DNA of 64,000 nucleotides from Vulcanimicrobiota bacterium (GCA_963805945.1 CAWDVP010000006.1:352001-416000); one strand, 5' to 3'; shown: positions 1-64,000, counted from the first letter of the stretch. Program-made: numbers and translations. Notes: a model not told the origin generated them from the sequence alone.

Positions 1-274
1 GCAGCTTCGTGACGACCGGCACGTTGTCCGACAGCGATCGGCCGAGATTGCCATGCGCCACCTGCCACACGTATGCGCCGAGCTGATCGTACCACGGCTC
101 ATCGAGTTTCAACTCGTGCGTGAGGCGCTCGATGTCGGTTTTCGTGGCGTGTTCGCCGAGCAAGATCTGCACCGGATTGCCCGGGATGAGATGCAAGAAC
201 AAGAACGAGACGACGGTGATGGTGAGCAGCACGGCGGCGAAGCGCACCGTTCGCTGCGCGAGAAATCTGGCCAC
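1..274 (-). CDS. ABC transporter permease, DppB/OppB family (3' part beyond window edge)
   Basis: Not in ORF track; manual translation from GTG 274 gives [43 protein letters not shown]...[10 protein letters not shown]...HGNLGRS, the typical DppB N-terminus. Confidence 0.85.
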
Positions 275-408
275 AGCCGAAGGCCTTTGCTTGCCGAACC
301 GCAAACTCCCTCAGCCTCACCGCCGGGCTTAGCCCTCATGCGCGCGCGACCTTGTCGTGTCGCCATAGGGCAGTCAGCGCCTTCTTCGTTGGAGCATGGA
401 AAACGCCG

Positions 409-2517
409 ATGATCTCTTCGCTCGCATTCACCATGACGATCTGGTTCGCGTTGGGGTCGGGGGTGCTGGCGCTCGCGTACGGCGTCGGCCTCATCATGTG
501 GATCCTGCGCAAGCCCGCCGGCACGCCGCGCATGCAAGAGATCGCCGCCGCGATCCAAGAGGGCGCGATGGCCTACATGCGCCGCCAGTACACGACCATC
601 GCGATCGTCGCGGTCGTGCTCGCCGCCATCATCGCGGTCGCGTTCCACGGCTGGCAGGCCGCGGTGGGCTTCCTCATCGGCGCTGTGCTGTCTGGCGCCA
701 CCGGATTCATCGGCATGTCCATCGCCGTGCGCGCCAACGTGCGCACCGCCGAAGCGGCCAAGTCAGGTCTGCCCGCCGCGTTTCTCGTCGCGTTCAACGG
801 CGGCGCGATCACCGGCTTGCTCGTCGTCGGCCTCGGGCTGATCGCGGTGGCTGGCTACTTCGCGATCATGCACGCGGTGTACGGCGACGATCTGCATTCC
901 GCGCTGGGCGCCATGGTGGGGCTCGGCTTCGGCTGCTCGCTCATCTCGGTGTTCGCGCGTCTGGGCGGCGGCATCTACACCAAGGGCGCCGACGTCGGCG
1001 CGGACCTCGTCGGCAAGGTGGAAGCCGGCATCCCCGAGGACGATCCGCGCAATCCCGCGGTGATCGCGGATAATGTCGGTGATAACGTCGGCGACTGCGC
1101 GGGCATGGCAGCCGACCTCTTCGAAACCTACTGCGTGACCACGATCGCGGCCATGCTGCTCGGCTCGCTCGTGTTCCGGTCGAATCCCGAGCTCGCGCTC
1201 ACCTCTGCGCTGTTCCCGCTGGCGATCGGCGCCGTGTCGATCATCACGTCGATCGTCGGCACATGGTTCGTCCGCGTGCGCGGCACCGCGATCATGGCGG
1301 CGATGTACACGGGCTTGGCGGTCGCCGCGGTCCTGTCCGCCATCGCGTTGTACCCCTTGACGCTCCACGTCATGGCGCGCGCCGACGAGGCGATGGGCGG
1401 CTCGGGTCAATTCGCCGCGTGGCATCTCTGGGCGTGCGCCGTCGTCGGTCTCGCGGTCACCGGTCTCATGATGGTGATCACGGAATACTTCACCGGCACG
1501 CAGTTCAAGCCGGTGCAAGAGATCGCCAAGGCCTCGACCACGGGCCATGCGACGAACATCATCACCGGGCTCGCAGTGTCGATGAAAGCGACCACCTTGC
1601 CGGCGCTCGTCATCGTCGCAGGCATCCTCGTCGCCTTCAGCCTCTCAGGCCTGTATGGCGTCGCCATCGCGGCGATGTCGATGCTCTCGATGGCGGGCAT
1701 AATCGTCGCGCTCGATTCGTACGGTCCGATCACCGACAACGGCGGCGGCATCGCCGAGATGGCGAAGCTGGGTCCGGAGATCCGGGCCATCACCGATCCG
1801 CTAGACGCGGTGGGCAACACCACCAAGGCCGTCACCAAAGGCTACGCCATCGGTTCGGCGGCGCTCGCCGCCATCGTGCTGTTCGCCTCGTTCCAGCAAG
1901 AGCTCGCCGACGCGGCGCGCGGCACGGCGCAGTTGATCTTCAAACTCGACGATCCGTACGTGCTCTCCGGCCTCATCATCGGCGGAGCGCTGCCCTATCT
2001 CTTCGGCTCGCTGTGCATGGAGGCCGTCGGGCGCGCCGGCGCCGCCGTCGTCGAAGAGGTGCGCCGCCAGTTCCGCGAGATCAAAGGCATCATGGACGGC
2101 ACCGGCAAGCCCGAGTACGGCCGCTGCGTCGACCTCGTGACCGCCGCCGCCCTGCGCGAGATGCTGCTCCCCGCGCTCATCCCGGTTCTCACGCCGATCG
2201 CGGTCGTGCTGCTCGGCGTCTTCCACATCTTCACCCCGGGCAACGCCGCCCTCATGCTCGGCGGCGTGCTCGTCGGCTCGATCGTCACGGGCGTGTTCGT
2301 CGCCATCTCGATGACCTCAGGCGGCGGTGCTTGGGATAACGCCAAGAAGTACATCGAAGACGGCCACTACGGCGGCAAGGGCAGCCCGGCGCATGCTGCC
2401 GCCGTCACCGGCGATACTGTGGGCGATCCGTACAAAGACACGGCGGGGCCGGCCATCAACCCGATGATCAAGGTGCTCAACATCGTGTCGCTGCTGCTGG
2501 TGTCTTTCCTTAGATGA
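409..2517 (+). CDS. hppA: Membrane-bound H+-translocating pyrophosphatase (K+-independent type)
   Basis: Motifs [36 protein letters not shown] has Lys at the K+-dependence position. Confidence 0.95.
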
Positions 2518-2518
2518 T

Positions 2519-2542
2519 GTAGCGGTCGAATTTATTCGACCG
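2519..2542 (+). repeat. REP-like hairpin, family A
   Basis: GTAG-CGGTCGAA-TTTA-TTCGACCG just after hppA stop. Confidence 0.85.
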
Positions 2543-2551
2543 TCGGTGCGG

Positions 2552-3262
2552 CTAGCTCGGGCCTGGGCCGAAGATCTGCTTCACCCACGACCAACCTTGA
2601 ACCGCGTGCACCAGCTGATGATAGATCCCGAGCTCGAAAGCGCGGCCTTGCGGGAATAGCGCGACGATGCCGAGGATGACGATCGAATAGAAGATCGCGC
2701 CGAGCACGCCCCAGATGACCGACTCGATCGTGGCGACGGGTCGCGGCGGGGCGGCCGACTGCGTCACGCGCGCCGCTTGGCTCAAAGGTTTCGCGCCGGG
2801 CGCGACGTAGCCGGTGCTCTGCGCGCCCGTGTCGTCGAACGTGGCCGGTCGTTGCGGCGGCGCCGTCTCGTCGTGACCCCCGATCAGACGCACGATCTTG
2901 CGCCGCTCGTCGGGGTTGAGGTCGACGAACTCGGCGAACGTCGTATAGCCTGCGGTGTCGATGGCCTCGGTCTGCGAGCGCACGCGGATCAGGCCGCGCA
3001 CGGTCGCGTTGATGCTCGGGAAATCGATGTTGGTGAACATGACGGTGCCTTCAGGGATCTCGACCGGAAAACTGACGATGAGCTGCTTCTCATCGAGGTG
3101 CGTGACGCGGCCCGATACGTCGAGATTGTACTCGGCGTTGCGCGATTGCACGTTTGCCGGCGTTGAAAGCGGCGCCGGCGGAAAATCCCCGCTACCCTGC
3201 ACGTAGCCCCTTCCCCCTCGGGTCCCGGACCCACGGTCGGTCGACCCCTGAGCAATTGACAT
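2552..3262 (-). CDS. Hypothetical membrane protein, possible PilZ-like N-terminal domain (true start may be GTG near 3151)
   Basis: beta-rich domain ending AEFVDLNPDERRKIVRLI as in PilZ domains; C-terminal TM helix. Confidence 0.55.
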   Translation of the reverse strand: MSIAQGSTDRGSGTRGGRGYVQGSGDFPPAPLSTPANVQSRNAEYNLDVSGRVTHLDEKQLIVSFPVEIPEGTVMFTNIDFPSINATVRGLIRVRSQTEAIDTAGYTTFAEFVDLNPDERRKIVRLIGGHDETAPPQRPATFDDTGAQSTGYVAPGAKPLSQAARVTQSAAPPRPVATIESVIWGVLGAIFYSIVILGIVALFPQGRAFELGIYHQLVHAVQGWSWVKQIFGPGPS

Positions 3263-3345
3263 GCGCGCCCGGTCGGCCCTCTAGAGGTATCATCGGCCAG
3301 TTTGCCGCCGTCCCGCAGACCTCCTTACTTCCCCGCAGGAAACTT

Positions 3346-3374
3346 TTGCACGTCGGCTTGTCGTTCTATACAAT
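3346..3374 (+). promoter_or_regulatory. SigA-type promoter, probably giving a leaderless mRNA
   Basis: TTGCAC-N17-TACAAT; in-frame ATG 7 nt downstream at 3382. Confidence 0.6.
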
Positions 3375-3381
3375 GATGAAT

Positions 3382-4227
3382 ATGGATCACAGTCTCACGC
3401 GCCACCGGATGACCCGGAGATGCTTCCTGTGCGGGGCGCAAGGCGCCGCGCTCGCCGCCGGAGCTTTGCTCACTATGCCAGGCCTGGCGCTCGCAGACGA
3501 GCAGTCGCAGGAGCAGGCCATCGGCCAGCAGGTCTACGATCAACTGCGCAAGCAGGGTCAGATCGTCGACCGGTCACCGTACTACGCGGTGCTACGCTCG
3601 GTCGGGAAACGCATCTCCGACGCCGCACTGCCGCATTGGTACACGATGAAGTTCGTGGTGGTCAAGGGCGCTCAGGCGAATGCCTTTTCCGTGCCGGGCG
3701 GCTGGGTCTACGTGAACGAAGCGTTGCTGCGCCAATCGGAGGACCTCGACGAGCTGGCGAGCGTGCTCGGCCACGAGACCGGCCACATCGTCCTCGGCCA
3801 TGTCATGCAGCGCCTCAAGGACGCGCAGAACCTCAGCATCCTCTTCACCATCGGCAGCCTCCTCGTGCATAGCCAAAGCGCGGCGAACGTCTACAACATC
3901 GCGCAGCTCGGCGCCAACTACGGCTTCCTCAACTTCTCGCGGCAGCAGGAGTACCAAGCCGATCACGAGGGCGTGATACTCGCCGCCAAGGCCGCATACG
4001 ACCCCTGGGGCATGGTCTGGTTCTTCCAGAAACTCGAGGCGTTGTATGGCGATGTCGGTTTTGAGCAATACGTCCAGGACCACCCGTCCACCAAGGACCG
4101 CATCACGCGCATCGAGGCGTTCTTCAAGAGCGACCCTGCGACGTTCAGCCGCTGGCCCCAAACTCTCACCGCAAAACCCGGTCTGCCGCAGAACACGACT
4201 GACGACCAGCTCGTGCTGACTCCATAA
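3382..4227 (+). CDS. M48 family Zn metallopeptidase with Tat-like signal
   Basis: TRRCFL signal; NAFSVPGG, HETGH, SRQQEYQAD, HP motifs. Confidence 0.9.
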   Translation: MDHSLTRHRMTRRCFLCGAQGAALAAGALLTMPGLALADEQSQEQAIGQQVYDQLRKQGQIVDRSPYYAVLRSVGKRISDAALPHWYTMKFVVVKGAQANAFSVPGGWVYVNEALLRQSEDLDELASVLGHETGHIVLGHVMQRLKDAQNLSILFTIGSLLVHSQSAANVYNIAQLGANYGFLNFSRQQEYQADHEGVILAAKAAYDPWGMVWFFQKLEALYGDVGFEQYVQDHPSTKDRITRIEAFFKSDPATFSRWPQTLTAKPGLPQNTTDDQLVLTP

Positions 4228-4249
4228 ACACCGGTACGGAAGAAAGAAA

Positions 4250-4277
4250 GGGGCCGATCCGAAGATCTGGCCCCTAC
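4250..4277 (-). repeat. REP-like hairpin, family B
   Basis: Plus strand GGGGCCGATC-CGAA-GATCTGGCCC-CTAC (GTAG on minus) between convergent genes. Confidence 0.75.
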
Positions 4278-4302
4278 AGCCCCGTTAAGGCCGGCCTTCG
4301 AG

Positions 4303-4677
4303 CTACTTGATCTCGACCTTGGCGCCTTCGGCCTCGAGCTTGGCCTTGATCGCCTCGGCCTCTTCTTTGGTCGCGCCGGCCTTGACCGACTTGGGCGCGC
4401 CTTCCACCAGATCTTTGGCCTCTTTGAGACCCAAGCCCGGCACGACTTCGCGCACCACCTTGATCACGTTGATCTTCTTCTCGCCGGCTGCGAGCAGCAC
4501 GACGTCGAAGTCGGTCTTCGCCTCGACCGGAGCGGTGGCACCGCCGCCTGCGGCCGGCGCAGCCACTGCGACCGCCGCCGCGCTGACGCCGTATTTCTCC
4601 TCGAGCGCTTTGACCAGCTCGGCCAGTTCGAGGACCGTGATCTTGTCGATTTGATCGATGATATCTGTTATCGCCAT
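4303..4677 (-). CDS. rplL: 50S ribosomal protein L7/L12
   Basis: [22 protein letters not shown] signature. Confidence 0.98.
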
Positions 4678-4710
4678 GATAGAGTATCCGTTCCTTTCAT
4701 GCGGTCCTTG

Positions 4711-5244
4711 TCAGGCCGCTGGTTGATCTTCAGATTTCTTGCCGTGGATCGCATGCAAGAGCCGTACCAGTTTGCCGCGATTGCCGTTGAGCACGCCGTG
4801 CAGTCTGTACAGCGGCGATTTCAGGCTGCCGACGAGGGCTGCGAGCAGCTCTTGTCGACCGCGGATCTTCGAAAGCGCCAGCACTTCGGCCGCATCGAGA
4901 AATCGGCCGTCGACGAACGCCGCTTTGATCTGCAGCTTCTTCGAGTCGTTCGCGAACTTCGCGAGCGCCTTCGCCGCGAGCACCGGGTCGGACTCGACGA
5001 ACGCGACCGCCGTCGGGCCTTCGAGGACGCCCTTGAGCTGTTCGCGCTTCTCGTCACCGATGGCGATGCCGAAGAGCGTGTTCTTGACGACCGAGTAGCT
5101 CGCCGAATCTTTGCGCAACTCGTTGCGCAGCATGCGGAGCTCGCCCACCGTCAGGCCGCGGTAGTCCGTGAAGAACATGCTCGCTACCTTGGCAGCGCGC
5201 TCCCGCAGCGCGACGATCTCTGCGTCTTTCTTAGGGGTTGGCAT
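4711..5244 (-). CDS. rplJ: 50S ribosomal protein L10
   Basis: DYRGLTV..VVKNTL..GPTAVAF; start ATG 5244. Confidence 0.97.
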   Translation of the reverse strand: MPTPKKDAEIVALRERAAKVASMFFTDYRGLTVGELRMLRNELRKDSASYSVVKNTLFGIAIGDEKREQLKGVLEGPTAVAFVESDPVLAAKALAKFANDSKKLQIKAAFVDGRFLDAAEVLALSKIRGRQELLAALVGSLKSPLYRLHGVLNGNRGKLVRLLHAIHGKKSEDQPAA

Positions 5245-5301
5245 ATCTAGATTCACCTCCGATCGCTGCGTGGGACCCGAGCGTCGCTCGGGCACCACAT
5301 G

Positions 5302-5337
5302 AAAAGGCGCCCTCTCGAGTGTCTCGAGAAAGCGCTT
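5302..5337 (-). terminator. Attenuator-type terminator in rplJ leader
   Basis: mRNA AGCGCUUUCUCGAG-ACA-CUCGAGAGGGCGCC-UUUUC. Confidence 0.6.
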
Positions 5338-5351
5338 GGCGATCGAGGTGC

Positions 5352-5375
5352 CGGTCGAATGAATTCGACCGCTCC
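5352..5375 (-). repeat. REP-like hairpin, family A
   Basis: Plus strand CGGTCGAA-TGAA-TTCGACCG-CTCC. Confidence 0.85.
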
Positions 5376-5391
5376 AAAAGTCGCTTCGCTT

Positions 5392-5452
5392 CCTCGGCAG
5401 GCCCCTCGCGGGATTACCGCAGCCGGGGAGGGCTGCGACCTGCGGTCATCGG
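5392..5452 (-). promoter_or_regulatory. Ribosomal protein L10 leader
   Basis: mRNA CCGAUGACCGCAGGU...UAAUCC...CCUGCCGAGG resembles the L10 leader core; upstream of rplJ. Confidence 0.75.
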
Positions 5453-5458
5453 ACGCAT

Positions 5459-5482
5459 CGGTCGAATGAATTCGACCGCTAC
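5459..5482 (-). repeat. REP-like hairpin, family A
   Basis: Plus strand CGGTCGAA-TGAA-TTCGACCG-CTAC just downstream of rplA stop. Confidence 0.85.
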
Positions 5483-5489
5483 ATTTGTA

Positions 5490-6194
5490 CTAGGCGGCGG
5501 GCTCCGCTTTGAGCCTCGTCGGATCGATGCGGACACCCGGTCCCATCGTGCTGGTCAAGGTCACGCTCTTGAGATACGTACCCTTGGCCGATGCCGGCCT
5601 GGCCCGCACGATGGCGTCGGTGACGGCCGTGAGATTCTCCATGAGCGCTTCCTTGGAGAACGAGGCCTTGCCGACGATGCAGTGGATGTTCGCCGCCTTG
5701 TCCAGACGATATTCTACCTTACCGGCCTTGATCTCAGCAACCGCTTGTTTGATATTGAGCGTGACCGTCCCGACCTTCGGGTTGGGCATGCGCTGCGCGA
5801 GGATCTTGCCGAGGTTCGAGCCGACGGCGCCCATCATGTCCGGGGTGGCCACGGCGACGTCGAAATCGAGCCAGCCGCCCTTGATACGATCGATGAGGTC
5901 CTGGTCGCCGACGACGTCTGCGCCGGCCTCCTGAGCCTCCTTCGCCTTCTCGCCCTTGGCGAACACGACGACCTTCTTGGTCTGGCCTGTGCCGTGCGGC
6001 ATCACGACCGTGCCGCGCACGTTCTGCTCGGCCTTCTTCTGGTCGACGCCGAGCCGTACGTGCAATTCGATAGTCTCGTCGAACTTCGCCTTCGCGTTGG
6101 CTTTGACGAGCTCGACGGCGCGCGCCACGTCGACCGATCGCTCGTTTCCGAGCGCCTTCACGCTTTCGCGGTACTTCTTGCCTGGTTTTGCCAT
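5490..6194 (-). CDS. rplA: 50S ribosomal protein L1
   Basis: [35 protein letters not shown]. Confidence 0.98.
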
Positions 6195-6210
6195 GGTGTC
6201 TGACTCCTGC

Positions 6211-6239
6211 GTGGTGCGAGCGGCTTTCGGCCTCCCACG
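6211..6239 (-). promoter_or_regulatory. Putative L1 autogenous binding site upstream of rplA
   Basis: mRNA GUGGGAGG-CCGAAAGCC-GCUCGCACCAC internal-loop hairpin just before the rplA SD. Confidence 0.6.
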
Positions 6240-6254
6240 ATCTGGTTTTGTTAT

Positions 6255-6278
6255 GGAGCGGTCGAATTTATTCGACCG
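6255..6278 (+). repeat. REP-like hairpin, family A
   Basis: GGAG-CGGTCGAA-TTTA-TTCGACCG abutting the rplK TGA. Confidence 0.85.
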
Positions 6279-6701
6279 TCAACCGACCTCGATGCCCATC
6301 GAGCGCGCCGTGCCGGCGACGATCTTCGCCGCCGCGTCGATGTCGTTGGCGTTGAGGTCGACCATCTTCATCTTGGCGATCTCGCGGCATTTCTCCATCG
6401 AGATCTTGCCGACTTTCTTGCGATTGGGCTCGCCCGAGCCCTTTTCGACGCCCGCGGCCTTTTTGATCAGCTCGGACGCCGGCGGCGTCTTGAGGATGAA
6501 CGTGAACGAACGGTCCTCGAACACCGTGATGACGGCGGGGATGATCTGGCCCTTCTGATTGGCGGTGCGTTCGTTGTACGCCTTACAGAACTCCATGATG
6601 TTGATGCCGTGCTGGCCCAGCGCAGGGCCGACGGGCGGCGCTGGCGTAGCGGCGCCGGCCGAACATTGGAGCGTGATCTTCGCGATGACCTTTTTTGCCA
6701 C
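6279..6701 (-). CDS. rplK: 50S ribosomal protein L11
   Basis: [15 protein letters not shown] signature. Confidence 0.98.
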
Positions 6702-6704
6702 GAT

Positions 6705-7304
6705 CTATACCTTTTCGACCTGATAGAATTCGAGCTCGACCGGCGTCTCCCGGCCGAAGATCGAGATGAGCGCGCGCAGACGCTCTTTGGTGGGATCGAT
6801 CTCATCCACCGTGCCGGTGAAGTCGAAGAACGGTCCCGAGGTGACCTTGACGCGATCGCCTTTGGCGAAATCGATCTTGAGCTTGGGCGTCTCGATGCCC
6901 ATCTGCTTGAGGATCGTCTTGACCTCTTTGTCCACCAGCGGCAGCGGCTTCTCGCCGGAGCCCGGCGAGCCGACGAAGCCGGTCACGCCCTGCGTGTTGC
7001 GGACGACGTACCACGACTGGTCGGTCATCTTCATCTCGACCAGGACGTAGCCGGGATACACCTTCTTCTCGACCTCTTTGCGCTTGCCGTCCTTGAACTC
7101 GACCTCTTTGTCCGTCGGCACGAGCACGCGGTACACGAAGTCCTGCATGCTCATCGACTTGATGCGCCGCTCGAGATTCGCCTTGACCTTGTTCTCGTAG
7201 CCCGAATACGTGTGCACCACGTACCATTTGCGGTCCGGGTCGTCCGGCGTGGCGAGCAGATCGTCGAGATCGGCCGCCGCGGCCTGCTGCTGTGTTTCTT
7301 CCAT
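6705..7304 (-). CDS. nusG: Transcription termination/antitermination factor NusG
   Basis: WYVVHTYSGYENKV; KOW domain; IFGRETPVELE. Confidence 0.98.
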   Translation of the reverse strand: MEETQQQAAAADLDDLLATPDDPDRKWYVVHTYSGYENKVKANLERRIKSMSMQDFVYRVLVPTDKEVEFKDGKRKEVEKKVYPGYVLVEMKMTDQSWYVVRNTQGVTGFVGSPGSGEKPLPLVDKEVKTILKQMGIETPKLKIDFAKGDRVKVTSGPFFDFTGTVDEIDPTKERLRALISIFGRETPVELEFYQVEKV

Positions 7305-7308
7305 AGCG

Positions 7309-7599
7309 CTAGCTCGGCAACCTGAAGATCCACTGCACGAGATTGCTGATGAGCGACGTCCAGATCGCCACCACGGCGACGAGCCCCAGCGTGATGAGCG
7401 TCGCCGAGACCCACTCCTCGCGGCTGGGCCATGTGACGCGTTTCATCTCGGACACGACTGCGCGGTATCCGTCGGACAAGCGCCGCCACTGGCGCTCGCG
7501 TTCGACGACGCGCGTCTGGTCGGCCTTATCCTTCTCTTTCGCCGCGGGCTTCGCATCGACGTCGTCGATGGGTCTGCCGGGGGCCGTGATTCGCTTCAT
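7309..7599 (-). CDS. secE: Preprotein translocase subunit SecE
   Basis: EMKRVTWPSREE plus TM; synteny tRNA-Trp/secE/nusG. Confidence 0.92.
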   Translation of the reverse strand: MKRITAPGRPIDDVDAKPAAKEKDKADQTRVVERERQWRRLSDGYRAVVSEMKRVTWPSREEWVSATLITLGLVAVVAIWTSLISNLVQWIFRLPS

Positions 7600-7612
7600 C
7601 TCTTCCTTTGGT

Positions 7613-7636
7613 CGGTCGAATACATTCGACCGCTAC
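7613..7636 (-). repeat. REP-like hairpin, family A
   Basis: Plus strand CGGTCGAA-TACA-TTCGACCG-CTAC. Confidence 0.85.
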
Positions 7637-7651
7637 ATGCTCTCGAGGATC

Positions 7652-7727
7652 TGGCAGGGCGGACAGGACTCGAACCTGCAACCAACGGTTTTGGAGACCG
7701 CTACTCTACCAATTGAGCTACCGCCCT
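7652..7727 (-). tRNA. tRNA-Trp(CCA)
   Basis: 76-nt cloverleaf, anticodon CCA, encoded 3' CCA. Confidence 0.97.
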
Positions 7728-7728
7728 A

Positions 7729-7893
7729 TTAGCGCGTCTCTTTGTGGGCCGTATGGCACTTGCACCAGCGGCAGTACTTCTTGAGCTCCAGCCGCGCGCT
7801 CGTGTGCTGCCGGTTCTTCATCGTCGTGTAGTTGCGCCGTTTGCAGTCGCCGCACGCGAGCGTGACGATCACCCTGTTCTCCTTTTTGGCCAT
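7729..7893 (-). CDS. rpmG: 50S ribosomal protein L33 (Zn-binding form)
   Basis: Below ORF-track cutoff; [24 protein letters not shown]...[20 protein letters not shown]. Confidence 0.97.
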
Positions 7894-7899
7894 CGACGC

Positions 7900-9093
<1,194 letters not shown>

Positions 9094-9129
9094 GGTTGTT
9101 CTTATGATTCCCTTCGCCGAACGCTAAAA

Positions 9130-9149
9130 CGGTCGAGCAAGCTCGACCG
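9130..9149. repeat. REP-like hairpin, family A variant
   Basis: CGGTCGAGC-AA-GCTCGACCG (compensatory changes) in tuf 5' region. Confidence 0.7.
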
Positions 9150-9218
9150 CCCGAATCCTGCGGCCATGCTGACGCACACCCCGTGTTCCCGTTTTCCGGA
9201 ATGCGAAAATCGAAACTT

Positions 9219-9292
9219 CGCGCCCGAGAGGACTTGAACCTCCAACCTACGGCTTAGGAGTCCATCGCTCTATCCAGTTGAGCTACGGGCGC
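9219..9292 (-). tRNA. tRNA-Arg(CCT)
   Basis: Cloverleaf, anticodon CCT; CCA not encoded; A-G mismatch at base of anticodon stem; promoter-like TTGCAG-N18-TACAAT at 9331-9302. Confidence 0.9.
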
Positions 9293-9330
9293 ATTACGTC
9301 TATTGTAGCATCTGCCGCAGCGAAGCTGCA

Positions 9331-9402
9331 AGCCCTCGGCGGGGATTGAACCCGCGGCCTCGTCCTTACCAAGGACGCGCTCTACCACTGAGCTACAAGG
9401 GC
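9331..9402 (-). tRNA. tRNA-Thr(GGT)
   Basis: Cloverleaf, anticodon GGT. Confidence 0.96.
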
Positions 9403-9429
9403 GGCCGCCCCCGGACGCCGCCGAGGCGC

Positions 9430-9615
9430 TTAGCGCTTGTTGATCGAGTCGCCGATCTGCTTGACGCCGGATTCCACCGCCCGCTCGCCCTGCCAGAAGA
9501 GCCCGATGATCCATCGGATCGTCGCGATGAACCCGATCACCGCGAAGACCAGCATCACGCCGATGACCCACAACGCCCCATGCGCTATGTTCGTGAGAAT
9601 ATCCATGTGGTGCAC
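9430..9615 (-). CDS. Small hypothetical membrane protein
   Basis: 61 aa, one long hydrophobic segment, purine-rich SD-like sequence upstream. Confidence 0.65.
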   Translation of the reverse strand: MHHMDILTNIAHGALWVIGVMLVFAVIGFIATIRWIIGLFWQGERAVESGVKQIGDSINKR

Positions 9616-9687
9616 CCCTCTCGACTCGCGCTAAGCTATCCCGCGCAGCCGGGATTTACCTGCCCCCTGCCGATCGAGGCGAGTTCG

Positions 9688-9763
9688 TGGAGCGGGAGAC
9701 GGGTCTCGAACCCGCAACATCCAGCTTGGAAGGCTAGCGCTCTACCGATTGAGCTACTCCCGC
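9688..9763 (-). tRNA. tRNA-Gly(TCC)
   Basis: 76-nt cloverleaf, anticodon TCC, 3' CCA. Confidence 0.97.
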
Positions 9764-9798
9764 GCTCTCACAATGTTTGGGCAACGCAGGCGACCTTC

Positions 9799-10374
9799 CT
9801 ACAGGCACACGTGCTCTCGATTGCCGCTCTCGAATGCGCGCCAGCGCGGCGATGCCGCTCCGGCGGGCCGCGCGAGCAGATACAGCATCCGGCCCAGGCG
9901 CTGCGGCGGCGTCTCTGCGATCGCCGCGCCGTACACATCGGCGTGCACGCTTTCCGCCTTCGGATCCGCCGGCTGATAGATGATCGACACCGGCGTAGCG
10001 CGCCACCATATGAACACGCCGCCCCCGTTTTCTATGATGAACGTGCGCGCGCCGTTCTCGTCGATCGGCAGGCCAGGCAGCGCACGCGCCGTCCCCGCGA
10101 CGACGCGCCGCGAGGCCTCGAGATCGACGTGCAGATCCTGCCCTTTGACGAGCCGGTCGTTGCGCAGCGCGCCGATGCCGGGAAGTTTGTACCCCTTTTG
10201 CTGCACGGGCGGACCAGCGAGGCACAGGGATTCGACGGAACTCGGCTCGTGCAGCGGCACGATCGGATGGTTGCAGCCAACCGCGAGCAGCGCGCTCGCG
10301 ACCCATGCCGCGCGGATCGCGGATGCAAAGGCGACCGGCCGCACTGCAGCCGGTCGCCGAGATGGAACGTTCAC
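9799..10374 (-). CDS. Hypothetical lipoprotein
   Basis: GTG start 10374; lipobox-like LLAVGC. Confidence 0.6.
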   Translation of the reverse strand: MNVPSRRPAAVRPVAFASAIRAAWVASALLAVGCNHPIVPLHEPSSVESLCLAGPPVQQKGYKLPGIGALRNDRLVKGQDLHVDLEASRRVVAGTARALPGLPIDENGARTFIIENGGGVFIWWRATPVSIIYQPADPKAESVHADVYGAAIAETPPQRLGRMLYLLARPAGAASPRWRAFESGNREHVCL

Positions 10375-10384
10375 CCCGCGGTCG

Positions 10385-11980
10385 TTACTGCCCGCAGGTC
10401 GTTCCGTTATCCGTGGTGCACAGCGCGAGCACGTTGTACTGCGTCGTCGTCGGCGTGAACGGCGGAGGCGTCTTGGACAGCCGCGGATCGTAGACCGCGT
10501 TCGTGTCGAAGCCGCTGGGTGCGCCGCCGAGCGTGCCGCGCTTGCCGCGCACGTTCTCGATGAGGCTGCCGAACAGCGTGAGGGTGCCCTGGCCGCCGGC
10601 GCACTTGACGGGCACCGCGGCGCAGAAGACGTTGCCGAAGGTGCCGTCGCTGCAGACCACGCTGCACTCACCGTAGTAGCCGGTGAGCATCAGACCGTCG
10701 ACCTCCATGTTGCCGTTGACCCAGTCCTGCAAATTGACGTCGTTCGCCCAATACGCGAGTTCGTCTTTGGTCGGATCTTGATACATCAACGAACCGAATA
10801 TGCGCATTTGGGGGTTCGGTCCCGTGCCGTTGTCCGTGACGCCGAATGTGTACTGCCCATGGAAGACGCTGGGCACCGTATTCCCCGCCGCGCCGAGATA
10901 GACCGTCGAAGCATCCAGCCAGACCGCGCCGTTGGCACCGACCACGCCGGGCTTTTGCTCGCCGGACGGCACGCCTGTATACGAAGCGACCGGATTATTC
11001 GCGCCGTCGGTGATCGTCGTCGTGTTGCCGACGAAGTCTTCCGTGACGTGATAGGTCAAGCCCGCGAACAGGAAGGTCATCACCTCCGTGTTGGCCGTCG
11101 CCGTCGAGGTGATCCATGCCCAGCTCGGGGTCGCGCGGACGTACAGACCGGTGTTGATGCTGCCGCCGCCGCCGCCGGTGACGTTGGCGCCGTTGATATA
11201 GAGGCCCGTCACGGTCGGGAATGACGGCGTACTCGCGGGAGCAGGATCGCCTGTGTACGCGGCGTTCTGCACCGCGGTGTTGTCCTGTGCCGTCGGCAAG
11301 GTGAGCGGCTGGCTCACCTGCTTGAAATCGCTCTGGTTGCTGATGATGGACGCCCAATTCGCGCCCGTCGTCGGCAGGCCGGGCACCCACAGCGGCGGCT
11401 GCGACGTGGTGACCGTGCTGGTGAAGATCGGCGGGCTGATGGAATCATAGAAGATGCGCATCGGGCCCCCGCTGTAGACGGGGCCGTCGAAGGTCTCGCC
11501 CGAGGCGTAGAACACGACGCCGCCGACGTTGGTGTTCTCGCTGATGGTGAAGATGCCGTACGCGGAGTAGGGCTGCTTTTGGATCACGGCGTCGACGTTG
11601 CGCGTGCTGCCGCCGCTCGTGCCGACCGAATGGATCAGATAGTACGGCAGCTGAACGGCGGTCCACTGCTGCGTCACCGTCGAGGCGTAGGTGACGGGGT
11701 TGCCGGTATCATCGTTGTAGGTCGCCGACTGCGGGGCCGGCACGACGCCGGGGGCGGCGCCTGAGTCGTTGAGCTCGAACTGGTAGGTCATCTCCTCGAC
11801 GCCCATGTATGCGGCGCGCAGGGCCGAGTTGCTCGTCCCGTGGGCGCCTGTCACGATGATCTCGTTGTGCAGGCCTTCCATGAGCGGCAGCATGAGCAGC
11901 ATCAGGACGACGATGATGAAGATCGTCGCGATGAGCGCGATGCCCCGCTGCTCTTTGAGATCCGAACGTATACCGGCCAT
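10385..11980 (-). CDS. PilX-like minor pilin with large C-terminal domain, copy 1
   Basis: Class III signal EQRG|IALIATIF lacking E5; ALRAAYMG; C-terminal YDPRL..PPPFTP. Confidence 0.8.
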   Translation of the reverse strand: MAGIRSDLKEQRGIALIATIFIIVVLMLLMLPLMEGLHNEIIVTGAHGTSNSALRAAYMGVEEMTYQFELNDSGAAPGVVPAPQSATYNDDTGNPVTYASTVTQQWTAVQLPYYLIHSVGTSGGSTRNVDAVIQKQPYSAYGIFTISENTNVGGVVFYASGETFDGPVYSGGPMRIFYDSISPPIFTSTVTTSQPPLWVPGLPTTGANWASIISNQSDFKQVSQPLTLPTAQDNTAVQNAAYTGDPAPASTPSFPTVTGLYINGANVTGGGGGSINTGLYVRATPSWAWITSTATANTEVMTFLFAGLTYHVTEDFVGNTTTITDGANNPVASYTGVPSGEQKPGVVGANGAVWLDASTVYLGAAGNTVPSVFHGQYTFGVTDNGTGPNPQMRIFGSLMYQDPTKDELAYWANDVNLQDWVNGNMEVDGLMLTGYYGECSVVCSDGTFGNVFCAAVPVKCAGGQGTLTLFGSLIENVRGKRGTLGGAPSGFDTNAVYDPRLSKTPPPFTPTTTQYNVLALCTTDNGTTCGQ

Positions 11981-11994
11981 GACGTCAATAACTC

Positions 11995-12627
11995 CTAGTT
12001 CTGCAGGATGTGCACGTTGTCGACCAACGTGTAGGGATTCTCCGCTTGATATCCCGAGGCGTTCTTCATGTCGTTGATGGTGATCTGGAACTGATATTCA
12101 TACGTGTTATTGGGGCTGCGTGCGACGCCGAAATCGGTGACGTTGCGCGCCAGCACGGCAGGCGCCGGCGATGGGCCGCTCGCGCTGTAGGTCCCCCAAG
12201 TCGTGACGTACTCGTTCACCGTCTTGCCGACCGGATCGTACGAGATGATATGCACGTTGTAGGTGAGCGTCGGCACTCCGCCCGGCGACGGTATGACGGC
12301 CGGGTTCAGGGTCGTGACGCGGAAGAAGGCGATGGCCGGCGTCGACGTCGCGCTGGGGAACGGCGTCGGCAGGATCGGGAAGCTCGCGCTGCCCGGAAAA
12401 TCGATTGCGTTCTGATCGACGCTCGCCTGGCTGAGCGAGCTGTTGATCTTGCCCATGGCCAGACGCGCCTCTTGCTCGTTGGACATGTTCTCGCTCGTGA
12501 GCGTGTGATGCGCGTAGGCGCGCGTGAAGAGCGCGGTCGCCATCCCCAAAACGAGGAACAGCACGCCGAGCGAGATCATCAGCTCCGCTATCGATATGCC
12601 GCGGGTCGTACGCTTCATCGTCATCAC
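11995..12627 (-). CDS. PilW-like minor pilin, copy 1
   Basis: TTRG|ISIAELMISL prepilin motif. Confidence 0.8.
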   Translation of the reverse strand: MMTMKRTTRGISIAELMISLGVLFLVLGMATALFTRAYAHHTLTSENMSNEQEARLAMGKINSSLSQASVDQNAIDFPGSASFPILPTPFPSATSTPAIAFFRVTTLNPAVIPSPGGVPTLTYNVHIISYDPVGKTVNEYVTTWGTYSASGPSPAPAVLARNVTDFGVARSPNNTYEYQFQITINDMKNASGYQAENPYTLVDNVHILQN

Positions 12628-12628
12628 C

Positions 12629-13386
12629 TTAGACCGGGATCGGCGTGGCGGTCGGGACCGCGGTCGGCGTCGGCGATGCGGTCGGTGACGGCGTGGCGGT
12701 CGGCGACGGCGTGGCGGTCGGCGATGGCGTCGGCGACGGCGAGGCGGTCGGTGACGGCGTAGCGGTCGGCGACGGCGTAGCGGTCGGCGAGGCGGTCGGT
12801 GACGGCGTGGCGGTCGGTGACGGCGTGGCGGTCGGTGACGGCGTCGGCGTGGGCGTCGGGGCCAGGGTCGGTGACGGCGGCGGCGTGGCCAGCGTCAGCA
12901 TGCTCGGCACCTGGTGGGTGAACGAGTGCAATTCGTATTCGTCGGTGCGCCCAGCGATCGTGTTGCGCACCCAGATGGTGATCGTCGAACTATCCAGAGC
13001 GGGACGCTCTGGAACCATTGGTATTGCACGTTCTGCATCACCGCGGGTTCCAAGGCGCAGGCGGGGGGCGTGTGCCACGTGCCGCCCATGGTCGGGCCGG
13101 CGTCATTGACTGGCGTCATCGGCTGCCCGCACGCATCTTTGGGAGTGTCCGGATATGCGCCCTTCGCCCACAGATTCGGATCGCCGTGCATCACGGCGAA
13201 GAGATAATTCGAGGCGGAGATGTTCTGCGTGCGTTGAGAGGCCTTGCTCTCGCCCCACGACGTTGCGATCATGTTCTCGGCGACGAAGACGAAAATGGCG
13301 ACGAGCAACACGAGCGCGACGAGCACTTCGATGAGTGACACGCCGCGACGGGTCGCGCCTACCGACTTCTGCCGTTTACCATGCAT
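12629..13386 (-). CDS. PilV-like minor pilin with Pro/Thr/Ser-rich tail, copy 1 (frameshift near 13000)
   Basis: [14 protein letters not shown]; ORFs 12895-13407 and 12629-13078 join by restoring one base in a C-run; colinear with copy 2. Confidence 0.75.
12640..12880. repeat. Degenerate 18-bp tandem repeat encoding (SPTATP)n
   Basis: Repeated GCGGTCGG(T/C)GACGGCGT(G/A) units. Confidence 0.9.
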
Positions 13387-13537
13387 CCAAACACACCATC
13401 CGCTCAAGCGATTTTGACGGCGTCCCCCACTGGTCAGTGATAAGACTCACACTTCGGTGCTCGCATTACCTTGCGCCGTCCCCTGATGCAGGACGTTTGA
13501 GCAAAGTGTGACGTAGCGCACTAGGCCGCTTAAGCGG

Positions 13538-13573
13538 CAAAAAAGCGCCGCGGCTGTTCAGCCGCGGCGCTTG
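13538..13573 (-). terminator. Intrinsic terminator after pilin cassette 2
   Basis: AAGCGCCGCGGCTG-AA-CAGCCGCGGCGCTTTTTT. Confidence 0.9.
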
Positions 13574-13589
13574 CCTGCTGTCGGCGCGG

Positions 13590-15191
13590 TCACTGACCGC
13601 AGGTCGTACCGGTCGAATCCTCGGTGCACAGCGCCAGCACGATGTAATCCGTGGTCGTGGGCGTGTACGGCGGTGGTTTGCTGGCGAGCCGCGGATCGTA
13701 GACGCCGTTGGTCTCGAAGCCGGTCACCGAGCTGCCAAGCGTGCCGCGCTTGCCGCGCACATTCTCGATCAAGCTGCCCCGCAGCGTGAGAACGCCGGTG
13801 CCGCCGGTGCAGGTCGGCGCGGCGGAGCAGCCCTTGTTATAGAAGGTGCCGTCGTTGCAGACCGCCGTGCACTCGCCGTAGTAGCCGGTGAACATGGCGC
13901 CGTCGATCTCGATATTGCCGTTGACCGCGTCGTTGAGGATGATGTCGTTCGCCCAGTACGCGAGGATGTCGGTGCTGGACAGCGACGTGTCCGCATAGGT
14001 GACCGATCCCAGCATCGTGATGGTGGGATTGGGCAAGCCCTTGCCGTCCGGAACGCCTAACGTGTATTGCCCGCGGAACGACGAGCCCGCGGCGATGGTC
14101 ATCGCGCCCGTCGAGAAGATCGCGCCGTTGGGGCCGCTCGTCCCGGGCGCCTGCTGGCCGCTGGGCACGCCGGTATACGACGCGACGAGCGCGCCCGCGC
14201 AGCTCGCGCCGGTCCACTTCGTGACCGTCGTCGTGTTGGCGGCGAGGTTGATGTTGACGCACTGGGTGCCTGAGGTCATCACCAGCTTCAAGGTCTCTGT
14301 GTTCGCCGCGAGGCTGCCGGTCGAGGTCACGGTCACCGTGCCCGAGATGAACAAGCCCGTCGTGATCGCGCCGCCGCCGCCGGCGACCGCCTTGTCGTTG
14401 ATGTAGAGACCTGCCGCGCCGGGGATCGCCGGTGGCGACGACGGTTGCGGATTGCCGACAAGCGCGGCGTATTCCACCGACAGGTTATCGTTGGTGGTCG
14501 GCAGCGTCAGCGGCGAGGTGACGGTCTTCCAGTTGCCCTGATTGGAGATGACGCTGTCCCATTGGGCATTGGTCGACGGCGCGCCGGGCACCCAGGTGGT
14601 GGTGCCGGCGTTGATCACCTGGTCGTTGAAGATCGGCGGCTGGCCGGTCGTATACGCGATGCGCATCGGGCCACCGCTGTAGACGGGACCGTTGAACGAC
14701 TCGCCGGAGGCGTAGAACACCGCGCCGCCGACGTTGGTGAACTCGCTGATGGTGAACATGTTGAAAGCGGAGAAGGGCTGCTTCTCGAGCAGTGCGTCCA
14801 CTTTGCGCGTCGAGGCGCCGGCGGTGCCGGTCGAATGCACGATGTAGAACGGCAGGACGCTGCTCCACTTCTGGGTGTCGACATAGGATGAATACGCGAC
14901 GGTCTTGCCGTCGTCGTCGGTGTAGGACGCGCTTTGCGGCCCGGGGGTAGAGCCAGGCGCGGCGCCCGCGTCGTTGAGCTCGAATTGATACTGCATCTCC
15001 TCGACGCCCGCGTAGGCGGCGCGTTGGGCCGAATTGCTGTTGCCATGCAAGCCCGTGAGCTTGAGCTCGTTGACCACATTGGTCATCAGCGCACCGATGA
15101 GGATCATGAACACCGCGGTCATGAGCAGAACCGTGACGAGGGCCATGCCTCGCTGCGGGCTCTTCGCGATCGGGTGGTTATCAGGTTTCAT
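13590..15191 (-). CDS. PilX-like minor pilin with large C-terminal domain, copy 2
   Basis: PQRG|MALVTVLL; paralog of 10385-11980 (shared GSLIENVRGKRGTLG, YDPRL, TTCGQ*). Confidence 0.8.
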   Translation of the reverse strand: MKPDNHPIAKSPQRGMALVTVLLMTAVFMILIGALMTNVVNELKLTGLHGNSNSAQRAAYAGVEEMQYQFELNDAGAAPGSTPGPQSASYTDDDGKTVAYSSYVDTQKWSSVLPFYIVHSTGTAGASTRKVDALLEKQPFSAFNMFTISEFTNVGGAVFYASGESFNGPVYSGGPMRIAYTTGQPPIFNDQVINAGTTTWVPGAPSTNAQWDSVISNQGNWKTVTSPLTLPTTNDNLSVEYAALVGNPQPSSPPAIPGAAGLYINDKAVAGGGGAITTGLFISGTVTVTSTGSLAANTETLKLVMTSGTQCVNINLAANTTTVTKWTGASCAGALVASYTGVPSGQQAPGTSGPNGAIFSTGAMTIAAGSSFRGQYTLGVPDGKGLPNPTITMLGSVTYADTSLSSTDILAYWANDIILNDAVNGNIEIDGAMFTGYYGECTAVCNDGTFYNKGCSAAPTCTGGTGVLTLRGSLIENVRGKRGTLGSSVTGFETNGVYDPRLASKPPPYTPTTTDYIVLALCTEDSTGTTCGQ

Positions 15192-15200
15192 GGCTCGCTC

Positions 15201-15821
15201 CTAGTTCATCAGATGGACGTTGTCGACCAAGGTGTAAGGCGCTTCGGCCTGCGTCGGATTGTTGATATTGTTGACCGTGATCTGGAACTGGTACTCGAAC
15301 GGGCTGATCTGCATGACGCCGAAATTCGTGACGTTGTCCGCGAGGACGGTCGGCGCCGGCGACGCCATGCCGGTCTTGTACGTCGGGTTGTAATCCATGG
15401 TGTACTCGTTGACGACTTTGTTGACCGCGTCATACGAGATGATGTGGACCTTGTAGGCCGGGTTCGGCGCCAAGGTGGAGCCCGTCGGGATGGCCGCCGG
15501 GTTGAGCGTCGCGACGCGGAAGAACGTGATCGCGGGAGACGACGTCGCCTGCGGCACTACGCTGAGGACCGCGGGCGCGGGCGTGCCGCTCGTGTCGTTG
15601 GTGTTGGCATCCACCGACGCCTGGCTGAGCGACGCGTTCACGCGGGCCATAGCGACGCGTGCGGCCTGCTCGTTCGTCATGTTCTCGGTCGTCAAGGCCA
15701 CGTGCGTGAAGGCCTGCTTGAACAGCACGGTCGCAAGGCCTAGCACGAGCAGCAGGATCCCGAATGATATGAGCAGTTCGGGGATCGTCATGCCGCGCTT
15801 CGTGGTCGTACGCATCGTCAT
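15201..15821 (-). CDS. PilW-like minor pilin, copy 2
   Basis: TKRG|MTIPELLISF; shares PYTLVDNVH C-terminus with copy 1. Confidence 0.8.
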   Translation of the reverse strand: MTMRTTTKRGMTIPELLISFGILLLVLGLATVLFKQAFTHVALTTENMTNEQAARVAMARVNASLSQASVDANTNDTSGTPAPAVLSVVPQATSSPAITFFRVATLNPAAIPTGSTLAPNPAYKVHIISYDAVNKVVNEYTMDYNPTYKTGMASPAPTVLADNVTNFGVMQISPFEYQFQITVNNINNPTQAEAPYTLVDNVHLMN

Positions 15822-15828
15822 CCCTCGA

Positions 15829-16555
15829 TCAGATCGGCAGCGGCGTAGCGGTCGGCGACGGCGTCGGCGACGGTGATGGCGTCTTCGTCGGCGTAGCGGT
15901 CGGCGACGGCGACGGCGTGTGGGACGGCGTGGCGGTCGGCGACGGCGTCGCGGTGTGCGGCGGGGTCGCGGTCGGCGTCGGCGTGTGCGTCGGCGTGGCC
16001 GTGGGTGACGGCTTCGGCGTCGGCGTCGGCGTCGCGGTCGGCGACGGCGGCGGTGTGGCCAGCGTCAATTGTGTCGGCGTCTGATGGGTGAAACCCCGTA
16101 GCTCGTATCTGATCGATGCGGCCACCGACGGTGCTCTTGACCCAGACCGTCAGATTGGCGCTGTTCTGAACCGGCACCGTCTCATTCCATTGATACTGCA
16201 CGTTGGAGACTTCCGGCGGCGCCAGGTTGCAATTCGGCGCCGTGTGCCATACGCCGGCGCTCTTCGGGCCTGCATCGGTGACAGGGACGAGCGGGTTGCC
16301 GCATGCGTCAACCGGGGTATCCGGGTAGCCGGCCCACAGGTTCTTGTCGCCTGACACGAGCGCCATGAAATAGTTCGCGGCGGAGACGTTCATCGAGCGC
16401 TGCGATGACTTCGACTCGGCCCAGCTGGACGCGATCATGTTCTCAGCGACGAACGTGAAGACGAGCACGAGCAGCACGATCGCGACCAACACCTCGATGA
16501 GGGTCATGCCGCGGGTCTTCGTGTTCTTCTTCGTGCCGTTGTCGCTCATCTTCAT
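15829..16555 (-). CDS. PilV-like minor pilin with Pro/Thr-rich tail, copy 2 (frameshift near 16110)
   Basis: [14 protein letters not shown]; ORFs 15818-16555 and 15829-16125 join by removing one base. Confidence 0.75.
15840..16055. repeat. Degenerate tandem repeat encoding Pro/Thr-rich tail
   Basis: ([10 protein letters not shown])n codon repeats. Confidence 0.85.
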
Positions 16556-16733
16556 CTCTTACCTTTATGAAACTGAGGGTGATCCTGCCAGCCTTGTCGG
16601 CGCGGAACCCCCTCTATAGATTCAATCGGGTATGCTTTCGCTGAACCTTCACCGCGGGTCCCTCCCGCGACGCGGTCAGAAGGCAGATGTGATGCGTGAC
16701 ACTCGGGGACGAAAGTCGTAGCACGTGAGCGCG

Positions 16734-17309
16734 CTACGTGTGGCCGTACCCGCCCATTCCGCCGGAGCTCGGCGCAGGTGTGACGACGGGCACAGGGGCC
16801 GAAACATCGGTCGACGAGCCTGGTTGACCGCTCCCGCCGAAATGCGAGACCGCGCGGATCTTGTAGTTGGTGACATAGAGCGCGCGCGTGATCGCTCGTA
16901 TGTCTTCAAGCAGCGCTGTCGCCTTGGGGTCGCTCGGACAGGTGAGCTCGGGCGACGTTTCCGCGCCGAGCGACACGACGACGGGTGTCACCGCCGCTGC
17001 ACCGGCCGCACAACTCGACGAGGGAAGCTTCGACAGCGGCGCGGCCGCTGCAAGATCGAGGAAGAGGGCGTGCGTGAGGTCGGCCGAGAGCTGCCGCTGG
17101 CCCTTGCCGGCGCCGTCGACGCCGCCGCCGCCGTCCGGCGCGATCACGATGCGATATCCGGCGAGATCCGCGCTCCCGCTATTGAAGATCATGGCCGCCC
17201 CAGCAGGGACGGGGAGCGGCGTGACCGCGTTCGCGGGTGGCGGGGTGGCGTTCTCGGCGAACGCGCCGGCCGGCACGATAAGGATACAGACGATCAGGAT
17301 GAGGCGCAT
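16734..17309 (-). CDS. Secreted hypothetical protein
   Basis: Signal peptide MRLILIVCILIVPAGAFA; Pro-rich termini; two mature Cys. Confidence 0.75.
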   Translation of the reverse strand: MRLILIVCILIVPAGAFAENATPPPANAVTPLPVPAGAAMIFNSGSADLAGYRIVIAPDGGGGVDGAGKGQRQLSADLTHALFLDLAAAAPLSKLPSSSCAAGAAAVTPVVVSLGAETSPELTCPSDPKATALLEDIRAITRALYVTNYKIRAVSHFGGSGQPGSSTDVSAPVPVVTPAPSSGGMGGYGHT

Positions 17310-17322
17310 GTGGTTCTCGCAA

Positions 17323-17406
17323 TGGGCAGGGTAGGATTCGAACCTACGTAGCGCTGAGCGCGGCAGATTTACAGTCTGCTACCATTAACCACTCGGTCAC
17401 CTGCCC
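17323..17406 (-). tRNA. tRNA-Tyr(GTA)
   Basis: Cloverleaf with long variable arm, anticodon GTA. Confidence 0.96.
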
Positions 17407-17565
17407 GATTCGCGGAAGCGTCTTTGGCCGTGCCTTTGTCTGATGATTTTTGCACCGACGATGGCCACAGGACCTGCTTGGTTTTGCGCTGCGTGAAACC
17501 AAGACCCGCTTTTGGGCGGGGCTGCCCTGGGAGGTAAAACAACTTTCGATAACCTACGAGCGATC

Positions 17566-19821
17566 ATGATGGAAGCTCGGACCGGTTTTTCTGGACGCTG
17601 GCCGACCGTGTTTATGCGGCTGCACTTTTCGTGAGCGCCGCTTTGCTCTTTCTGGTTCAGCCGATGTTCGCGAAAGCGCTCCTGCCGCTCTTGGGAGGCG
17701 CACCAGCTGTCTGGAACACCTGCGTTGTGTTCTACGAACTCATGCTGCTGGCCGGCTATCTGTACGCATTCTACCTTCAGCGCCGGGCGACGCTGACCGT
17801 TCAGGTCGTCATGCATCTCGCACTGGTGCTGCTGGTGCTCTTGTTCCTGCCGCCGCGCATCCACACGTTCTTGCCGCCGCCGTCGAGCACGACCGCTGTG
17901 CCCTGGCTCTTGGCCATGTTGCTCGTGTCCCTCGGCATGCCCCTGGTCATCCTCAGCGCGACGAGCCCTCTGTTGCAAAGCTGGTTCGCTGCCACGACGC
18001 AGCGGCGCGCGCACGACTCTACTTCCTGTACGCCGCAAGCAACGCGGGGAGTCTGTTAGGCCTGCTCTGCTACCCGTTCTTGCTCGAACCTCTGTTAGGG
18101 CTGCGCTTTCAAAGCTTCGTCTGGACCGTGGGCTACTGCATCCTCATCGTATGCCCCGGCGCGGCCGCGTCCGTCGTGTACCGTTCGACACGCGGAAGTT
18201 CATCTGATCCCGTCGACGTCGCGCGTACGGTCGAGCCCACCGAACAGGCGGCTGCTCTCATCGACACCATCAGCGTGAAACGAAAGGCCCGATGGCTCGT
18301 CCTCGCATTCATCCCCTCAAGCCTCATGTTGAGCGTGACGACCTACCTGTCCACGGCCATAGCGCCGATCCCCCTGCTCTGGGTCGTGCCCTTGGCCCTG
18401 TATCTGCTGACTTTTGTGATCGCCTTTTCGGGGGACAGCGAACCGCGCCTCAGGCTATTGCGCCGGATCGGCCCATCCGTCGTGTTGTTGCTGATCGTCG
18501 TGATGGCGTTGCAAGTCGTCTGGGCGCCACTGGTCCTGTTCTTGATCCATCTCACGGCCTTCTTCGTCGTCGCTTTGACATGCCACAGCCTGCTCGCAGA
18601 GGACCGACCGCCGAAAGCCGATCTGACCGAGTTCTATCTTTGGCTCCCCTTGGGAGGAGCCGCAGGCAGGTCTTCACGGCCATATCGCTCCCCTCGTCTT
18701 CACGAGCGGCGTCGAGTACCCGCTCGTCCTCGTGCTAGCGGCCTTCTTTCGCGGTCCTTCCGTGTGCACATTCGTCTGCGTCTTTGGGATTTTGAATTGC
18801 CGCTGTTGGTCGGCGCGGCTCTTGCCGTCTTCATATCGCTTGAGGCGCGCTACGCTCCACAGCCTTGGGGCTCAAGGTCGCGTTGGCTTTCGTCGTCGCC
18901 GCCTTGTGCGCGATCGTCGTTTTCAGGCGGCCCATGGGCTTTGCGGTGTGCACCGCGGCGCTGTTGCTCTGCAGCGTCCTCTACGCCACGACGATAGAGA
19001 ACAGATTGTTCGTCGAACGGAACTTCTTCGGCATCAACACGGTGATGGCGTTGGGGCCTTATCATGTCCTCTTCCACGGACAGACGAATCACGGCATTGA
19101 GAACATGCGGCCGGCGGAGCGCCGACCTCCGCTTGCGTACTACGAGCGCAGCGGGCCGCTTGGGCAGATCTTCGATTCGCTTCGCCCGGCGTTGTCCAAT
19201 GGCTCGATTGCGGTGATCGGCCTAGGATCCGGGTCAGTTCTGTGCTACCGTACGCCAGGACAGCGCTGGACCATCTACGAGATCGACCCCGGAGTCGATC
19301 GCATCGCACGCGACCGGCGTCTCTTCAGATTCATCAGCGATTGCGCTCCGGAGACGCCGACCGTCCTCGGCGACGCACGACTGTCGCTGCAACAATCGAG
19401 CGATAACACCTACGCTCTGATGATTCTCGATGCGTACAGCGCCGACTACGTCCCCGTTCACCTCATCACGGCTGAAGCGTTGGCATTATACGTCCGCAAG
19501 ATGACCGGACATGGCATCCTCGCATTCCACACTTCGAGCTTTTGGATCGACCTCACACCGGTCCTTTCATCGCTCGCTGAGAACGCCGGTTTGGTGTGCT
19601 ACGCAGAGCACGACAGGGTTCTCACCATCGATGAGATGAGGAGGGGAAAGTTCGCTTCGACATGGATGGTGATGGCTCACCACCCGTCGGACCTGGGCGC
19701 GTTGATCCAAAACCCTCGCTGGCGCGCGTGCGATCCCACGACATTCCGGCTGTGGACCGATGATTATTCAAGTCTCGTGACAGTGATACCAGTCCATTTT
19801 TCGATCGGACCGCAGTTCTAG
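17566..19821 (+). pseudogene. Membrane-fused spermidine synthase-like SAM methyltransferase, multiply frameshifted
   Basis: Fragments SAALLFLVQPMFAKALLPLLGGAPAVW, YFLYAASN, PLLWVVPLALYLLTF, IGLGSG..YEIDP..GDAR..LDAYS..WTDDYS lie in different frames (about 5 shifts). Confidence 0.7.
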
Positions 19822-21221
19822 AAGCGGTAGTTGAAATAGTCGACCCCTAGCGCGACGTTGCCGTAGAGGCTCGTGCACACGTCGTTGTCCTTGGCGTAAT
19901 CCTCGCGCGCACCGCGGAAGACGAAGCCCCAATTCGGCCTGCTGCCGTCAAGCCACGCCCGGACCGCGTCTGTCACGTCGATGCTGAACGTCGTGCTGTT
20001 GACGATGTGCACGCTGGGATTGCTCACGTTCACGTGCGCGCCCGTCGGGAAGACTTGGTACGAATCACCGGGGATGAGGTCCTTGGCGCCGGTCCAGTCG
20101 CCGATGCCGTACATCATCTCGGTGGCGCACGTCGCCGGCGTGCCCACGGCCGCCCAGCTCTTCGTGGTCGTGAAGGTGAGCACGGCCTTCCACAGCTTCT
20201 TGCCCGCAAGCGGCGCTAGGTCGAACTTGACCGCGCTGCGATAGGCATGATCGATCTTCTCGTAGCAGGGGAACGGATCGGTGCCGGGATCCCAGCTGTT
20301 GACGTAGCCGACGAGCAGGTTGCCTGACACGTAGTCGAGCTCGTGGCCGCCCAGACCGCCAGTGTAGAAGCAGTACGTGGCGGTGCTGTAGTAGTGGCTG
20401 AAGTGATACACATACTTGAGCGCTGAGATCGGCAGATTCGTGTGCACGTGGGTGACCAGGCCGATAGTAGGTGTGCAGGTCGAATTGCTATCGGCGGATT
20501 CGGTGCTTCCCTTGTAGGCGCGCACCACGTAGCACAGGCTCTTCGCATCCGCCGCTTTGACGCTGAGCGCCTTGCCGGTCATGCCCGATTGTTTGTCGAC
20601 CAGCGTGTGCGTCGAACCGTTCAGCTGATAGATGTGGAAGCCGTCGACGCTGCCCGCATCCGGATAATCCCACACGAGGATGAGATCGCCGTCCTTGAGG
20701 GCCGCGCCGCAGATGAGCGCGCCGAACAACGGCGCGACGTGGTCGCCGCAGACTGCCGGGTCTGTGGTCGCCTTGAGGTTCGTCGGCGGTGCCGGCCCCG
20801 CCGGGACCGGCGTCGGCACAGGACCGCAGGTCACGCTGAAGTTGACCTTGTTGCTGTAGACGTCGGGCTGTCCGGCGGAGATGCCGTGCACCCAGATCTG
20901 GTCGAAGGTGGAGCCCGACGTCGTCGCGGCGACGGATATGCTGTCGCTCACGGAGACGCTGCCGCCTGCCGGCATCGTGAAGGGGCCTTTGTCGACGACT
21001 TGCTGCACGCCGTTGAGATAGCGGTTGAAAGCGACCGTGAATTTCGTGCCAGCGGCGCCGGCGACCGAGCCGTTGAAGCTCATCGTCGTCGGGCAGGGAC
21101 CGCTGTACGATGTCGATGGGCTGGCGAGCGTCGCGCTCGAGATGTTCGCCGCAGCCGGCGTCGCGACGCCGGAGACGAGCAAGACCAAAGCCGACAGAGC
21201 GATCGCGACTCTCAACGACAT
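19818..21221 (-). CDS. Secreted multidomain beta-rich protein (FnIII-like middle, DNRLRE-like C-terminus)
   Basis: Signal peptide; PAPPTNL..LVWD..GFHIY..YVVRAY; RSAVKFDL..DVTDAVRAWLDG..NWGFVFR. Confidence 0.7.
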   Translation of the reverse strand: MSLRVAIALSALVLLVSGVATPAAANISSATLASPSTSYSGPCPTTMSFNGSVAGAAGTKFTVAFNRYLNGVQQVVDKGPFTMPAGGSVSVSDSISVAATTSGSTFDQIWVHGISAGQPDVYSNKVNFSVTCGPVPTPVPAGPAPPTNLKATTDPAVCGDHVAPLFGALICGAALKDGDLILVWDYPDAGSVDGFHIYQLNGSTHTLVDKQSGMTGKALSVKAADAKSLCYVVRAYKGSTESADSNSTCTPTIGLVTHVHTNLPISALKYVYHFSHYYSTATYCFYTGGLGGHELDYVSGNLLVGYVNSWDPGTDPFPCYEKIDHAYRSAVKFDLAPLAGKKLWKAVLTFTTTKSWAAVGTPATCATEMMYGIGDWTGAKDLIPGDSYQVFPTGAHVNVSNPSVHIVNSTTFSIDVTDAVRAWLDGSRPNWGFVFRGAREDYAKDNDVCTSLYGNVALGVDYFNYRF

Positions 21222-21303
21222 GAATAGCCCTTTCGTCAAAAGGAACCGGCTGTCCCGAGGGTGCGCGCTCGGCCACAAAGGCCGCGCGCTTCTTCTTCTA
21301 TAT

Positions 21304-21329
21304 AACGGGCGCTGAGGCGCAGATGTTAC
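21304..21329 (-). promoter_or_regulatory. Possible ECF-sigma promoter
   Basis: GTAAC-N17-CGTT upstream of the secreted protein. Confidence 0.4.
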
Positions 21330-21367
21330 CGCTGCACCGAAAAAGCCCGGAAGCGCCCCGCGTGGGC

Positions 21368-22582
21368 CTATTCGTGGCGCAAGGCCTCAATCGGGTTGAG
21401 CAGCGACGCGCGCCGAGCCGGATAGAATCCGAACAGAATGCCGATCAGCGCTGCGAAGACGAATGAGAGCACTACCGATTCCGGGGCGACGATCACGGTC
21501 CAACCGGCCAGCTTCGAGGTGATGACGGACGCCGCAATCCCGAGTGCGACGCCGATGAGGCCGCCGGCGCAGGCCAGGGTGATCGCTTCGACAAGGAACT
21601 GCATGAGCACGTCGCGCGTGCGCGCGCCGATCGACATGCGGATGCCGATCTCGCGCGTCCGTTCGGTCACGGAGACGAGCATGATGTTCATGATGCCGAT
21701 GCCGCCCACGATGAGCGACACGGCCGCGACTCCGGCAAGCAGCAATGATTGGATACCAGCAGTCGCGCTTGCCGCCGCCTGGACGTCGGCGATGTTGCGC
21801 ACTGAGAAGTCGTCGGGCTGGTTCGGCGTGAGGCGATGGTTGAGCCGCAGCAACCCTGCGACCGAACTGACGACGCTCGCTACGGCATCCGGCGAGCTCG
21901 CCGAGATCGTGATCGAGGAAAGATACTGATTGCCGTTGATCCGCAGCTGCATCGAGGTGAGCGGTATGACGACTTGGTCGTCTTGGTCGCGGCCAAATCC
22001 GCTCTGGCCTTTAGGTGCAAGTACGCCGATGACCGTGAAGGGCGCGCCCTTGATGGTGATCATGCTGCCGACTGCGTCCCCGGCCGGGAAGAGGTTCAAC
22101 GCGACCGTGTTGCCGAGCACGGCCGATTTCGCCGCGCTCTTCATATCGTCATTAGTGAAGAATTGACCCTGTGCGACGGTCCAGTTCTGGACCTGCAGCC
22201 ATGCGGGCGAGGTGCCTAGGATCGATGTCGCCCAATTGTTGCCCCCGGCAACCACTTGTCCGTTGTCGTTGGACTGCGGGGCAACGCCTGCGATCCCCGG
22301 GATTTGGGCGATCGCGGTCGCGTCCTGCGGCTTGAGCGAGGTCCGCGCCCCTGCGCCGAGATTGACGCCGCCTGTGATGACGCTACCTGGAACCACGATG
22401 ATCAGATTGCTGCCCAGGCGCGCGAGCTGCGCTGCGACCGCCGCGCTCGCTCCATTGCCGATCGCCATCGACGTGATCACCGCCCCGACGCCGATGATGA
22501 TACCGAGCATGGTGAGCAGGGAACGGAATGCGTTGCGCACGAGCGCCTGCCATGCGACGCGGACAAGAGCGGTGAAATTCAT
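21368..22582 (-). CDS. MacB-like ABC transporter permease
   Basis: RSLLTMLGIIIGV; GGIGIMNIMLVSVTERTREIG; PIEALRHE. Confidence 0.95.
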   Translation of the reverse strand: MNFTALVRVAWQALVRNAFRSLLTMLGIIIGVGAVITSMAIGNGASAAVAAQLARLGSNLIIVVPGSVITGGVNLGAGARTSLKPQDATAIAQIPGIAGVAPQSNDNGQVVAGGNNWATSILGTSPAWLQVQNWTVAQGQFFTNDDMKSAAKSAVLGNTVALNLFPAGDAVGSMITIKGAPFTVIGVLAPKGQSGFGRDQDDQVVIPLTSMQLRINGNQYLSSITISASSPDAVASVVSSVAGLLRLNHRLTPNQPDDFSVRNIADVQAAASATAGIQSLLLAGVAAVSLIVGGIGIMNIMLVSVTERTREIGIRMSIGARTRDVLMQFLVEAITLACAGGLIGVALGIAASVITSKLAGWTVIVAPESVVLSFVFAALIGILFGFYPARRASLLNPIEALRHE

Positions 22583-23316
22583 GCCGTCACCTGCGAATGA
22601 GCGAGGGTCGCGCCGTCCTCGATCACCAGGCCGTCGCGGAACAGAACGGTTCGTCGTGTCCAGGTCGCGACATCAGGCTCGTGCGTGACCATGACGATCG
22701 TGATGCCCCGATCGTCGTTGAGAGTTCGGAATACCGATAGTATCTCTTTCGTGCTGCGGCTGTCGAGGTTGCCTGTGGGTTCGTCCGCCAGGATGAGCGC
22801 GGGGTCGTTCACGAGAGCGCGCGCGATCGCGACGCGCTGCTGCTGGCCGCCCGAGAGTTCGCTCGGATTGTGGTCGGCCCGGTCGGCGAGCCCGACCATT
22901 TCGAGAGCCTGACGCGCGCGGGCCTGGCGCTCTTCGCCGGGCACGCCTGCATAGAGCAGCGGCAGCTCGATATTTTCGAGCGCCGTCGTGCGCGCCAGCA
23001 GGTTAAACCCCTGGAACACGAACCCCAGTCGCTTGTTGCGGATCGCCGCGAGCTGATCGCTCGACATGCGCGAGACGTTCTCGCCTTCCAGATAATATTC
23101 GCCCGACGTCGGCCGATCAAGGCAGCCGATGAGGTTCATGAAGGTGGATTTTCCCGACCCAGAGGCGCCCATGATGGCGACGAACTCGCCACGTTCGACC
23201 CGCAGCGTCACGCCATTGACCGCGGCGACGTCCATCGCGCCGACATGATAGAGCTTGTGCAGATCGCGGACGTCGATGACCGGCACCGTCGCGCCAGGCG
23301 CTGCGGTCTGGTTCAT
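22579..23316 (-). CDS. MacB/LolD-like ABC ATP-binding protein
   Basis: GASGSGKST, LSGGQQQR, ADEPTGNLD. Confidence 0.95.
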   Translation of the reverse strand: MNQTAAPGATVPVIDVRDLHKLYHVGAMDVAAVNGVTLRVERGEFVAIMGASGSGKSTFMNLIGCLDRPTSGEYYLEGENVSRMSSDQLAAIRNKRLGFVFQGFNLLARTTALENIELPLLYAGVPGEERQARARQALEMVGLADRADHNPSELSGGQQQRVAIARALVNDPALILADEPTGNLDSRSTKEILSVFRTLNDDRGITIVMVTHEPDVATWTRRTVLFRDGLVIEDGATLAHSQVTA

Positions 23317-24682
23317 CGGCCGCCCGCAAGTGGATTGTTCGTGGCGCCCGCGCGCGCTTGGAGCTGGCCCGTGATCACGCGGTCGCCTTCCTTGAGGCTG
23401 CCGCTGCGGACCTCGAAGTTCTGGCCGTCGGACATGCCGATGATGATCTGCACGGGCTGCGGCTTCTTGCTCGCGCTCAACGTCCACACCACAGCGCGCG
23501 AACCGGGAGCGCCCGCGAGCGGCGGCGGCGTCGCCGAGGTGGTCGGCACCGCGGGGCCGCCTGCCCCGGCCGACGTGCCGCCAGCCGAGGTTGAGCCGAC
23601 GCGCGGCTTATACAGCAGCGCGGCGATCGGCACGGCGAGGACGTTGGTGCGCGTGGAGACGGCGATCGTCACGCTCGCGGTCATGCCCGGTTTGAGGCGC
23701 GCGGAAGTCGTCATGGATGACGACGACGGCGTCATAGGTGACGACGTTGGCGATAGTCGTGGGATTGACGCGGACCTGCGAGACGGTGCCTTTGAAGATC
23801 GTGTTCGGATATGCCGGTACCGCAAGTCGTCGCGCTCTGGCCCTTACGCAGAGCGCCGACGTCGGCCTCGTTGACCGACGCGTCGACCTGCATGTCTTTG
23901 AGAGTCGACGCGATGACGAACAGCGTCGGCGTCTGAAACGATGCGGCGACGGTCTGTCCGATGCTCACACCACGGGAGACGACAATGCCGTCGATCGGAC
24001 TCGTGATCGTCGCGCGATTGAGGTTGTATGTGCTTTGCTGCAGCGCCGCCATCGCGGACCCGACCTGCGCCTGCGAGGCGGCCGACTGATCTCGCGATGC
24101 GTTCGTCTGCGCTTTTGCCTCGTTGACGGCCATAGCCGCGGCATTGACATCAGCCTGTGCGGCTCTTGTGGCCGAGGCATCGGTATCCAACTGGTTTTGG
24201 GCGATGTACCCCTGCGCGATGAGGGTGTGATCGCGCTGCAGCGTCGTCTGCGCCAGGTTGAGCGCCGCCTGCGCTTTTTGATAGTTCGCCTGCGCGCTCG
24301 ACACCGAGGCCTGCATCTGCATGATCGTCGCTTGCGAGGCGGATGCGTTGGCTTGCGCTTGGCTCACTGCGGCCTGCGACTGCGTCTCGGCCGCCTGGAA
24401 GCTGGTCGGGTCGATCGTGGCAAGGACCTGGCCCTTGTGCACGATCGAGTTGTAGTCGACATACAGATTGTTGATCGTGCCCGAGATCTGAGTGCCGACC
24501 TGGACCTCGTTGACCGGGTTCACGGTACCCGTCTCTATGATAGTCGCATCGATGTTGGTCCGCGTGACGGGCGCCGTGACATACCGCGGCGTCGCGTGCC
24601 CCGCGGTGAGCGCTCTGATGCCGAAAAACGCGATGAGCCCCACGACGAGGACGACGGCCGCGATGATGATGATGCGTTTCAT
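23313..24682 (-). CDS. Efflux periplasmic adaptor (MacA-like), two apparent frameshifts near 23825 and 23700
   Basis: VGTQISGTI, ITSPIDGIV, VAASFQTPTLF, then LKPGMTASV..VPIAAL..G.SDGQNFEV in another frame. Confidence 0.85.
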
Positions 24683-25164
24683 GAAATGTGATGTACCCTT
24701 GTGAAGTCGATGGCGTCGAGCCGGCGCAAACCTTCAAGCAGCTTGCTGCGTTCGGACGGGCGTAGCCGGCGCAGCGCGGCCGACAAGAGCCCTGCGTTGA
24801 GCGATGGGCGCAGCGCGGCGACGGTCCGCTGGCCCGCGGCCGTGAGTTCGAGCGCCGTGCGGCTGCGACCGAGCACGTGATAGCGCCTGCGCAGCAGCCC
24901 TTTGCGTTCTAATCCTGAAAGCGTGATCGAAGCGGTGCTGGCGGTGATCGCCATCTCGTGCGCCACCTGGCCGACCGAGGCGTGCGGCAATCCCGCCACG
25001 GCACGCAGCAGCAGCGCGCCGCGCACGGTGATGTCCGACCCGGCGATACGCCGGGCGAACGGAGCGCGGTACTTCTTATAGATGCGCGGCAGCAGCCGGC
25101 CGATCTCGCCGATCGGGTCCTCGCCGCCCTGAGTGACGTGCTTCTTCTTCATCGCTGCGTCCAT
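24679..25164 (-). CDS. MarR family transcriptional regulator
   Basis: wHTH, LERKGLLRR..LTAAG; heads efflux operon; TATACT 7 nt before ATG. Confidence 0.8.
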   Translation of the reverse strand: MDAAMKKKHVTQGGEDPIGEIGRLLPRIYKKYRAPFARRIAGSDITVRGALLLRAVAGLPHASVGQVAHEMAITASTASITLSGLERKGLLRRRYHVLGRSRTALELTAAGQRTVAALRPSLNAGLLSAALRRLRPSERSKLLEGLRRLDAIDFTRVHHIS

Positions 25165-25235
25165 TGTACCCAGTATACGCAGCGGCTATGTGCGGATGGT
25201 GTGAATACTTGATTAAAAAGCGCTTGAATCAAACA

Positions 25236-25269
25236 CCAGGCTGGGAATCGCCCGAGAGCGCCAGCCTGG
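25236..25269 (-). terminator. Hairpin downstream of KamA-like gene
   Basis: CCAGGCTGG...CCAGCCTGG inverted repeat followed by TGTTT on minus. Confidence 0.5.
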
Positions 25270-25285
25270 GAAACGCCTTAGACGC

Positions 25286-26665
25286 TCATGCGCGTGACGC
25301 CGCGGCGATCGCGGCGGTCACCATCTCGTTCTGCTCCTTTGGATCCTTCCAGCGCGCTTGCGCGGCCGGCGACAGCTGATCGATCGGGTCGAAATACAAG
25401 AACCACTGCCTCGGCTTGACGCTCGGCGCGCTGTACACGGCGATGCCGTTCTCACGGTCATAGTGGTCGTAGCTATGCAGATCGCGCTTGCCGCCGCCGC
25501 CGGGCGCATCGCACAGGAACGTCGGCGTGTTGAAGCCTGCGGTCGTGCCGCGCACGAACTTCTCGATGTCCACGGCGGTCTTGATGGTGGTGCGCAGATC
25601 CTCGACGCCCTTGACCATGTCGTGCATATAGACGTAGTACGCGTGCACGTTCATGTAGCCGAGCTGCTTGATGAGCTTGCGCATCGTGTGCGCGTCGTCG
25701 TTGACGCCGCGGATGAGGACGGATTGGTTGCGCACCATGATGCCGCGCTCGAAGAGCACCTGCATCGCCCGCTGCGTGATGTCGCTGATCTCGTTAGGGC
25801 TGTTGAAATGGGTGTGCAGCATGACGTCTTTGCCGAGCGCGCGGCCACGCTCGACGATCGCGGTGAGCGCGTCGGTCCATGCGGCATCGGTGAGGATCTT
25901 CATGGGCATGACCGCCGGGCCTTTGGTGGCGAAGCGCATGCGCCGCACGTTCGGGATGGCGAGCAATGCCTCGCCGATCTTCGTGAGGCTCTTGGCGGGC
26001 AATTGATAGGTGTCGCCGCCGGACACGACGATGTCCTGGAGCTCCGGCCGCGAGGCGATGTACTCGAACGCGCGCTCCCACATCTTGGGATCGGTGGCGA
26101 GCTGGGCTTTCTCCACGGTGTCGGTGTCGCCGCCGATCGCATACGAACGCGTGCAGAAGCGGCAATAGACCGGGCACGTGTTGAGCGGCAAGAACAGCGC
26201 CTTGTCGACGTAGCGATGCGTCAGGCCCGGCAGCGGGGAGTCTTCGAGCTCGTGCAGCGAATCGAGGCTCAGCCGCGGGTGGTCGGGCAGCAGCCGCGAG
26301 GCGAGCGGCAGGAACTGGGTGCGGATCGGATCCTTGTAGGGGTTCTTCCAATCGATCGACGCGATCATGTACGGCGAGATGCGGACCTGCATCGGCGCAC
26401 GATGAAAGCCTTGGCGCACGTCTTTGAAGAACTCAGGTTCGACGAGGTCCTGGATGGTCGCCATCAGCTCGTCGGTCGATTTCACCGAGTGCTTGCTCTG
26501 CCACAGCCAGTCCAAGAACGTCTTCTCGTCGACGTCTTTGTAGGCGGGGATGTCGCGCCAGAACTCGCCCTGGCGGAACTGCATGTGCTCGAACGCCTCC
26601 GGCCCGGCAGGCGGCTTGAGCGCGTGGATCGGCTCGGGCGCGGCGGTGGTGTCGGTCTTCAGCAT
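25286..26665 (-). CDS. KamA family radical SAM aminomutase (lysine 2,3-aminomutase-like)
   Basis: GLTHRY, CPVYCRFCTR, SGGD, HFNSP.E, NQSVL, PLP-site DAPGGGGK. Confidence 0.9.
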   Translation of the reverse strand: MLKTDTTAAPEPIHALKPPAGPEAFEHMQFRQGEFWRDIPAYKDVDEKTFLDWLWQSKHSVKSTDELMATIQDLVEPEFFKDVRQGFHRAPMQVRISPYMIASIDWKNPYKDPIRTQFLPLASRLLPDHPRLSLDSLHELEDSPLPGLTHRYVDKALFLPLNTCPVYCRFCTRSYAIGGDTDTVEKAQLATDPKMWERAFEYIASRPELQDIVVSGGDTYQLPAKSLTKIGEALLAIPNVRRMRFATKGPAVMPMKILTDAAWTDALTAIVERGRALGKDVMLHTHFNSPNEISDITQRAMQVLFERGIMVRNQSVLIRGVNDDAHTMRKLIKQLGYMNVHAYYVYMHDMVKGVEDLRTTIKTAVDIEKFVRGTTAGFNTPTFLCDAPGGGGKRDLHSYDHYDRENGIAVYSAPSVKPRQWFLYFDPIDQLSPAAQARWKDPKEQNEMVTAAIAAASRA

Positions 26666-26678
26666 GATTTCCTTACAT

Positions 26679-26702
26679 GTAGCGGTCGAATGTATTCGAC
26701 CG
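26679..26702 (+). repeat. REP-like hairpin, family A
   Basis: GTAG-CGGTCGAA-TGTA-TTCGACCG abutting the Lrp TGA. Confidence 0.85.
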
Positions 26703-27209
26703 TCAGCTCACGCGCGCCAGACGGCGCACGGGCTGGGCTTGCGCTGCGGCAAGCGCGATGCCACCGCGTTCGAAGGGCGTGGACAAGACGATCATCGTCT
26801 TGCTGCGGACGAGTCCGCGGATCTGCTTGAGGCGGGTGAGAAAATCGTCGAGATGGCCGGTCGAGCGCGTCATGACTTTGAGGAAGTAGGTCTCCTCGCC
26901 GGCGACGCTGTGCACTTCGCACACTTCGGGCAGCTGCTTGACGGCCTCAGTGAAGTCCTCATAGCCGGTGTCGGCCGAGGTGAAACAGCTGACGAACGCC
27001 GTCAGCCCGAGGCCGATGCGCTGGCCGTCGAGCTGCGCCGAGTAGCGGCGCACGAAGCCGCGCGCCTCGAGGCGTTTCACGCGATCGTGCACCGACGATG
27101 CTTTGAGCCCGACGATCTCGCCCAGTTCGGCGAACGTCGAGCGCGCGTTGTCCTGGAGCGCAGAGAGCAACTTCAGGTCGAGATCGTCGATTTCTGTATT
27201 TTCAATCAT
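26703..27209 (-). CDS. Lrp/AsnC family transcriptional regulator
   Basis: IDDLDLKLLSALQDNAR HTH; EVHSVAGE RAM domain. Confidence 0.95.
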   Translation of the reverse strand: MIENTEIDDLDLKLLSALQDNARSTFAELGEIVGLKASSVHDRVKRLEARGFVRRYSAQLDGQRIGLGLTAFVSCFTSADTGYEDFTEAVKQLPEVCEVHSVAGEETYFLKVMTRSTGHLDDFLTRLKQIRGLVRSKTMIVLSTPFERGGIALAAAQAQPVRRLARVS

Positions 27210-27247
27210 ACCTATGGCCCACAGAGCGATGTTTATTAGGCGATATG

Positions 27248-27276
27248 ACTATATCACAGAATAAATACGCTGTAAA
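27248..27276 (-). promoter_or_regulatory. SigA-type promoter for lrp-kamA
   Basis: TTTACA-N17-TATAGT with extended -10 TG. Confidence 0.65.
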
Positions 27277-27296
27277 TCATGCTGTGCGGGACACGG

Positions 27297-27369
27297 AGCC
27301 GGCGGAGGGACTCGAACCCCCGACCAGCGGTTTACAAAACCGCTGCTCTACCAACTGAGCTACGCCGGC
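27297..27369 (-). tRNA. tRNA-Thr(TGT)
   Basis: Cloverleaf, anticodon TGT. Confidence 0.96.
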
Positions 27370-27432
27370 GCGGCCGAAGCGCTTCCTTTTGCGCGGATGG
27401 CCGGTCGCCCTCGGCGCCGAACGCAAGCGCGG

Positions 27433-27969
27433 ATGTTCAACCTGGATCAAGCGGTGCCCATCGCCTCGCTCGTCATCGCATTTGCGACCGTCGTCTTCAC
27501 CACGTACATGCTCTCGCGCCAAGTGCGCCAGATGGAGCACGAGCGCAACGCGCTCGCCATCCTCGAGGCGATCGACCGGCTCACCTCGACCGAGGTGGTG
27601 CAGGTGTTCGCTCAGCTGCGCGGCGTCGAGCAGCGCTACCCCACCGACAAAGACATCGCCGAACGCTTCTCCGGTTCCGCCGACGAGCACGCGCTCGATA
27701 TGGTCGGCCAATTCGTCGAGACGATCGCCTGCCTCGCGCGCCGCGAGGTGCTCGACGTGACGCTGCTGTGCGATGCGGTCGGTTTCATGCTGCGCAGCCG
27801 CTGGGCGAGCATCGAGCCGTTCGTCACCCGGTGGCGGCGATACAACAAGAACGAGTTCTTATTCGAGAATTTCGAATGGCTGGCTCGTTACAGCGCGTGG
27901 TGGCGCGACATCCCCCGCCCCAAGGCGCAGAACTACGATCCACAGCAATTCGCCCGCACCGCGTCATAG
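27433..27969 (+). CDS. Hypothetical protein with N-terminal TM (DUF4760-like)
   Basis: TM then helical domain with FVETIA..W..I.PFV...R...FENFEWL pattern. Confidence 0.65.
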   Translation: MFNLDQAVPIASLVIAFATVVFTTYMLSRQVRQMEHERNALAILEAIDRLTSTEVVQVFAQLRGVEQRYPTDKDIAERFSGSADEHALDMVGQFVETIACLARREVLDVTLLCDAVGFMLRSRWASIEPFVTRWRRYNKNEFLFENFEWLARYSAWWRDIPRPKAQNYDPQQFARTAS

Positions 27970-27977
27970 GAGACACC

Positions 27978-28871
27978 ATGCAGAGGTCCTTCGCCAACGC
28001 GCTCCTCGCTCTCGCCGCCATCAGCGTGCTCGCGGGCTGTGCAAAGAACCAGCAGTCCTCGAGCGCCCCGGCCAGCCCCGAAGCCGCGGCCACCGCATCC
28101 GGAGCCGGCACCGAAACCGCGACGGCTGGTGCGACCGCTACCGCCGCAGCAGGCGCCAGCGGAGCCCCGACCAGTGCAGCCGCCACAGGTTCTGCGCAGT
28201 CTTCGTCGAGCACCACGATCGTCGTGGTCAGCTTCAGCGACACCGCCGGCATCTTCGCCGAGCAGATCATCAACGACGAGGCGCGGCTCGGTGTCTTCGA
28301 TACCACCTCCGGACCGTTCCAACCTGAAGCGTCGATCAAGCGCGGCGAATTCGTGCGCTGGATGGTCAAAGCGAACAACGCATACTATCAAGACGATGCG
28401 AGCAAACAGATCCGGCCGGCCGAGGGGAACGAGCAGACCTTCGTCGACGTGCCGGCGTCGAACCCCGACTACAAGTACATCCAGGCGCTTGCCAATGCCG
28501 GCCTCGTCGTCGGCGTCGACGCGACCCACTTCGCACCGGACGACGACCTCACGCGCGAGCAGATGATCGCCATCAAAGCCGGCCTCGACCTAGGCGGCGA
28601 CCCGCACAAGAACACGAATCTCTCGGATGTGAAGACCGCCTACCCGTTCACGGATGACGACCAGATCAGCAAGCGCTATTATGACGCGATCTACGGCGAC
28701 TATTTCGACGGCTCGAAGAACATCCCGCGCGTCTTCGGCGCCATCAAGACCTTCCATCCGCAGAAGCCGGTGACGCGCGCCGAGGCGGCGCTCACGCTGG
28801 ACAAGATCGGCAACTATAGCCCGATCACCGCGGAACAGGCGTTGCCGCAACCGACACCCTCAGGGCAATAA
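27978..28871 (+). CDS. SLH-domain lipoprotein
   Basis: SD AGGAG; lipobox LAGC; Ala/Ser/Thr linker; SLH motifs FQPEASIKRGEF, FAPDDDLTREQ, FHPQKPVTRAEA. Confidence 0.85.
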   Translation: MQRSFANALLALAAISVLAGCAKNQQSSSAPASPEAAATASGAGTETATAGATATAAAGASGAPTSAAATGSAQSSSSTTIVVVSFSDTAGIFAEQIINDEARLGVFDTTSGPFQPEASIKRGEFVRWMVKANNAYYQDDASKQIRPAEGNEQTFVDVPASNPDYKYIQALANAGLVVGVDATHFAPDDDLTREQMIAIKAGLDLGGDPHKNTNLSDVKTAYPFTDDDQISKRYYDAIYGDYFDGSKNIPRVFGAIKTFHPQKPVTRAEAALTLDKIGNYSPITAEQALPQPTPSGQ

Positions 28872-28876
28872 GAGAA

Positions 28877-28903
28877 AAGCGGTCGACGAGACGTCGACCG
28901 CTT
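28877..28903. terminator. Hairpin between convergent genes, REP family A-related
   Basis: AAGCGGTCGACG-AGA-CGTCGACCGCTT. Confidence 0.7.
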
Positions 28904-28924
28904 CAGCGTCGAGATCGGTTCGAG

Positions 28925-29572
28925 CTAGTAGAGCTCGACTTCGCTCAGGTTCTTCTCGATCTTGCGCTTGACGCGCTGCAGCGCGTTGTCGATCGACTTC
29001 ACGTGTCGATTGAGATCGCGCGCCATCTCCTGGTACGACTTGCCCTCGAGATAGCTCAGCAGCACCTGCGACTCGAGATCGCTCAGGTTCTCCTGGATGC
29101 GCTCTTTGATGTCTTCCGAAACTTCCTGGTTGATGACCAGCTCTTCGGGATCCGACATCTTCGCGCTCGCCATGACGTCGAGCAGCGTGCGCTCGCTATC
29201 CTCGTCGTAGATCGGCTTGTTGAGCGAGATGTACTGGTTGAGCGGGATGTGCTTCTGCCGCGTGGCCGTCTTGATGGCCGTGATGATCTGCCGCGTGATG
29301 CACAGCTCGGCGAAGGCGCGGAACGACGACAGCTTGTCCGCCCGGAAGTCGCGCACGGCCTTATAGAGGCCGATCATGCCTTCCTGGATGATGTCTTCGC
29401 GGTCTGCGCCGATGAGGAAGTAGCTTTTCGCCTTGATGCGGACGAAGTTCTTATACTTGTTGAGCAGGAATTCCATGGCGAGATTGTCGCCACACTTCGC
29501 TGCGTTGACGAGTTCTTCGTCGGCTCGCTCGCTGTAGTCCAAGGTCTCTTCTGTCTGATGAAGTGCCGCCAA
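28925..29572 (-). CDS. sigH: RNA polymerase sigma factor SigH
   Basis: YFLIGADREDIIQEGMIGL, TATRQKHIPLN, KSIDNALQRVKRK; synteny with rlmB. Confidence 0.95.
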   Translation of the reverse strand: MAALHQTEETLDYSERADEELVNAAKCGDNLAMEFLLNKYKNFVRIKAKSYFLIGADREDIIQEGMIGLYKAVRDFRADKLSSFRAFAELCITRQIITAIKTATRQKHIPLNQYISLNKPIYDEDSERTLLDVMASAKMSDPEELVINQEVSEDIKERIQENLSDLESQVLLSYLEGKSYQEMARDLNRHVKSIDNALQRVKRKIEKNLSEVELY

Positions 29573-29632
29573 GTTGTGGGTGAACCCCCGATCCTAATCT
29601 GTGAACATTATGCCTGCGTTATGCCCCTACCG

Positions 29633-29661
29633 ATTATAGGGGGAGGCACCTCTTTCGTCAA
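29633..29661 (-). promoter_or_regulatory. SigA-type promoter of sigH
   Basis: TTGACG-N17-TATAAT. Confidence 0.8.
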
Positions 29662-29668
29662 GGATTCA

Positions 29669-30451
29669 TTAGGTTTTATGAGGCTTTGCGCTCGTGCCGG
29701 ATTTCACAAGCTCGTCGCGCTGGCGGACCACTTCATAGAGCACGACCGCACCTGCGACGGCCGCGTTCAGGGATGCGACTTTTCCCCGCATGGGGATCGA
29801 GACCAGGTGATCGCAGTGCTCGGAGACCAGGCGCGACAAGCCTTTGCCCTCGGCGCCGACCACCAAAGTGGTCTTGCCCCTGAAATCGACCCCCGTGTAG
29901 GCGACCGAGCCTGGCCCTGCGGCGAGGCCGGTAACCCATTGGCCGTCTTCTTTGAGGTCTTTCAGGGCCCTCACCAAATTCGGGACGCGGCAGACGGCCA
30001 AGTGGGAGGCTGCTCCGGCGGCTGCACGGCGGGTCGACGCCGTGACGCCCGCGCTGCGCCGGTCGGGGATTATCATCGCGTGGGCCCCGGCGCTTTCGGA
30101 AGCTCGCATCAGCGAGCCGAGATTCTGCGGATCTTCTATGTGGTCGGCGACGACGACGAGCGCATCCGCGGTCGCCGCGAGCCGGCGACGCGTCTCCGGC
30201 CAATCGGCATAGCCGAACTCCGGCAGCGTGGCCGCGACGTGCTGATGGCGCGCGGCGCCGAAGCGCCGGAACCACGCCTCAGGCTCGATGCGCACCGGGA
30301 TGCCGCGGCGCTTGCTCGCTTCGACGATTTCTTTGAGGGCGGCGTCATGCTCGCGATGGCGTGCGATAGTGACGGCGCGCAGCGCTTCGCCGCCGGCGAG
30401 CGCTTCCGACACCGGATGGATGCCGACGATCGTCTCCTCATCGGCCGCCAT
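29669..30451 (-). CDS. rlmB: 23S rRNA (G2251-2'-O)-methyltransferase
   Basis: DPQNLG, GAEGKG, IPMRGKVASLNAAVA SPOUT motifs. Confidence 0.93.
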   Translation of the reverse strand: MAADEETIVGIHPVSEALAGGEALRAVTIARHREHDAALKEIVEASKRRGIPVRIEPEAWFRRFGAARHQHVAATLPEFGYADWPETRRRLAATADALVVVADHIEDPQNLGSLMRASESAGAHAMIIPDRRSAGVTASTRRAAAGAASHLAVCRVPNLVRALKDLKEDGQWVTGLAAGPGSVAYTGVDFRGKTTLVVGAEGKGLSRLVSEHCDHLVSIPMRGKVASLNAAVAGAVVLYEVVRQRDELVKSGTSAKPHKT

Positions 30452-31871
30452 CGACGCTCCACTCCGAGCCTTTAGCGGTGTCTTTGACCGCCACGCCAGC
30501 GCGCGCGAGCGCGTCGCGCAACTCGTCGGACTTCGCCCAGTCCTTTGCCGTGCGCGCTGCGGTCCGCCGCGCGACGACCCGCTCGACCAGCGCGGCGTCG
30601 CCGGCGACATCTTCACCTGCGGCAGCGACGAGCGCGGCGCGGTCCGCTGCGCTGAGGTGCAGCTCGGCAGCAGGCTGGGCCACCCCGGCGCTCTGCGCGT
30701 CCGGCGGCAGACCCAGGATGCGCAGGCATCGTTCGACCGCGACGGTATCAGCGCGCCCCGACTTGACGTACGTCTGCAGCCAGCCGACCGCCCCCGCGGT
30801 GTTGAGGTCGTTGTCGAGGTGCTCGCCGAACTCGGCGGGCACGGCGGCGCGCTCGACGTCGGTCGGCCGCTCCATCGAGTTCTTGAGCGCGGCGAGGTCG
30901 GCATATAATCCGCGCAGACCTTTTGCCGCCGCGTCGATCGACTCGGCGGTGAAGTTCGTCGGCTTGCGATAGCCGGTCTGCAAGAACAGGTAGCGGATGA
31001 CCGCCGCCGGGTAGCGGTCGAGCATCTGCGACAGCGGCGTGAAGTTGCCGAGCGATTTGCTCATCTTCTGTCCGTCGACGTTGAGCAATCCGGCGTGGAC
31101 CCAATACACCGCCATGGGATGCTTGCCGGTGAAACTCTCCGTCTGCGCGACCTCGTTCTCATGATGCGGGAAGATGAGGTCGGCGGCGCCGCCGTGGATG
31201 TCGATCTGATCGCCGAGAAAGCGCCGCGACATCGCCGAGCACTCGATGTGCCAGCCGGGTCTGCCCGGACCCCATGGGCTGGGCCAAGTCGGCTCGCCCG
31301 GTTTCGCCTTCTTCCACAGCGCGAAGTCGAGCCGGCCGCGCTTCTCCTCGCGCACCGCCATGCGCACGCCCGCGCGCAGCTCGTCGATGCTCTGATGGCT
31401 CAGCTCGCCGTAGCGGGGAAACACGCCTTCGTCCACCGCGAAATAGACGCCGTCGCCGGATTCGTAGGCGGCGCCCTTGCCGACCAGCCCCGCGATGATC
31501 TCTATAATGGAAGACATCTCGTGCGTGGCACGTGGTTCGACGTCCGGGGGCGTGAGGCCGAGCCGCTTAGCGCAGGCCTCATAGTCCGCGAGGTAGCGGT
31601 CCACGATCGCGTCCCAGGACACTCCCTCTTGGGCGGCACGGTCGATGATGCGGTCGTCGATGTCGGTGACGTTCTGCACGTAGGTGACGACGTAACCACG
31701 CTCGCTAAGCCAGCGCCGCAGCACGTCGAAGGTGAGAAAGGTTCGCGCGTGACCGAGATGCGGGAAGAAACTCGGCGTCATGCCGCAGACGTACATCGTC
31801 ACGCGGCCCGGGTGCAGCGGCCGGAACTCTTCGAGCGCGCTGGTCCGGCTGTTATAGAGTCTTAGTGCCAT
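30438..31871 (-). CDS. cysS: Cysteine--tRNA ligase
   Basis: [26 protein letters not shown]. Confidence 0.97.
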
Positions 31872-32527
31872 CCGGCTCTTCGGACTGACGCAAGCGCGCC
31901 TCGAGCGCTTCGACGCGCTGCTGCAGCCGCACGATCGCATCGCCCTCCGGATCCGGCATATCGACGCGCGGCAGGACCGGCTCGACGTGTTTGCCGTCCT
32001 GGAAGATGATGTGGCCCGGCACGCCGACGACGGTGCAGTTCGGCGGCACCGATTTCACCACGACGGCGCCCGCTGCGATCTTCGAGCCCGCGCCCGACGA
32101 CGATCGCGCCGATGATGCCGGCGCCCGCGCCGACCACGACGTTGTTCTCGAGGGTCGGATGCCGCTTGCCGCGCTGCAGCGACGTGCCGCCAAGGGTCAC
32201 GCCTTGATACAGCGTGCAGTTGCGGCCGATCTCCGCCGTCTCGCCGATGACGACGCCGGTGCCGTGATCGATGAAGAGCCCGCTGCCGATCTCCGCGCCC
32301 GGGTGGATCTCGATGCCGGTGAGAAAACGCGACCAATTCGAGAGGACGCGCGGCAGCACGGGCACGTGCATGAGATAGAGCGGATGGATGACCAGCCGAT
32401 GCCAGAACAGCGCATGGAAGCCGGGGTACGCGAGTAGCACCTCGAGCCCGTTGCGCGCCGCGGGGTCGCGCTCGAAGACCGCGCGCCAATCGAGGTGGAT
32501 CTGCCGGAAAATCGAGTCTCGCTGCAT
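31852..32527 (-). CDS. cysE: Serine O-acetyltransferase (apparent 1-bp insertion near 32093)
   Basis: [33 protein letters not shown]; continues [25 protein letters not shown] in shifted frame. Confidence 0.93.
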
Positions 32528-32596
32528 GAGGGGTGTCCTGCTAAGGGGCTTCTGGAGTGCGCGCAGCGGGCGCGCGACCGGTCGGGTGGGCGCCGG

Positions 32597-32629
32597 TCAA
32601 CAACAACAGCAGGACGAGGCGAGAGACAT
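32597..32629 (-). CDS. Poly-cysteine leader peptide MSLASSCCCC (putative cysE-cysS attenuator)
   Basis: ATG TCT CTC GCC TCG TCC TGC TGT TGT TGT TGA, 69 nt upstream of cysE; GTCCTGCT complementary to SD-containing AGCAGGAC. Confidence 0.85.
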   Translation of the reverse strand: MSLASSCCCC

Positions 32630-32641
32630 GATGACAATGGG

Positions 32642-32668
32642 TTCGCGCGTGAGGCAGGGCCGCCCTTC
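32642..32668 (-). promoter_or_regulatory. Possible alternative-sigma (SigH-like) promoter for leader-cysE
   Basis: GAAGG-N17-GCGAA, 12 nt before the leader ATG. Confidence 0.45.
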
Positions 32669-32671
32669 GGG

Positions 32672-34192
32672 TCACGCTTGGGAGAGCGCCGAGCGGATGC
32701 GTGAAGCCACCCGCGCCGGCCCGAGCAGCGGCAGCAGCAGCGGCAACTCGATGCCATGCTCCTCGCCCGTCACGGCGATGCGGATCGGGCGGAACAGCGC
32801 GCGTCCTTTGACGCCGTGTTTCGCGCCGAGCGCAGCGAGCGCTTCCTTTGATGCGGCCTTGGTCAACGCGCCGCGGTCGGCGGACGCCTCCGCAATCGTC
32901 GCAAGCTCTTCGACCAGCGCGCGCGCGACCGGACCGGCGAGCGCGTCCTTCGCGTCGGGCTCGATCGCCACATCGCTTGTGAGCAGCGCGGCGGCGAGCG
33001 CCGGCACCTGGCTCAGGATCTCCACGTGGTCGGTCAGCGCGTCTGCGAGCAGCGCCCGCCATTGCGGATCCTGCATATCCGCGCTCGCGGCGACGGTCGC
33101 GTCGCGGGCGGCCCACTGCGCGAACAGCGCGGCGCGCTCGTCACGTGGCAGCGAGCGCAGATAGTGCGCGTTGAACCAGCGCAGTTTGCCTTGGTCGAAC
33201 ACCGCCGGGCTCTTGCTGACCCGTTCGAGCGAGAAGTTCTCCGCTAGCTCGGAGAGGCTGAAGAACTCCCGGTCGTCGCCGGGCGACCAGCCGAGCAGCG
33301 CGAGATAGTTGATCATCGCGGCCGGCAGATAGCCTTGCTCGCGATACTCCGCGACCGACGTCGCGCCATGCCGCTTCGACAGCTTTTGATGGTCCGGCGC
33401 CAGGATCATCGACACGTGCGCGAAGAGCGGCAGCGGCAGCTCCAGCGCCTCATACAGCACGACCTGGCGCGGCGTGTTCGGCAGGTGTTCGTCGCCCCGG
33501 ATCACGTGCGTGATCGCCATCTCGGCGTCATCCACGACCGCGGCGAAGTTGTACGCCGGACCGCCGTCGGACTTCATGATCACGAAATCGCCGATCGATC
33601 CCGCGGGGAAATGCACGGAGCCGCGCACCACGTCTTCGACGAAGATGTCGCGCTCGGGCATGAGAAACCGCACGGCCGGTTTGCGGCCTTGCGCGTCGAG
33701 CGCGGCGCGCTGTTCGCGCGTCAGGTCGCGGCACGTGCCCGCGTAGCGCGGCGTCACGCCGGCGCGCTCCGCCGCCGCTCGCTGCGCCTCGAGCTCTTCA
33801 AGCGTGCAGTAGCAGAGGTATGCCCGCTCGCTCTCCAGCAGTCGCGCTGCCGCAAGACCATAGCGGTCGGTCCGATCGGTCTGACGGTACGGCGCGTACG
33901 GACCGCCGACATCGGTGCCCTCGTCCCACGACAGGCCGAGCCAGCGCAGATCGTCTTGGATCACCCGCTCCGATTCGAGCGACGAGCGCGCGGCGTCCGT
34001 GTCCTCCGATCGAAGCACCAACGCGCCGCCATTGCGGCGCGCGAAGAGATAATTGAAGAGCGCGGTGCGCGCGCCGCCCACATGGAGCGATCCGGTGGGT
34101 GCGGGAGCGAACCGGACGCGGACGGGACCCGAGCTTCGCTCGGGCACGGTCGAGTAAACTCGACCGCTCCATTCCGGGTTGCGCTCGGACAT
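32672..34192 (-). CDS. gltX: Glutamate--tRNA ligase
   Basis: VRVRFAPAPTGSLHVG, ITHVIRGDEH, KLSKR; ATG overlaps ispF stop. Confidence 0.97.
   Translation of the reverse strand: MSERNPEWSGRVYSTVPERSSGPVRVRFAPAPTGSLHVGGARTALFNYLFARRNGGALVLRSEDTDAARSSLESERVIQDDLRWLGLSWDEGTDVGGPYAPYRQTDRTDRYGLAAARLLESERAYLCYCTLEELEAQRAAAERAGVTPRYAGTCRDLTREQRAALDAQGRKPAVRFLMPERDIFVEDVVRGSVHFPAGSIGDFVIMKSDGGPAYNFAAVVDDAEMAITHVIRGDEHLPNTPRQVVLYEALELPLPLFAHVSMILAPDHQKLSKRHGATSVAEYREQGYLPAAMINYLALLGWSPGDDREFFSLSELAENFSLERVSKSPAVFDQGKLRWFNAHYLRSLPRDERAALFAQWAARDATVAASADMQDPQWRALLADALTDHVEILSQVPALAAALLTSDVAIEPDAKDALAGPVARALVEELATIAEASADRGALTKAASKEALAALGAKHGVKGRALFRPIRIAVTGEEHGIELPLLLPLLGPARVASRIRSALSQA
34147..34170 (-). 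repeat. REP-like hairpin, family A variant, inside gltX 5' coding region
   Basis: Plus strand CGGTCGAGT-AA-ACTCGACCG-CTCC. Confidence 0.8.
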
Positions 34193-34665
34193 CACAGGTC
34201 TTCCACAGTGGCGACTGCGTACGCGGCCATGCCGTCGCCGCTGCCGGTGAAACCGAGCCCCTCAGTGCGTTTCGCTTTGACGCTGCAGCGATCGAGGTCG
34301 ACGCCGAGCACCCCCGCCAGCTTCGTGCGCATCGTTCCCAGATATGCAAGCAGCGCCGGCTGTTCGGCGACGATGGTGCAATCGACGTTGCCGACGCGGA
34401 AGCCCGCGGCTCGCACGATGACGACGGCCTCCCCGAGCAGTTTCACGCTGTCGGCGCCGGCGTAGCGCGGATCGCCCGCGGGGAAGCGCGAGCCGCAATC
34501 GCCGAGCGCGGCGGCCCCGAGCACCGCGTCGATGATCGCATGTGCGACCACGTCCGCGTCCGAGAAGCCTTCCAATCCGCGCTCGAACGGGATCCGGCAC
34601 CCGCCCAAGATGAGCGGCCGGCCCGGGACCAAGCGGTGGGCGTCAAAACCGAACCCGATCCTCAT
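34192..34665 (-). CDS. ispF: 2-C-methyl-D-erythritol 2,4-cyclodiphosphate synthase
   Basis: [31 protein letters not shown]. Confidence 0.95.
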
Positions 34666-35356
34666 CGCCCCACCCTCTCCGACTGCGCGACGACGAAGCC
34701 GCGCGTACTCGAGGTCGTCCGGCGTGGTGATCTTCATGTTGTCGTATGTACCCATCACGAGTGCCACAGGCGCGACCGAGGCGCTCCACCAGCATGGCGT
34801 CGTCGGTCGCCGCCGGACCTGCGTCGCCGCCTTTGGCGTGCGCGGCGAGCAGCAGCTCGTAGGCGAACACCTGCGGCGTCTGCGCGGACCACAGCCCCTC
34901 GCGCGGTATGGTGTGCTCGATCGTGTCCGCCGGCGTCCCCTGCTTGATCGTGTCCTTCACGGGCACGGCGGCGATCGCGGCGCCGCTGCCGCGCGCCGCC
35001 GCCGCGACACGTTCGATCAGCTCGGGCGTGACGAACGGCCGGGCGCCGTCGTGCACGAGCACGTAGTCGGGGGCCGGTGCGATGGCCGACAGCGCGGCGT
35101 ACACGGAGGCTTGTCTGGTCGCGCCGCCGGCGACCACCGCGCGCGACTTGAGCGGCGCGAACGCCGCGGCGAGCGTTTGAAAGCGCTCGCGCTGCTCCTC
35201 TTCGCACGCGATGTAGATGCCGTCCACGCACGCCGCGCGCTCCAGCGTCTCAAGCGCCCATGCGGCGAGCGGCTTGCCGCCCAGATCGAGCAGCTGCTTG
35301 GCCTGGCCGAGCCGATCGCCGCGGCCGGCCGCCGCGAGGATGGCGACGAGCGTCAT
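34662..35356 (-). CDS. ispD: 2-C-methyl-D-erythritol 4-phosphate cytidylyltransferase (frameshift near 34770; 3' end uncertain)
   Basis: [28 protein letters not shown] then [10 protein letters not shown] in another frame. Confidence 0.9.
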
Positions 35357-36410
35357 GGCTTCTTCGGCTTCGCGAAGATCATGCGCCCCGCCGCCGTCTG
35401 CAGCACCGAGGTGACCTGCACGCCGACGGTCTCGCCCATCAGCTTGCGGCCGTTCTCGACCACGATCATCGTGCCGTCGTCGAGATAACCGACGCCTTGG
35501 TTCTGCTCCTTGCCGTCCTTGACGATGTTGCACCGCCATCTCTTCGCCGGGCAGCACGACGGGCTTGATCGCGTTCGCCAATTCGTTGACGTTGAGGATG
35601 GTGACGCCTTGCAGTCTGGCGACGCGGTTGAGGTTGTAGTCGTTGGTGAGGATCGGCGCGTCCATCTGGCGGGCGAGGCGTGACGAGCTTGCTGTCGACG
35701 TCGCGCTCCGGCGCGTCCTGCTCGATGATCTCGAGCCGGCCGGACGCCTCGCGCAGCCGGTTGAGGATCTCGAGGCCCCTGCGGCCGCGCGCGCGGCGCA
35801 TCGAGTCGGCCGAATCGGCGATCAACTGCAGCTCCTTCAGCACGAACTTTGGCACGAGCAGGCGCCCCTCGATGAAGCCCGCCTGCACGACCTCGAGCAG
35901 GCGTCCGTCGACGATGACGGAGGTGTCGAGCAGCTTCGGCGGCGCTGCGCCGTCGTGCGGTCCGCTCTTCATCCAACTGCTCAAGCGCTGCCGCAGCCCG
36001 ATGCGGATGCCCGTGTAAGCGAAGAACAGCGTGATGAGCGCGTAGATGATCACCGAGATCAACGCGCCGAAACGCGGTATCTGTCGGACCGGCTGGAACA
36101 CGTCGCGAACGAGATAGGCGACGAGCAGCCCCACCACGAGACCGATCGCGCCGGAGAGCGCCTCGGCAGGCGCCATCTTCACGATCGCTTCTTCTAGGGA
36201 GCTCGAGATGCGTTCGAAGCCGGCGGCGACGAACGGCGACACCGCGATGCCGATAGCAGCGAAGAGCACGGGCAGGCCGATGTCGCGCAGCGGCGGCGTC
36301 ACGCCGAACTGAGCGAGCAAAGGCACGTGCTGCGCCAGCTCGATCCCCGCGGCCAAGCCGAGCAATCCGCACAACAGCGCGAAGATGATCCTAAGTAGTA
36401 ATCGTCCCAA
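35353..36410 (-). CDS. PIN/TRAM domain membrane protein (YacL-like), frameshifts near 35680 and 35533
   Basis: [51 protein letters not shown] spread over three frames. Confidence 0.9.
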
Positions 36411-37575
36411 GACCGGCGGGGGCCGGTAAGAATGAAGGATGTAAGAATTCCGTGCACGCGGCGTTGGCCAGCAACCTGCCACGGGCGGTGAGCCGTACCC
36501 CCTGGCCGTCTGTTTCGAGCAAGCCCGCCTCGCGACATTTATTGATGGCGGGCGCGAAGATCGCCCTCGCGTCGAGCCCGAAGCGCACGCGGAAATCCCC
36601 GTCACGTATGCCTTCGCTCGTCCTCAAGGCGAGCATCGCCGCCTCGCCGACCCGTTCCGGGAATCCCAGCCGTTCCTCGTCTACCCGCGCCGACGCGCCG
36701 CGTTCGACGGCCTCGCAATACTCGTCGAAGCCGCGCGCGTTGCGATAGCGCACGCCGCGCTCGTAGCCGGACGCGGACATCCCGAGCGCGATGCACTCGC
36801 GCTGCTGCCAATAGCCGCGGTTGTGCTCGCTCTCGAAGCCGGGCTTGGCGAAATTCGATATCTCATAATGGGCGAACCCAGCGGCGGTGAGCGACTCTTC
36901 GGCGAGCTCCAGCAGATCGGCGGTCGCATCATCGTCGGGGAATTGTTGCGGCGCACGCCCGAACCAACGCGCGTACGGCGTGCCGGCCTCGATCGTGAGC
37001 CCGTACACGGAGACGTGCTGCGGCGCGCTCGCGATCGTCCGCTCGAGCGTATGCCGGAACGACGCCGGCGTCTGACCGGGCACGCCTGCGATCAGATCGA
37101 CGCCGATGTTGTCGTGGCCACCTGCGCGCGCCGCGCCGATGTACGCGTCTGCCTCGTCCGCGCTATGCTCGCGCCCAAGCCGGTGCAGTTCCCCGTCGTC
37201 GAACGATTGCACGCCGATCGACAGCCGCGTGACCCCCGCTTTGCGATACGCGACGAGATCGTCCGCGTTACGCGATGGATTGGCCTCAAGCGTGCACTCG
37301 ATGCTGCCGCGCTCGACGTCGAAACGCCGCTGGAGCGCGCCGAGCAGCTCGGCGATGCGCGCGGCGCCGAGCGCGGACGGTGTGCCGCCGCCGAGATAGA
37401 TCGTCCGGATCGACAGATCGGGCGCGGCCGCCCGCGCCAGTTCGCCATGCAACGCGCGCAGGTAGCGCTCGACTCGCGCATGCGCGTATCCGACGACCGC
37501 GAAATCGCAATACGGGCAGATGCGATCGCAGAACGGCAGGTGCACGTAGCAGCCGGCCGGCTGCGCGTCGTTCAC
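36391..37575 (-). CDS. hemW: Radical SAM heme chaperone HemW
   Basis: YVHLPFCDRICPYCDF, GGGTPS, YEISNFA, HNRGYW. Confidence 0.9.
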   Translation of the reverse strand: MNDAQPAGCYVHLPFCDRICPYCDFAVVGYAHARVERYLRALHGELARAAAPDLSIRTIYLGGGTPSALGAARIAELLGALQRRFDVERGSIECTLEANPSRNADDLVAYRKAGVTRLSIGVQSFDDGELHRLGREHSADEADAYIGAARAGGHDNIGVDLIAGVPGQTPASFRHTLERTIASAPQHVSVYGLTIEAGTPYARWFGRAPQQFPDDDATADLLELAEESLTAAGFAHYEISNFAKPGFESEHNRGYWQQRECIALGMSASGYERGVRYRNARGFDEYCEAVERGASARVDEERLGFPERVGEAAMLALRTSEGIRDGDFRVRFGLDARAIFAPAINKCREAGLLETDGQGVRLTARGRLLANAACTEFLHPSFLPAPAGLGTITT

Positions 37576-38414
37576 GGGATGAAGAACACGCCCACGGCGC
37601 CGGGACCCGCATGCGTGCCGACGGTCGGACCTGCGCAGCAGCTGATGATCGACACCGGTTCGACCTGTTCTTGCAAGCGAGCGGCGACTTTCGCGGCGAG
37701 TTCTGGCGCGACCGCATGGAGCACGCCGAGGCGCGCCGTCTTCTTGGTCGGGATCCTTGCCACCGTCAACTCGATGAGCTGATCGACCGCGCGCGTGAAC
37801 GTCCGCACCTTGCACTGCTCGGCGATCACGCCGTCTTTGAGCGTGATGATCGGCACGATCTGCAAGACGTTGCCCAGCATGCTCTGCAGCGGGCCGATGC
37901 GGCCGCCGCGCGCGAGATACGTGAGCGTGGGAATCGCGGCGAAGAGCTGGTCGTTGGGGATGTCCGCCCGCGCCTTCGCGACGATCGCATCGAAGGAATC
38001 GCCGCGCGCCGCTTGGTCTCGCGCGCCCAGCGCCAGCAGCCCGAGTCCGGCGGACGCAGTGCGGGTGTCGATGACCGTGATGCGCGCCGGATCCACGTTC
38101 TGCGACGCGAGCACCGCGGAGTTGTACGTGCCCGAGAGCGATGCGGAGATGTGCAGCGAGATGATCCGCTCCGCGCCGCCTTCGAACAGGCGGCGGTAGG
38201 CTTCTTCGAACGCGCCGGGCGGCGGCTGTGATGTCGTCGGGTGATGCTTGCCGTGGATGAGCCGGTCGTAGAACTGGTCCGAGTCCAGGTCGACGCCGTC
38301 GCGGAAGGTCTCGGCGCCGAAGGTGACGATCAGCGGCACGACCGTGATGTCATCGCCGGCGAGCGTGTTGAGGTCGGCGGTCGAATCGGTGACGATTCCG
38401 ACTTTGCCTGTCAT
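37572..38414 (-). CDS. DegV family fatty acid-binding protein (FakB)
   Basis: IVTDSTAD, TTSQP, SLSGTYNSA, GGRIG, THAGPG. Confidence 0.93.
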   Translation of the reverse strand: MTGKVGIVTDSTADLNTLAGDDITVVPLIVTFGAETFRDGVDLDSDQFYDRLIHGKHHPTTSQPPPGAFEEAYRRLFEGGAERIISLHISASLSGTYNSAVLASQNVDPARITVIDTRTASAGLGLLALGARDQAARGDSFDAIVAKARADIPNDQLFAAIPTLTYLARGGRIGPLQSMLGNVLQIVPIITLKDGVIAEQCKVRTFTRAVDQLIELTVARIPTKKTARLGVLHAVAPELAAKVAARLQEQVEPVSIISCCAGPTVGTHAGPGAVGVFFIP

Positions 38415-39433
38415 CGCGTCGCCTCCGCGGCCGGCGGCGCGAGCGTGCGCTCGATGACGCCGACGAGATCCTGACGCGCTGCGCGCAGCGCCATGCGGCA
38501 CGCGCTATACGCGGTGAGCGCGTCCGCGCGTCCGTGACCGACGATGGCGTTGCCGCGCACGCCGAGCAGCGGCGCGCCGCCGTGATAGCGATGGTCGAGC
38601 CGCGCCCGAACGGCGCGGAACACCGGACGGAGCAGAGCTGCACCCGCCTTCGCCGAGAGGCCGGCCGATTCGATGCCCTCGCGCAGCAGTTTGAAGATGT
38701 ACTCGCTCGTGCCTTCGGCGGTCTTCAGCGCGACATTGCCGACGAAACCGTCGGTCACGACCACGTCGACATCGCCGAGCAGCAGATCGCGCCCTTCGAC
38801 GTTGCCGATGAAATGGATCGGCGCGGCGGCGAGCAACGGAAAGGTCTCCGCGGTCAGCGCGTTGCCCTTCGATTCTTCTTCACCGACCGAGAGCAGGCCG
38901 ACTTTGGGCTCCGCGATGTCGAGCACGGCGCGCGCGTACGCGCTGCCCATGATCGCGAACTGCACGAGCCATTCGGCGCGGCAATCCACGTTGGCGCCGG
39001 CGTCCAGGAGCAGCATCGGGCCTTTGTGCGCAGGCCAAGCGGTCGCGAAGCCGGGGCGCATGATGCCCGGCAGCCGCGAGAGCCGGATCGTCGCGAGCGC
39101 GAGGAACGCGCCGCTGTTGCCGGCCGAGAACGCAGCGTGCGCGGCACCCTCGCGCACGAGATCGAGCGCCTTGCCCATCGAGGTGACGCCGCCGCGGCGC
39201 ACCGCGATCGCGGGCAATTCGTCCATCGCGACCTCTTCGGTCGTCGGCACGATGCGCACGGTGGGCGGACCGCCGTGCTGGCGCACGAGCGGTTCCAAGC
39301 GCGCCGCATCTCCCACCAAGAGGATGGTGCAGCCGAACTCGCGCGCGGCGCGGCATGCGCCCGCGACGATCTCACCGGGGGCGAGGTCGCCGCCCATGCC
39401 GTCGATGGCGATGACGACGTCGTTATCGTTCAA
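38411..39433 (-). CDS. plsX: Phosphate acyltransferase PlsX
   Basis: IAIDGMGGD.AP, LDAGAN, GEEESKG, DGFVGNVALK. Confidence 0.95.
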   Translation of the reverse strand: MNDNDVVIAIDGMGGDLAPGEIVAGACRAAREFGCTILLVGDAARLEPLVRQHGGPPTVRIVPTTEEVAMDELPAIAVRRGGVTSMGKALDLVREGAAHAAFSAGNSGAFLALATIRLSRLPGIMRPGFATAWPAHKGPMLLLDAGANVDCRAEWLVQFAIMGSAYARAVLDIAEPKVGLLSVGEEESKGNALTAETFPLLAAAPIHFIGNVEGRDLLLGDVDVVVTDGFVGNVALKTAEGTSEYIFKLLREGIESAGLSAKAGAALLRPVFRAVRARLDHRYHGGAPLLGVRGNAIVGHGRADALTAYSACRMALRAARQDLVGVIERTLAPPAAEATR

Positions 39434-41072
39434 TGGAGATCACGTAGTCGGAGGTGGGCTGTCCGCCGTAGTACGCCTCGACCGCCGCGGCGGGATAGGC
39501 GGCTTTCAGCGCCTCCGCCATGCCATCGGCCTCTTTGCGTTTGCGTGCATGGCCGTAGTACACAGTGATGAGCGATGGATGCTCGCCCGCCGTCTCGCGC
39601 ACCATCGCGACTGCGATGTCCGCCGCGGCCTCTCCTTTGACGAGCCGCTCCGCCTGGCCGTTGCGCGACTCGATCGCGCCGACGAGCTGGTTGCGCTCCA
39701 CCGCGACGCCTCCGATCTCCGCGTCGCGCCCGGCGCGGAAGATGGACCCGCTGCCGATGACCGTCGAAGCGGCGAGCGCGTCGTCGGGCGACACGCCGGC
39801 GTCGTCGGGCCGGCTCAGCAGGCCGAACATCGCGGCGATGCCGTCGGCGACGGTCCGCGTCGGCACGACGATGACCGTGCGCTCGGTGAGCGCGTCGACT
39901 TCCTTGGCGGCGAGGATGACGTTCTTGTCGTTGGGCAGCAGGTAGACGACCGGCGCGAGCACCTTGTTCACCGCCACGAGCAGGTCTTTGACCGAGGGGT
40001 TCATGGTCGCGCCGCCCATGACGACGACGTCCGCGCCGAGCTCCTTGAATATCTTCGCGAAACCCTCGCCTGGTGTGACCGCCACGATGCCGCGCGGCTT
40101 GGACTCGCGGTCGACGACGAGCACGTTGTGCTGCTCTTCCATGTTGTCGATCTTGAGCCGCGACAATTCACCGTGCTCGCGCGCCATGTCGGCGACCTTG
40201 TCGGGATAGTCGGTGTGGATGTGGACGCGGATCGTGCCGTCGCCGCCGGCGACGATGAGCGAATCGCCGTGCGGGGTGAGCAGCGCGCGCACCGCGTCGG
40301 CGTCGGCGGTCGCCTTGCCGATCACGAACTCGGTGCAGAAACGGTGCGTCTCGACCTTCTGCTTGGCGGTGAAGGTCGTGCGGCGCACCGGATTGCGCGG
40401 GAACGCGGTGGTGTACGGCGCGCGTCCGGGCAGCATCCGCAAGATGCCTTCGAGGAAGTAGACGAAGCCCTGGCCGCCGGCGTCGACGACCTTGGCCTCT
40501 TTGAGGACGGCGAGCTGCTCGGGCGTCTTCTCGAGCGCCTCGTTCGCCGCCGCGACGGTCGCGTGGAGCAGCGCGTAGAAGTCCTTCTCGCTGTACGAGG
40601 TCTTGGCGGCCGCGCTCGCCGCGGCGCCAGCAACGGAGAGGATGGTGCCTTCGACCGGTTTGAGCAGCGCTTTGCGCGCGGCTTGCACGCCTTCGTGGAG
40701 CGCTGTCGCGAACTCGAGGGTGGTGATCGATTCCCTGTGCCGCACTTCGTAGGCGAAGCCGCGGAACATCTGCGAGATGATGACGCCCGAATTGCCGCGG
40801 GCGCCCATGAGCGAGCCTTGGGCGGCGGCGGCGGCGACCACGCTCAAGTCCTTCGAGCGCTGCTTGTGCGCTTCGACCATAGCAGCGCGCACGGTGAAGA
40901 ACATGTTGGTCCCGGTATCGCCGTCGGGCACGGGGAAGACGTTCAGATCGTTGATGACCGAGCGATACTTACGAAGAAAGTAGGTGCCTGCCACGAGGAA
41001 GTCGGCAAACAGCTTTCCGTCGCAGTTGGTGATCTGGACCAAGCGATTCCCCTTGAAGCGGACCTCCACCAT
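39423..41072 (-). CDS. DAK2-domain fatty acid kinase subunit (FakA/YloV)
   Basis: [35 protein letters not shown]. Confidence 0.93.
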
Positions 41073-41119
41073 GTGGTATTATACCGTGGTCATTCTTGTT
41101 CTTTTGGAAGGAACCCCTC

Positions 41120-41311
41120 ATGGCAAAGCGTTGCGACGTGTGCGGCAAAGGGCCGGCATCGGGCAATAACGTCAGTCACTCGATGCGCAAGACGCGTCGC
41201 CGCTGGCTCCCCAATCTGCAGTCCGTCCGGATCAAAGAGCGCGGCACGGTGAAGACCGCCAAGGTCTGCACGGCCTGCTTGAAATCGCGCAAGGTCACCC
41301 GCGCGGTCTAA
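41120..41311 (+). CDS. rpmB: 50S ribosomal protein L28
   Basis: [31 protein letters not shown]. Confidence 0.97.
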
Positions 41312-41327
41312 CTTTCACACGTCCTGT

Positions 41328-41394
41328 GTAGGGGCCGATCTTTAGATCGGCTCTTCGTCTTGGAAATGGGGTCGATCTGAAGATCGACCCCTAC
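41328..41394. repeat. Inverted REP doublet (REPIN-like), family B
   Basis: GTAG-GGGCCGATC-TTTA-GATCGGCTC ... GGGGTCGATC-TGAA-GATCGACCC-CTAC; last GTAG provides the thiL TAG. Confidence 0.85.
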
Positions 41395-42435
41395 ATCGGT
41401 CGCGCGAGCCGCGCCAGGTGGTCGTAGCCGGCAGGCGTCAGCGCCTCGCGTTTGCCGAGCCTCTCCAGCCATAGGTTCCCATCACCCGGCTCGAAGCGTC
41501 CGATCGCCACGAGCGGCGTGCCGAAGCGCTTTGCGAATCCCGCCGCGACATGCTTGAACGATCGCGGCTCCACCGCCGCAAGCAATTCGTAGTCGTCGCC
41601 GCCATGCAGCACGAGTTCTGGCGCGTCTAGATCTAGAGCCTGCGCCAGCTTCGTGCACGGCCTGATGCGGTGCGAGGGACGCGGCGTCAAGCACGAGATC
41701 CATCCCTGACGCGCGTCCCATGCGCGCCGCGTCCGTCGAGAGCCCGTCCGAGATATCCATCAGCGCGTTCACCGCGCGACGCGACGCGAGGTAGCGGCCC
41801 TCGCGCAGCCGCGGCGTCGGCGTGAGATACGCAGCGCGCAGAAATTCCGCCCCGGCGATCGCCCGCGTGCGTGCGGGGTCTGCGTCCAGCACGCGCAAGC
41901 CGGCAGCGCCGCAACCGAGCGGTCCCGTGATCGCCGCGACGTCGCCCGCCCGCGCGCCGGCGCGCGTCCGCAGCTGCGTGGGGCGCACTTCTCCGACGAC
42001 CGTGACGCCGAGCGTGAGCGCGGGCGCGCGCACGATGTCGCCGCCGGCGATCGCGCAGCGAGCGCTGCGCGCGAGCGTCGCAAGACCGCGATACAAGCCG
42101 CGCACCCATGCCTCATCCACGTCCGCGGTGAGGCCGAGCGCGACGACCGCTACCGTCGGCCAACCGCCCATCGCCGCGATGTCCGACAGATTTTCCGCCA
42201 GCGCTTTCCAGCCGAGCGCTTCGGGCGTGGTGGCGGCGGAACGGAAATGCACGCCATCGACGAGCATGTCGGTAGTGATGAGGCTGAGGTGGTGCGGTTT
42301 CGCCTTCCATGCGGCCGCGTCGTCACCGATACCGACGCGCAAGGTCCGAGGCGGATCGCCGAGCACTTCGACCATCGCCGCGACGAGATCGTCTTCGCGC
42401 AGCGGTTTCGGCGACGTCGTCTTCAGCGAGCGCAC
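41391..42435 (-). CDS. thiL: Thiamine-monophosphate kinase (frameshift near 41660)
   Basis: GIGDDAA, TDMLVDGVHF, NLSDIAAMGG, DISDGL, then GGDDYELL..GYDH in shifted frame. Confidence 0.9.
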
Positions 42436-43112
42436 GCTTCGCGCACTTGCGCTATGGTTTTGTCGGGCGCGTTCGTGCCGAAGATGCCGGCGCCCATCAC
42501 CACCGTGTCGGCTCCCGCGCGCCGCACTGCCGCGACGTTGTCGAGCGTGATCCCGCCGTCGACCTCGAGCTCGATCGCAAGTCCGCGTTCGTCGATGATC
42601 TTGCGCGCGGCGGCGATCTTGGCGGTCGACGTCGGCAGATACGATTGGCCGCCGAAGCCGGGGTTGACGCTCATGATGAGCAGCAGGTCGATGTACGGCA
42701 GGATGTCGTCGAGCACGACGAGCGAGGTCGCCGGATTCACCGAGAGGCCGGCGCGCACGCCGAGCTCTTTGATCTGATGGATGAGCCGCTGCGCGTGCAC
42801 GCTCGCCTCCCAATGCACGGTCACGATGTCCGCGCCGGCCTTCACGAAGTCGGCGACGTAGCGCTCCGGCTCGACGATCATGAGGTGCGTGTCGAAGGTC
42901 AGCGACGACAGCGGCCGCAGGTCGGCGATGATCTTCGGCCCCCAGGTGATGTTCGGCACGAAACGGCCGTCCATGACGTCGAGATGCAGATAGTCCGCAC
43001 CGGCGCCCTCGACGAGCGCGATCTGCGAGCGGATATCGGCGAAATTCGCCGACAGCAAAGACGGCGCGATCTTGACGCCGCCGCGCGGCGCGCCGTTGCC
43101 TCGTGGTGCCAT
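42423..43112 (-). CDS. rpe: Ribulose-phosphate 3-epimerase
   Basis: IAPSLLSA, HLDVMDG.FVPN, MSVNPGFGGQ, VDGG. Confidence 0.97.
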   Translation of the reverse strand: MAPRGNGAPRGGVKIAPSLLSANFADIRSQIALVEGAGADYLHLDVMDGRFVPNITWGPKIIADLRPLSSLTFDTHLMIVEPERYVADFVKAGADIVTVHWEASVHAQRLIHQIKELGVRAGLSVNPATSLVVLDDILPYIDLLLIMSVNPGFGGQSYLPTSTAKIAAARKIIDERGLAIELEVDGGITLDNVAAVRRAGADTVVMGAGIFGTNAPDKTIAQVREACAR

Positions 43113-43146
43113 GGATTCAGCGTTCTCGCCCGCTGCAGCAGTTTCC

Positions 43147-43647
43147 TCAGTTGCCTACGGCTATCGTGACCTTATTGGAAAGACCGCCAGAAGGCCGATA
43201 CTTCGCGACGATAGTGTAGGTGCTTGGCTGGGTGATCCGGTAACGCCAGAAAGAAATGGGAATGAAGGCCGAGCTCTCACCCGGTGCCGCTTCGGTGAGG
43301 GTTTGACCGGCCGGAAGAACGTATGGCTGACCATTCGATCGCACCGGATGGTCGACGAGGCCAGCATCAACTCTAAGGGCGCCGCCCTGCGCATCTGTGA
43401 TTATGAGCCGCACGCTGGTCGGAGCCAGACCGGCGTTAGACGTACCGATGGGGTTGTTTGAGACGTTGTGCACCTGCACCCGAACGCGCGGGTCATCACC
43501 CACTCTGTAGGCTAACCGGTCTGTTGACAGCGTGATCTGCAGTGCCTCCGAGTGTGTGCTCGCCTGCATGACCTGCTCAGCCGATCCTCTCGTAGCAGAC
43601 ATCAAGAGGATCATATAGGTGGCGCCGAGCCATAGCGGCTTTATCAT
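43147..43647 (-). CDS. Secreted hypothetical protein (Ig-like)
   Basis: Signal peptide; LSTDRLAYRVG..V.V.N..Y.I.A.Y; less GC-biased codons; start overlaps upstream stop. Confidence 0.65.
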   Translation of the reverse strand: MIKPLWLGATYMILLMSATRGSAEQVMQASTHSEALQITLSTDRLAYRVGDDPRVRVQVHNVSNNPIGTSNAGLAPTSVRLIITDAQGGALRVDAGLVDHPVRSNGQPYVLPAGQTLTEAAPGESSAFIPISFWRYRITQPSTYTIVAKYRPSGGLSNKVTIAVGN

Positions 43648-44759
43648 CAGAGCGGGGTCGTCGTCACCAGCGTGCCGTCGACGTAGGTCTGGATCGTTCC
43701 CGCGCCCGTCACCGTCACGTCGAACGACAGCGTGAAGCCGCCTGCCGTCGTCTGATCGTAGAGATCGCGCGATCCGGTGGCATCCACGAGCGCCACGCGC
43801 ACGCGTTTCGGAGTCTTGGAGCTGGGGAGTTCCACCGCGACCCGCAGCGAGCGCGCGCTCGGTGCGACCGTCGGTGAAGCGGTCGCCGCGGGCTGTTCCG
43901 TCGCCGCCGGCGTCGGCGAGCTCGCGGGCGATGGCGTATCGGTCGCGATCGGCTCCACGGTCGGTATCGGCGTCGCCGTCGCCGGCGGGCCGCCGCTCAC
44001 TTGCAACTGGATCTTCTGCCCGGCGAGCGGCTGGCCCGGCAGCGGATCCTGCGAGATGACGATGTCCTTGGGCTTGGCGTTCTTGGCGATCGGCAGCACG
44101 ATCGGCAGCGCCAGCGAGATGCCCGCTTGCTTCGCCGCCGACTGCGCGAACGCAAGACTCAACCCGACGAAGTTCGGCACGTACGATTCCGGACGTCCCG
44201 CCGCGACCGTGACGTCGACCTTCGAGCCTGACGGCGCGCTGGCGAACGCATCCGGATGCTGCGACAGGATGCGCCCGGCGGGCACCGCGGTGTTGTGCTC
44301 GGTCGTGACGGTGCCAAGTTCGAAGCGTGCGTTGCCGATCGCGACTTCGGCATCGCGCAACGACATGTTCGAAAGATTGGGGACCTCGCCGCTCGACGGA
44401 CCGTCAGACACGATCACTTCGACCACCCGGCCCTCGCGGACGTGCTCGCGGGCCGCGGGGAACTGCCCCACCACCTCGCCTTTGGCGACGCGGTCGTCCG
44501 GACGGTGCGCGATGACCCGCAGGCTGACGTGCGCCGCCGCGGCGGCGCGCTGCGCGTCGTCGAGCTGCTGGTGCGAGAAATCGGGCAATTCCACGGGGTT
44601 GCCCGAGGGCACGAGCATGCGGTACGCCGTCAGCGCGACGAGCGCGACGATCAGCGCGAGGACGCCGATCGCCATCGGCAGCGCATACGACCGGTCGACG
44701 CGTGCGGGAGCTTGTCGTACCGGCTGCCGAGGGCGCCGGCGAGGAGGCCCGCCGCTCAC
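43647..44759 (-). CDS. Membrane-anchored PASTA domain protein (no kinase domain)
   Basis: N-terminal TM, three PASTA repeats (LPDF, VPNL, VPNFVG), Pro/Thr linker. Confidence 0.88.
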   Translation of the reverse strand: MSGGPPRRRPRQPVRQAPARVDRSYALPMAIGVLALIVALVALTAYRMLVPSGNPVELPDFSHQQLDDAQRAAAAAHVSLRVIAHRPDDRVAKGEVVGQFPAAREHVREGRVVEVIVSDGPSSGEVPNLSNMSLRDAEVAIGNARFELGTVTTEHNTAVPAGRILSQHPDAFASAPSGSKVDVTVAAGRPESYVPNFVGLSLAFAQSAAKQAGISLALPIVLPIAKNAKPKDIVISQDPLPGQPLAGQKIQLQVSGGPPATATPIPTVEPIATDTPSPASSPTPAATEQPAATASPTVAPSARSLRVAVELPSSKTPKRVRVALVDATGSRDLYDQTTAGGFTLSFDVTVTGAGTIQTYVDGTLVTTTPL

Positions 44760-45517
44760 GCGAGGGCTTCGAGCACGGCGGTCGGGATGTCGGCGTTGGA
44801 AAAGACGCGGGTCACGTCGTCGTGATCCTCGAGCGCATCGAGCAGCTTGAGGACGGCAGGGGCTTCGGCCGCCGTCACCGTCACCGCGTTCTTAGGCACC
44901 AGTTCGAGCGTCGCAGAGGTGAGCGAAAGTGAGTGCGGCTGCAGCAGCGTGCGCTCGATGATCCCGCGCACCTGGCCAAGCGCCTGCGCGTGCGTGATGA
45001 TGTCGGCGCTGTCGCCCTCGGCCTGCACGTCGACGACCCCGTCGACGACGGCGCACTCAAGGAGTTCTTCTTCTGTGATGCCAGTGATGGGGACGACGAT
45101 GACGCCGCGCTCCTCGAACTGCCAGCCCACGGAGCCGGTCTCGCCGAGGTTGCCGCCGTTGCGCGAGAAGACGTAACGCATCTCCGATGCGGTCCGGTTG
45201 CGGTTGTCGGTCACCGCGTCGACGACCACCGCCACGCCGCTCGGGCCGAAGCCCTCGTAGCGCATCTCTTCGAGCGCGTCGCCCTTGCCCGCGCCGCCGG
45301 CGCGCGCGATCGCGCGCTTGATGTTCTCCATCGGCATGTTGTTGTCGCGCGCGTTTGCGACCGCCATCTTCAGCTTGAAGTTCGCCTCGGGATCGGGTGA
45401 CCCGGCGCGCGCGGCGACGATGATCTCTTTGCTCAGCTTGGTGAAGAGCTGGCCCCGCTGGGCGTCCACCTTGCCCTTCTTCAGCTTGATGTTATGCCAC
45501 TTGGAGTGACCCGACAT
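44756..45517 (-). CDS. YebC/PmpR family protein
   Basis: MSGHSKWHNIK, YEGFGPSG, TDNRNRT, LEDHDDV. Confidence 0.96.
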   Translation of the reverse strand: MSGHSKWHNIKLKKGKVDAQRGQLFTKLSKEIIVAARAGSPDPEANFKLKMAVANARDNNMPMENIKRAIARAGGAGKGDALEEMRYEGFGPSGVAVVVDAVTDNRNRTASEMRYVFSRNGGNLGETGSVGWQFEERGVIVVPITGITEEELLECAVVDGVVDVQAEGDSADIITHAQALGQVRGIIERTLLQPHSLSLTSATLELVPKNAVTVTAAEAPAVLKLLDALEDHDDVTRVFSNADIPTAVLEALA

Positions 45518-45521
45518 GCGC

Positions 45522-46256
45522 TTACGCCTGCGGCCGCTGCGCGGCCAACGCGGGGTTGAGCGACATGCCGAAGCGCAGCCGCAGGATATCGCGGATGGTC
45601 CGCAAGATGACCATCGGCGTCGCGCCCTTCGAGGCGCCCGTCGTGCGCGGATAGTGGTGCACGCCCACCTCGCTCACCGCGACGCCGCGCCGTTTCAGCT
45701 TGATGAGCAGCTCCGAGCTGATGAAGGCGCCGTTGGATTCGAGGTCGAGCCCATCGAGCGCCTCGCGCCGGAACATCTTCCAGGCGCAGTCGATGTCGCG
45801 GACCCGCAGGCCGAACATGGTGAACACCACCAGCCGATAGGTCTTGGCGATGAACAGCCGATGCCACGGATCGTTGCGCTTGATGCGATAGCCGGCGACC
45901 ACCGGCGCCGAGACGGCGAGCGCGAGCGTCGCCGGCAGCTCAGCCAAGTCGAACTGGCCGTCCGCGTCGGAGAAGAATATGAGGTCCTTGGTGGCGCTCG
46001 CGAAACCCGTGCGCAACGCGGCGCCGTAGCCTCTGTTGACACCATGCCGCACGAGCCGGACGTGCGGATCCTGCGCCGCGAGCCGCTCGACGATCGCGGC
46101 GGTGCCGTCGGAGCTGCCGTCGTCGACCACGATGACCTCATAGTCGCGTCCGCTCGCGCGCGCCGCCTCGAGCGCGTTGCCGACGGTGCGCTCGATGATG
46201 CCCTCTTCGTTGAACGCCGGGAAGAATATCGAGAGCGAAGGTCGCACGTCGGCCAT
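45522..46256 (-). CDS. GT2 glycosyltransferase (polyprenol-phosphate sugar synthase-like)
   Basis: FPAFNEE, VDDGSSDGT, NRGYG, DADGQ. Confidence 0.9.
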   Translation of the reverse strand: MADVRPSLSIFFPAFNEEGIIERTVGNALEAARASGRDYEVIVVDDGSSDGTAAIVERLAAQDPHVRLVRHGVNRGYGAALRTGFASATKDLIFFSDADGQFDLAELPATLALAVSAPVVAGYRIKRNDPWHRLFIAKTYRLVVFTMFGLRVRDIDCAWKMFRREALDGLDLESNGAFISSELLIKLKRRGVAVSEVGVHHYPRTTGASKGATPMVILRTIRDILRLRFGMSLNPALAAQRPQA

Positions 46257-46258
46257 GG

Positions 46259-49200
46259 TCAGATCCAGCCGATGCAGTCTTGCTTCTGGTCGGGCGCGCA
46301 GCCGCTCGGCAGCCACATGTGGTTCTTCCACGTCTCGTAGCGGATGGGCACCGCGCCGAGGATCGGATAGAAGTAGGCGAACATCACGATGCATAGCACC
46401 ACGTATGTGGGTATCGCCCAGCGCACCGCCCGCGGCCACGCGGGCTCCGCGTCCGGCCTGTTCGCCCAGCGCCACAAGCATAGCAGCGCGTAGGTGGTGC
46501 ATAGGCACACGAGCGCGGTGTTGTTGTAGATGTTGTATTGGAAGTCCACGCGCGGCGACCCGACCCAGGGCAGCCAGTGCAAGAACATCGCGGCGACGAC
46601 GATCAGCATTCCCTTGTGGCGTTGGCGCCACGCCAAGAACATCGAGACCGGCACCGTGATGAGCCCCGCCAGCCACACCGAAGGATTGGGCAGCGCGGTC
46701 ACCTCGCCGACGATCTGCACCGGATCCCCGACATGGGTGAAAGTGTGATAATAGTACGCCACCGGACGCACGTCGAGCGGCCACACCCACCACGGCGAGC
46801 CATAGATATGCGTCGCCTTGAGATCGTGGTGATACGCGTACATGCTGTGCTGCATGTTCAGCATGTCCTGGAACGTCCGGCCGATGCTGAAGTACGGGAT
46901 ATAGGTCAGCACGTACAGCGCGAACCCGAGGAACAAGATGCCGGCGAGCAGCAGCGGCAGCCGCGGACCCAGCGGATTGCCCCACAGCAGACGGCGCGGC
47001 AGGTCGACATCAAGCTTGAGGCTGTGGTCGCGCCAGCGCCAGTAGACCGGCAAGAATCCTTGCATCGTCACGAGCAGCGCGGCGAGCATGATCGTGGCGA
47101 GATCGAAGATGCCGTACCATTTGCACGCGGTGACGGCCCCCAGCGAGATGCCGGTGAGCACGAGCCACGTGCCCCACTGCTGCTTGTCGAAGAACTGGAC
47201 GCCCGCGACCGCGCCGCGCAGCGTGCCGTCCGCCTGCCAGCGCACCGCGACATCGCCTTCGGTGAGCGCGACGCCGTCCTGCGTGAAGCTCTCCTTCTGC
47301 ACGCCGTCGTCGGAGCTCGCGGCGCGCAGCGGCCGCTGTTGCCCCGAGGCGAAGGTGACCATGCCGCTTTCGACGACCGCGCCGTCGGGATACACCACCG
47401 TACGTCCCTCGCGCCGTTGCATCAAGAGCCGGCGCGCCCAGACGACGCAGAACGCCGCGAGCAACGCCATGAAGCCGAGGTAGATGTGCCACGAGATCTC
47501 CGGCGGGTGCTTGGCGGGATCGTAATACGCCACTTCGAGCGCGATGAACACGACGAGCGCCACGAACACGCCCACCGTGGCCCAATTCGAGGCGACGTCC
47601 GGATAGCCGCTGTCGCGCCGCACGATCTGGCCGGACGTGAAGAAGCGATACGAGCAATACAGCGCGCAGAGCGAGAACAGCGCGATGAAGATGTCGGGCA
47701 GCGCGGTGCGCGCCTGCACGAAGAAAAATCCGCTGCTCATCAGCAGCAGCGACGCGACGACGGCGGCGCCGGTGGACGAGAACAGGCGCTTCGCGAAGGC
47801 GTAGAGCACCGGGATGGTGAGCGTGCCGGCGATGGCGGAGGCGACGCGTGAACTGACCGGGTCGCCGATCTGGTTCTTCACGAAGAAGTCGCCGAAGCCG
47901 ACGCCGTTGCGCACCAGCCACGCGCCGAACGCCGGCAGGAATATCTGGAAGAACCATGACGTCGCCGCCATGCACAGCTTCACCAGCGGCGGGTGCGTCC
48001 ATTCGAAGACGTCCTGGTGCTGCAGATATTCCTGCGCTGAGCGCGCGAAGTAGATCTCGTCGAAGATGCGCTCGTTGGGCGCCGCGATGCGATAGAACAG
48101 CAGCAGCGCCGTCGCAGCGGTGAGGCCGAGGACGATCCAGCGGTCGAGGCGCGTGAGCCCGATGAGCCCCTCGAGCAGCTGCGGCGCGAGCCGCGGCGCT
48201 TTCTTCGCAGGCGGCGCCGTGAGCCAGCCCCGCACCCACACCTCGAGCTCCTCGACGAGATAGATGGCGGCGACCGCGAAGAAGCACAGCACGTTGACCA
48301 GCGACAGCGAGTGGACGAGCAGCGGGTTGAGATCGGCCGCGGGCGTCTTGAGGTAGTACAGCCCGTAGAACAGATTGACGATAAACGTGCTCGCGAGGGC
48401 CAGCGCGACGATGCGCTGCACCGCGCCCAGCGGGCGCGCGAAGACGACGAGCACCACCGCCGGGAAGATATAGCGCTCGTGCATGCGCGTGAGCAGCATG
48501 AAGTAGCCGAGCATGACGAGGAAGCAGGCGAACAAGAAGCTGTTCTCGGCCGTCTCGCGGCTCGCGTCCGAACCGGTCGTGCGCCATTGGCGCAGCGCTA
48601 TCGCCGTGGTGAAGCCGACGAAGATCGCGACGCCCCACGCCCACAGCGGCCCTAGCGCGCGGCCGAAGAGCATGACCGGCAGCAGGTCGGATTGCCAGAA
48701 GTCGTTCTTGACCGAGTAGAGGTTGAAGGCGTTGACCGAATTGTAGGGATAGCCGTCGCGGCCGCGCGCGTACGTGCCGTAGAGCCAATGCAGCAGCGCG
48801 ATGGGCGACTTGTCCGGCGCGAACAGCACCGCGCCCGCGTAGGCGACCGCGACCCCGATGAGCGGGATCGCGAGGAGCCGCCATGTGAGCCCTTGCCGCC
48901 GGATCTGCCATATCAGCAGCAGCGGCGCGATCGCGACCGGATGCGGCTTGATGAGCACCGCGAACGACAGCGCCGCCCACGCCCACTCGTAGCGGCCGGT
49001 GAGCGCGAGGTACATCGCCCAGATCATGAACACGACGGCGACCGAATCGGCCTGTCCCCAGTACGCGGAGAGGAATCCGATGTCGGGATTGAGCGCCGCG
49101 ATGATCGCCGCGCCGACCAGCGCGACCTGCGTCGACCACGAGCGCCGCATGATCAGGTAGACAAGATAGACGATGCCGACATCGGCGAGGATCGCCGGCA

Positions 49201-49591
49201 TCTTCACCGCGACGATGAGCGTGTCGAAGCGATTGGCGAGCGGCACGAGCAGGTGGTGGAAGCCGGCCGCCGCCCACAGGATGAGCATGTAGCCGGGCGG
49301 GTAATCGATGAAGCCCGCATGCGAGTAGAATCCGCCGGGGCCATATTTCGCCAGCGTGAGGAGCCACGATTCGAACGTGCTGATGTCGGCCGAATGGCCG
49401 ACGAGCAAGATCGGAAGCAGCCTTAAAAAGAACGCCGCCGCGCAGAGGGCGGCGATGTTCCTTATCTCTTTGATATCAAGCGGGCCGCCCGGAATGCCGG
49501 GGCCTGACGCAGTGGGCATCGCCGCCTGCGGGCGCCCATCGGCGCCGGCCTTTGCCGCAGCCTTAGACGCGGCGGGATTGCGCTGTGACAC
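46259..49591 (-). CDS. Fused GT-C glycosyltransferase plus protein O-mannosyltransferase (PMT/GT39)-like protein
   Basis: N-half DYPPGY, WGQADS, NAFNL, RMHERY; C-half FDEIYF..EWTHPPLVK, KW, HIYGSPWWVWPL..RP. Confidence 0.85.
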   Translation of the reverse strand: MSQRNPAASKAAAKAGADGRPQAAMPTASGPGIPGGPLDIKEIRNIAALCAAAFFLRLLPILLVGHSADISTFESWLLTLAKYGPGGFYSHAGFIDYPPGYMLILWAAAGFHHLLVPLANRFDTLIVAVKMPAILADVGIVYLVYLIMRRSWSTQVALVGAAIIAALNPDIGFLSAYWGQADSVAVVFMIWAMYLALTGRYEWAWAALSFAVLIKPHPVAIAPLLLIWQIRRQGLTWRLLAIPLIGVAVAYAGAVLFAPDKSPIALLHWLYGTYARGRDGYPYNSVNAFNLYSVKNDFWQSDLLPVMLFGRALGPLWAWGVAIFVGFTTAIALRQWRTTGSDASRETAENSFLFACFLVMLGYFMLLTRMHERYIFPAVVLVVFARPLGAVQRIVALALASTFIVNLFYGLYYLKTPAADLNPLLVHSLSLVNVLCFFAVAAIYLVEELEVWVRGWLTAPPAKKAPRLAPQLLEGLIGLTRLDRWIVLGLTAATALLLFYRIAAPNERIFDEIYFARSAQEYLQHQDVFEWTHPPLVKLCMAATSWFFQIFLPAFGAWLVRNGVGFGDFFVKNQIGDPVSSRVASAIAGTLTIPVLYAFAKRLFSSTGAAVVASLLLMSSGFFFVQARTALPDIFIALFSLCALYCSYRFFTSGQIVRRDSGYPDVASNWATVGVFVALVVFIALEVAYYDPAKHPPEISWHIYLGFMALLAAFCVVWARRLLMQRREGRTVVYPDGAVVESGMVTFASGQQRPLRAASSDDGVQKESFTQDGVALTEGDVAVRWQADGTLRGAVAGVQFFDKQQWGTWLVLTGISLGAVTACKWYGIFDLATIMLAALLVTMQGFLPVYWRWRDHSLKLDVDLPRRLLWGNPLGPRLPLLLAGILFLGFALYVLTYIPYFSIGRTFQDMLNMQHSMYAYHHDLKATHIYGSPWWVWPLDVRPVAYYYHTFTHVGDPVQIVGEVTALPNPSVWLAGLITVPVSMFLAWRQRHKGMLIVVAAMFLHWLPWVGSPRVDFQYNIYNNTALVCLCTTYALLCLWRWANRPDAEPAWPRAVRWAIPTYVVLCIVMFAYFYPILGAVPIRYETWKNHMWLPSGCAPDQKQDCIGWI

Positions 49592-49642
49592 GGCTACTTC
49601 GTTTCTCCCGAGGACGGCGTGAGAACCTGCTCCGTGGCGCGC

Positions 49643-50653
49643 TTACGCGGATGGTGTGCGCCACATACGCACGAAATCGCGCAACGGCGCGAAGCCTTCC
49701 GCGCGGTCCATCGCGCGATCGAAGTAGCCGGCGGCCGAGCGCCTAGCGGCGTCGCGCGCGCCGCAGCGCTCGAGCGCGGCGCGCACCTCTTCTCTATACG
49801 ATGTATCGGCAGCGATGGCAGCGCCCTGCGGTCCGTATGCCTTGCGCAGCAGGTCCCCAGCCCCTTTGGGATCGTGCTGCATCGCCCACACGATCGGAAA
49901 CGTCTGCTTGCGGCGCGCGACGTCGCCGCCATCCGCCTTGCCGGTGCGCTCGCTGCTGCCCCAGATGCCCTCGACGTCGTCGTGGATCTGGAATCCCAGG
50001 CCAAAGGAGCGCGCGACCTCGCCGCAGCGCACGACGTCGGCGTCGCTTGCTCCTACAGAGCTGCGCGCGCCGAGCTTCGCGGCGCAGACGAACAGCGCCA
50101 CGGTCTTGCCCTCGGTCATCGCGAAATAGTCGTCGATCGAAAGCGGCGGCGCGCCCTCCATGGCTAGATCGAGCGCCTGGCCCTCGCACATGCGCACGTG
50201 CGCCTGTGCGAGTTCCTGCGTCAGCGCCTGGATGATGGCCATGCCTGCCGGCGCTTCATGCAGCGCCAAATACGCCAGCGCGCCGATCGCGTCGCCCGCG
50301 TTGATGCCGTGCGCCAGCCCGTACTTGGTCCACATCGTCTCCCGCCCGTGACGCAGTCGATCGCCGTCTTCGATGTCGTCGTGGACGAGCGAATAGTTGT
50401 GCAGCAATTCGATGGCGGCGCAGGCGGGCAACGCGGACTCGAGCTGTGCGCGCAACGATGCGGCTGACGCGAGCACGAGGCGGGGCCGTAGCCTCTTGCC
50501 GCGCCGCGCTGCCGCTTCGCCCACACCGAAATGATAGCCGACCTGCGCGGCAAGCGGCGCCGTTCGGGCATGCGAACGCAAGAACTGATCCAGCCAGCGC
50601 TCGAACGCGGCGAGCGCATCTTCTATCTCCGTGGGCGGGCTATCGCTGCTCAG
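49643..50653 (-). CDS. Polyprenyl synthetase (start uncertain: CTG 50653 or TTG 50581)
   Basis: GKRLRP, LVHDDIED..RHG, GQALD, FQIHDD. Confidence 0.9.
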   Translation of the reverse strand: MSSDSPPTEIEDALAAFERWLDQFLRSHARTAPLAAQVGYHFGVGEAAARRGKRLRPRLVLASAASLRAQLESALPACAAIELLHNYSLVHDDIEDGDRLRHGRETMWTKYGLAHGINAGDAIGALAYLALHEAPAGMAIIQALTQELAQAHVRMCEGQALDLAMEGAPPLSIDDYFAMTEGKTVALFVCAAKLGARSSVGASDADVVRCGEVARSFGLGFQIHDDVEGIWGSSERTGKADGGDVARRKQTFPIVWAMQHDPKGAGDLLRKAYGPQGAAIAADTSYREEVRAALERCGARDAARRSAAGYFDRAMDRAEGFAPLRDFVRMWRTPSA

Positions 50654-50654
50654 G

Positions 50655-51512
50655 CTACGCTTCGACTGGGGTCTGCGCCGGGAACCAGCCGCGCAGCTTC
50701 TGCTCGACCTCGTCTGCGAGGAAGCCCGGCGTCGAAGCGCCGGTCGCGATGCCGACGCACTCCGTGCCGTCGAACCATTCGCGCTGCACCTCGCCCGCGT
50801 TCTCCACCAGGTGCGCCACTGCGCCCTCGGCCTCGGAGATCTCAGCGAGATGTCTCGTGTTCGCGGACTTGGACCCGCCGACGACGATCATGACGTCGGC
50901 CTCTCGCGCGAGCTCGCGGGCCGAGAGCTGGCGCCCTTGCGTGTCCGGGCAGATCGTGTTGTAGATGCGCGTCTCGTAGTTGATGGCGGCGATCTTGGCG
51001 ACGAGCTCTTTGAAGCGATCTTCGTTGAGCGTGCTCTGCGAGACGATGGCGATGCGGCGCATGCGCCGAATCTGCGATTCGTCCTCCGGCCATTCGTTGA
51101 GCACCACCGCGCCTGGGACGTGGCCCGCGATGCCCCGCACCTCCGGGTGATTGGGGTCGCCGAGGATGATCACGCTGCGGCCTTCCGCGTGGAGCTTCTC
51201 GGCCAGCTTCTGCGTGCGGGTCACCATCGGACATGTCGCGTCGACGACGCGCAGGCCTTTGGCCTCCGCCTTCTCCAGCGTCTGCGGCGGCAGGCCGTGC
51301 GCGCGCACGAACAGGGTGCCGCTGTCGATGTCGTCGAGCGACTCGGCGTTGCGCAAGCCGCGCTCTTCGAGCTCTTTGACGATGAGGGGGTTGTGGACGA
51401 TGTTGCCCATGCTGTAGACGTCGTCGCGCTCCGACGTCTCGGCCAGCGCCTTCTTGTACGTCAGCTCGACGCCGAAGCAGAATCCCTGGGTTCGGGCCTT
51501 GAGGATCTCCAT
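50655..51512 (-). CDS. ispH: 4-hydroxy-3-methylbut-2-enyl diphosphate reductase
   Basis: GFCFGV, VHN, AHG, DATCP, TIC..T..RQ, GASTP. Confidence 0.95.
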   Translation of the reverse strand: MEILKARTQGFCFGVELTYKKALAETSERDDVYSMGNIVHNPLIVKELEERGLRNAESLDDIDSGTLFVRAHGLPPQTLEKAEAKGLRVVDATCPMVTRTQKLAEKLHAEGRSVIILGDPNHPEVRGIAGHVPGAVVLNEWPEDESQIRRMRRIAIVSQSTLNEDRFKELVAKIAAINYETRIYNTICPDTQGRQLSARELAREADVMIVVGGSKSANTRHLAEISEAEGAVAHLVENAGEVQREWFDGTECVGIATGASTPGFLADEVEQKLRGWFPAQTPVEA

Positions 51513-51520
51513 CCGTCTCC

Positions 51521-52111
51521 CTACGTCGCGAGGCCGGCGATGCGCTCTGTGAGCTCGTCGGTCCACGCCTCGATTTCGATTTTCGTGGCTTTGCGTTCGC
51601 TTCCCTGGAACGTGATCGGCGCGCCGATGCGCACCTCGACATGGCTGCCGCGCAAGCGCTTCACGGCCTGATCGGTCCGCAGCAGGGCGACGGGCACGAC
51701 CGGGCAGTGCGCGGTGACCGCGAGCAGCACCGCGCCGCCCTTCGCTTTCGCATCGCCGGCCTTGTTGCGCGTGCCCTCGGGGAAGATGCCGACGACGCCG
51801 CCTTCCTTTAGTATGCGCAGCGCGCGGCGGATGGCGCCGATGTCCGCCTCGTTGCGCGACACGGGAAAGGCGTGCACCGCCGAGATAAACCAGCCCAGGA
51901 CGGGGATCTTGAACAGCTCTTCTTTCGCCATGTAATGGACGGTCCGCGGAAACCACGTGCCGAGCAGCGGCGGGTCGAGGAACGAACGATGGTTCGCCGC
52001 CACCACGAGCGGCCCGGTCGCGGGCACGTTCTCGGTGCCGGACACGCTGACCGCGAAGGCGGCTCGCGTCGTCGGGCGCAGCACGCTCTTGCAGAACTCG
52101 TACAGACTCAC
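51521..52111 (-). CDS. plsC: 1-acyl-sn-glycerol-3-phosphate acyltransferase
   Basis: NHRSFLD, FPEGTR. Confidence 0.92.
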   Translation of the reverse strand: MSLYEFCKSVLRPTTRAAFAVSVSGTENVPATGPLVVAANHRSFLDPPLLGTWFPRTVHYMAKEELFKIPVLGWFISAVHAFPVSRNEADIGAIRRALRILKEGGVVGIFPEGTRNKAGDAKAKGGAVLLAVTAHCPVVPVALLRTDQAVKRLRGSHVEVRIGAPITFQGSERKATKIEIEAWTDELTERIAGLAT

Positions 52112-52791
52112 GCGCCGCTCGGCTCGATCGCTCTGACGCGCCGCTCGAGCGCGTCGACCACCTGCTCGAGGGTCAGCGCGGTCGTGTCGATCTCGATCGC
52201 GTCGGGCGACTTGACGAGCGGCGACACCGCTCGCTCGCTGTCGCGCGAATCGCGCTTCTCGACTTGCGTGCGCAGGCCGGCGCGATCGACCGTGCCGCCG
52301 CGCTCCTCGAGCTCGCGCAGGCGTCGATCGACCCGCGTGTCGAGGTCGGCGGTGAGGAAGAACTTGATGCGCGCGTCGGGCAGGATGACGGTGCCGATGT
52401 CGCGCCCGGCCATGACCACGTCGCGACCGTTCGCGAAGGCTCGTTGCGCCGGCACGAGCCGGTCGCGCACGCGCGGCAGCGCCGCGATGGGCGAGACCGC
52501 CCGCGCGATCTCAGGCGCGAACAATTCGCCGTCGAGCTCCCGACCGCCGATGCGGACCCGCGCGTGCCCGTCCGGCGCGGCGGTGATCTCCGGCGCCTCC
52601 CGCTCTATCAAGGCGACGACCGCAGCTTCGTCATCGGGCGCGACGCCACGCGCCAGCGCGAGCCACGCGACGGCGCGGTAGAGCGCGCCGGTGTCGAGGA
52701 ACGCGATGCCCAACCGCCGCGCCAGCGCGGCGGCGACCGTGCTCTTGCCCGATGCGACGGGACCGTCGATCGCGATGTGGAGCGGACTCAT
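52108..52791 (-). CDS. cmk: Cytidylate kinase
   Basis: IAIDGPVASGKST, DTGALYR, GRDIGT. Confidence 0.96.
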   Translation of the reverse strand: MSPLHIAIDGPVASGKSTVAAALARRLGIAFLDTGALYRAVAWLALARGVAPDDEAAVVALIEREAPEITAAPDGHARVRIGGRELDGELFAPEIARAVSPIAALPRVRDRLVPAQRAFANGRDVVMAGRDIGTVILPDARIKFFLTADLDTRVDRRLRELEERGGTVDRAGLRTQVEKRDSRDSERAVSPLVKSPDAIEIDTTALTLEQVVDALERRVRAIEPSGA

Positions 52792-52817
52792 ATGTTCTGC
52801 AAGCGAAGCCTTCGATT

Positions 52818-54346
52818 GTGCTAACCTCTCCCCTCGTCCATATCGATGGGACCAACCTGACGATTGCGCTCGTCAAGAGCATCGCCGCGGGTCAGACCGA
52901 CGTGAAGCTCGACGACAGCGTGCGTCCGCTCGTCCGGGCGGGGCGCGACGTCGTCGAAGCCACGGTCAAGGCGGGCACCCAGGTCTACGGCGTCACCACG
53001 GGCTTCGGCCGGCTCAAGAGCGTCATGATCGAACCCAAAGACGCGATCGCCCTGCAGCGCAATCTGGTGCTGAGCCATTGCACCGGCGTCGGCGAACCAC
53101 TGCCCGAGGACGCCGCGCGCGCTTCGGTCCTGCTGCGCGCGCATTCGCTGGCACGCGGCTATTCCGGCGTGCGCGTCGAGGTGATCGATCTGCTACTCGA
53201 GATGGTCAACCGCCGCGTCACGCCCATCATACCGTCGAAGGGTTCGGTCGGCGCCTCAGGCGATCTGGCGCCGCTTGCGCACATGGCGCTCGTGCTCATC
53301 GGCGACGGCGAGGCGACGTTCGAAGGCAAGCGCATGAGCGGCGGCGACGCGCTCAAAGCCGCGCAGCTCGCGCCGCTCACCTTGCAAGCGAAAGAAGGGC
53401 TCGCGCTCATCAACGGCACGCAGATCATGACCGGCATCGGCGCGCTCGCGGCGTACCGCGCGCAGCTGGCGTGCAAAGCGGCCGACATCGCGGGCGCGAT
53501 GAGTCTGGAGGCCTTTCTCGGCACCGATTCCGCCTTCGATGAGCGGCTCAACGCGCTGCGCCCGCATCCTGGCCAGGCGCGCGTCGCGGCGAACATGCGC
53601 CATCTGCTGCGCAATTCAGGCGTCATCGCGTCGCACGAGGATTGCGATCGCGTCCAGGACCCATACTCCTTCCGCTGCATCCCCGTCGTGCACGGCGCGG
53701 TGCGCGATGCGTTGCACGCGGTGGAGAACACCCTCGTCATCGAGATGAATTCGGTGACCGACAACCCGATCGTCATCCCCGAAGACGGCTCGTTCCTCAC
53801 CGGCGGCAACTTCCACGGCGAGCCGGTCGCGCTGGCGATGGACTATCTGTCGATGGCGCTCACCGAACTGGGCTCGATCGCCGAACGCCGCATCTACAAG
53901 CTGCTCGAGGGCCTCGAAGGACTGCCCATGTTCTTGAGCGAGGGCCACGGCTTGCACAGCGGCTACATGCTCGCGCAGTACACCGCCGCCGCGCTGGTGT
54001 CGGAGAACAAGACGCTCTCCTATCCGGCGTCGGTCGATTCCATCCCGACGTCCGCCGGCCAAGAGGATCACGTCAGCATGGGCACCATCTCGGCGCGCCA
54101 GTGCGAGCAGGTGGTCGGTAATCTGGAGAACATCATCGCCATCGAATTGCTTGAAGCGGCGCAGGCGCTCGACTTCCGCGCGCCGTTGACCTACGGCAGC
54201 GGCACCGCCGTCGCGCACCGCGTCGTGCGCAGCCGCGTGCCGCATCTGCGCGAGGATCGCAACCTGAGCCTCGACATCGCCACCGCGCGGGAACTGGTCG
54301 TCAGCGGCGAGCTCGTGCGCGCGGTGGAAGCCGAGATCGGCGAACT

Positions 54347-54350
<4 letters not shown>
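52818..54350 (+). CDS. hutH: Histidine ammonia-lyase
   Basis: [17 protein letters not shown] (MIO), [21 protein letters not shown]. Confidence 0.96.
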
Positions 54351-56008
<1,658 letters not shown>

Positions 56009-56146
56009 GCCGAGATCAACGCGCCGAATAATATTCGGCTGAGAAAAACTCTCACCGAAGGGGTGCAGGTCAGCCCGTTCCGCGGGCAGTACACCAGGCG
56101 CTAACACCGCACCAACGCTCTGCGCTTGCCGCCGGAGGTCTTATCC

Positions 56147-59100
56147 ATGTTCGCTCGCCGTGTGTCGCTCTTCAGCCTTATCCTGGGCGCCGCGTTCGCG
56201 TTCACATCACTGCCTGCGGGAGCCGGCACGACCGGCAACATCTCGGGCAAGACCACCGATGACAACGGCGCGCCGGTCGCCGCGGCGAAAGTGAGCGTCG
56301 TGTCGCCTTCGAAGTCGGCGACCGCCGTCACAAGCGCCAGCGGCTTCTTCTCCGTCCTCAACCTCTCGCCGGACACCTACACCGTGACGGCCTCTAAGGA
56401 CGGACTCCAAACGGCCACCGCCTACGGCGTCACCGTGCAGGCGGACCAGACGAGCCGCGTGGACCTCGTGCTGCATTCGAACGCGAAGGTGATCGGCCGC
56501 GTGACGACCACGGCGCAGGCCAACATCGTGAGCAAGAGCGTCACCGGCGACCTGTATTCGGTCAACGCGGCAGCTATCAATTCGTATCAGGGCAGCGCAG
56601 GCGGCGCGGAGACGCTGTACAGCCAGAACGGCGTTGTCGGCTCTCTCCCCGGCGTGACGCGCACCGTCGGGACCGGCGGCGGCTACGCCGGTAACGGCAG
56701 CTTGAGCATCCGCGGCGGCTCGAACGACCAGGTCGGCTTCGAGCTGGAGGGCATCCCGCTCAACCGCTCCTTCGACTCGGCGAACGCGACCGCGTTCCTC
56801 ACGAACGGCCTGTCGCAGCTGCAGGTCTACACCGGCGGCGAGCCGGCCGATTCGGGCCGCTCGATGGCGGGCTACATCAACGAGATCATCCGGCGCGGCA
56901 CGTACCCGGGCGGCGGCGACTTGACGTACGTCATCGGCACCCCAGATCTGACGAGCACAGTCCAGGCCGACATCTACGGCGGCACGCCGAACCATCATTT
57001 CACCTACTACGCCTCGACGCTGTGGATCAACGCCGGCTATAGCTTCGGCAACCGCAGCAACCTCGACAACACCAGCATCAACGTGCCGGCCAACGACCCC
57101 GGCTGCGGCGCGGCGAACGTCTTGAATGGCGCCACGATACCGGACTGCACCGTGGCGCAGACGTACAACATGCCGATCTCGCAAGGCGCATGGTCGAGTT
57201 TCCTCAACCCCCAATCATCGATGGCGGACACCGTCTTCAACTTCAATTGGGGCTTCGACCACAACGGCCTGACCGACGATCTGCAGTTCTTGTACAACGT
57301 CGGGATGACGCGCACGCCGTTCAACTATTCCGGGCCATACCTCGACCCGCTGCTCTCCGCGAGCGGCGTCGTCGGCCCGAGCGGCGCGCTGCTGTATCCC
57401 ACCGGCGCGCTCTACACCGGCCCGCTCGGCAGCATCTACAACGGCAGCGCGAGCAACTTCTACACGCTCACGTGGCCCTCGGCCGGCGGCAGCACCGGCG
57501 AGGTCCCGTTGAACTATCGCGACAGTCAGCGCACGCAATCGTCCATCGAGAAGCTCAGCTACACGCGTGCGCTCACCAGCTCGTCGTTCCTGCGCCTGTA
57601 CGCCTACGGGATATATTCGCTGTGGAACTTCGACCAGGCCACGAACAACTCGCTGGGTGATTCGTTCTACGACCTTCACGACAACGCGTACGGCGTCACG
57701 ATGAACTACCAGAACCAGATCGACCAGCACAACCTGGCGCGGCTCGACATCGACTTCCTCCAAGAGTCGAGCCTGCGCTACAACTACGCCAACAATTTCT
57801 CGAGCGACGGTTTCGTGAATTGTTTCCCGTCCGCGGTGGTCGATTATTCGGTCGGCCCGGCGGCGCTCGATTACGGCTGCGCCAACGCGTCAGCGCTCAA
57901 CCCCGAGGCGGTCGCCCAGCTCAACGGGCCGTACGCCTACTGGAACAGCATCAGCCCTATCACCAGCGACGTGGCGATCGCCGACACCTGGCATCCCAAC
58001 GACCGTTGGACGTTCGACGTCGGCCTGCGCTACGACGACTTCAACGTGCCGCTCATGCCTCTGCAGATCACCGGTCCGAACGGCATCGCCGAGCAGGCGC
58101 AGAACCAGTTCGGCACGTGCCTGCACGGCTACGCGTACGCTCCGGGCGAGAACTGCTACATCTTCTTGAACGCCGGCCTGCCGACGTCGATGGGCGGCGA
58201 CGGCACCTTCGGGGCGTCTGCCGCGCCCGGCGCCGGCAACTGGACCAACGTGAGCGGGTCCGAGACGTTCATCTATTGGAGTCCGCGTCTCGGCGCCACG
58301 TATTCAGCGTCGTCGCGCGACGTCTACCGCGTCTCGGTGGGCAGATACGTCCAAGCGCCCGCCACCGCGTATGAGGAGTACCGCGCGGCGCCGCAATGGG
58401 GGCCCGCCGACACGGTCACCATCCTCAACAGGTTCTACGACGGGATCGGGTTCACCGCGCTGCACAACATCCAGCCCCAGGACAGCACCAACTACGACGC
58501 GTCCTGGGAGCACAGCTTCAACGGCGCGCTCGCGATGAAGGTATCGCCATTCTATCGGAACACGCGCAATCAGATCCTCAACATCCCGGTCAACCCGGCG
58601 CAGCCGACCTTTGAGACCGGCTACAACTTCGGTGCGGCGCGGATCAGCGGCGCCGAGTTCCTGCTGCGCGATTCGCGTCCCGGCGACGGCTGGAGCGGCA
58701 CGCTGGCGGCGACGTACACGGATTCCAAGATCCGTTTCACGGCGCCGATCGGCGGCGCGAACTTCATCGACACGATGAACAATTCCATCACCGCGTACAA
58801 CATGCAGTACGGCACGAACTACGCCACCCTCGACCCGAACGGTTTCTACTCGCCCTCGCTCTTCCAAGCTCCGGGCGCGACCGGACCGTCGTATAATGTG
58901 GCGTGGGTCGTCAACCTCAACGCGACTTATCAGACCCACGGCTGGACGATCTCACCGACGTTCAACTACCAGTCCGGCAACCCGTACGGCGATCCGCTCA
59001 ACTTCCCCGACGCGCACTGCACATCGGCGGCGGTCACGTTCCCCGGCTGCATCCCGAATCCGGGCAGCCTTACGCCGCTCACCTATGGGCCGGATCCCTA

Positions 59101-59422
59101 CACCAAGACCTTCGACGCGCCAGGCTCGCTCAAAGGCCCGTCATGGCTCACCATGAACCTCGCGCTCTCGCACGACATCGCGCACAACATCAAAGCCAGC
59201 GTGCTGTTCACGAACGTATTCACGGTCGTGCACAACCAAGGCTACCCATGGGAGCTGGCGCCCGCCAACCAGGTGGTCTCATACGAGGACAATACCTTCT
59301 ACGGCAACAACCCGATCGGTGCGCTGCGCACGCAGTACATCGGCGACAGCTATTACGGCTACGCGCCGAGCAGCATCAATCCGTACCACCAGCTGGTGTT
59401 CAGCGTCTCGACCAAGATCTAA
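56147..59422 (+). CDS. TonB-dependent receptor-like outer membrane protein with N-terminal carboxypeptidase-regulatory-like domain
   Basis: Signal peptide; GNISG..G.F....L.P.TY.V; plug SIRGG...LEGIP; GLRYD, SPRLG; Asn/Tyr/Gly-rich barrel. Confidence 0.85.
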   Translation: MFARRVSLFSLILGAAFAFTSLPAGAGTTGNISGKTTDDNGAPVAAAKVSVVSPSKSATAVTSASGFFSVLNLSPDTYTVTASKDGLQTATAYGVTVQADQTSRVDLVLHSNAKVIGRVTTTAQANIVSKSVTGDLYSVNAAAINSYQGSAGGAETLYSQNGVVGSLPGVTRTVGTGGGYAGNGSLSIRGGSNDQVGFELEGIPLNRSFDSANATAFLTNGLSQLQVYTGGEPADSGRSMAGYINEIIRRGTYPGGGDLTYVIGTPDLTSTVQADIYGGTPNHHFTYYASTLWINAGYSFGNRSNLDNTSINVPANDPGCGAANVLNGATIPDCTVAQTYNMPISQGAWSSFLNPQSSMADTVFNFNWGFDHNGLTDDLQFLYNVGMTRTPFNYSGPYLDPLLSASGVVGPSGALLYPTGALYTGPLGSIYNGSASNFYTLTWPSAGGSTGEVPLNYRDSQRTQSSIEKLSYTRALTSSSFLRLYAYGIYSLWNFDQATNNSLGDSFYDLHDNAYGVTMNYQNQIDQHNLARLDIDFLQESSLRYNYANNFSSDGFVNCFPSAVVDYSVGPAALDYGCANASALNPEAVAQLNGPYAYWNSISPITSDVAIADTWHPNDRWTFDVGLRYDDFNVPLMPLQITGPNGIAEQAQNQFGTCLHGYAYAPGENCYIFLNAGLPTSMGGDGTFGASAAPGAGNWTNVSGSETFIYWSPRLGATYSASSRDVYRVSVGRYVQAPATAYEEYRAAPQWGPADTVTILNRFYDGIGFTALHNIQPQDSTNYDASWEHSFNGALAMKVSPFYRNTRNQILNIPVNPAQPTFETGYNFGAARISGAEFLLRDSRPGDGWSGTLAATYTDSKIRFTAPIGGANFIDTMNNSITAYNMQYGTNYATLDPNGFYSPSLFQAPGATGPSYNVAWVVNLNATYQTHGWTISPTFNYQSGNPYGDPLNFPDAHCTSAAVTFPGCIPNPGSLTPLTYGPDPYTKTFDAPGSLKGPSWLTMNLALSHDIAHNIKASVLFTNVFTVVHNQGYPWELAPANQVVSYEDNTFYGNNPIGALRTQYIGDSYYGYAPSSINPYHQLVFSVSTKI

Positions 59423-59435
59423 AACCTCAACGTAT

Positions 59436-59520
59436 GTAGGGGCCGATCTTCAGATCGGCCCCTTTTTCTTATCGGGTCGACCTAAAGGTCGACCCCTACA
59501 TCTTCATGGTCGACCCCTAC
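59436..59520. repeat. REP cluster, family B (inverted doublet plus half copy)
   Basis: GTAG-GGGCCGATCT-TC-AGATCGGCCC; GGGTCGACCT-AA-AGGTCGACCC-CTAC; GGTCGACCC-CTAC supplies TAG of the convergent gene. Confidence 0.85.
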
Positions 59521-62492
59521 AGGGGCAGCAGGCGCGCGAGCTCGGCCCCGAGTGTCGCCGCCTGCGACATCTGCGCCGTGCTCGGCGGGCCTTGTGACAG
59601 CGACATCGTCTGCTGCAGCGTCTGGATGCGCTCGCGCAGCGCATCGGGGCGGTACATATCGTCCTCCGAGTTGCGCGGGTTGGAGCTCAAGGCGTCGTAG
59701 AACGCCTTGTCGTGCGCGTCGAGCGCGCCGTGTTTTGCTTTTCCGTCGAGCGCGTTGAGCGCGTCGTCGATGCGCGAGAGCTCGTCGTTGAGCTGGCGCA
59801 GCAGATCGTGGCGCGCGACGTAGTCCTGTTGCGTCCACTGCGCACGTGGATCCGCTTTCACGATCAGCGGCTGCTCGAGCACCGTCGGCCCGACGTGCAA
59901 TCGCACCGTGTAGCTCCCCGGCACGACGTCCGCGCCGTCGGAGGGGCCCTGGTTCCACTCCTTGGCCGAGAGCCACAGGTGCGGCGGCGCCTCGGCCAGG
60001 TTCCAGGCGATGCGGTTGAGCCCCGCGTGCCCGGTGCCGCTGAGGTTGCGCAGCACGCGGCCGGTGGCGTCGATGATCTCGACGTTCGGCGCCGGCTTGC
60101 GCGCGGCGGCAAGATAGTAGGTCAGTAGGGCGCCGGCGGGTGGATTCTCACCCGCGAACAATTGCTGCGGCGGGATGCCCTCGCCGAGGCCGGTGCCGTA
60201 GATGTTCTTCCACCAGCGGTACCAATGGTACGTCGTGCGCGGCGCGAACAGAAAGGCGCTCGATTGGCGCGCGAGCGCCAACTGCTGCAGAGCGCTGATA
60301 TCGTCGAGCACGAAGAAACCGCGCCCATGCGTCGCTAGCACCAGATCGTCGGCCTGCGGCTGCACGCGCAGGTCGCGCGCCGCGGTCACCGGCATCGCGC
60401 CGCGCAGGCTCTCCCAATGCACCCCGCCATCGAACGAGACCCAGACGCCTTGCTCGACGCCCGCATAGAGGATGTCCGGGTTGCGCGGGTCTTGGCGGAT
60501 CACGTGCACGTATTGATCGTGCGGCAGGCCGGCGCTGATGCTGCGCCAACTGCCGCCCGAATCGTGCGTGACGAACGCGTACGGCGCGCGGTCACCGCTG
60601 TTGTGCCGGTCCACCGCGACAAACGCGGTGGCGGCATCGTGCGGCGATGGTTCCACGTTTTCGACGCGACCGTAGGGAGGCACCGGCGGCGTCACATCGC
60701 GCCACGTCGCACCGCCGTCCTTGGTGATGTGCACGAGCCCGTCGTCGCTGCCGGTCCAGATCACCGTCGCATCGATCGGCGACGGCGCGATGCTCAACAG
60801 GGTGTCGTAGAACTCGGCGCCGGACACATCGGTGTTCACGGGACCGCCCGCCACCTGCTGATGCGCCGGCTCGTCACGCGTGAGATCCGGACTGATGACC
60901 GTCCAGCGCTTGCCGTGATCGGCCGTGCGGAAGACGACGTTCCCGCCGAAATACGCGACGGTCGGGTCCAGCGGCGAGATCGCGACCGGCGCCTCCCAGT
61001 TGAAGCGATACGGCAGGCCGGCGAGCGCTCGGCCATTGGTGTCGGTCGCGTCGGGCGAGATGTCGTGGTTCTCCCGCGAGCGATAGTCGTACAAGCCGAG
61101 CTGGCCGGTCACCGCGTTGACGCCGACGTTCCACACGAGAGACGCGTCGAGCGGATCGGGTATCGCCCACACGCCATCGCCGTCGTTGCCGACGTCGCGC
61201 CAATCGCCGGAGAGGATGCCGAGCGGATCGCGACTGTCGGATGGGCCGCAAAAAGAGTCGTTGTCCTGGAAACCGCCGCAGATGCGGTACGGCTCGCTCG
61301 CGTCCAGGCCGAGCCGGTAGACCTGACCGATCGACACGTTGTATCCGAACGCCCATATCGACCCGCCGTCGAGGCTGATCGGCGCGCCACCATCGTCCGC
61401 CTCGATCATGCGCCTGCCGTCTGCGGCGATCCACATGCCGTGGTGGTCCTGATGCAACGCCGAGTCGACATTGCGGAAGGTGGCCCCGCCGTCGCGCGAT
61501 TCGAGCAGATTCTCCGAGAGGAAGAACACGTGGCGTGCATCGCGCGGATCGACCTCGAGCCGGCTCATGTAGAACGGGCGCTGGTTCAGTTCGGTATCGG
61601 TGCTCACGAGATGCCAGGTGTCGCCCGCGTCATCCGAGCGCCACAACACGCCGGATTTGGATTGGATGAGCGCGTAGACGCGCCGCGGATCGCTCGGAGC
61701 CACGGCAAGTCCGATGCGACCCATCACGCCTGGGGGCAGGCCGTGCCCGCTCAGCTTCGTCCACGTCACGCCGCCGTCACGCGAACGATAGATGCCGTCA
61801 TCGGGTCCGCCGCTTTCGAACGACCAGGGCACGCGGCGCAGCTGCCAGATCGCGGCGAAGGCCGTGCGTCCACGCGCATCCCAGGCGAGGTCGGCGGCGC
61901 CGCTGCGCGGGCCTACGTACAACGTCTTGCGCCACGATCGACCGCCGTCCGCCGTGCGATAGACGCCGCGGTCCTGGCTGTCCGCGAACGGATCGCCGAG
62001 CGCGCCCGCAAGCGCGATCGTCGGGGTTTTCGGATCGATGAGGATCCGCGAGATCGCATACGAGTTCTCGAGGCCGCGGTGCTGCCACGAATCGCCGCCG
62101 TCCACCGACAGCCACACGCCGTCGCCATAGGAGGCGTCGTTGCGCGGTTTCGACTCCCCGGTGCCTACCCAGACCACGCGTTTGTCGGAAGGCGCGATGG
62201 CGACCGCGCCGATAGCGGCGACCGGCTGGCTGGCCCAGCGGTCGCTCCACGTGACGCCGCCGTTGACCGTGCGGAACACGCCGCCGTCCGCGGCGCCGAA
62301 GAAATAGAGCAGCGCGTCGGCGTTCGTCCCGGCGACGGCGGTGACACGACCGCCCGACTGCCCGGGTCCTATAGAACGCCAGCGCAGGTCTCCCGACACG
62401 CCTGTGTCTGCCGAGGCGGGGCTGGGGAATATGAGAGAGAGCAGGAGTATGAGGACGAGGTTCGGCGCCGGGGACGTCTTCGCAAGCGTGAT
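59517..62492 (-). CDS. Secreted VPS10/BNR (Asp-box) beta-propeller protein, glycosyl hydrolase-like (start uncertain)
   Basis: WRSIGP..GGRV; many S.DGG.TW boxes; ATHGRG; GGAGG precedes ATC 62492. Confidence 0.85.
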   Translation of the reverse strand: MTLAKTSPAPNLVLILLLSLIFPSPASADTGVSGDLRWRSIGPGQSGGRVTAVAGTNADALLYFFGAADGGVFRTVNGGVTWSDRWASQPVAAIGAVAIAPSDKRVVWVGTGESKPRNDASYGDGVWLSVDGGDSWQHRGLENSYAISRILIDPKTPTIALAGALGDPFADSQDRGVYRTADGGRSWRKTLYVGPRSGAADLAWDARGRTAFAAIWQLRRVPWSFESGGPDDGIYRSRDGGVTWTKLSGHGLPPGVMGRIGLAVAPSDPRRVYALIQSKSGVLWRSDDAGDTWHLVSTDTELNQRPFYMSRLEVDPRDARHVFFLSENLLESRDGGATFRNVDSALHQDHHGMWIAADGRRMIEADDGGAPISLDGGSIWAFGYNVSIGQVYRLGLDASEPYRICGGFQDNDSFCGPSDSRDPLGILSGDWRDVGNDGDGVWAIPDPLDASLVWNVGVNAVTGQLGLYDYRSRENHDISPDATDTNGRALAGLPYRFNWEAPVAISPLDPTVAYFGGNVVFRTADHGKRWTVISPDLTRDEPAHQQVAGGPVNTDVSGAEFYDTLLSIAPSPIDATVIWTGSDDGLVHITKDGGATWRDVTPPVPPYGRVENVEPSPHDAATAFVAVDRHNSGDRAPYAFVTHDSGGSWRSISAGLPHDQYVHVIRQDPRNPDILYAGVEQGVWVSFDGGVHWESLRGAMPVTAARDLRVQPQADDLVLATHGRGFFVLDDISALQQLALARQSSAFLFAPRTTYHWYRWWKNIYGTGLGEGIPPQQLFAGENPPAGALLTYYLAAARKPAPNVEIIDATGRVLRNLSGTGHAGLNRIAWNLAEAPPHLWLSAKEWNQGPSDGADVVPGSYTVRLHVGPTVLEQPLIVKADPRAQWTQQDYVARHDLLRQLNDELSRIDDALNALDGKAKHGALDAHDKAFYDALSSNPRNSEDDMYRPDALRERIQTLQQTMSLSQGPPSTAQMSQAATLGAELARLLPL

Positions 62493-62589
62493 GGAGGCCC
62501 TCCGTTGCGCCGCGCGTTCGGGGATAGTGCGGCGATTTCCGCTGCTCCTTGAAGGACCGACCCGGCTATAGATTGTAGGCGGGACCAGC

Positions 62590-63312
62590 ATGCAAGCCAA
62601 GCCGAGCATCTTCGACATCCAGCGCAGCCGCGATCGCTTCTTCGCCGATCATGGCTGGCTCAAGACGTACCATTCCTTCAGCTTCGCGGACTATTACGAC
62701 CCGCACAACCTCAACTGGGGCGCGCTGCGCGTCCTCAACGACGATCGCATCGCGCCGAGCCAGGGCTTCCCGACGCACGCCCACCGCGACATGGAGATCA
62801 TCACCTATGTCATCTCGGGCGAGCTCGAGCACAAGGACAGCATGGACAACCACGGCGTCGTCAAAGACGGCGGGGTGCAATTCATGAGCGCCGGCACCGG
62901 CGTGCGCCACTCGGAGTACAACGGCTCCGCGACCCAAGAGCTGCACCTCGTGCAGATGTGGCTCACGCCCGGCAAGAAGGGGACCAAGCCGTCGTACGGC
63001 CAGTGCGATTTCACTCCGGCGGAGCGCTTGAACAAATGGCTGCTCGTGGCGAGCGGCACGCCAGGCAATCGCGCGCCTGTCGCCCTCACGCAGGACGCGT
63101 CGTTCCGCGTCTCACGGCTCGAGAACGGCGTGCTCGACTATCCGTTCCCGGCCGGCCGGCTCGGCTTTCTCTTCGTCGCCACCGGCAGCGTCGCCGCCAA
63201 CGGCGCGCGGCTCGAAGCAGGCGACGCGGTGCGCATCGGCGGCGTACCCTCGCTCGCGCTCAGCGGCTCGGGCGACGTGCTGCTCTGGGATATTCCGCCC
63301 ACGATAGAATAG
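62590..63312 (+). CDS. Pirin family protein (YhhW-like)
   Basis: HGWLKTYHSFSF, HAHRDMEI, MSAGTGVRHSE. Confidence 0.95.
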   Translation: MQAKPSIFDIQRSRDRFFADHGWLKTYHSFSFADYYDPHNLNWGALRVLNDDRIAPSQGFPTHAHRDMEIITYVISGELEHKDSMDNHGVVKDGGVQFMSAGTGVRHSEYNGSATQELHLVQMWLTPGKKGTKPSYGQCDFTPAERLNKWLLVASGTPGNRAPVALTQDASFRVSRLENGVLDYPFPAGRLGFLFVATGSVAANGARLEAGDAVRIGGVPSLALSGSGDVLLWDIPPTIE

Positions 63313-63325
63313 CAGACGCGGCGGT

Positions 63326-63349
63326 GGAGCGGTCGAATTTATTCGACCG
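63326..63349 (+). repeat. REP-like hairpin, family A, overlapping HMG-CoA lyase 3' end
   Basis: GGAG-CGGTCGAA-TTTA-TTCGACCG; loop gives TAA on minus strand. Confidence 0.85.
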
Positions 63350-64000
63350 TTAGAGCGGTCGCGGCTTGATAGTACTTGCTCGTCGGCGCGTGATCGAGCG
63401 CTCCCGCGATGAGCGACGAAGCGTGCACGACGCCTTCGAGCGATACACCGGTCTGGATGCCCATGCCGTGCAACATGTAGAGCAGGTCCTCGGTCGCGAG
63501 ATTGCCGCTCGCACCCGGCGCGTACGGACATCCGCCGAGACCCGCTGCGGACGAATCGAAGATCGCGATGCCCATCTCGAGCGCCGCGAGGACGTTCGCC
63601 AGCGCGGTGCCGCGCGTGTCGTGGAAATGCATCGCGAGCCGGCCGATGTCGATGTGCTCCGTCAGCAGCGAGACCAGCTCCACCACCTGGTTCGGCGTCG
63701 CCACGCCGATCGTGTCGCCGATGCTGATCTCGTCCACGCCAAGCTCGTCGAGCCTTCGCGCCACTTTCACCACTGCGACCGGCGCGATGATCTCGTCGAA
63801 CGGCGAGCCGAAGCACATCGAGATGTAGCCCCGCACCCGCACGCCCTCGTGCTTGGCACGGGCGAGCACCGCCACGAAGCGGTCGATCGACTCGTCGATC
63901 GTCGCGTTGATGTTGCGTCGGTTGAACTCGTCCGAGGCCGCGGTGAAGACCGCGATCTCGCGGGCGCCGGCCGCGAGCGCGCGCTCCAAGCCGCGCTCGT
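63339..64000 (-). CDS. Hydroxymethylglutaryl-CoA lyase (5' part beyond window edge)
   Basis: GDTIG..P, HFHDTRG, GLGGCPYAPGASGNLATED. Confidence 0.95.
   Translation of the reverse strand, partial: ERGLERALAAGAREIAVFTAASDEFNRRNINATIDESIDRFVAVLARAKHEGVRVRGYISMCFGSPFDEIIAPVAVVKVARRLDELGVDEISIGDTIGVATPNQVVELVSLLTEHIDIGRLAMHFHDTRGTALANVLAALEMGIAIFDSSAAGLGGCPYAPGASGNLATEDLLYMLHGMGIQTGVSLEGVVHASSLIAGALDHAPTSKYYQAATALTVE

Follow-up and report, generated by a model that had tools for sequence, protein, structure and literature searches.

The gap between gltX and cysE on the minus strand of the window, by which we mean the whole stretch of 64,000 nucleotides analyzed here, probably holds a ribosome-mediated translational attenuator that lies upstream of cysE-cysS and would sense charged tRNA-Cys. 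We give this reading a probability of about two in three. The mechanism itself is already known and, on the best reading by analogy, its type is the one proven for Ms5788A of Mycobacterium smegmatis. The evidence consists of the anatomy of the element, the conservation of that anatomy in four genomes together with co-variation, the dominance of its central helix in predicted folds, and the absence of a T-box and of a terminator. As far as sequence goes, it supports the core of the original prediction, namely that the 3′ part of a short open reading frame (sORF) with Cys codons masks the Shine-Dalgarno (SD) sequence of cysE, and that a stalled ribosome unmasks it.

All that the leader conserves is a series of Cys codons at its C-terminal end and the UGA behind them. 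In the proposed mechanism, the sequence G-UCC-UGC-U would act as an anti-SD by pairing with GCAGGAC at the cysE ribosome-binding site. When Cys-tRNA is plentiful, ribosomes, which we infer to translate the sORF, would traverse it and leave at the UGA, and the helix, which presumably also forms in vivo, would re-form. The re-formed helix would leave cysE poorly translated, and expression of cysS would probably be low as well, because cysS overlaps cysE. When Cys-tRNA is scarce, a ribosome would instead stall at the Cys codons, most of which are rare, wobble-read UGU. The cysE SD would then be free, because the anti-SD sits inside the mRNA channel of the waiting ribosome, and CysE and CysRS would be made.

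The genes concerned follow one another on the minus strand in the order ispD, gltX, cysE, cysS, and rlmB, and beyond rlmB the window contains a sigma-factor gene, nusG, rplK, rplA, rplJ, rplL, and tuf. This order, from ispD-gltX-cysE-cysS-rlmB through to tuf, is the one known from Bacillus. The closest matches of CysE, GltX, and CysS are in records labeled Vulcanimicrobiota, Candidatus Eremiobacteraceae, and Candidatus Acidiferrales. Vulcanimicrobiota is the NCBI name for Eremiobacterota, a phylum that is almost uncultured, and the lineage is one of uncultured soil bacteria. These matches make it most likely that the window belongs to this phylum. Glutamate-tRNA ligase is encoded by gltX (32672..34192, minus strand; TIGR00464, E=2.4e-151), which has two candidate starts (ATG 34192 and GTG 34195) and ends with a TGA at 32674-32672. 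The gltX-cysE gap measures 144 nt (32528-32671, minus strand) and is followed by the serine O-acetyltransferase gene cysE (31852..32527, minus strand; ATG 32527). Compared with its three counterparts described below (L001, L002, and L003), cysE has a single extra nucleotide near 32092, an insertion that puts it out of frame beyond about codon 146; the canonical frame ends with TAA at 31854-31852 and the shifted ORF ends at 31862. Because of this frameshift relative to three relatives, the regulated cysE may be broken or mis-sequenced in this assembly. The likely start of cysS, encoding cysteine-tRNA ligase (30438..31871, minus strand; TIGR00435, E=1.7e-135), is ATG 31871 (MALRLYNS...), the alignments of relatives beginning at query residue 20-21. 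This start overlaps the canonical end of cysE by 20 nt, which makes translational coupling of cysS to cysE plausible. Three other ORFs overlap the gap (32388-33164 on the plus strand, 32197-32757 and 32541-33116 on the minus strand); they matched no Pfam family and were treated as spurious. Among the 38 window frames scanned, there was no Pfam match to sulfur-metabolism families.

The leader sORF (32597..32629, minus strand) was read from the sequence. It opens with ATG at 32629-32627, continues with TCT CTC GCC TCG TCC TGC TGT TGT TGT, and closes with TGA at 32599-32597, thus comprising 10 codons plus the stop and encoding MSLASSCCCC. Its ATG follows the gltX stop by 42 nt, and 69 nt separate its own stop from the cysE ATG. 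The four tandem Cys codons (TGC TGT TGT TGT; 32600..32611, minus strand), which we take to be the sensing codons, form the single 4-codon Cys run in the six frames of the 64 kb window. The frequency of the run alone is not significant as evidence, with 0.11 such runs expected by chance and at least one present in 10 of 100 shuffles of the window. There are 11 other runs of three Cys codons in the window; by-eye comparison assigns them to places with a long frame, where they are out of that frame or on the other strand. Extra Cys runs in L001-L003 are limited to two, both in L003: one lies in another frame within the 3′ end of gltX, the other on the minus strand.

A single tRNA-Cys with anticodon GCA decodes both UGC and UGU, the latter by wobble. 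TGT accounts for 6 of the 108 Cys codons (5.6%) in the genes of the window, where TGC accounts for 102, and for 7 of 61 in the genes of the relatives (TGC 54). In the window's leader, it makes up three of the four Cys codons. Across the four leaders compared here, it supplies 7 of the 8 codons at the last two Cys positions and 9 of all 20 Cys codons. The rare UGU may increase the sensitivity of the pause, or else it may keep this stretch weakly structured.

The anti-SD arm, GUCCUGCU(G) (32607..32615, minus strand; full letters GTCCTGCTG), spans the last base of a Ser codon, UCC (Ser), UGC (the first Cys), and the first two bases (UG) of the second Cys codon. Its partner, the SD arm (U)AGCAGGAC (32535..32543, minus strand; full letters TAGCAGGAC), contains the cysE SD, AGGA at 32539-32536, which lies 8 nt upstream of the ATG (32527-32525). 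The helix takes up no more than UCC-UGC and one or two bases beyond, so that the other Cys codons are outside it on the 3′ side. Hairpin 1 (32576..32598, minus strand), formed by GACCGG at 32598-32593 and CCGGTC at 32581-32576, begins inside the stop codon of the sORF, and hairpin 2 (GCGCGC-CCGCT-GCGCGC; 32559..32575, minus strand) has its arms at 32575-32570 and 32564-32559. The positions and letters originally given for the sORF, both arms, and the hairpins all proved correct on the minus strand. The two hairpins that had been proposed to fold the spacer are present as such, and L001, the nearest relative, shares them; they do not extend to L002 and L003, which have other hairpins. In the four genomes, the anti-SD/SD pair closes a loop of 45-86 nt containing one or two GC-rich hairpins.

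Partition-function folds were computed from the sORF start through cysE +18. In all four genomes, the core pairs form with P=0.96-1.00, and the probability that AGGA is unpaired is 0.000-0.003 (0.003 in the window). As a control, the SD-like motifs of seven other window genes gave values of 0.20-0.67 in the same kind of fold. When a ribosome was represented by masking a 27-nt footprint whose A site was set at either the first or the last Cys codon, P(unpaired AGGA) rose to 0.27-0.72, the value being ~0.3 in three of the four genomes, where the SD is still mostly paired. The helix is thus dominant in these folds and opens on masking, which supports the original prediction. A ribosome at the sORF stop codon masks the anti-SD equally well, so the signal would be dwell time and not ribosome position. 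A coarse accessibility control (-13..-6) discriminated weakly, with cysE second lowest and then lowest of 13 genes, and the control centered on SD-like motifs gave the clearer separation. The overall fold stability of the gap was ruled out as evidence for the element, given z=0.04 with 98 of 200 shuffles folding as well. We also paired dinucleotide shuffles of the sORF, which measures 33 nt in the window, with the 20 nt before cysE in 2000 trials. The observed duplex length was reached by 104/2000 shuffles for the window (8 bp), 2/2000 for L001, 51/2000 for L002, and 5/2000 for L003.

For the comparison with relatives, genome contigs were scanned with CysE as the query and 80 cysE loci were fetched; gltX lies upstream in 5 of these and cysS downstream in 14. 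A loose leader filter, applied to the 500 nt before cysE, flagged 14 of the 80 loci, L033, L080, and L055 being weak cases among them. At least three Cys codons ending at a stop were found in L001, L002, and L003 only, with UGA as the stop in each; such a run before cysE is absent from the other 77 loci. These three are the closest loci that keep gltX-cysE-cysS, and the predicted combination of sORF, terminal Cys run, UGA, and anti-SD/SD pair recurs in all of them. L002 is labeled Acidobacteriota. In L005, from Candidatus Cybelea of the same phylum, cysE-cysS lies behind a different gene, without gltX and without a leader.

The counterpart leader peptides are MAFATSCCC in L001, (MLHERS)MSPLILFQSCRCCC in L002, and MTMVTRLIHEYCPGCCCLCKSCCCC in L003, each followed by a stop. 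They end in three or four Cys, and L003 has 9 Cys in 25 codons. In the four genomes, the leaders measure 9, 10, 14-20, and 22-26 codons, each with an in-frame ATG. The residues before the final S-C...C differ throughout and the peptides are otherwise unrelated, which fits a peptide that needs only to be translated. In the relatives, the codons that come after the helix still specify Cys, although TGT and TGC vary. Ser codons, which had been suggested as a possible second input, number 3, 1, 2, and 1 in the four leaders; this role was ruled out, the single conserved Ser being the UCC inside the anti-SD.

The comparative set comprises four genomes, whose homology means that they do not count as independent cases. 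Over the element itself, L001 is almost identical to the window, and the alignment also shows conservation between them of the block immediately 5′ of the sORF start, ACGCGCGAACCCATTGTCATC (32630..32650, minus strand), in which no SD-like motif or promoter-like site was found. Apart from this pair, the four gaps are barely alignable, with a mean column identity of 57%. Invariant columns are concentrated at GTCCTGC, at the TGTTG.TG after it, and at the cysE start. Because MAFFT misplaced the SD arm of L002 and L003, the table of base pairs was anchored by script on the invariant heptamers GUCCUGC and GCAGGAC, whose seven core pairs are identical in 4/4 genomes. Outside this core, the window and L003 have U:A at position +7 of the helix, L002 has C:G, and L001 has a U-C mismatch. 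At position -1, L001 pairs C:G and L003 pairs A:U, the window and L002 being mismatched, and a further G:U pair at +8 occurs in the window. The continuous Watson-Crick helix stays at 8-9 bp (8, 8, 8, and 9 bp in the window, L001, L002, and L003) because each genome has its own flanking pairs. Just one change is fully compensatory relative to the window, U:A to C:G at +7 in L002. The base before UCC is G in 4/4 genomes, where it is the third base of a codon for S, T, Q, or K. That this G is invariant while the amino acid varies indicates that it is the RNA, and not the peptide, that is constrained.

In B. subtilis, a Cys T-box occupies the gltX-cysE position. The T-box family (RF00230) has no match at gathering score in the window and none at E≤10 in 32300-32900. 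In L001-L003 and L005, neither the T-box nor any other Rfam family was found at E≤1, and matches to other Rfam families in the gap and window were confined to a chance-level one to sX9 (E=2). As positive controls, T-boxes were found before cysE in 3 of 17 other loci searched (L021, L042, and L067; RF00230, 105-112 bits). Two of these, L021 and L042, are gltX-cysE-cysS loci from Sporosarcina with the T-box in the gltX-cysE gap, and in L021 the alignment, read by eye, places UGC at the specifier position. The notion that the leader stands in place of a T-box agrees both with the absence of a T-box here and with its presence in the equivalent gap of the two Sporosarcina loci.

A Cys-codon sORF could also control termination, whether intrinsic, Rho-dependent, or through polarity on untranslated cysE, with SD masking being secondary. 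In L002, a terminator-like hairpin with a T-rich tail (locus positions 3941-3958) begins 2 nt after the sORF stop, so close that its 5′ arm would be partly covered by a stalled ribosome; a GC-rich hairpin directly follows the sORF stop in every genome. There are also precedents for control at this level. Seliverstov et al. (PMC1262725) proposed Rho-dependent termination for Cys leaders of Actinobacteria that have no terminator, and Brewer et al. (PMC8632094) describe uORFC-8-2, a terminator-type Cys uORF upstream of cysS in Rhodobacterales. However, the leaders of the window, L001, and L003 contain no terminator-like site, the one match in L003 being inside gltX, and it is the anti-SD/SD pair, not a terminator, that is conserved in 4/4 genomes. 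For the window, where the original prediction had seen no U-tract terminator, the search of 32300-33000 likewise returned no terminator-like and no sigma-70-like site. In addition, a transcriptional reporter of the analogous M. smegmatis element, Ms5788A, did not respond to cysteine according to Canestrari et al. 2020 (10.1101/834739). We consider control at termination unlikely.

In none of the four genomes is the sORF start preceded by an SD-like motif, which extends to the relatives what had been noticed for the window's ATG. Such a start is not odd in this genome, since several well-defined genes of the window have none either (nusG, rpe, gltX, and, at normal spacing, tuf). SD-like motifs precede others, including rplJ, degV, and rplA (GCAGGAG), and a rough count shows little enrichment of SDs at candidate starts (0.10 vs 0.08). 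A search for sigma-70-like promoters, using a consensus that may not be this phylum's, gave 0 sites in the four gaps, and no conserved -10-like hexamer at a suitable distance was visible by eye. The original prediction had mentioned leaderless sORFs as a precedent. A leaderless start is not supported by the sequence here, as no promoter was found and the sORF always begins 17-62 nt after an upstream same-strand gene (42 nt after its stop in the window, 62 in L001, 17 or 35 in L002, and 25 in L003). In L001, the preceding gene is a small inserted ORF and not gltX. It is possible that the sORF is entered by ribosomes just finishing the upstream gene.

The lack of an SD and of a detectable promoter also favors a second alternative, in which the helix is fixed or otherwise controlled, the sORF is no sensor, and the Cys codons are a by-product of sequence constraints. 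The helix might then keep cysE translation constitutively low, be the binding site of a factor, or mark a processing or stability site in the RNA that joins gltX to cysE. The anti-SD itself accounts for the UCC-UGC part of the Cys run, and open frames and start codons easily arise in DNA with 65% GC. This alternative nevertheless leaves the Cys codons 3′ of the helix without a role, as they are unneeded for pairing and yet are kept through synonymous TGT/TGC changes. The Cys codons always reach the UGA within 1-4 codons, the frame has an ATG in 4/4 genomes, the leader of L003 contains 9 Cys among its 25 codons, and the element precedes exactly the genes whose product would be sensed. We judge a helix without a sensing sORF to be slightly less likely than control at termination.

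A third alternative is that the product of the sORF is itself functional, as a Cys-rich micropeptide that might bind metal or be redox-active, with the proximity of cysE being incidental or related to supply. This would fit the conservation of a Cys-rich C-terminus in 4/4 genomes. However, the length of the peptide and all non-Cys residues vary freely, and peptide function explains neither the invariant G at the third codon position nor the matching SD arm, so that this possibility seems very remote. That a low-complexity run of the CTG/TGC type and an 8-nt complement came together by chance in GC-rich DNA, which the shuffle frequencies of the 4-codon run and of the window's 8-bp duplex and the fold z would allow, is the least credible explanation of all, since the element stands at the same place in three more genomes with hardly alignable gaps and not in the other 77 loci, and its position before cysE together with its conservation and covariation in relatives lifts it above chance.

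The translational attenuator that we favor has precedents of its own. As shown in the M. smegmatis study (10.1101/834739), Ms5788A is a leaderless sORF whose C-terminal polycysteine tract pairs with the downstream SD region; compensatory mutations restore control, which is translational and involves no terminator, and further loci include the M. tuberculosis sORF Rv2334A, upstream of cysK1-cysE. Cys attenuators are treated as established in two recent papers on M. tuberculosis (PMC13096801 and PMC13236596). Cys leader peptides without terminators were predicted in cys and cbs operons of Mycobacterium, Propionibacterium acnes, and Bifidobacterium longum (PMC1262725).

The present element resembles the mycobacterial attenuators in having a short unannotated ORF with a terminal Cys run, a 3′ end that is predicted to pair with the next SD, no terminator, targets in cysteine metabolism that include cysE, and a stalled-ribosome logic, which is proposed here. 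Like the Ms5788A type, it has at least two consecutive Cys codons at its C-terminal end, stands immediately before cysteine genes of the same strand, and pairs, here by prediction, with the SD region. It differs in coming from Vulcanimicrobiota/Eremiobacterota and not Actinomycetota, with no sign of homology. The mycobacterial sORFs are leaderless; the sORF here lies inside a same-strand gene row at the short distances from the previous stop given above, and the sequence offers no evidence that it starts in a leaderless way. Its anti-SD is the UCC-UGC junction and not the whole Cys tract, its target includes the Cys-tRNA ligase, and it is known from sequence alone.

In a T-box, the leader RNA itself binds the tRNA, and a terminator is what it controls. 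The element described here shares with the Cys T-box of Bacillales, represented by the Sporosarcina loci, the same gap, the regulated genes, and, as proposed, the tRNA-Cys charging signal, but it would read charging via the ribosome. It also resembles uORFC-8-2 (PMC8632094), a tandem-Cys uORF before a Cys-tRNA ligase gene with ribosome stalling as the proposed sensor. There, however, two Cys codons at about positions 14-15 lie inside a stem, a U-run terminator is present, and the element acts on transcription, whereas here the Cys run is C-terminal, three of the four genomes have no U-run, and the SD is predicted to be masked. Among the leaders compared here, only that of L002 has a terminator-like site as expected of a classical leader-peptide transcription attenuator of the trp/his type. 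The leaders of PMC1262725 are similar in having a Cys run near the stop of a short upstream ORF and no obvious terminator, but they are confined to Actinobacteria, and their mechanism is left open, with Rho suggested. With ermC and cat, the element would share the principle that a ribosome arrested on a leader remodels a hairpin hiding the SD of the next gene; arrest in those systems depends on a drug and on the nascent peptide, whereas here it would result from a shortage of charged tRNA. Searches of openly available full texts found no such element in Eremiobacterota or in any other group beyond Actinobacteria and Rhodobacterales.

Polycysteine sORFs as attenuators have so far been reported mainly, and demonstrated only, in mycobacteria, where they were tied to leaderless mRNAs. 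That the ancient gltX-cysE-cysS row of Vulcanimicrobiota/Eremiobacterota is controlled by an independently evolved polycysteine leader that hides an SD, and not by the Cys T-box of Firmicutes, is in our estimate an evenly balanced proposition. If true, this would be the first translational Cys attenuator of its kind outside Actinobacteria, the first to act from within a gene row and to start without an SD, perhaps using ribosomes that have just completed gltX, and the first case of an aminoacyl-tRNA synthetase under the control of an SD-masking leader peptide; the rare, wobble-read UGU codons would be a sensitizing device. At ~120 nt, the element would offer a small, testable system for how codon rarity (UGU vs UGC) tunes a stalling sensor. 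It would also mean that reading the DNA can be enough to give a function to ORFs of 10 codons that are unannotated in metagenome-assembled genomes. More broadly, ribosome-read control of cysteine genes could arise repeatedly and without a leaderless start, and a T-box or a leader peptide could each, at the same position, couple cysE and cysS to the charging of tRNA-Cys.

The end of the cysteine leader, a short open reading frame (sORF) in the gltX-cysE gap, strongly favours TGT, a rare Cys codon in these genomes. Across the leader of the window (32600-32608) and its counterparts in the three closest gltX-cysE-cysS loci (L001, the nearest, L002, and L003), seven of the eight Cys codons in the last two positions are TGT, compared with 6/108 Cys codons in the genes of the window and 7/61 in those of the relatives.

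Just 5' of the sORF, the window carries the block CGCGCGA (32643-32649, minus strand), which is the exact complement of UCGCGCG, the 5' arm of hairpin 2 (32571-32577, minus strand), the second of the hairpins preceding cysE. Judging from this complementarity, the two may offer an alternative pairing; L001 shares the block, which is not conserved in L002 or L003. Other features are peculiar to single relatives. In L002, a terminator-like hairpin with seven pairs, a tetraloop, and a T-rich tail (L002:3941-3968) begins 2 nt past the sORF stop, which hints at an added transcriptional layer in this locus; no counterpart was found at the same site in the window, L001, or L003. L001 has an inserted ORF of ~100 codons with a strong Shine-Dalgarno (SD) sequence between gltX and the leader (L001:3498-3808), the product of which weakly matches an SMP-30/gluconolactonase-like repeat (E=0.007), as well as an AT-rich insert with a perfect TATAAT between hairpin 2 and the arm containing the cysE SD (L001:3945-3985).

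The genes at window positions 4303-9123 and 28925-35665 comprise ispD-gltX-cysE-cysS-rlmB-sigma factor and, further along, nusG-rplK-rplA-rplJ-rplL with tuf nearby, a long-range order that is Bacillus-like and is broken by ABC-transporter genes and genes without a family match. None of the six tRNA genes found in the window encodes tRNA-Cys. The rlmB ORF (29669-30904, minus strand) is open for 411 codons, and its RlmB family match runs from residue 157 on. An ATG at 30451, preceded by an SD, better fits the start of this match, and the long N-terminal stretch, which overlaps the 3' end of cysS, is probably non-coding.

Sequence comparison with L001, L002, and L003 revealed one extra base in the GGGCGCGGGC stretch of the window cysE (~32088-32095, minus strand). 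Beyond about codon 146, the 221-codon ORF has an out-of-frame tail rich in Arg and Ala, and the canonical continuation (...TKTL*) lies in a different frame and ends at 31852. Because of this frame shift, the TIGR01172 match falls under the cut-off. Either the extra base was introduced in error during sequencing or assembly, or cysE is a genuine pseudogene here.

The Candidatus Cybelea cysE-cysS locus, from the same phylum as the window, has no upstream gltX, Cys leader, or T-box (L005:3900-4000). The compensatory change is clearest in L002, which carries the label Candidatus Acidiferrales (Acidobacteriota); L002 and the window nevertheless share 80% identity in CysE, and both have the order gltX-cysE-cysS. 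Either L002 comes from a mislabelled bin, or the leader element spans phyla.
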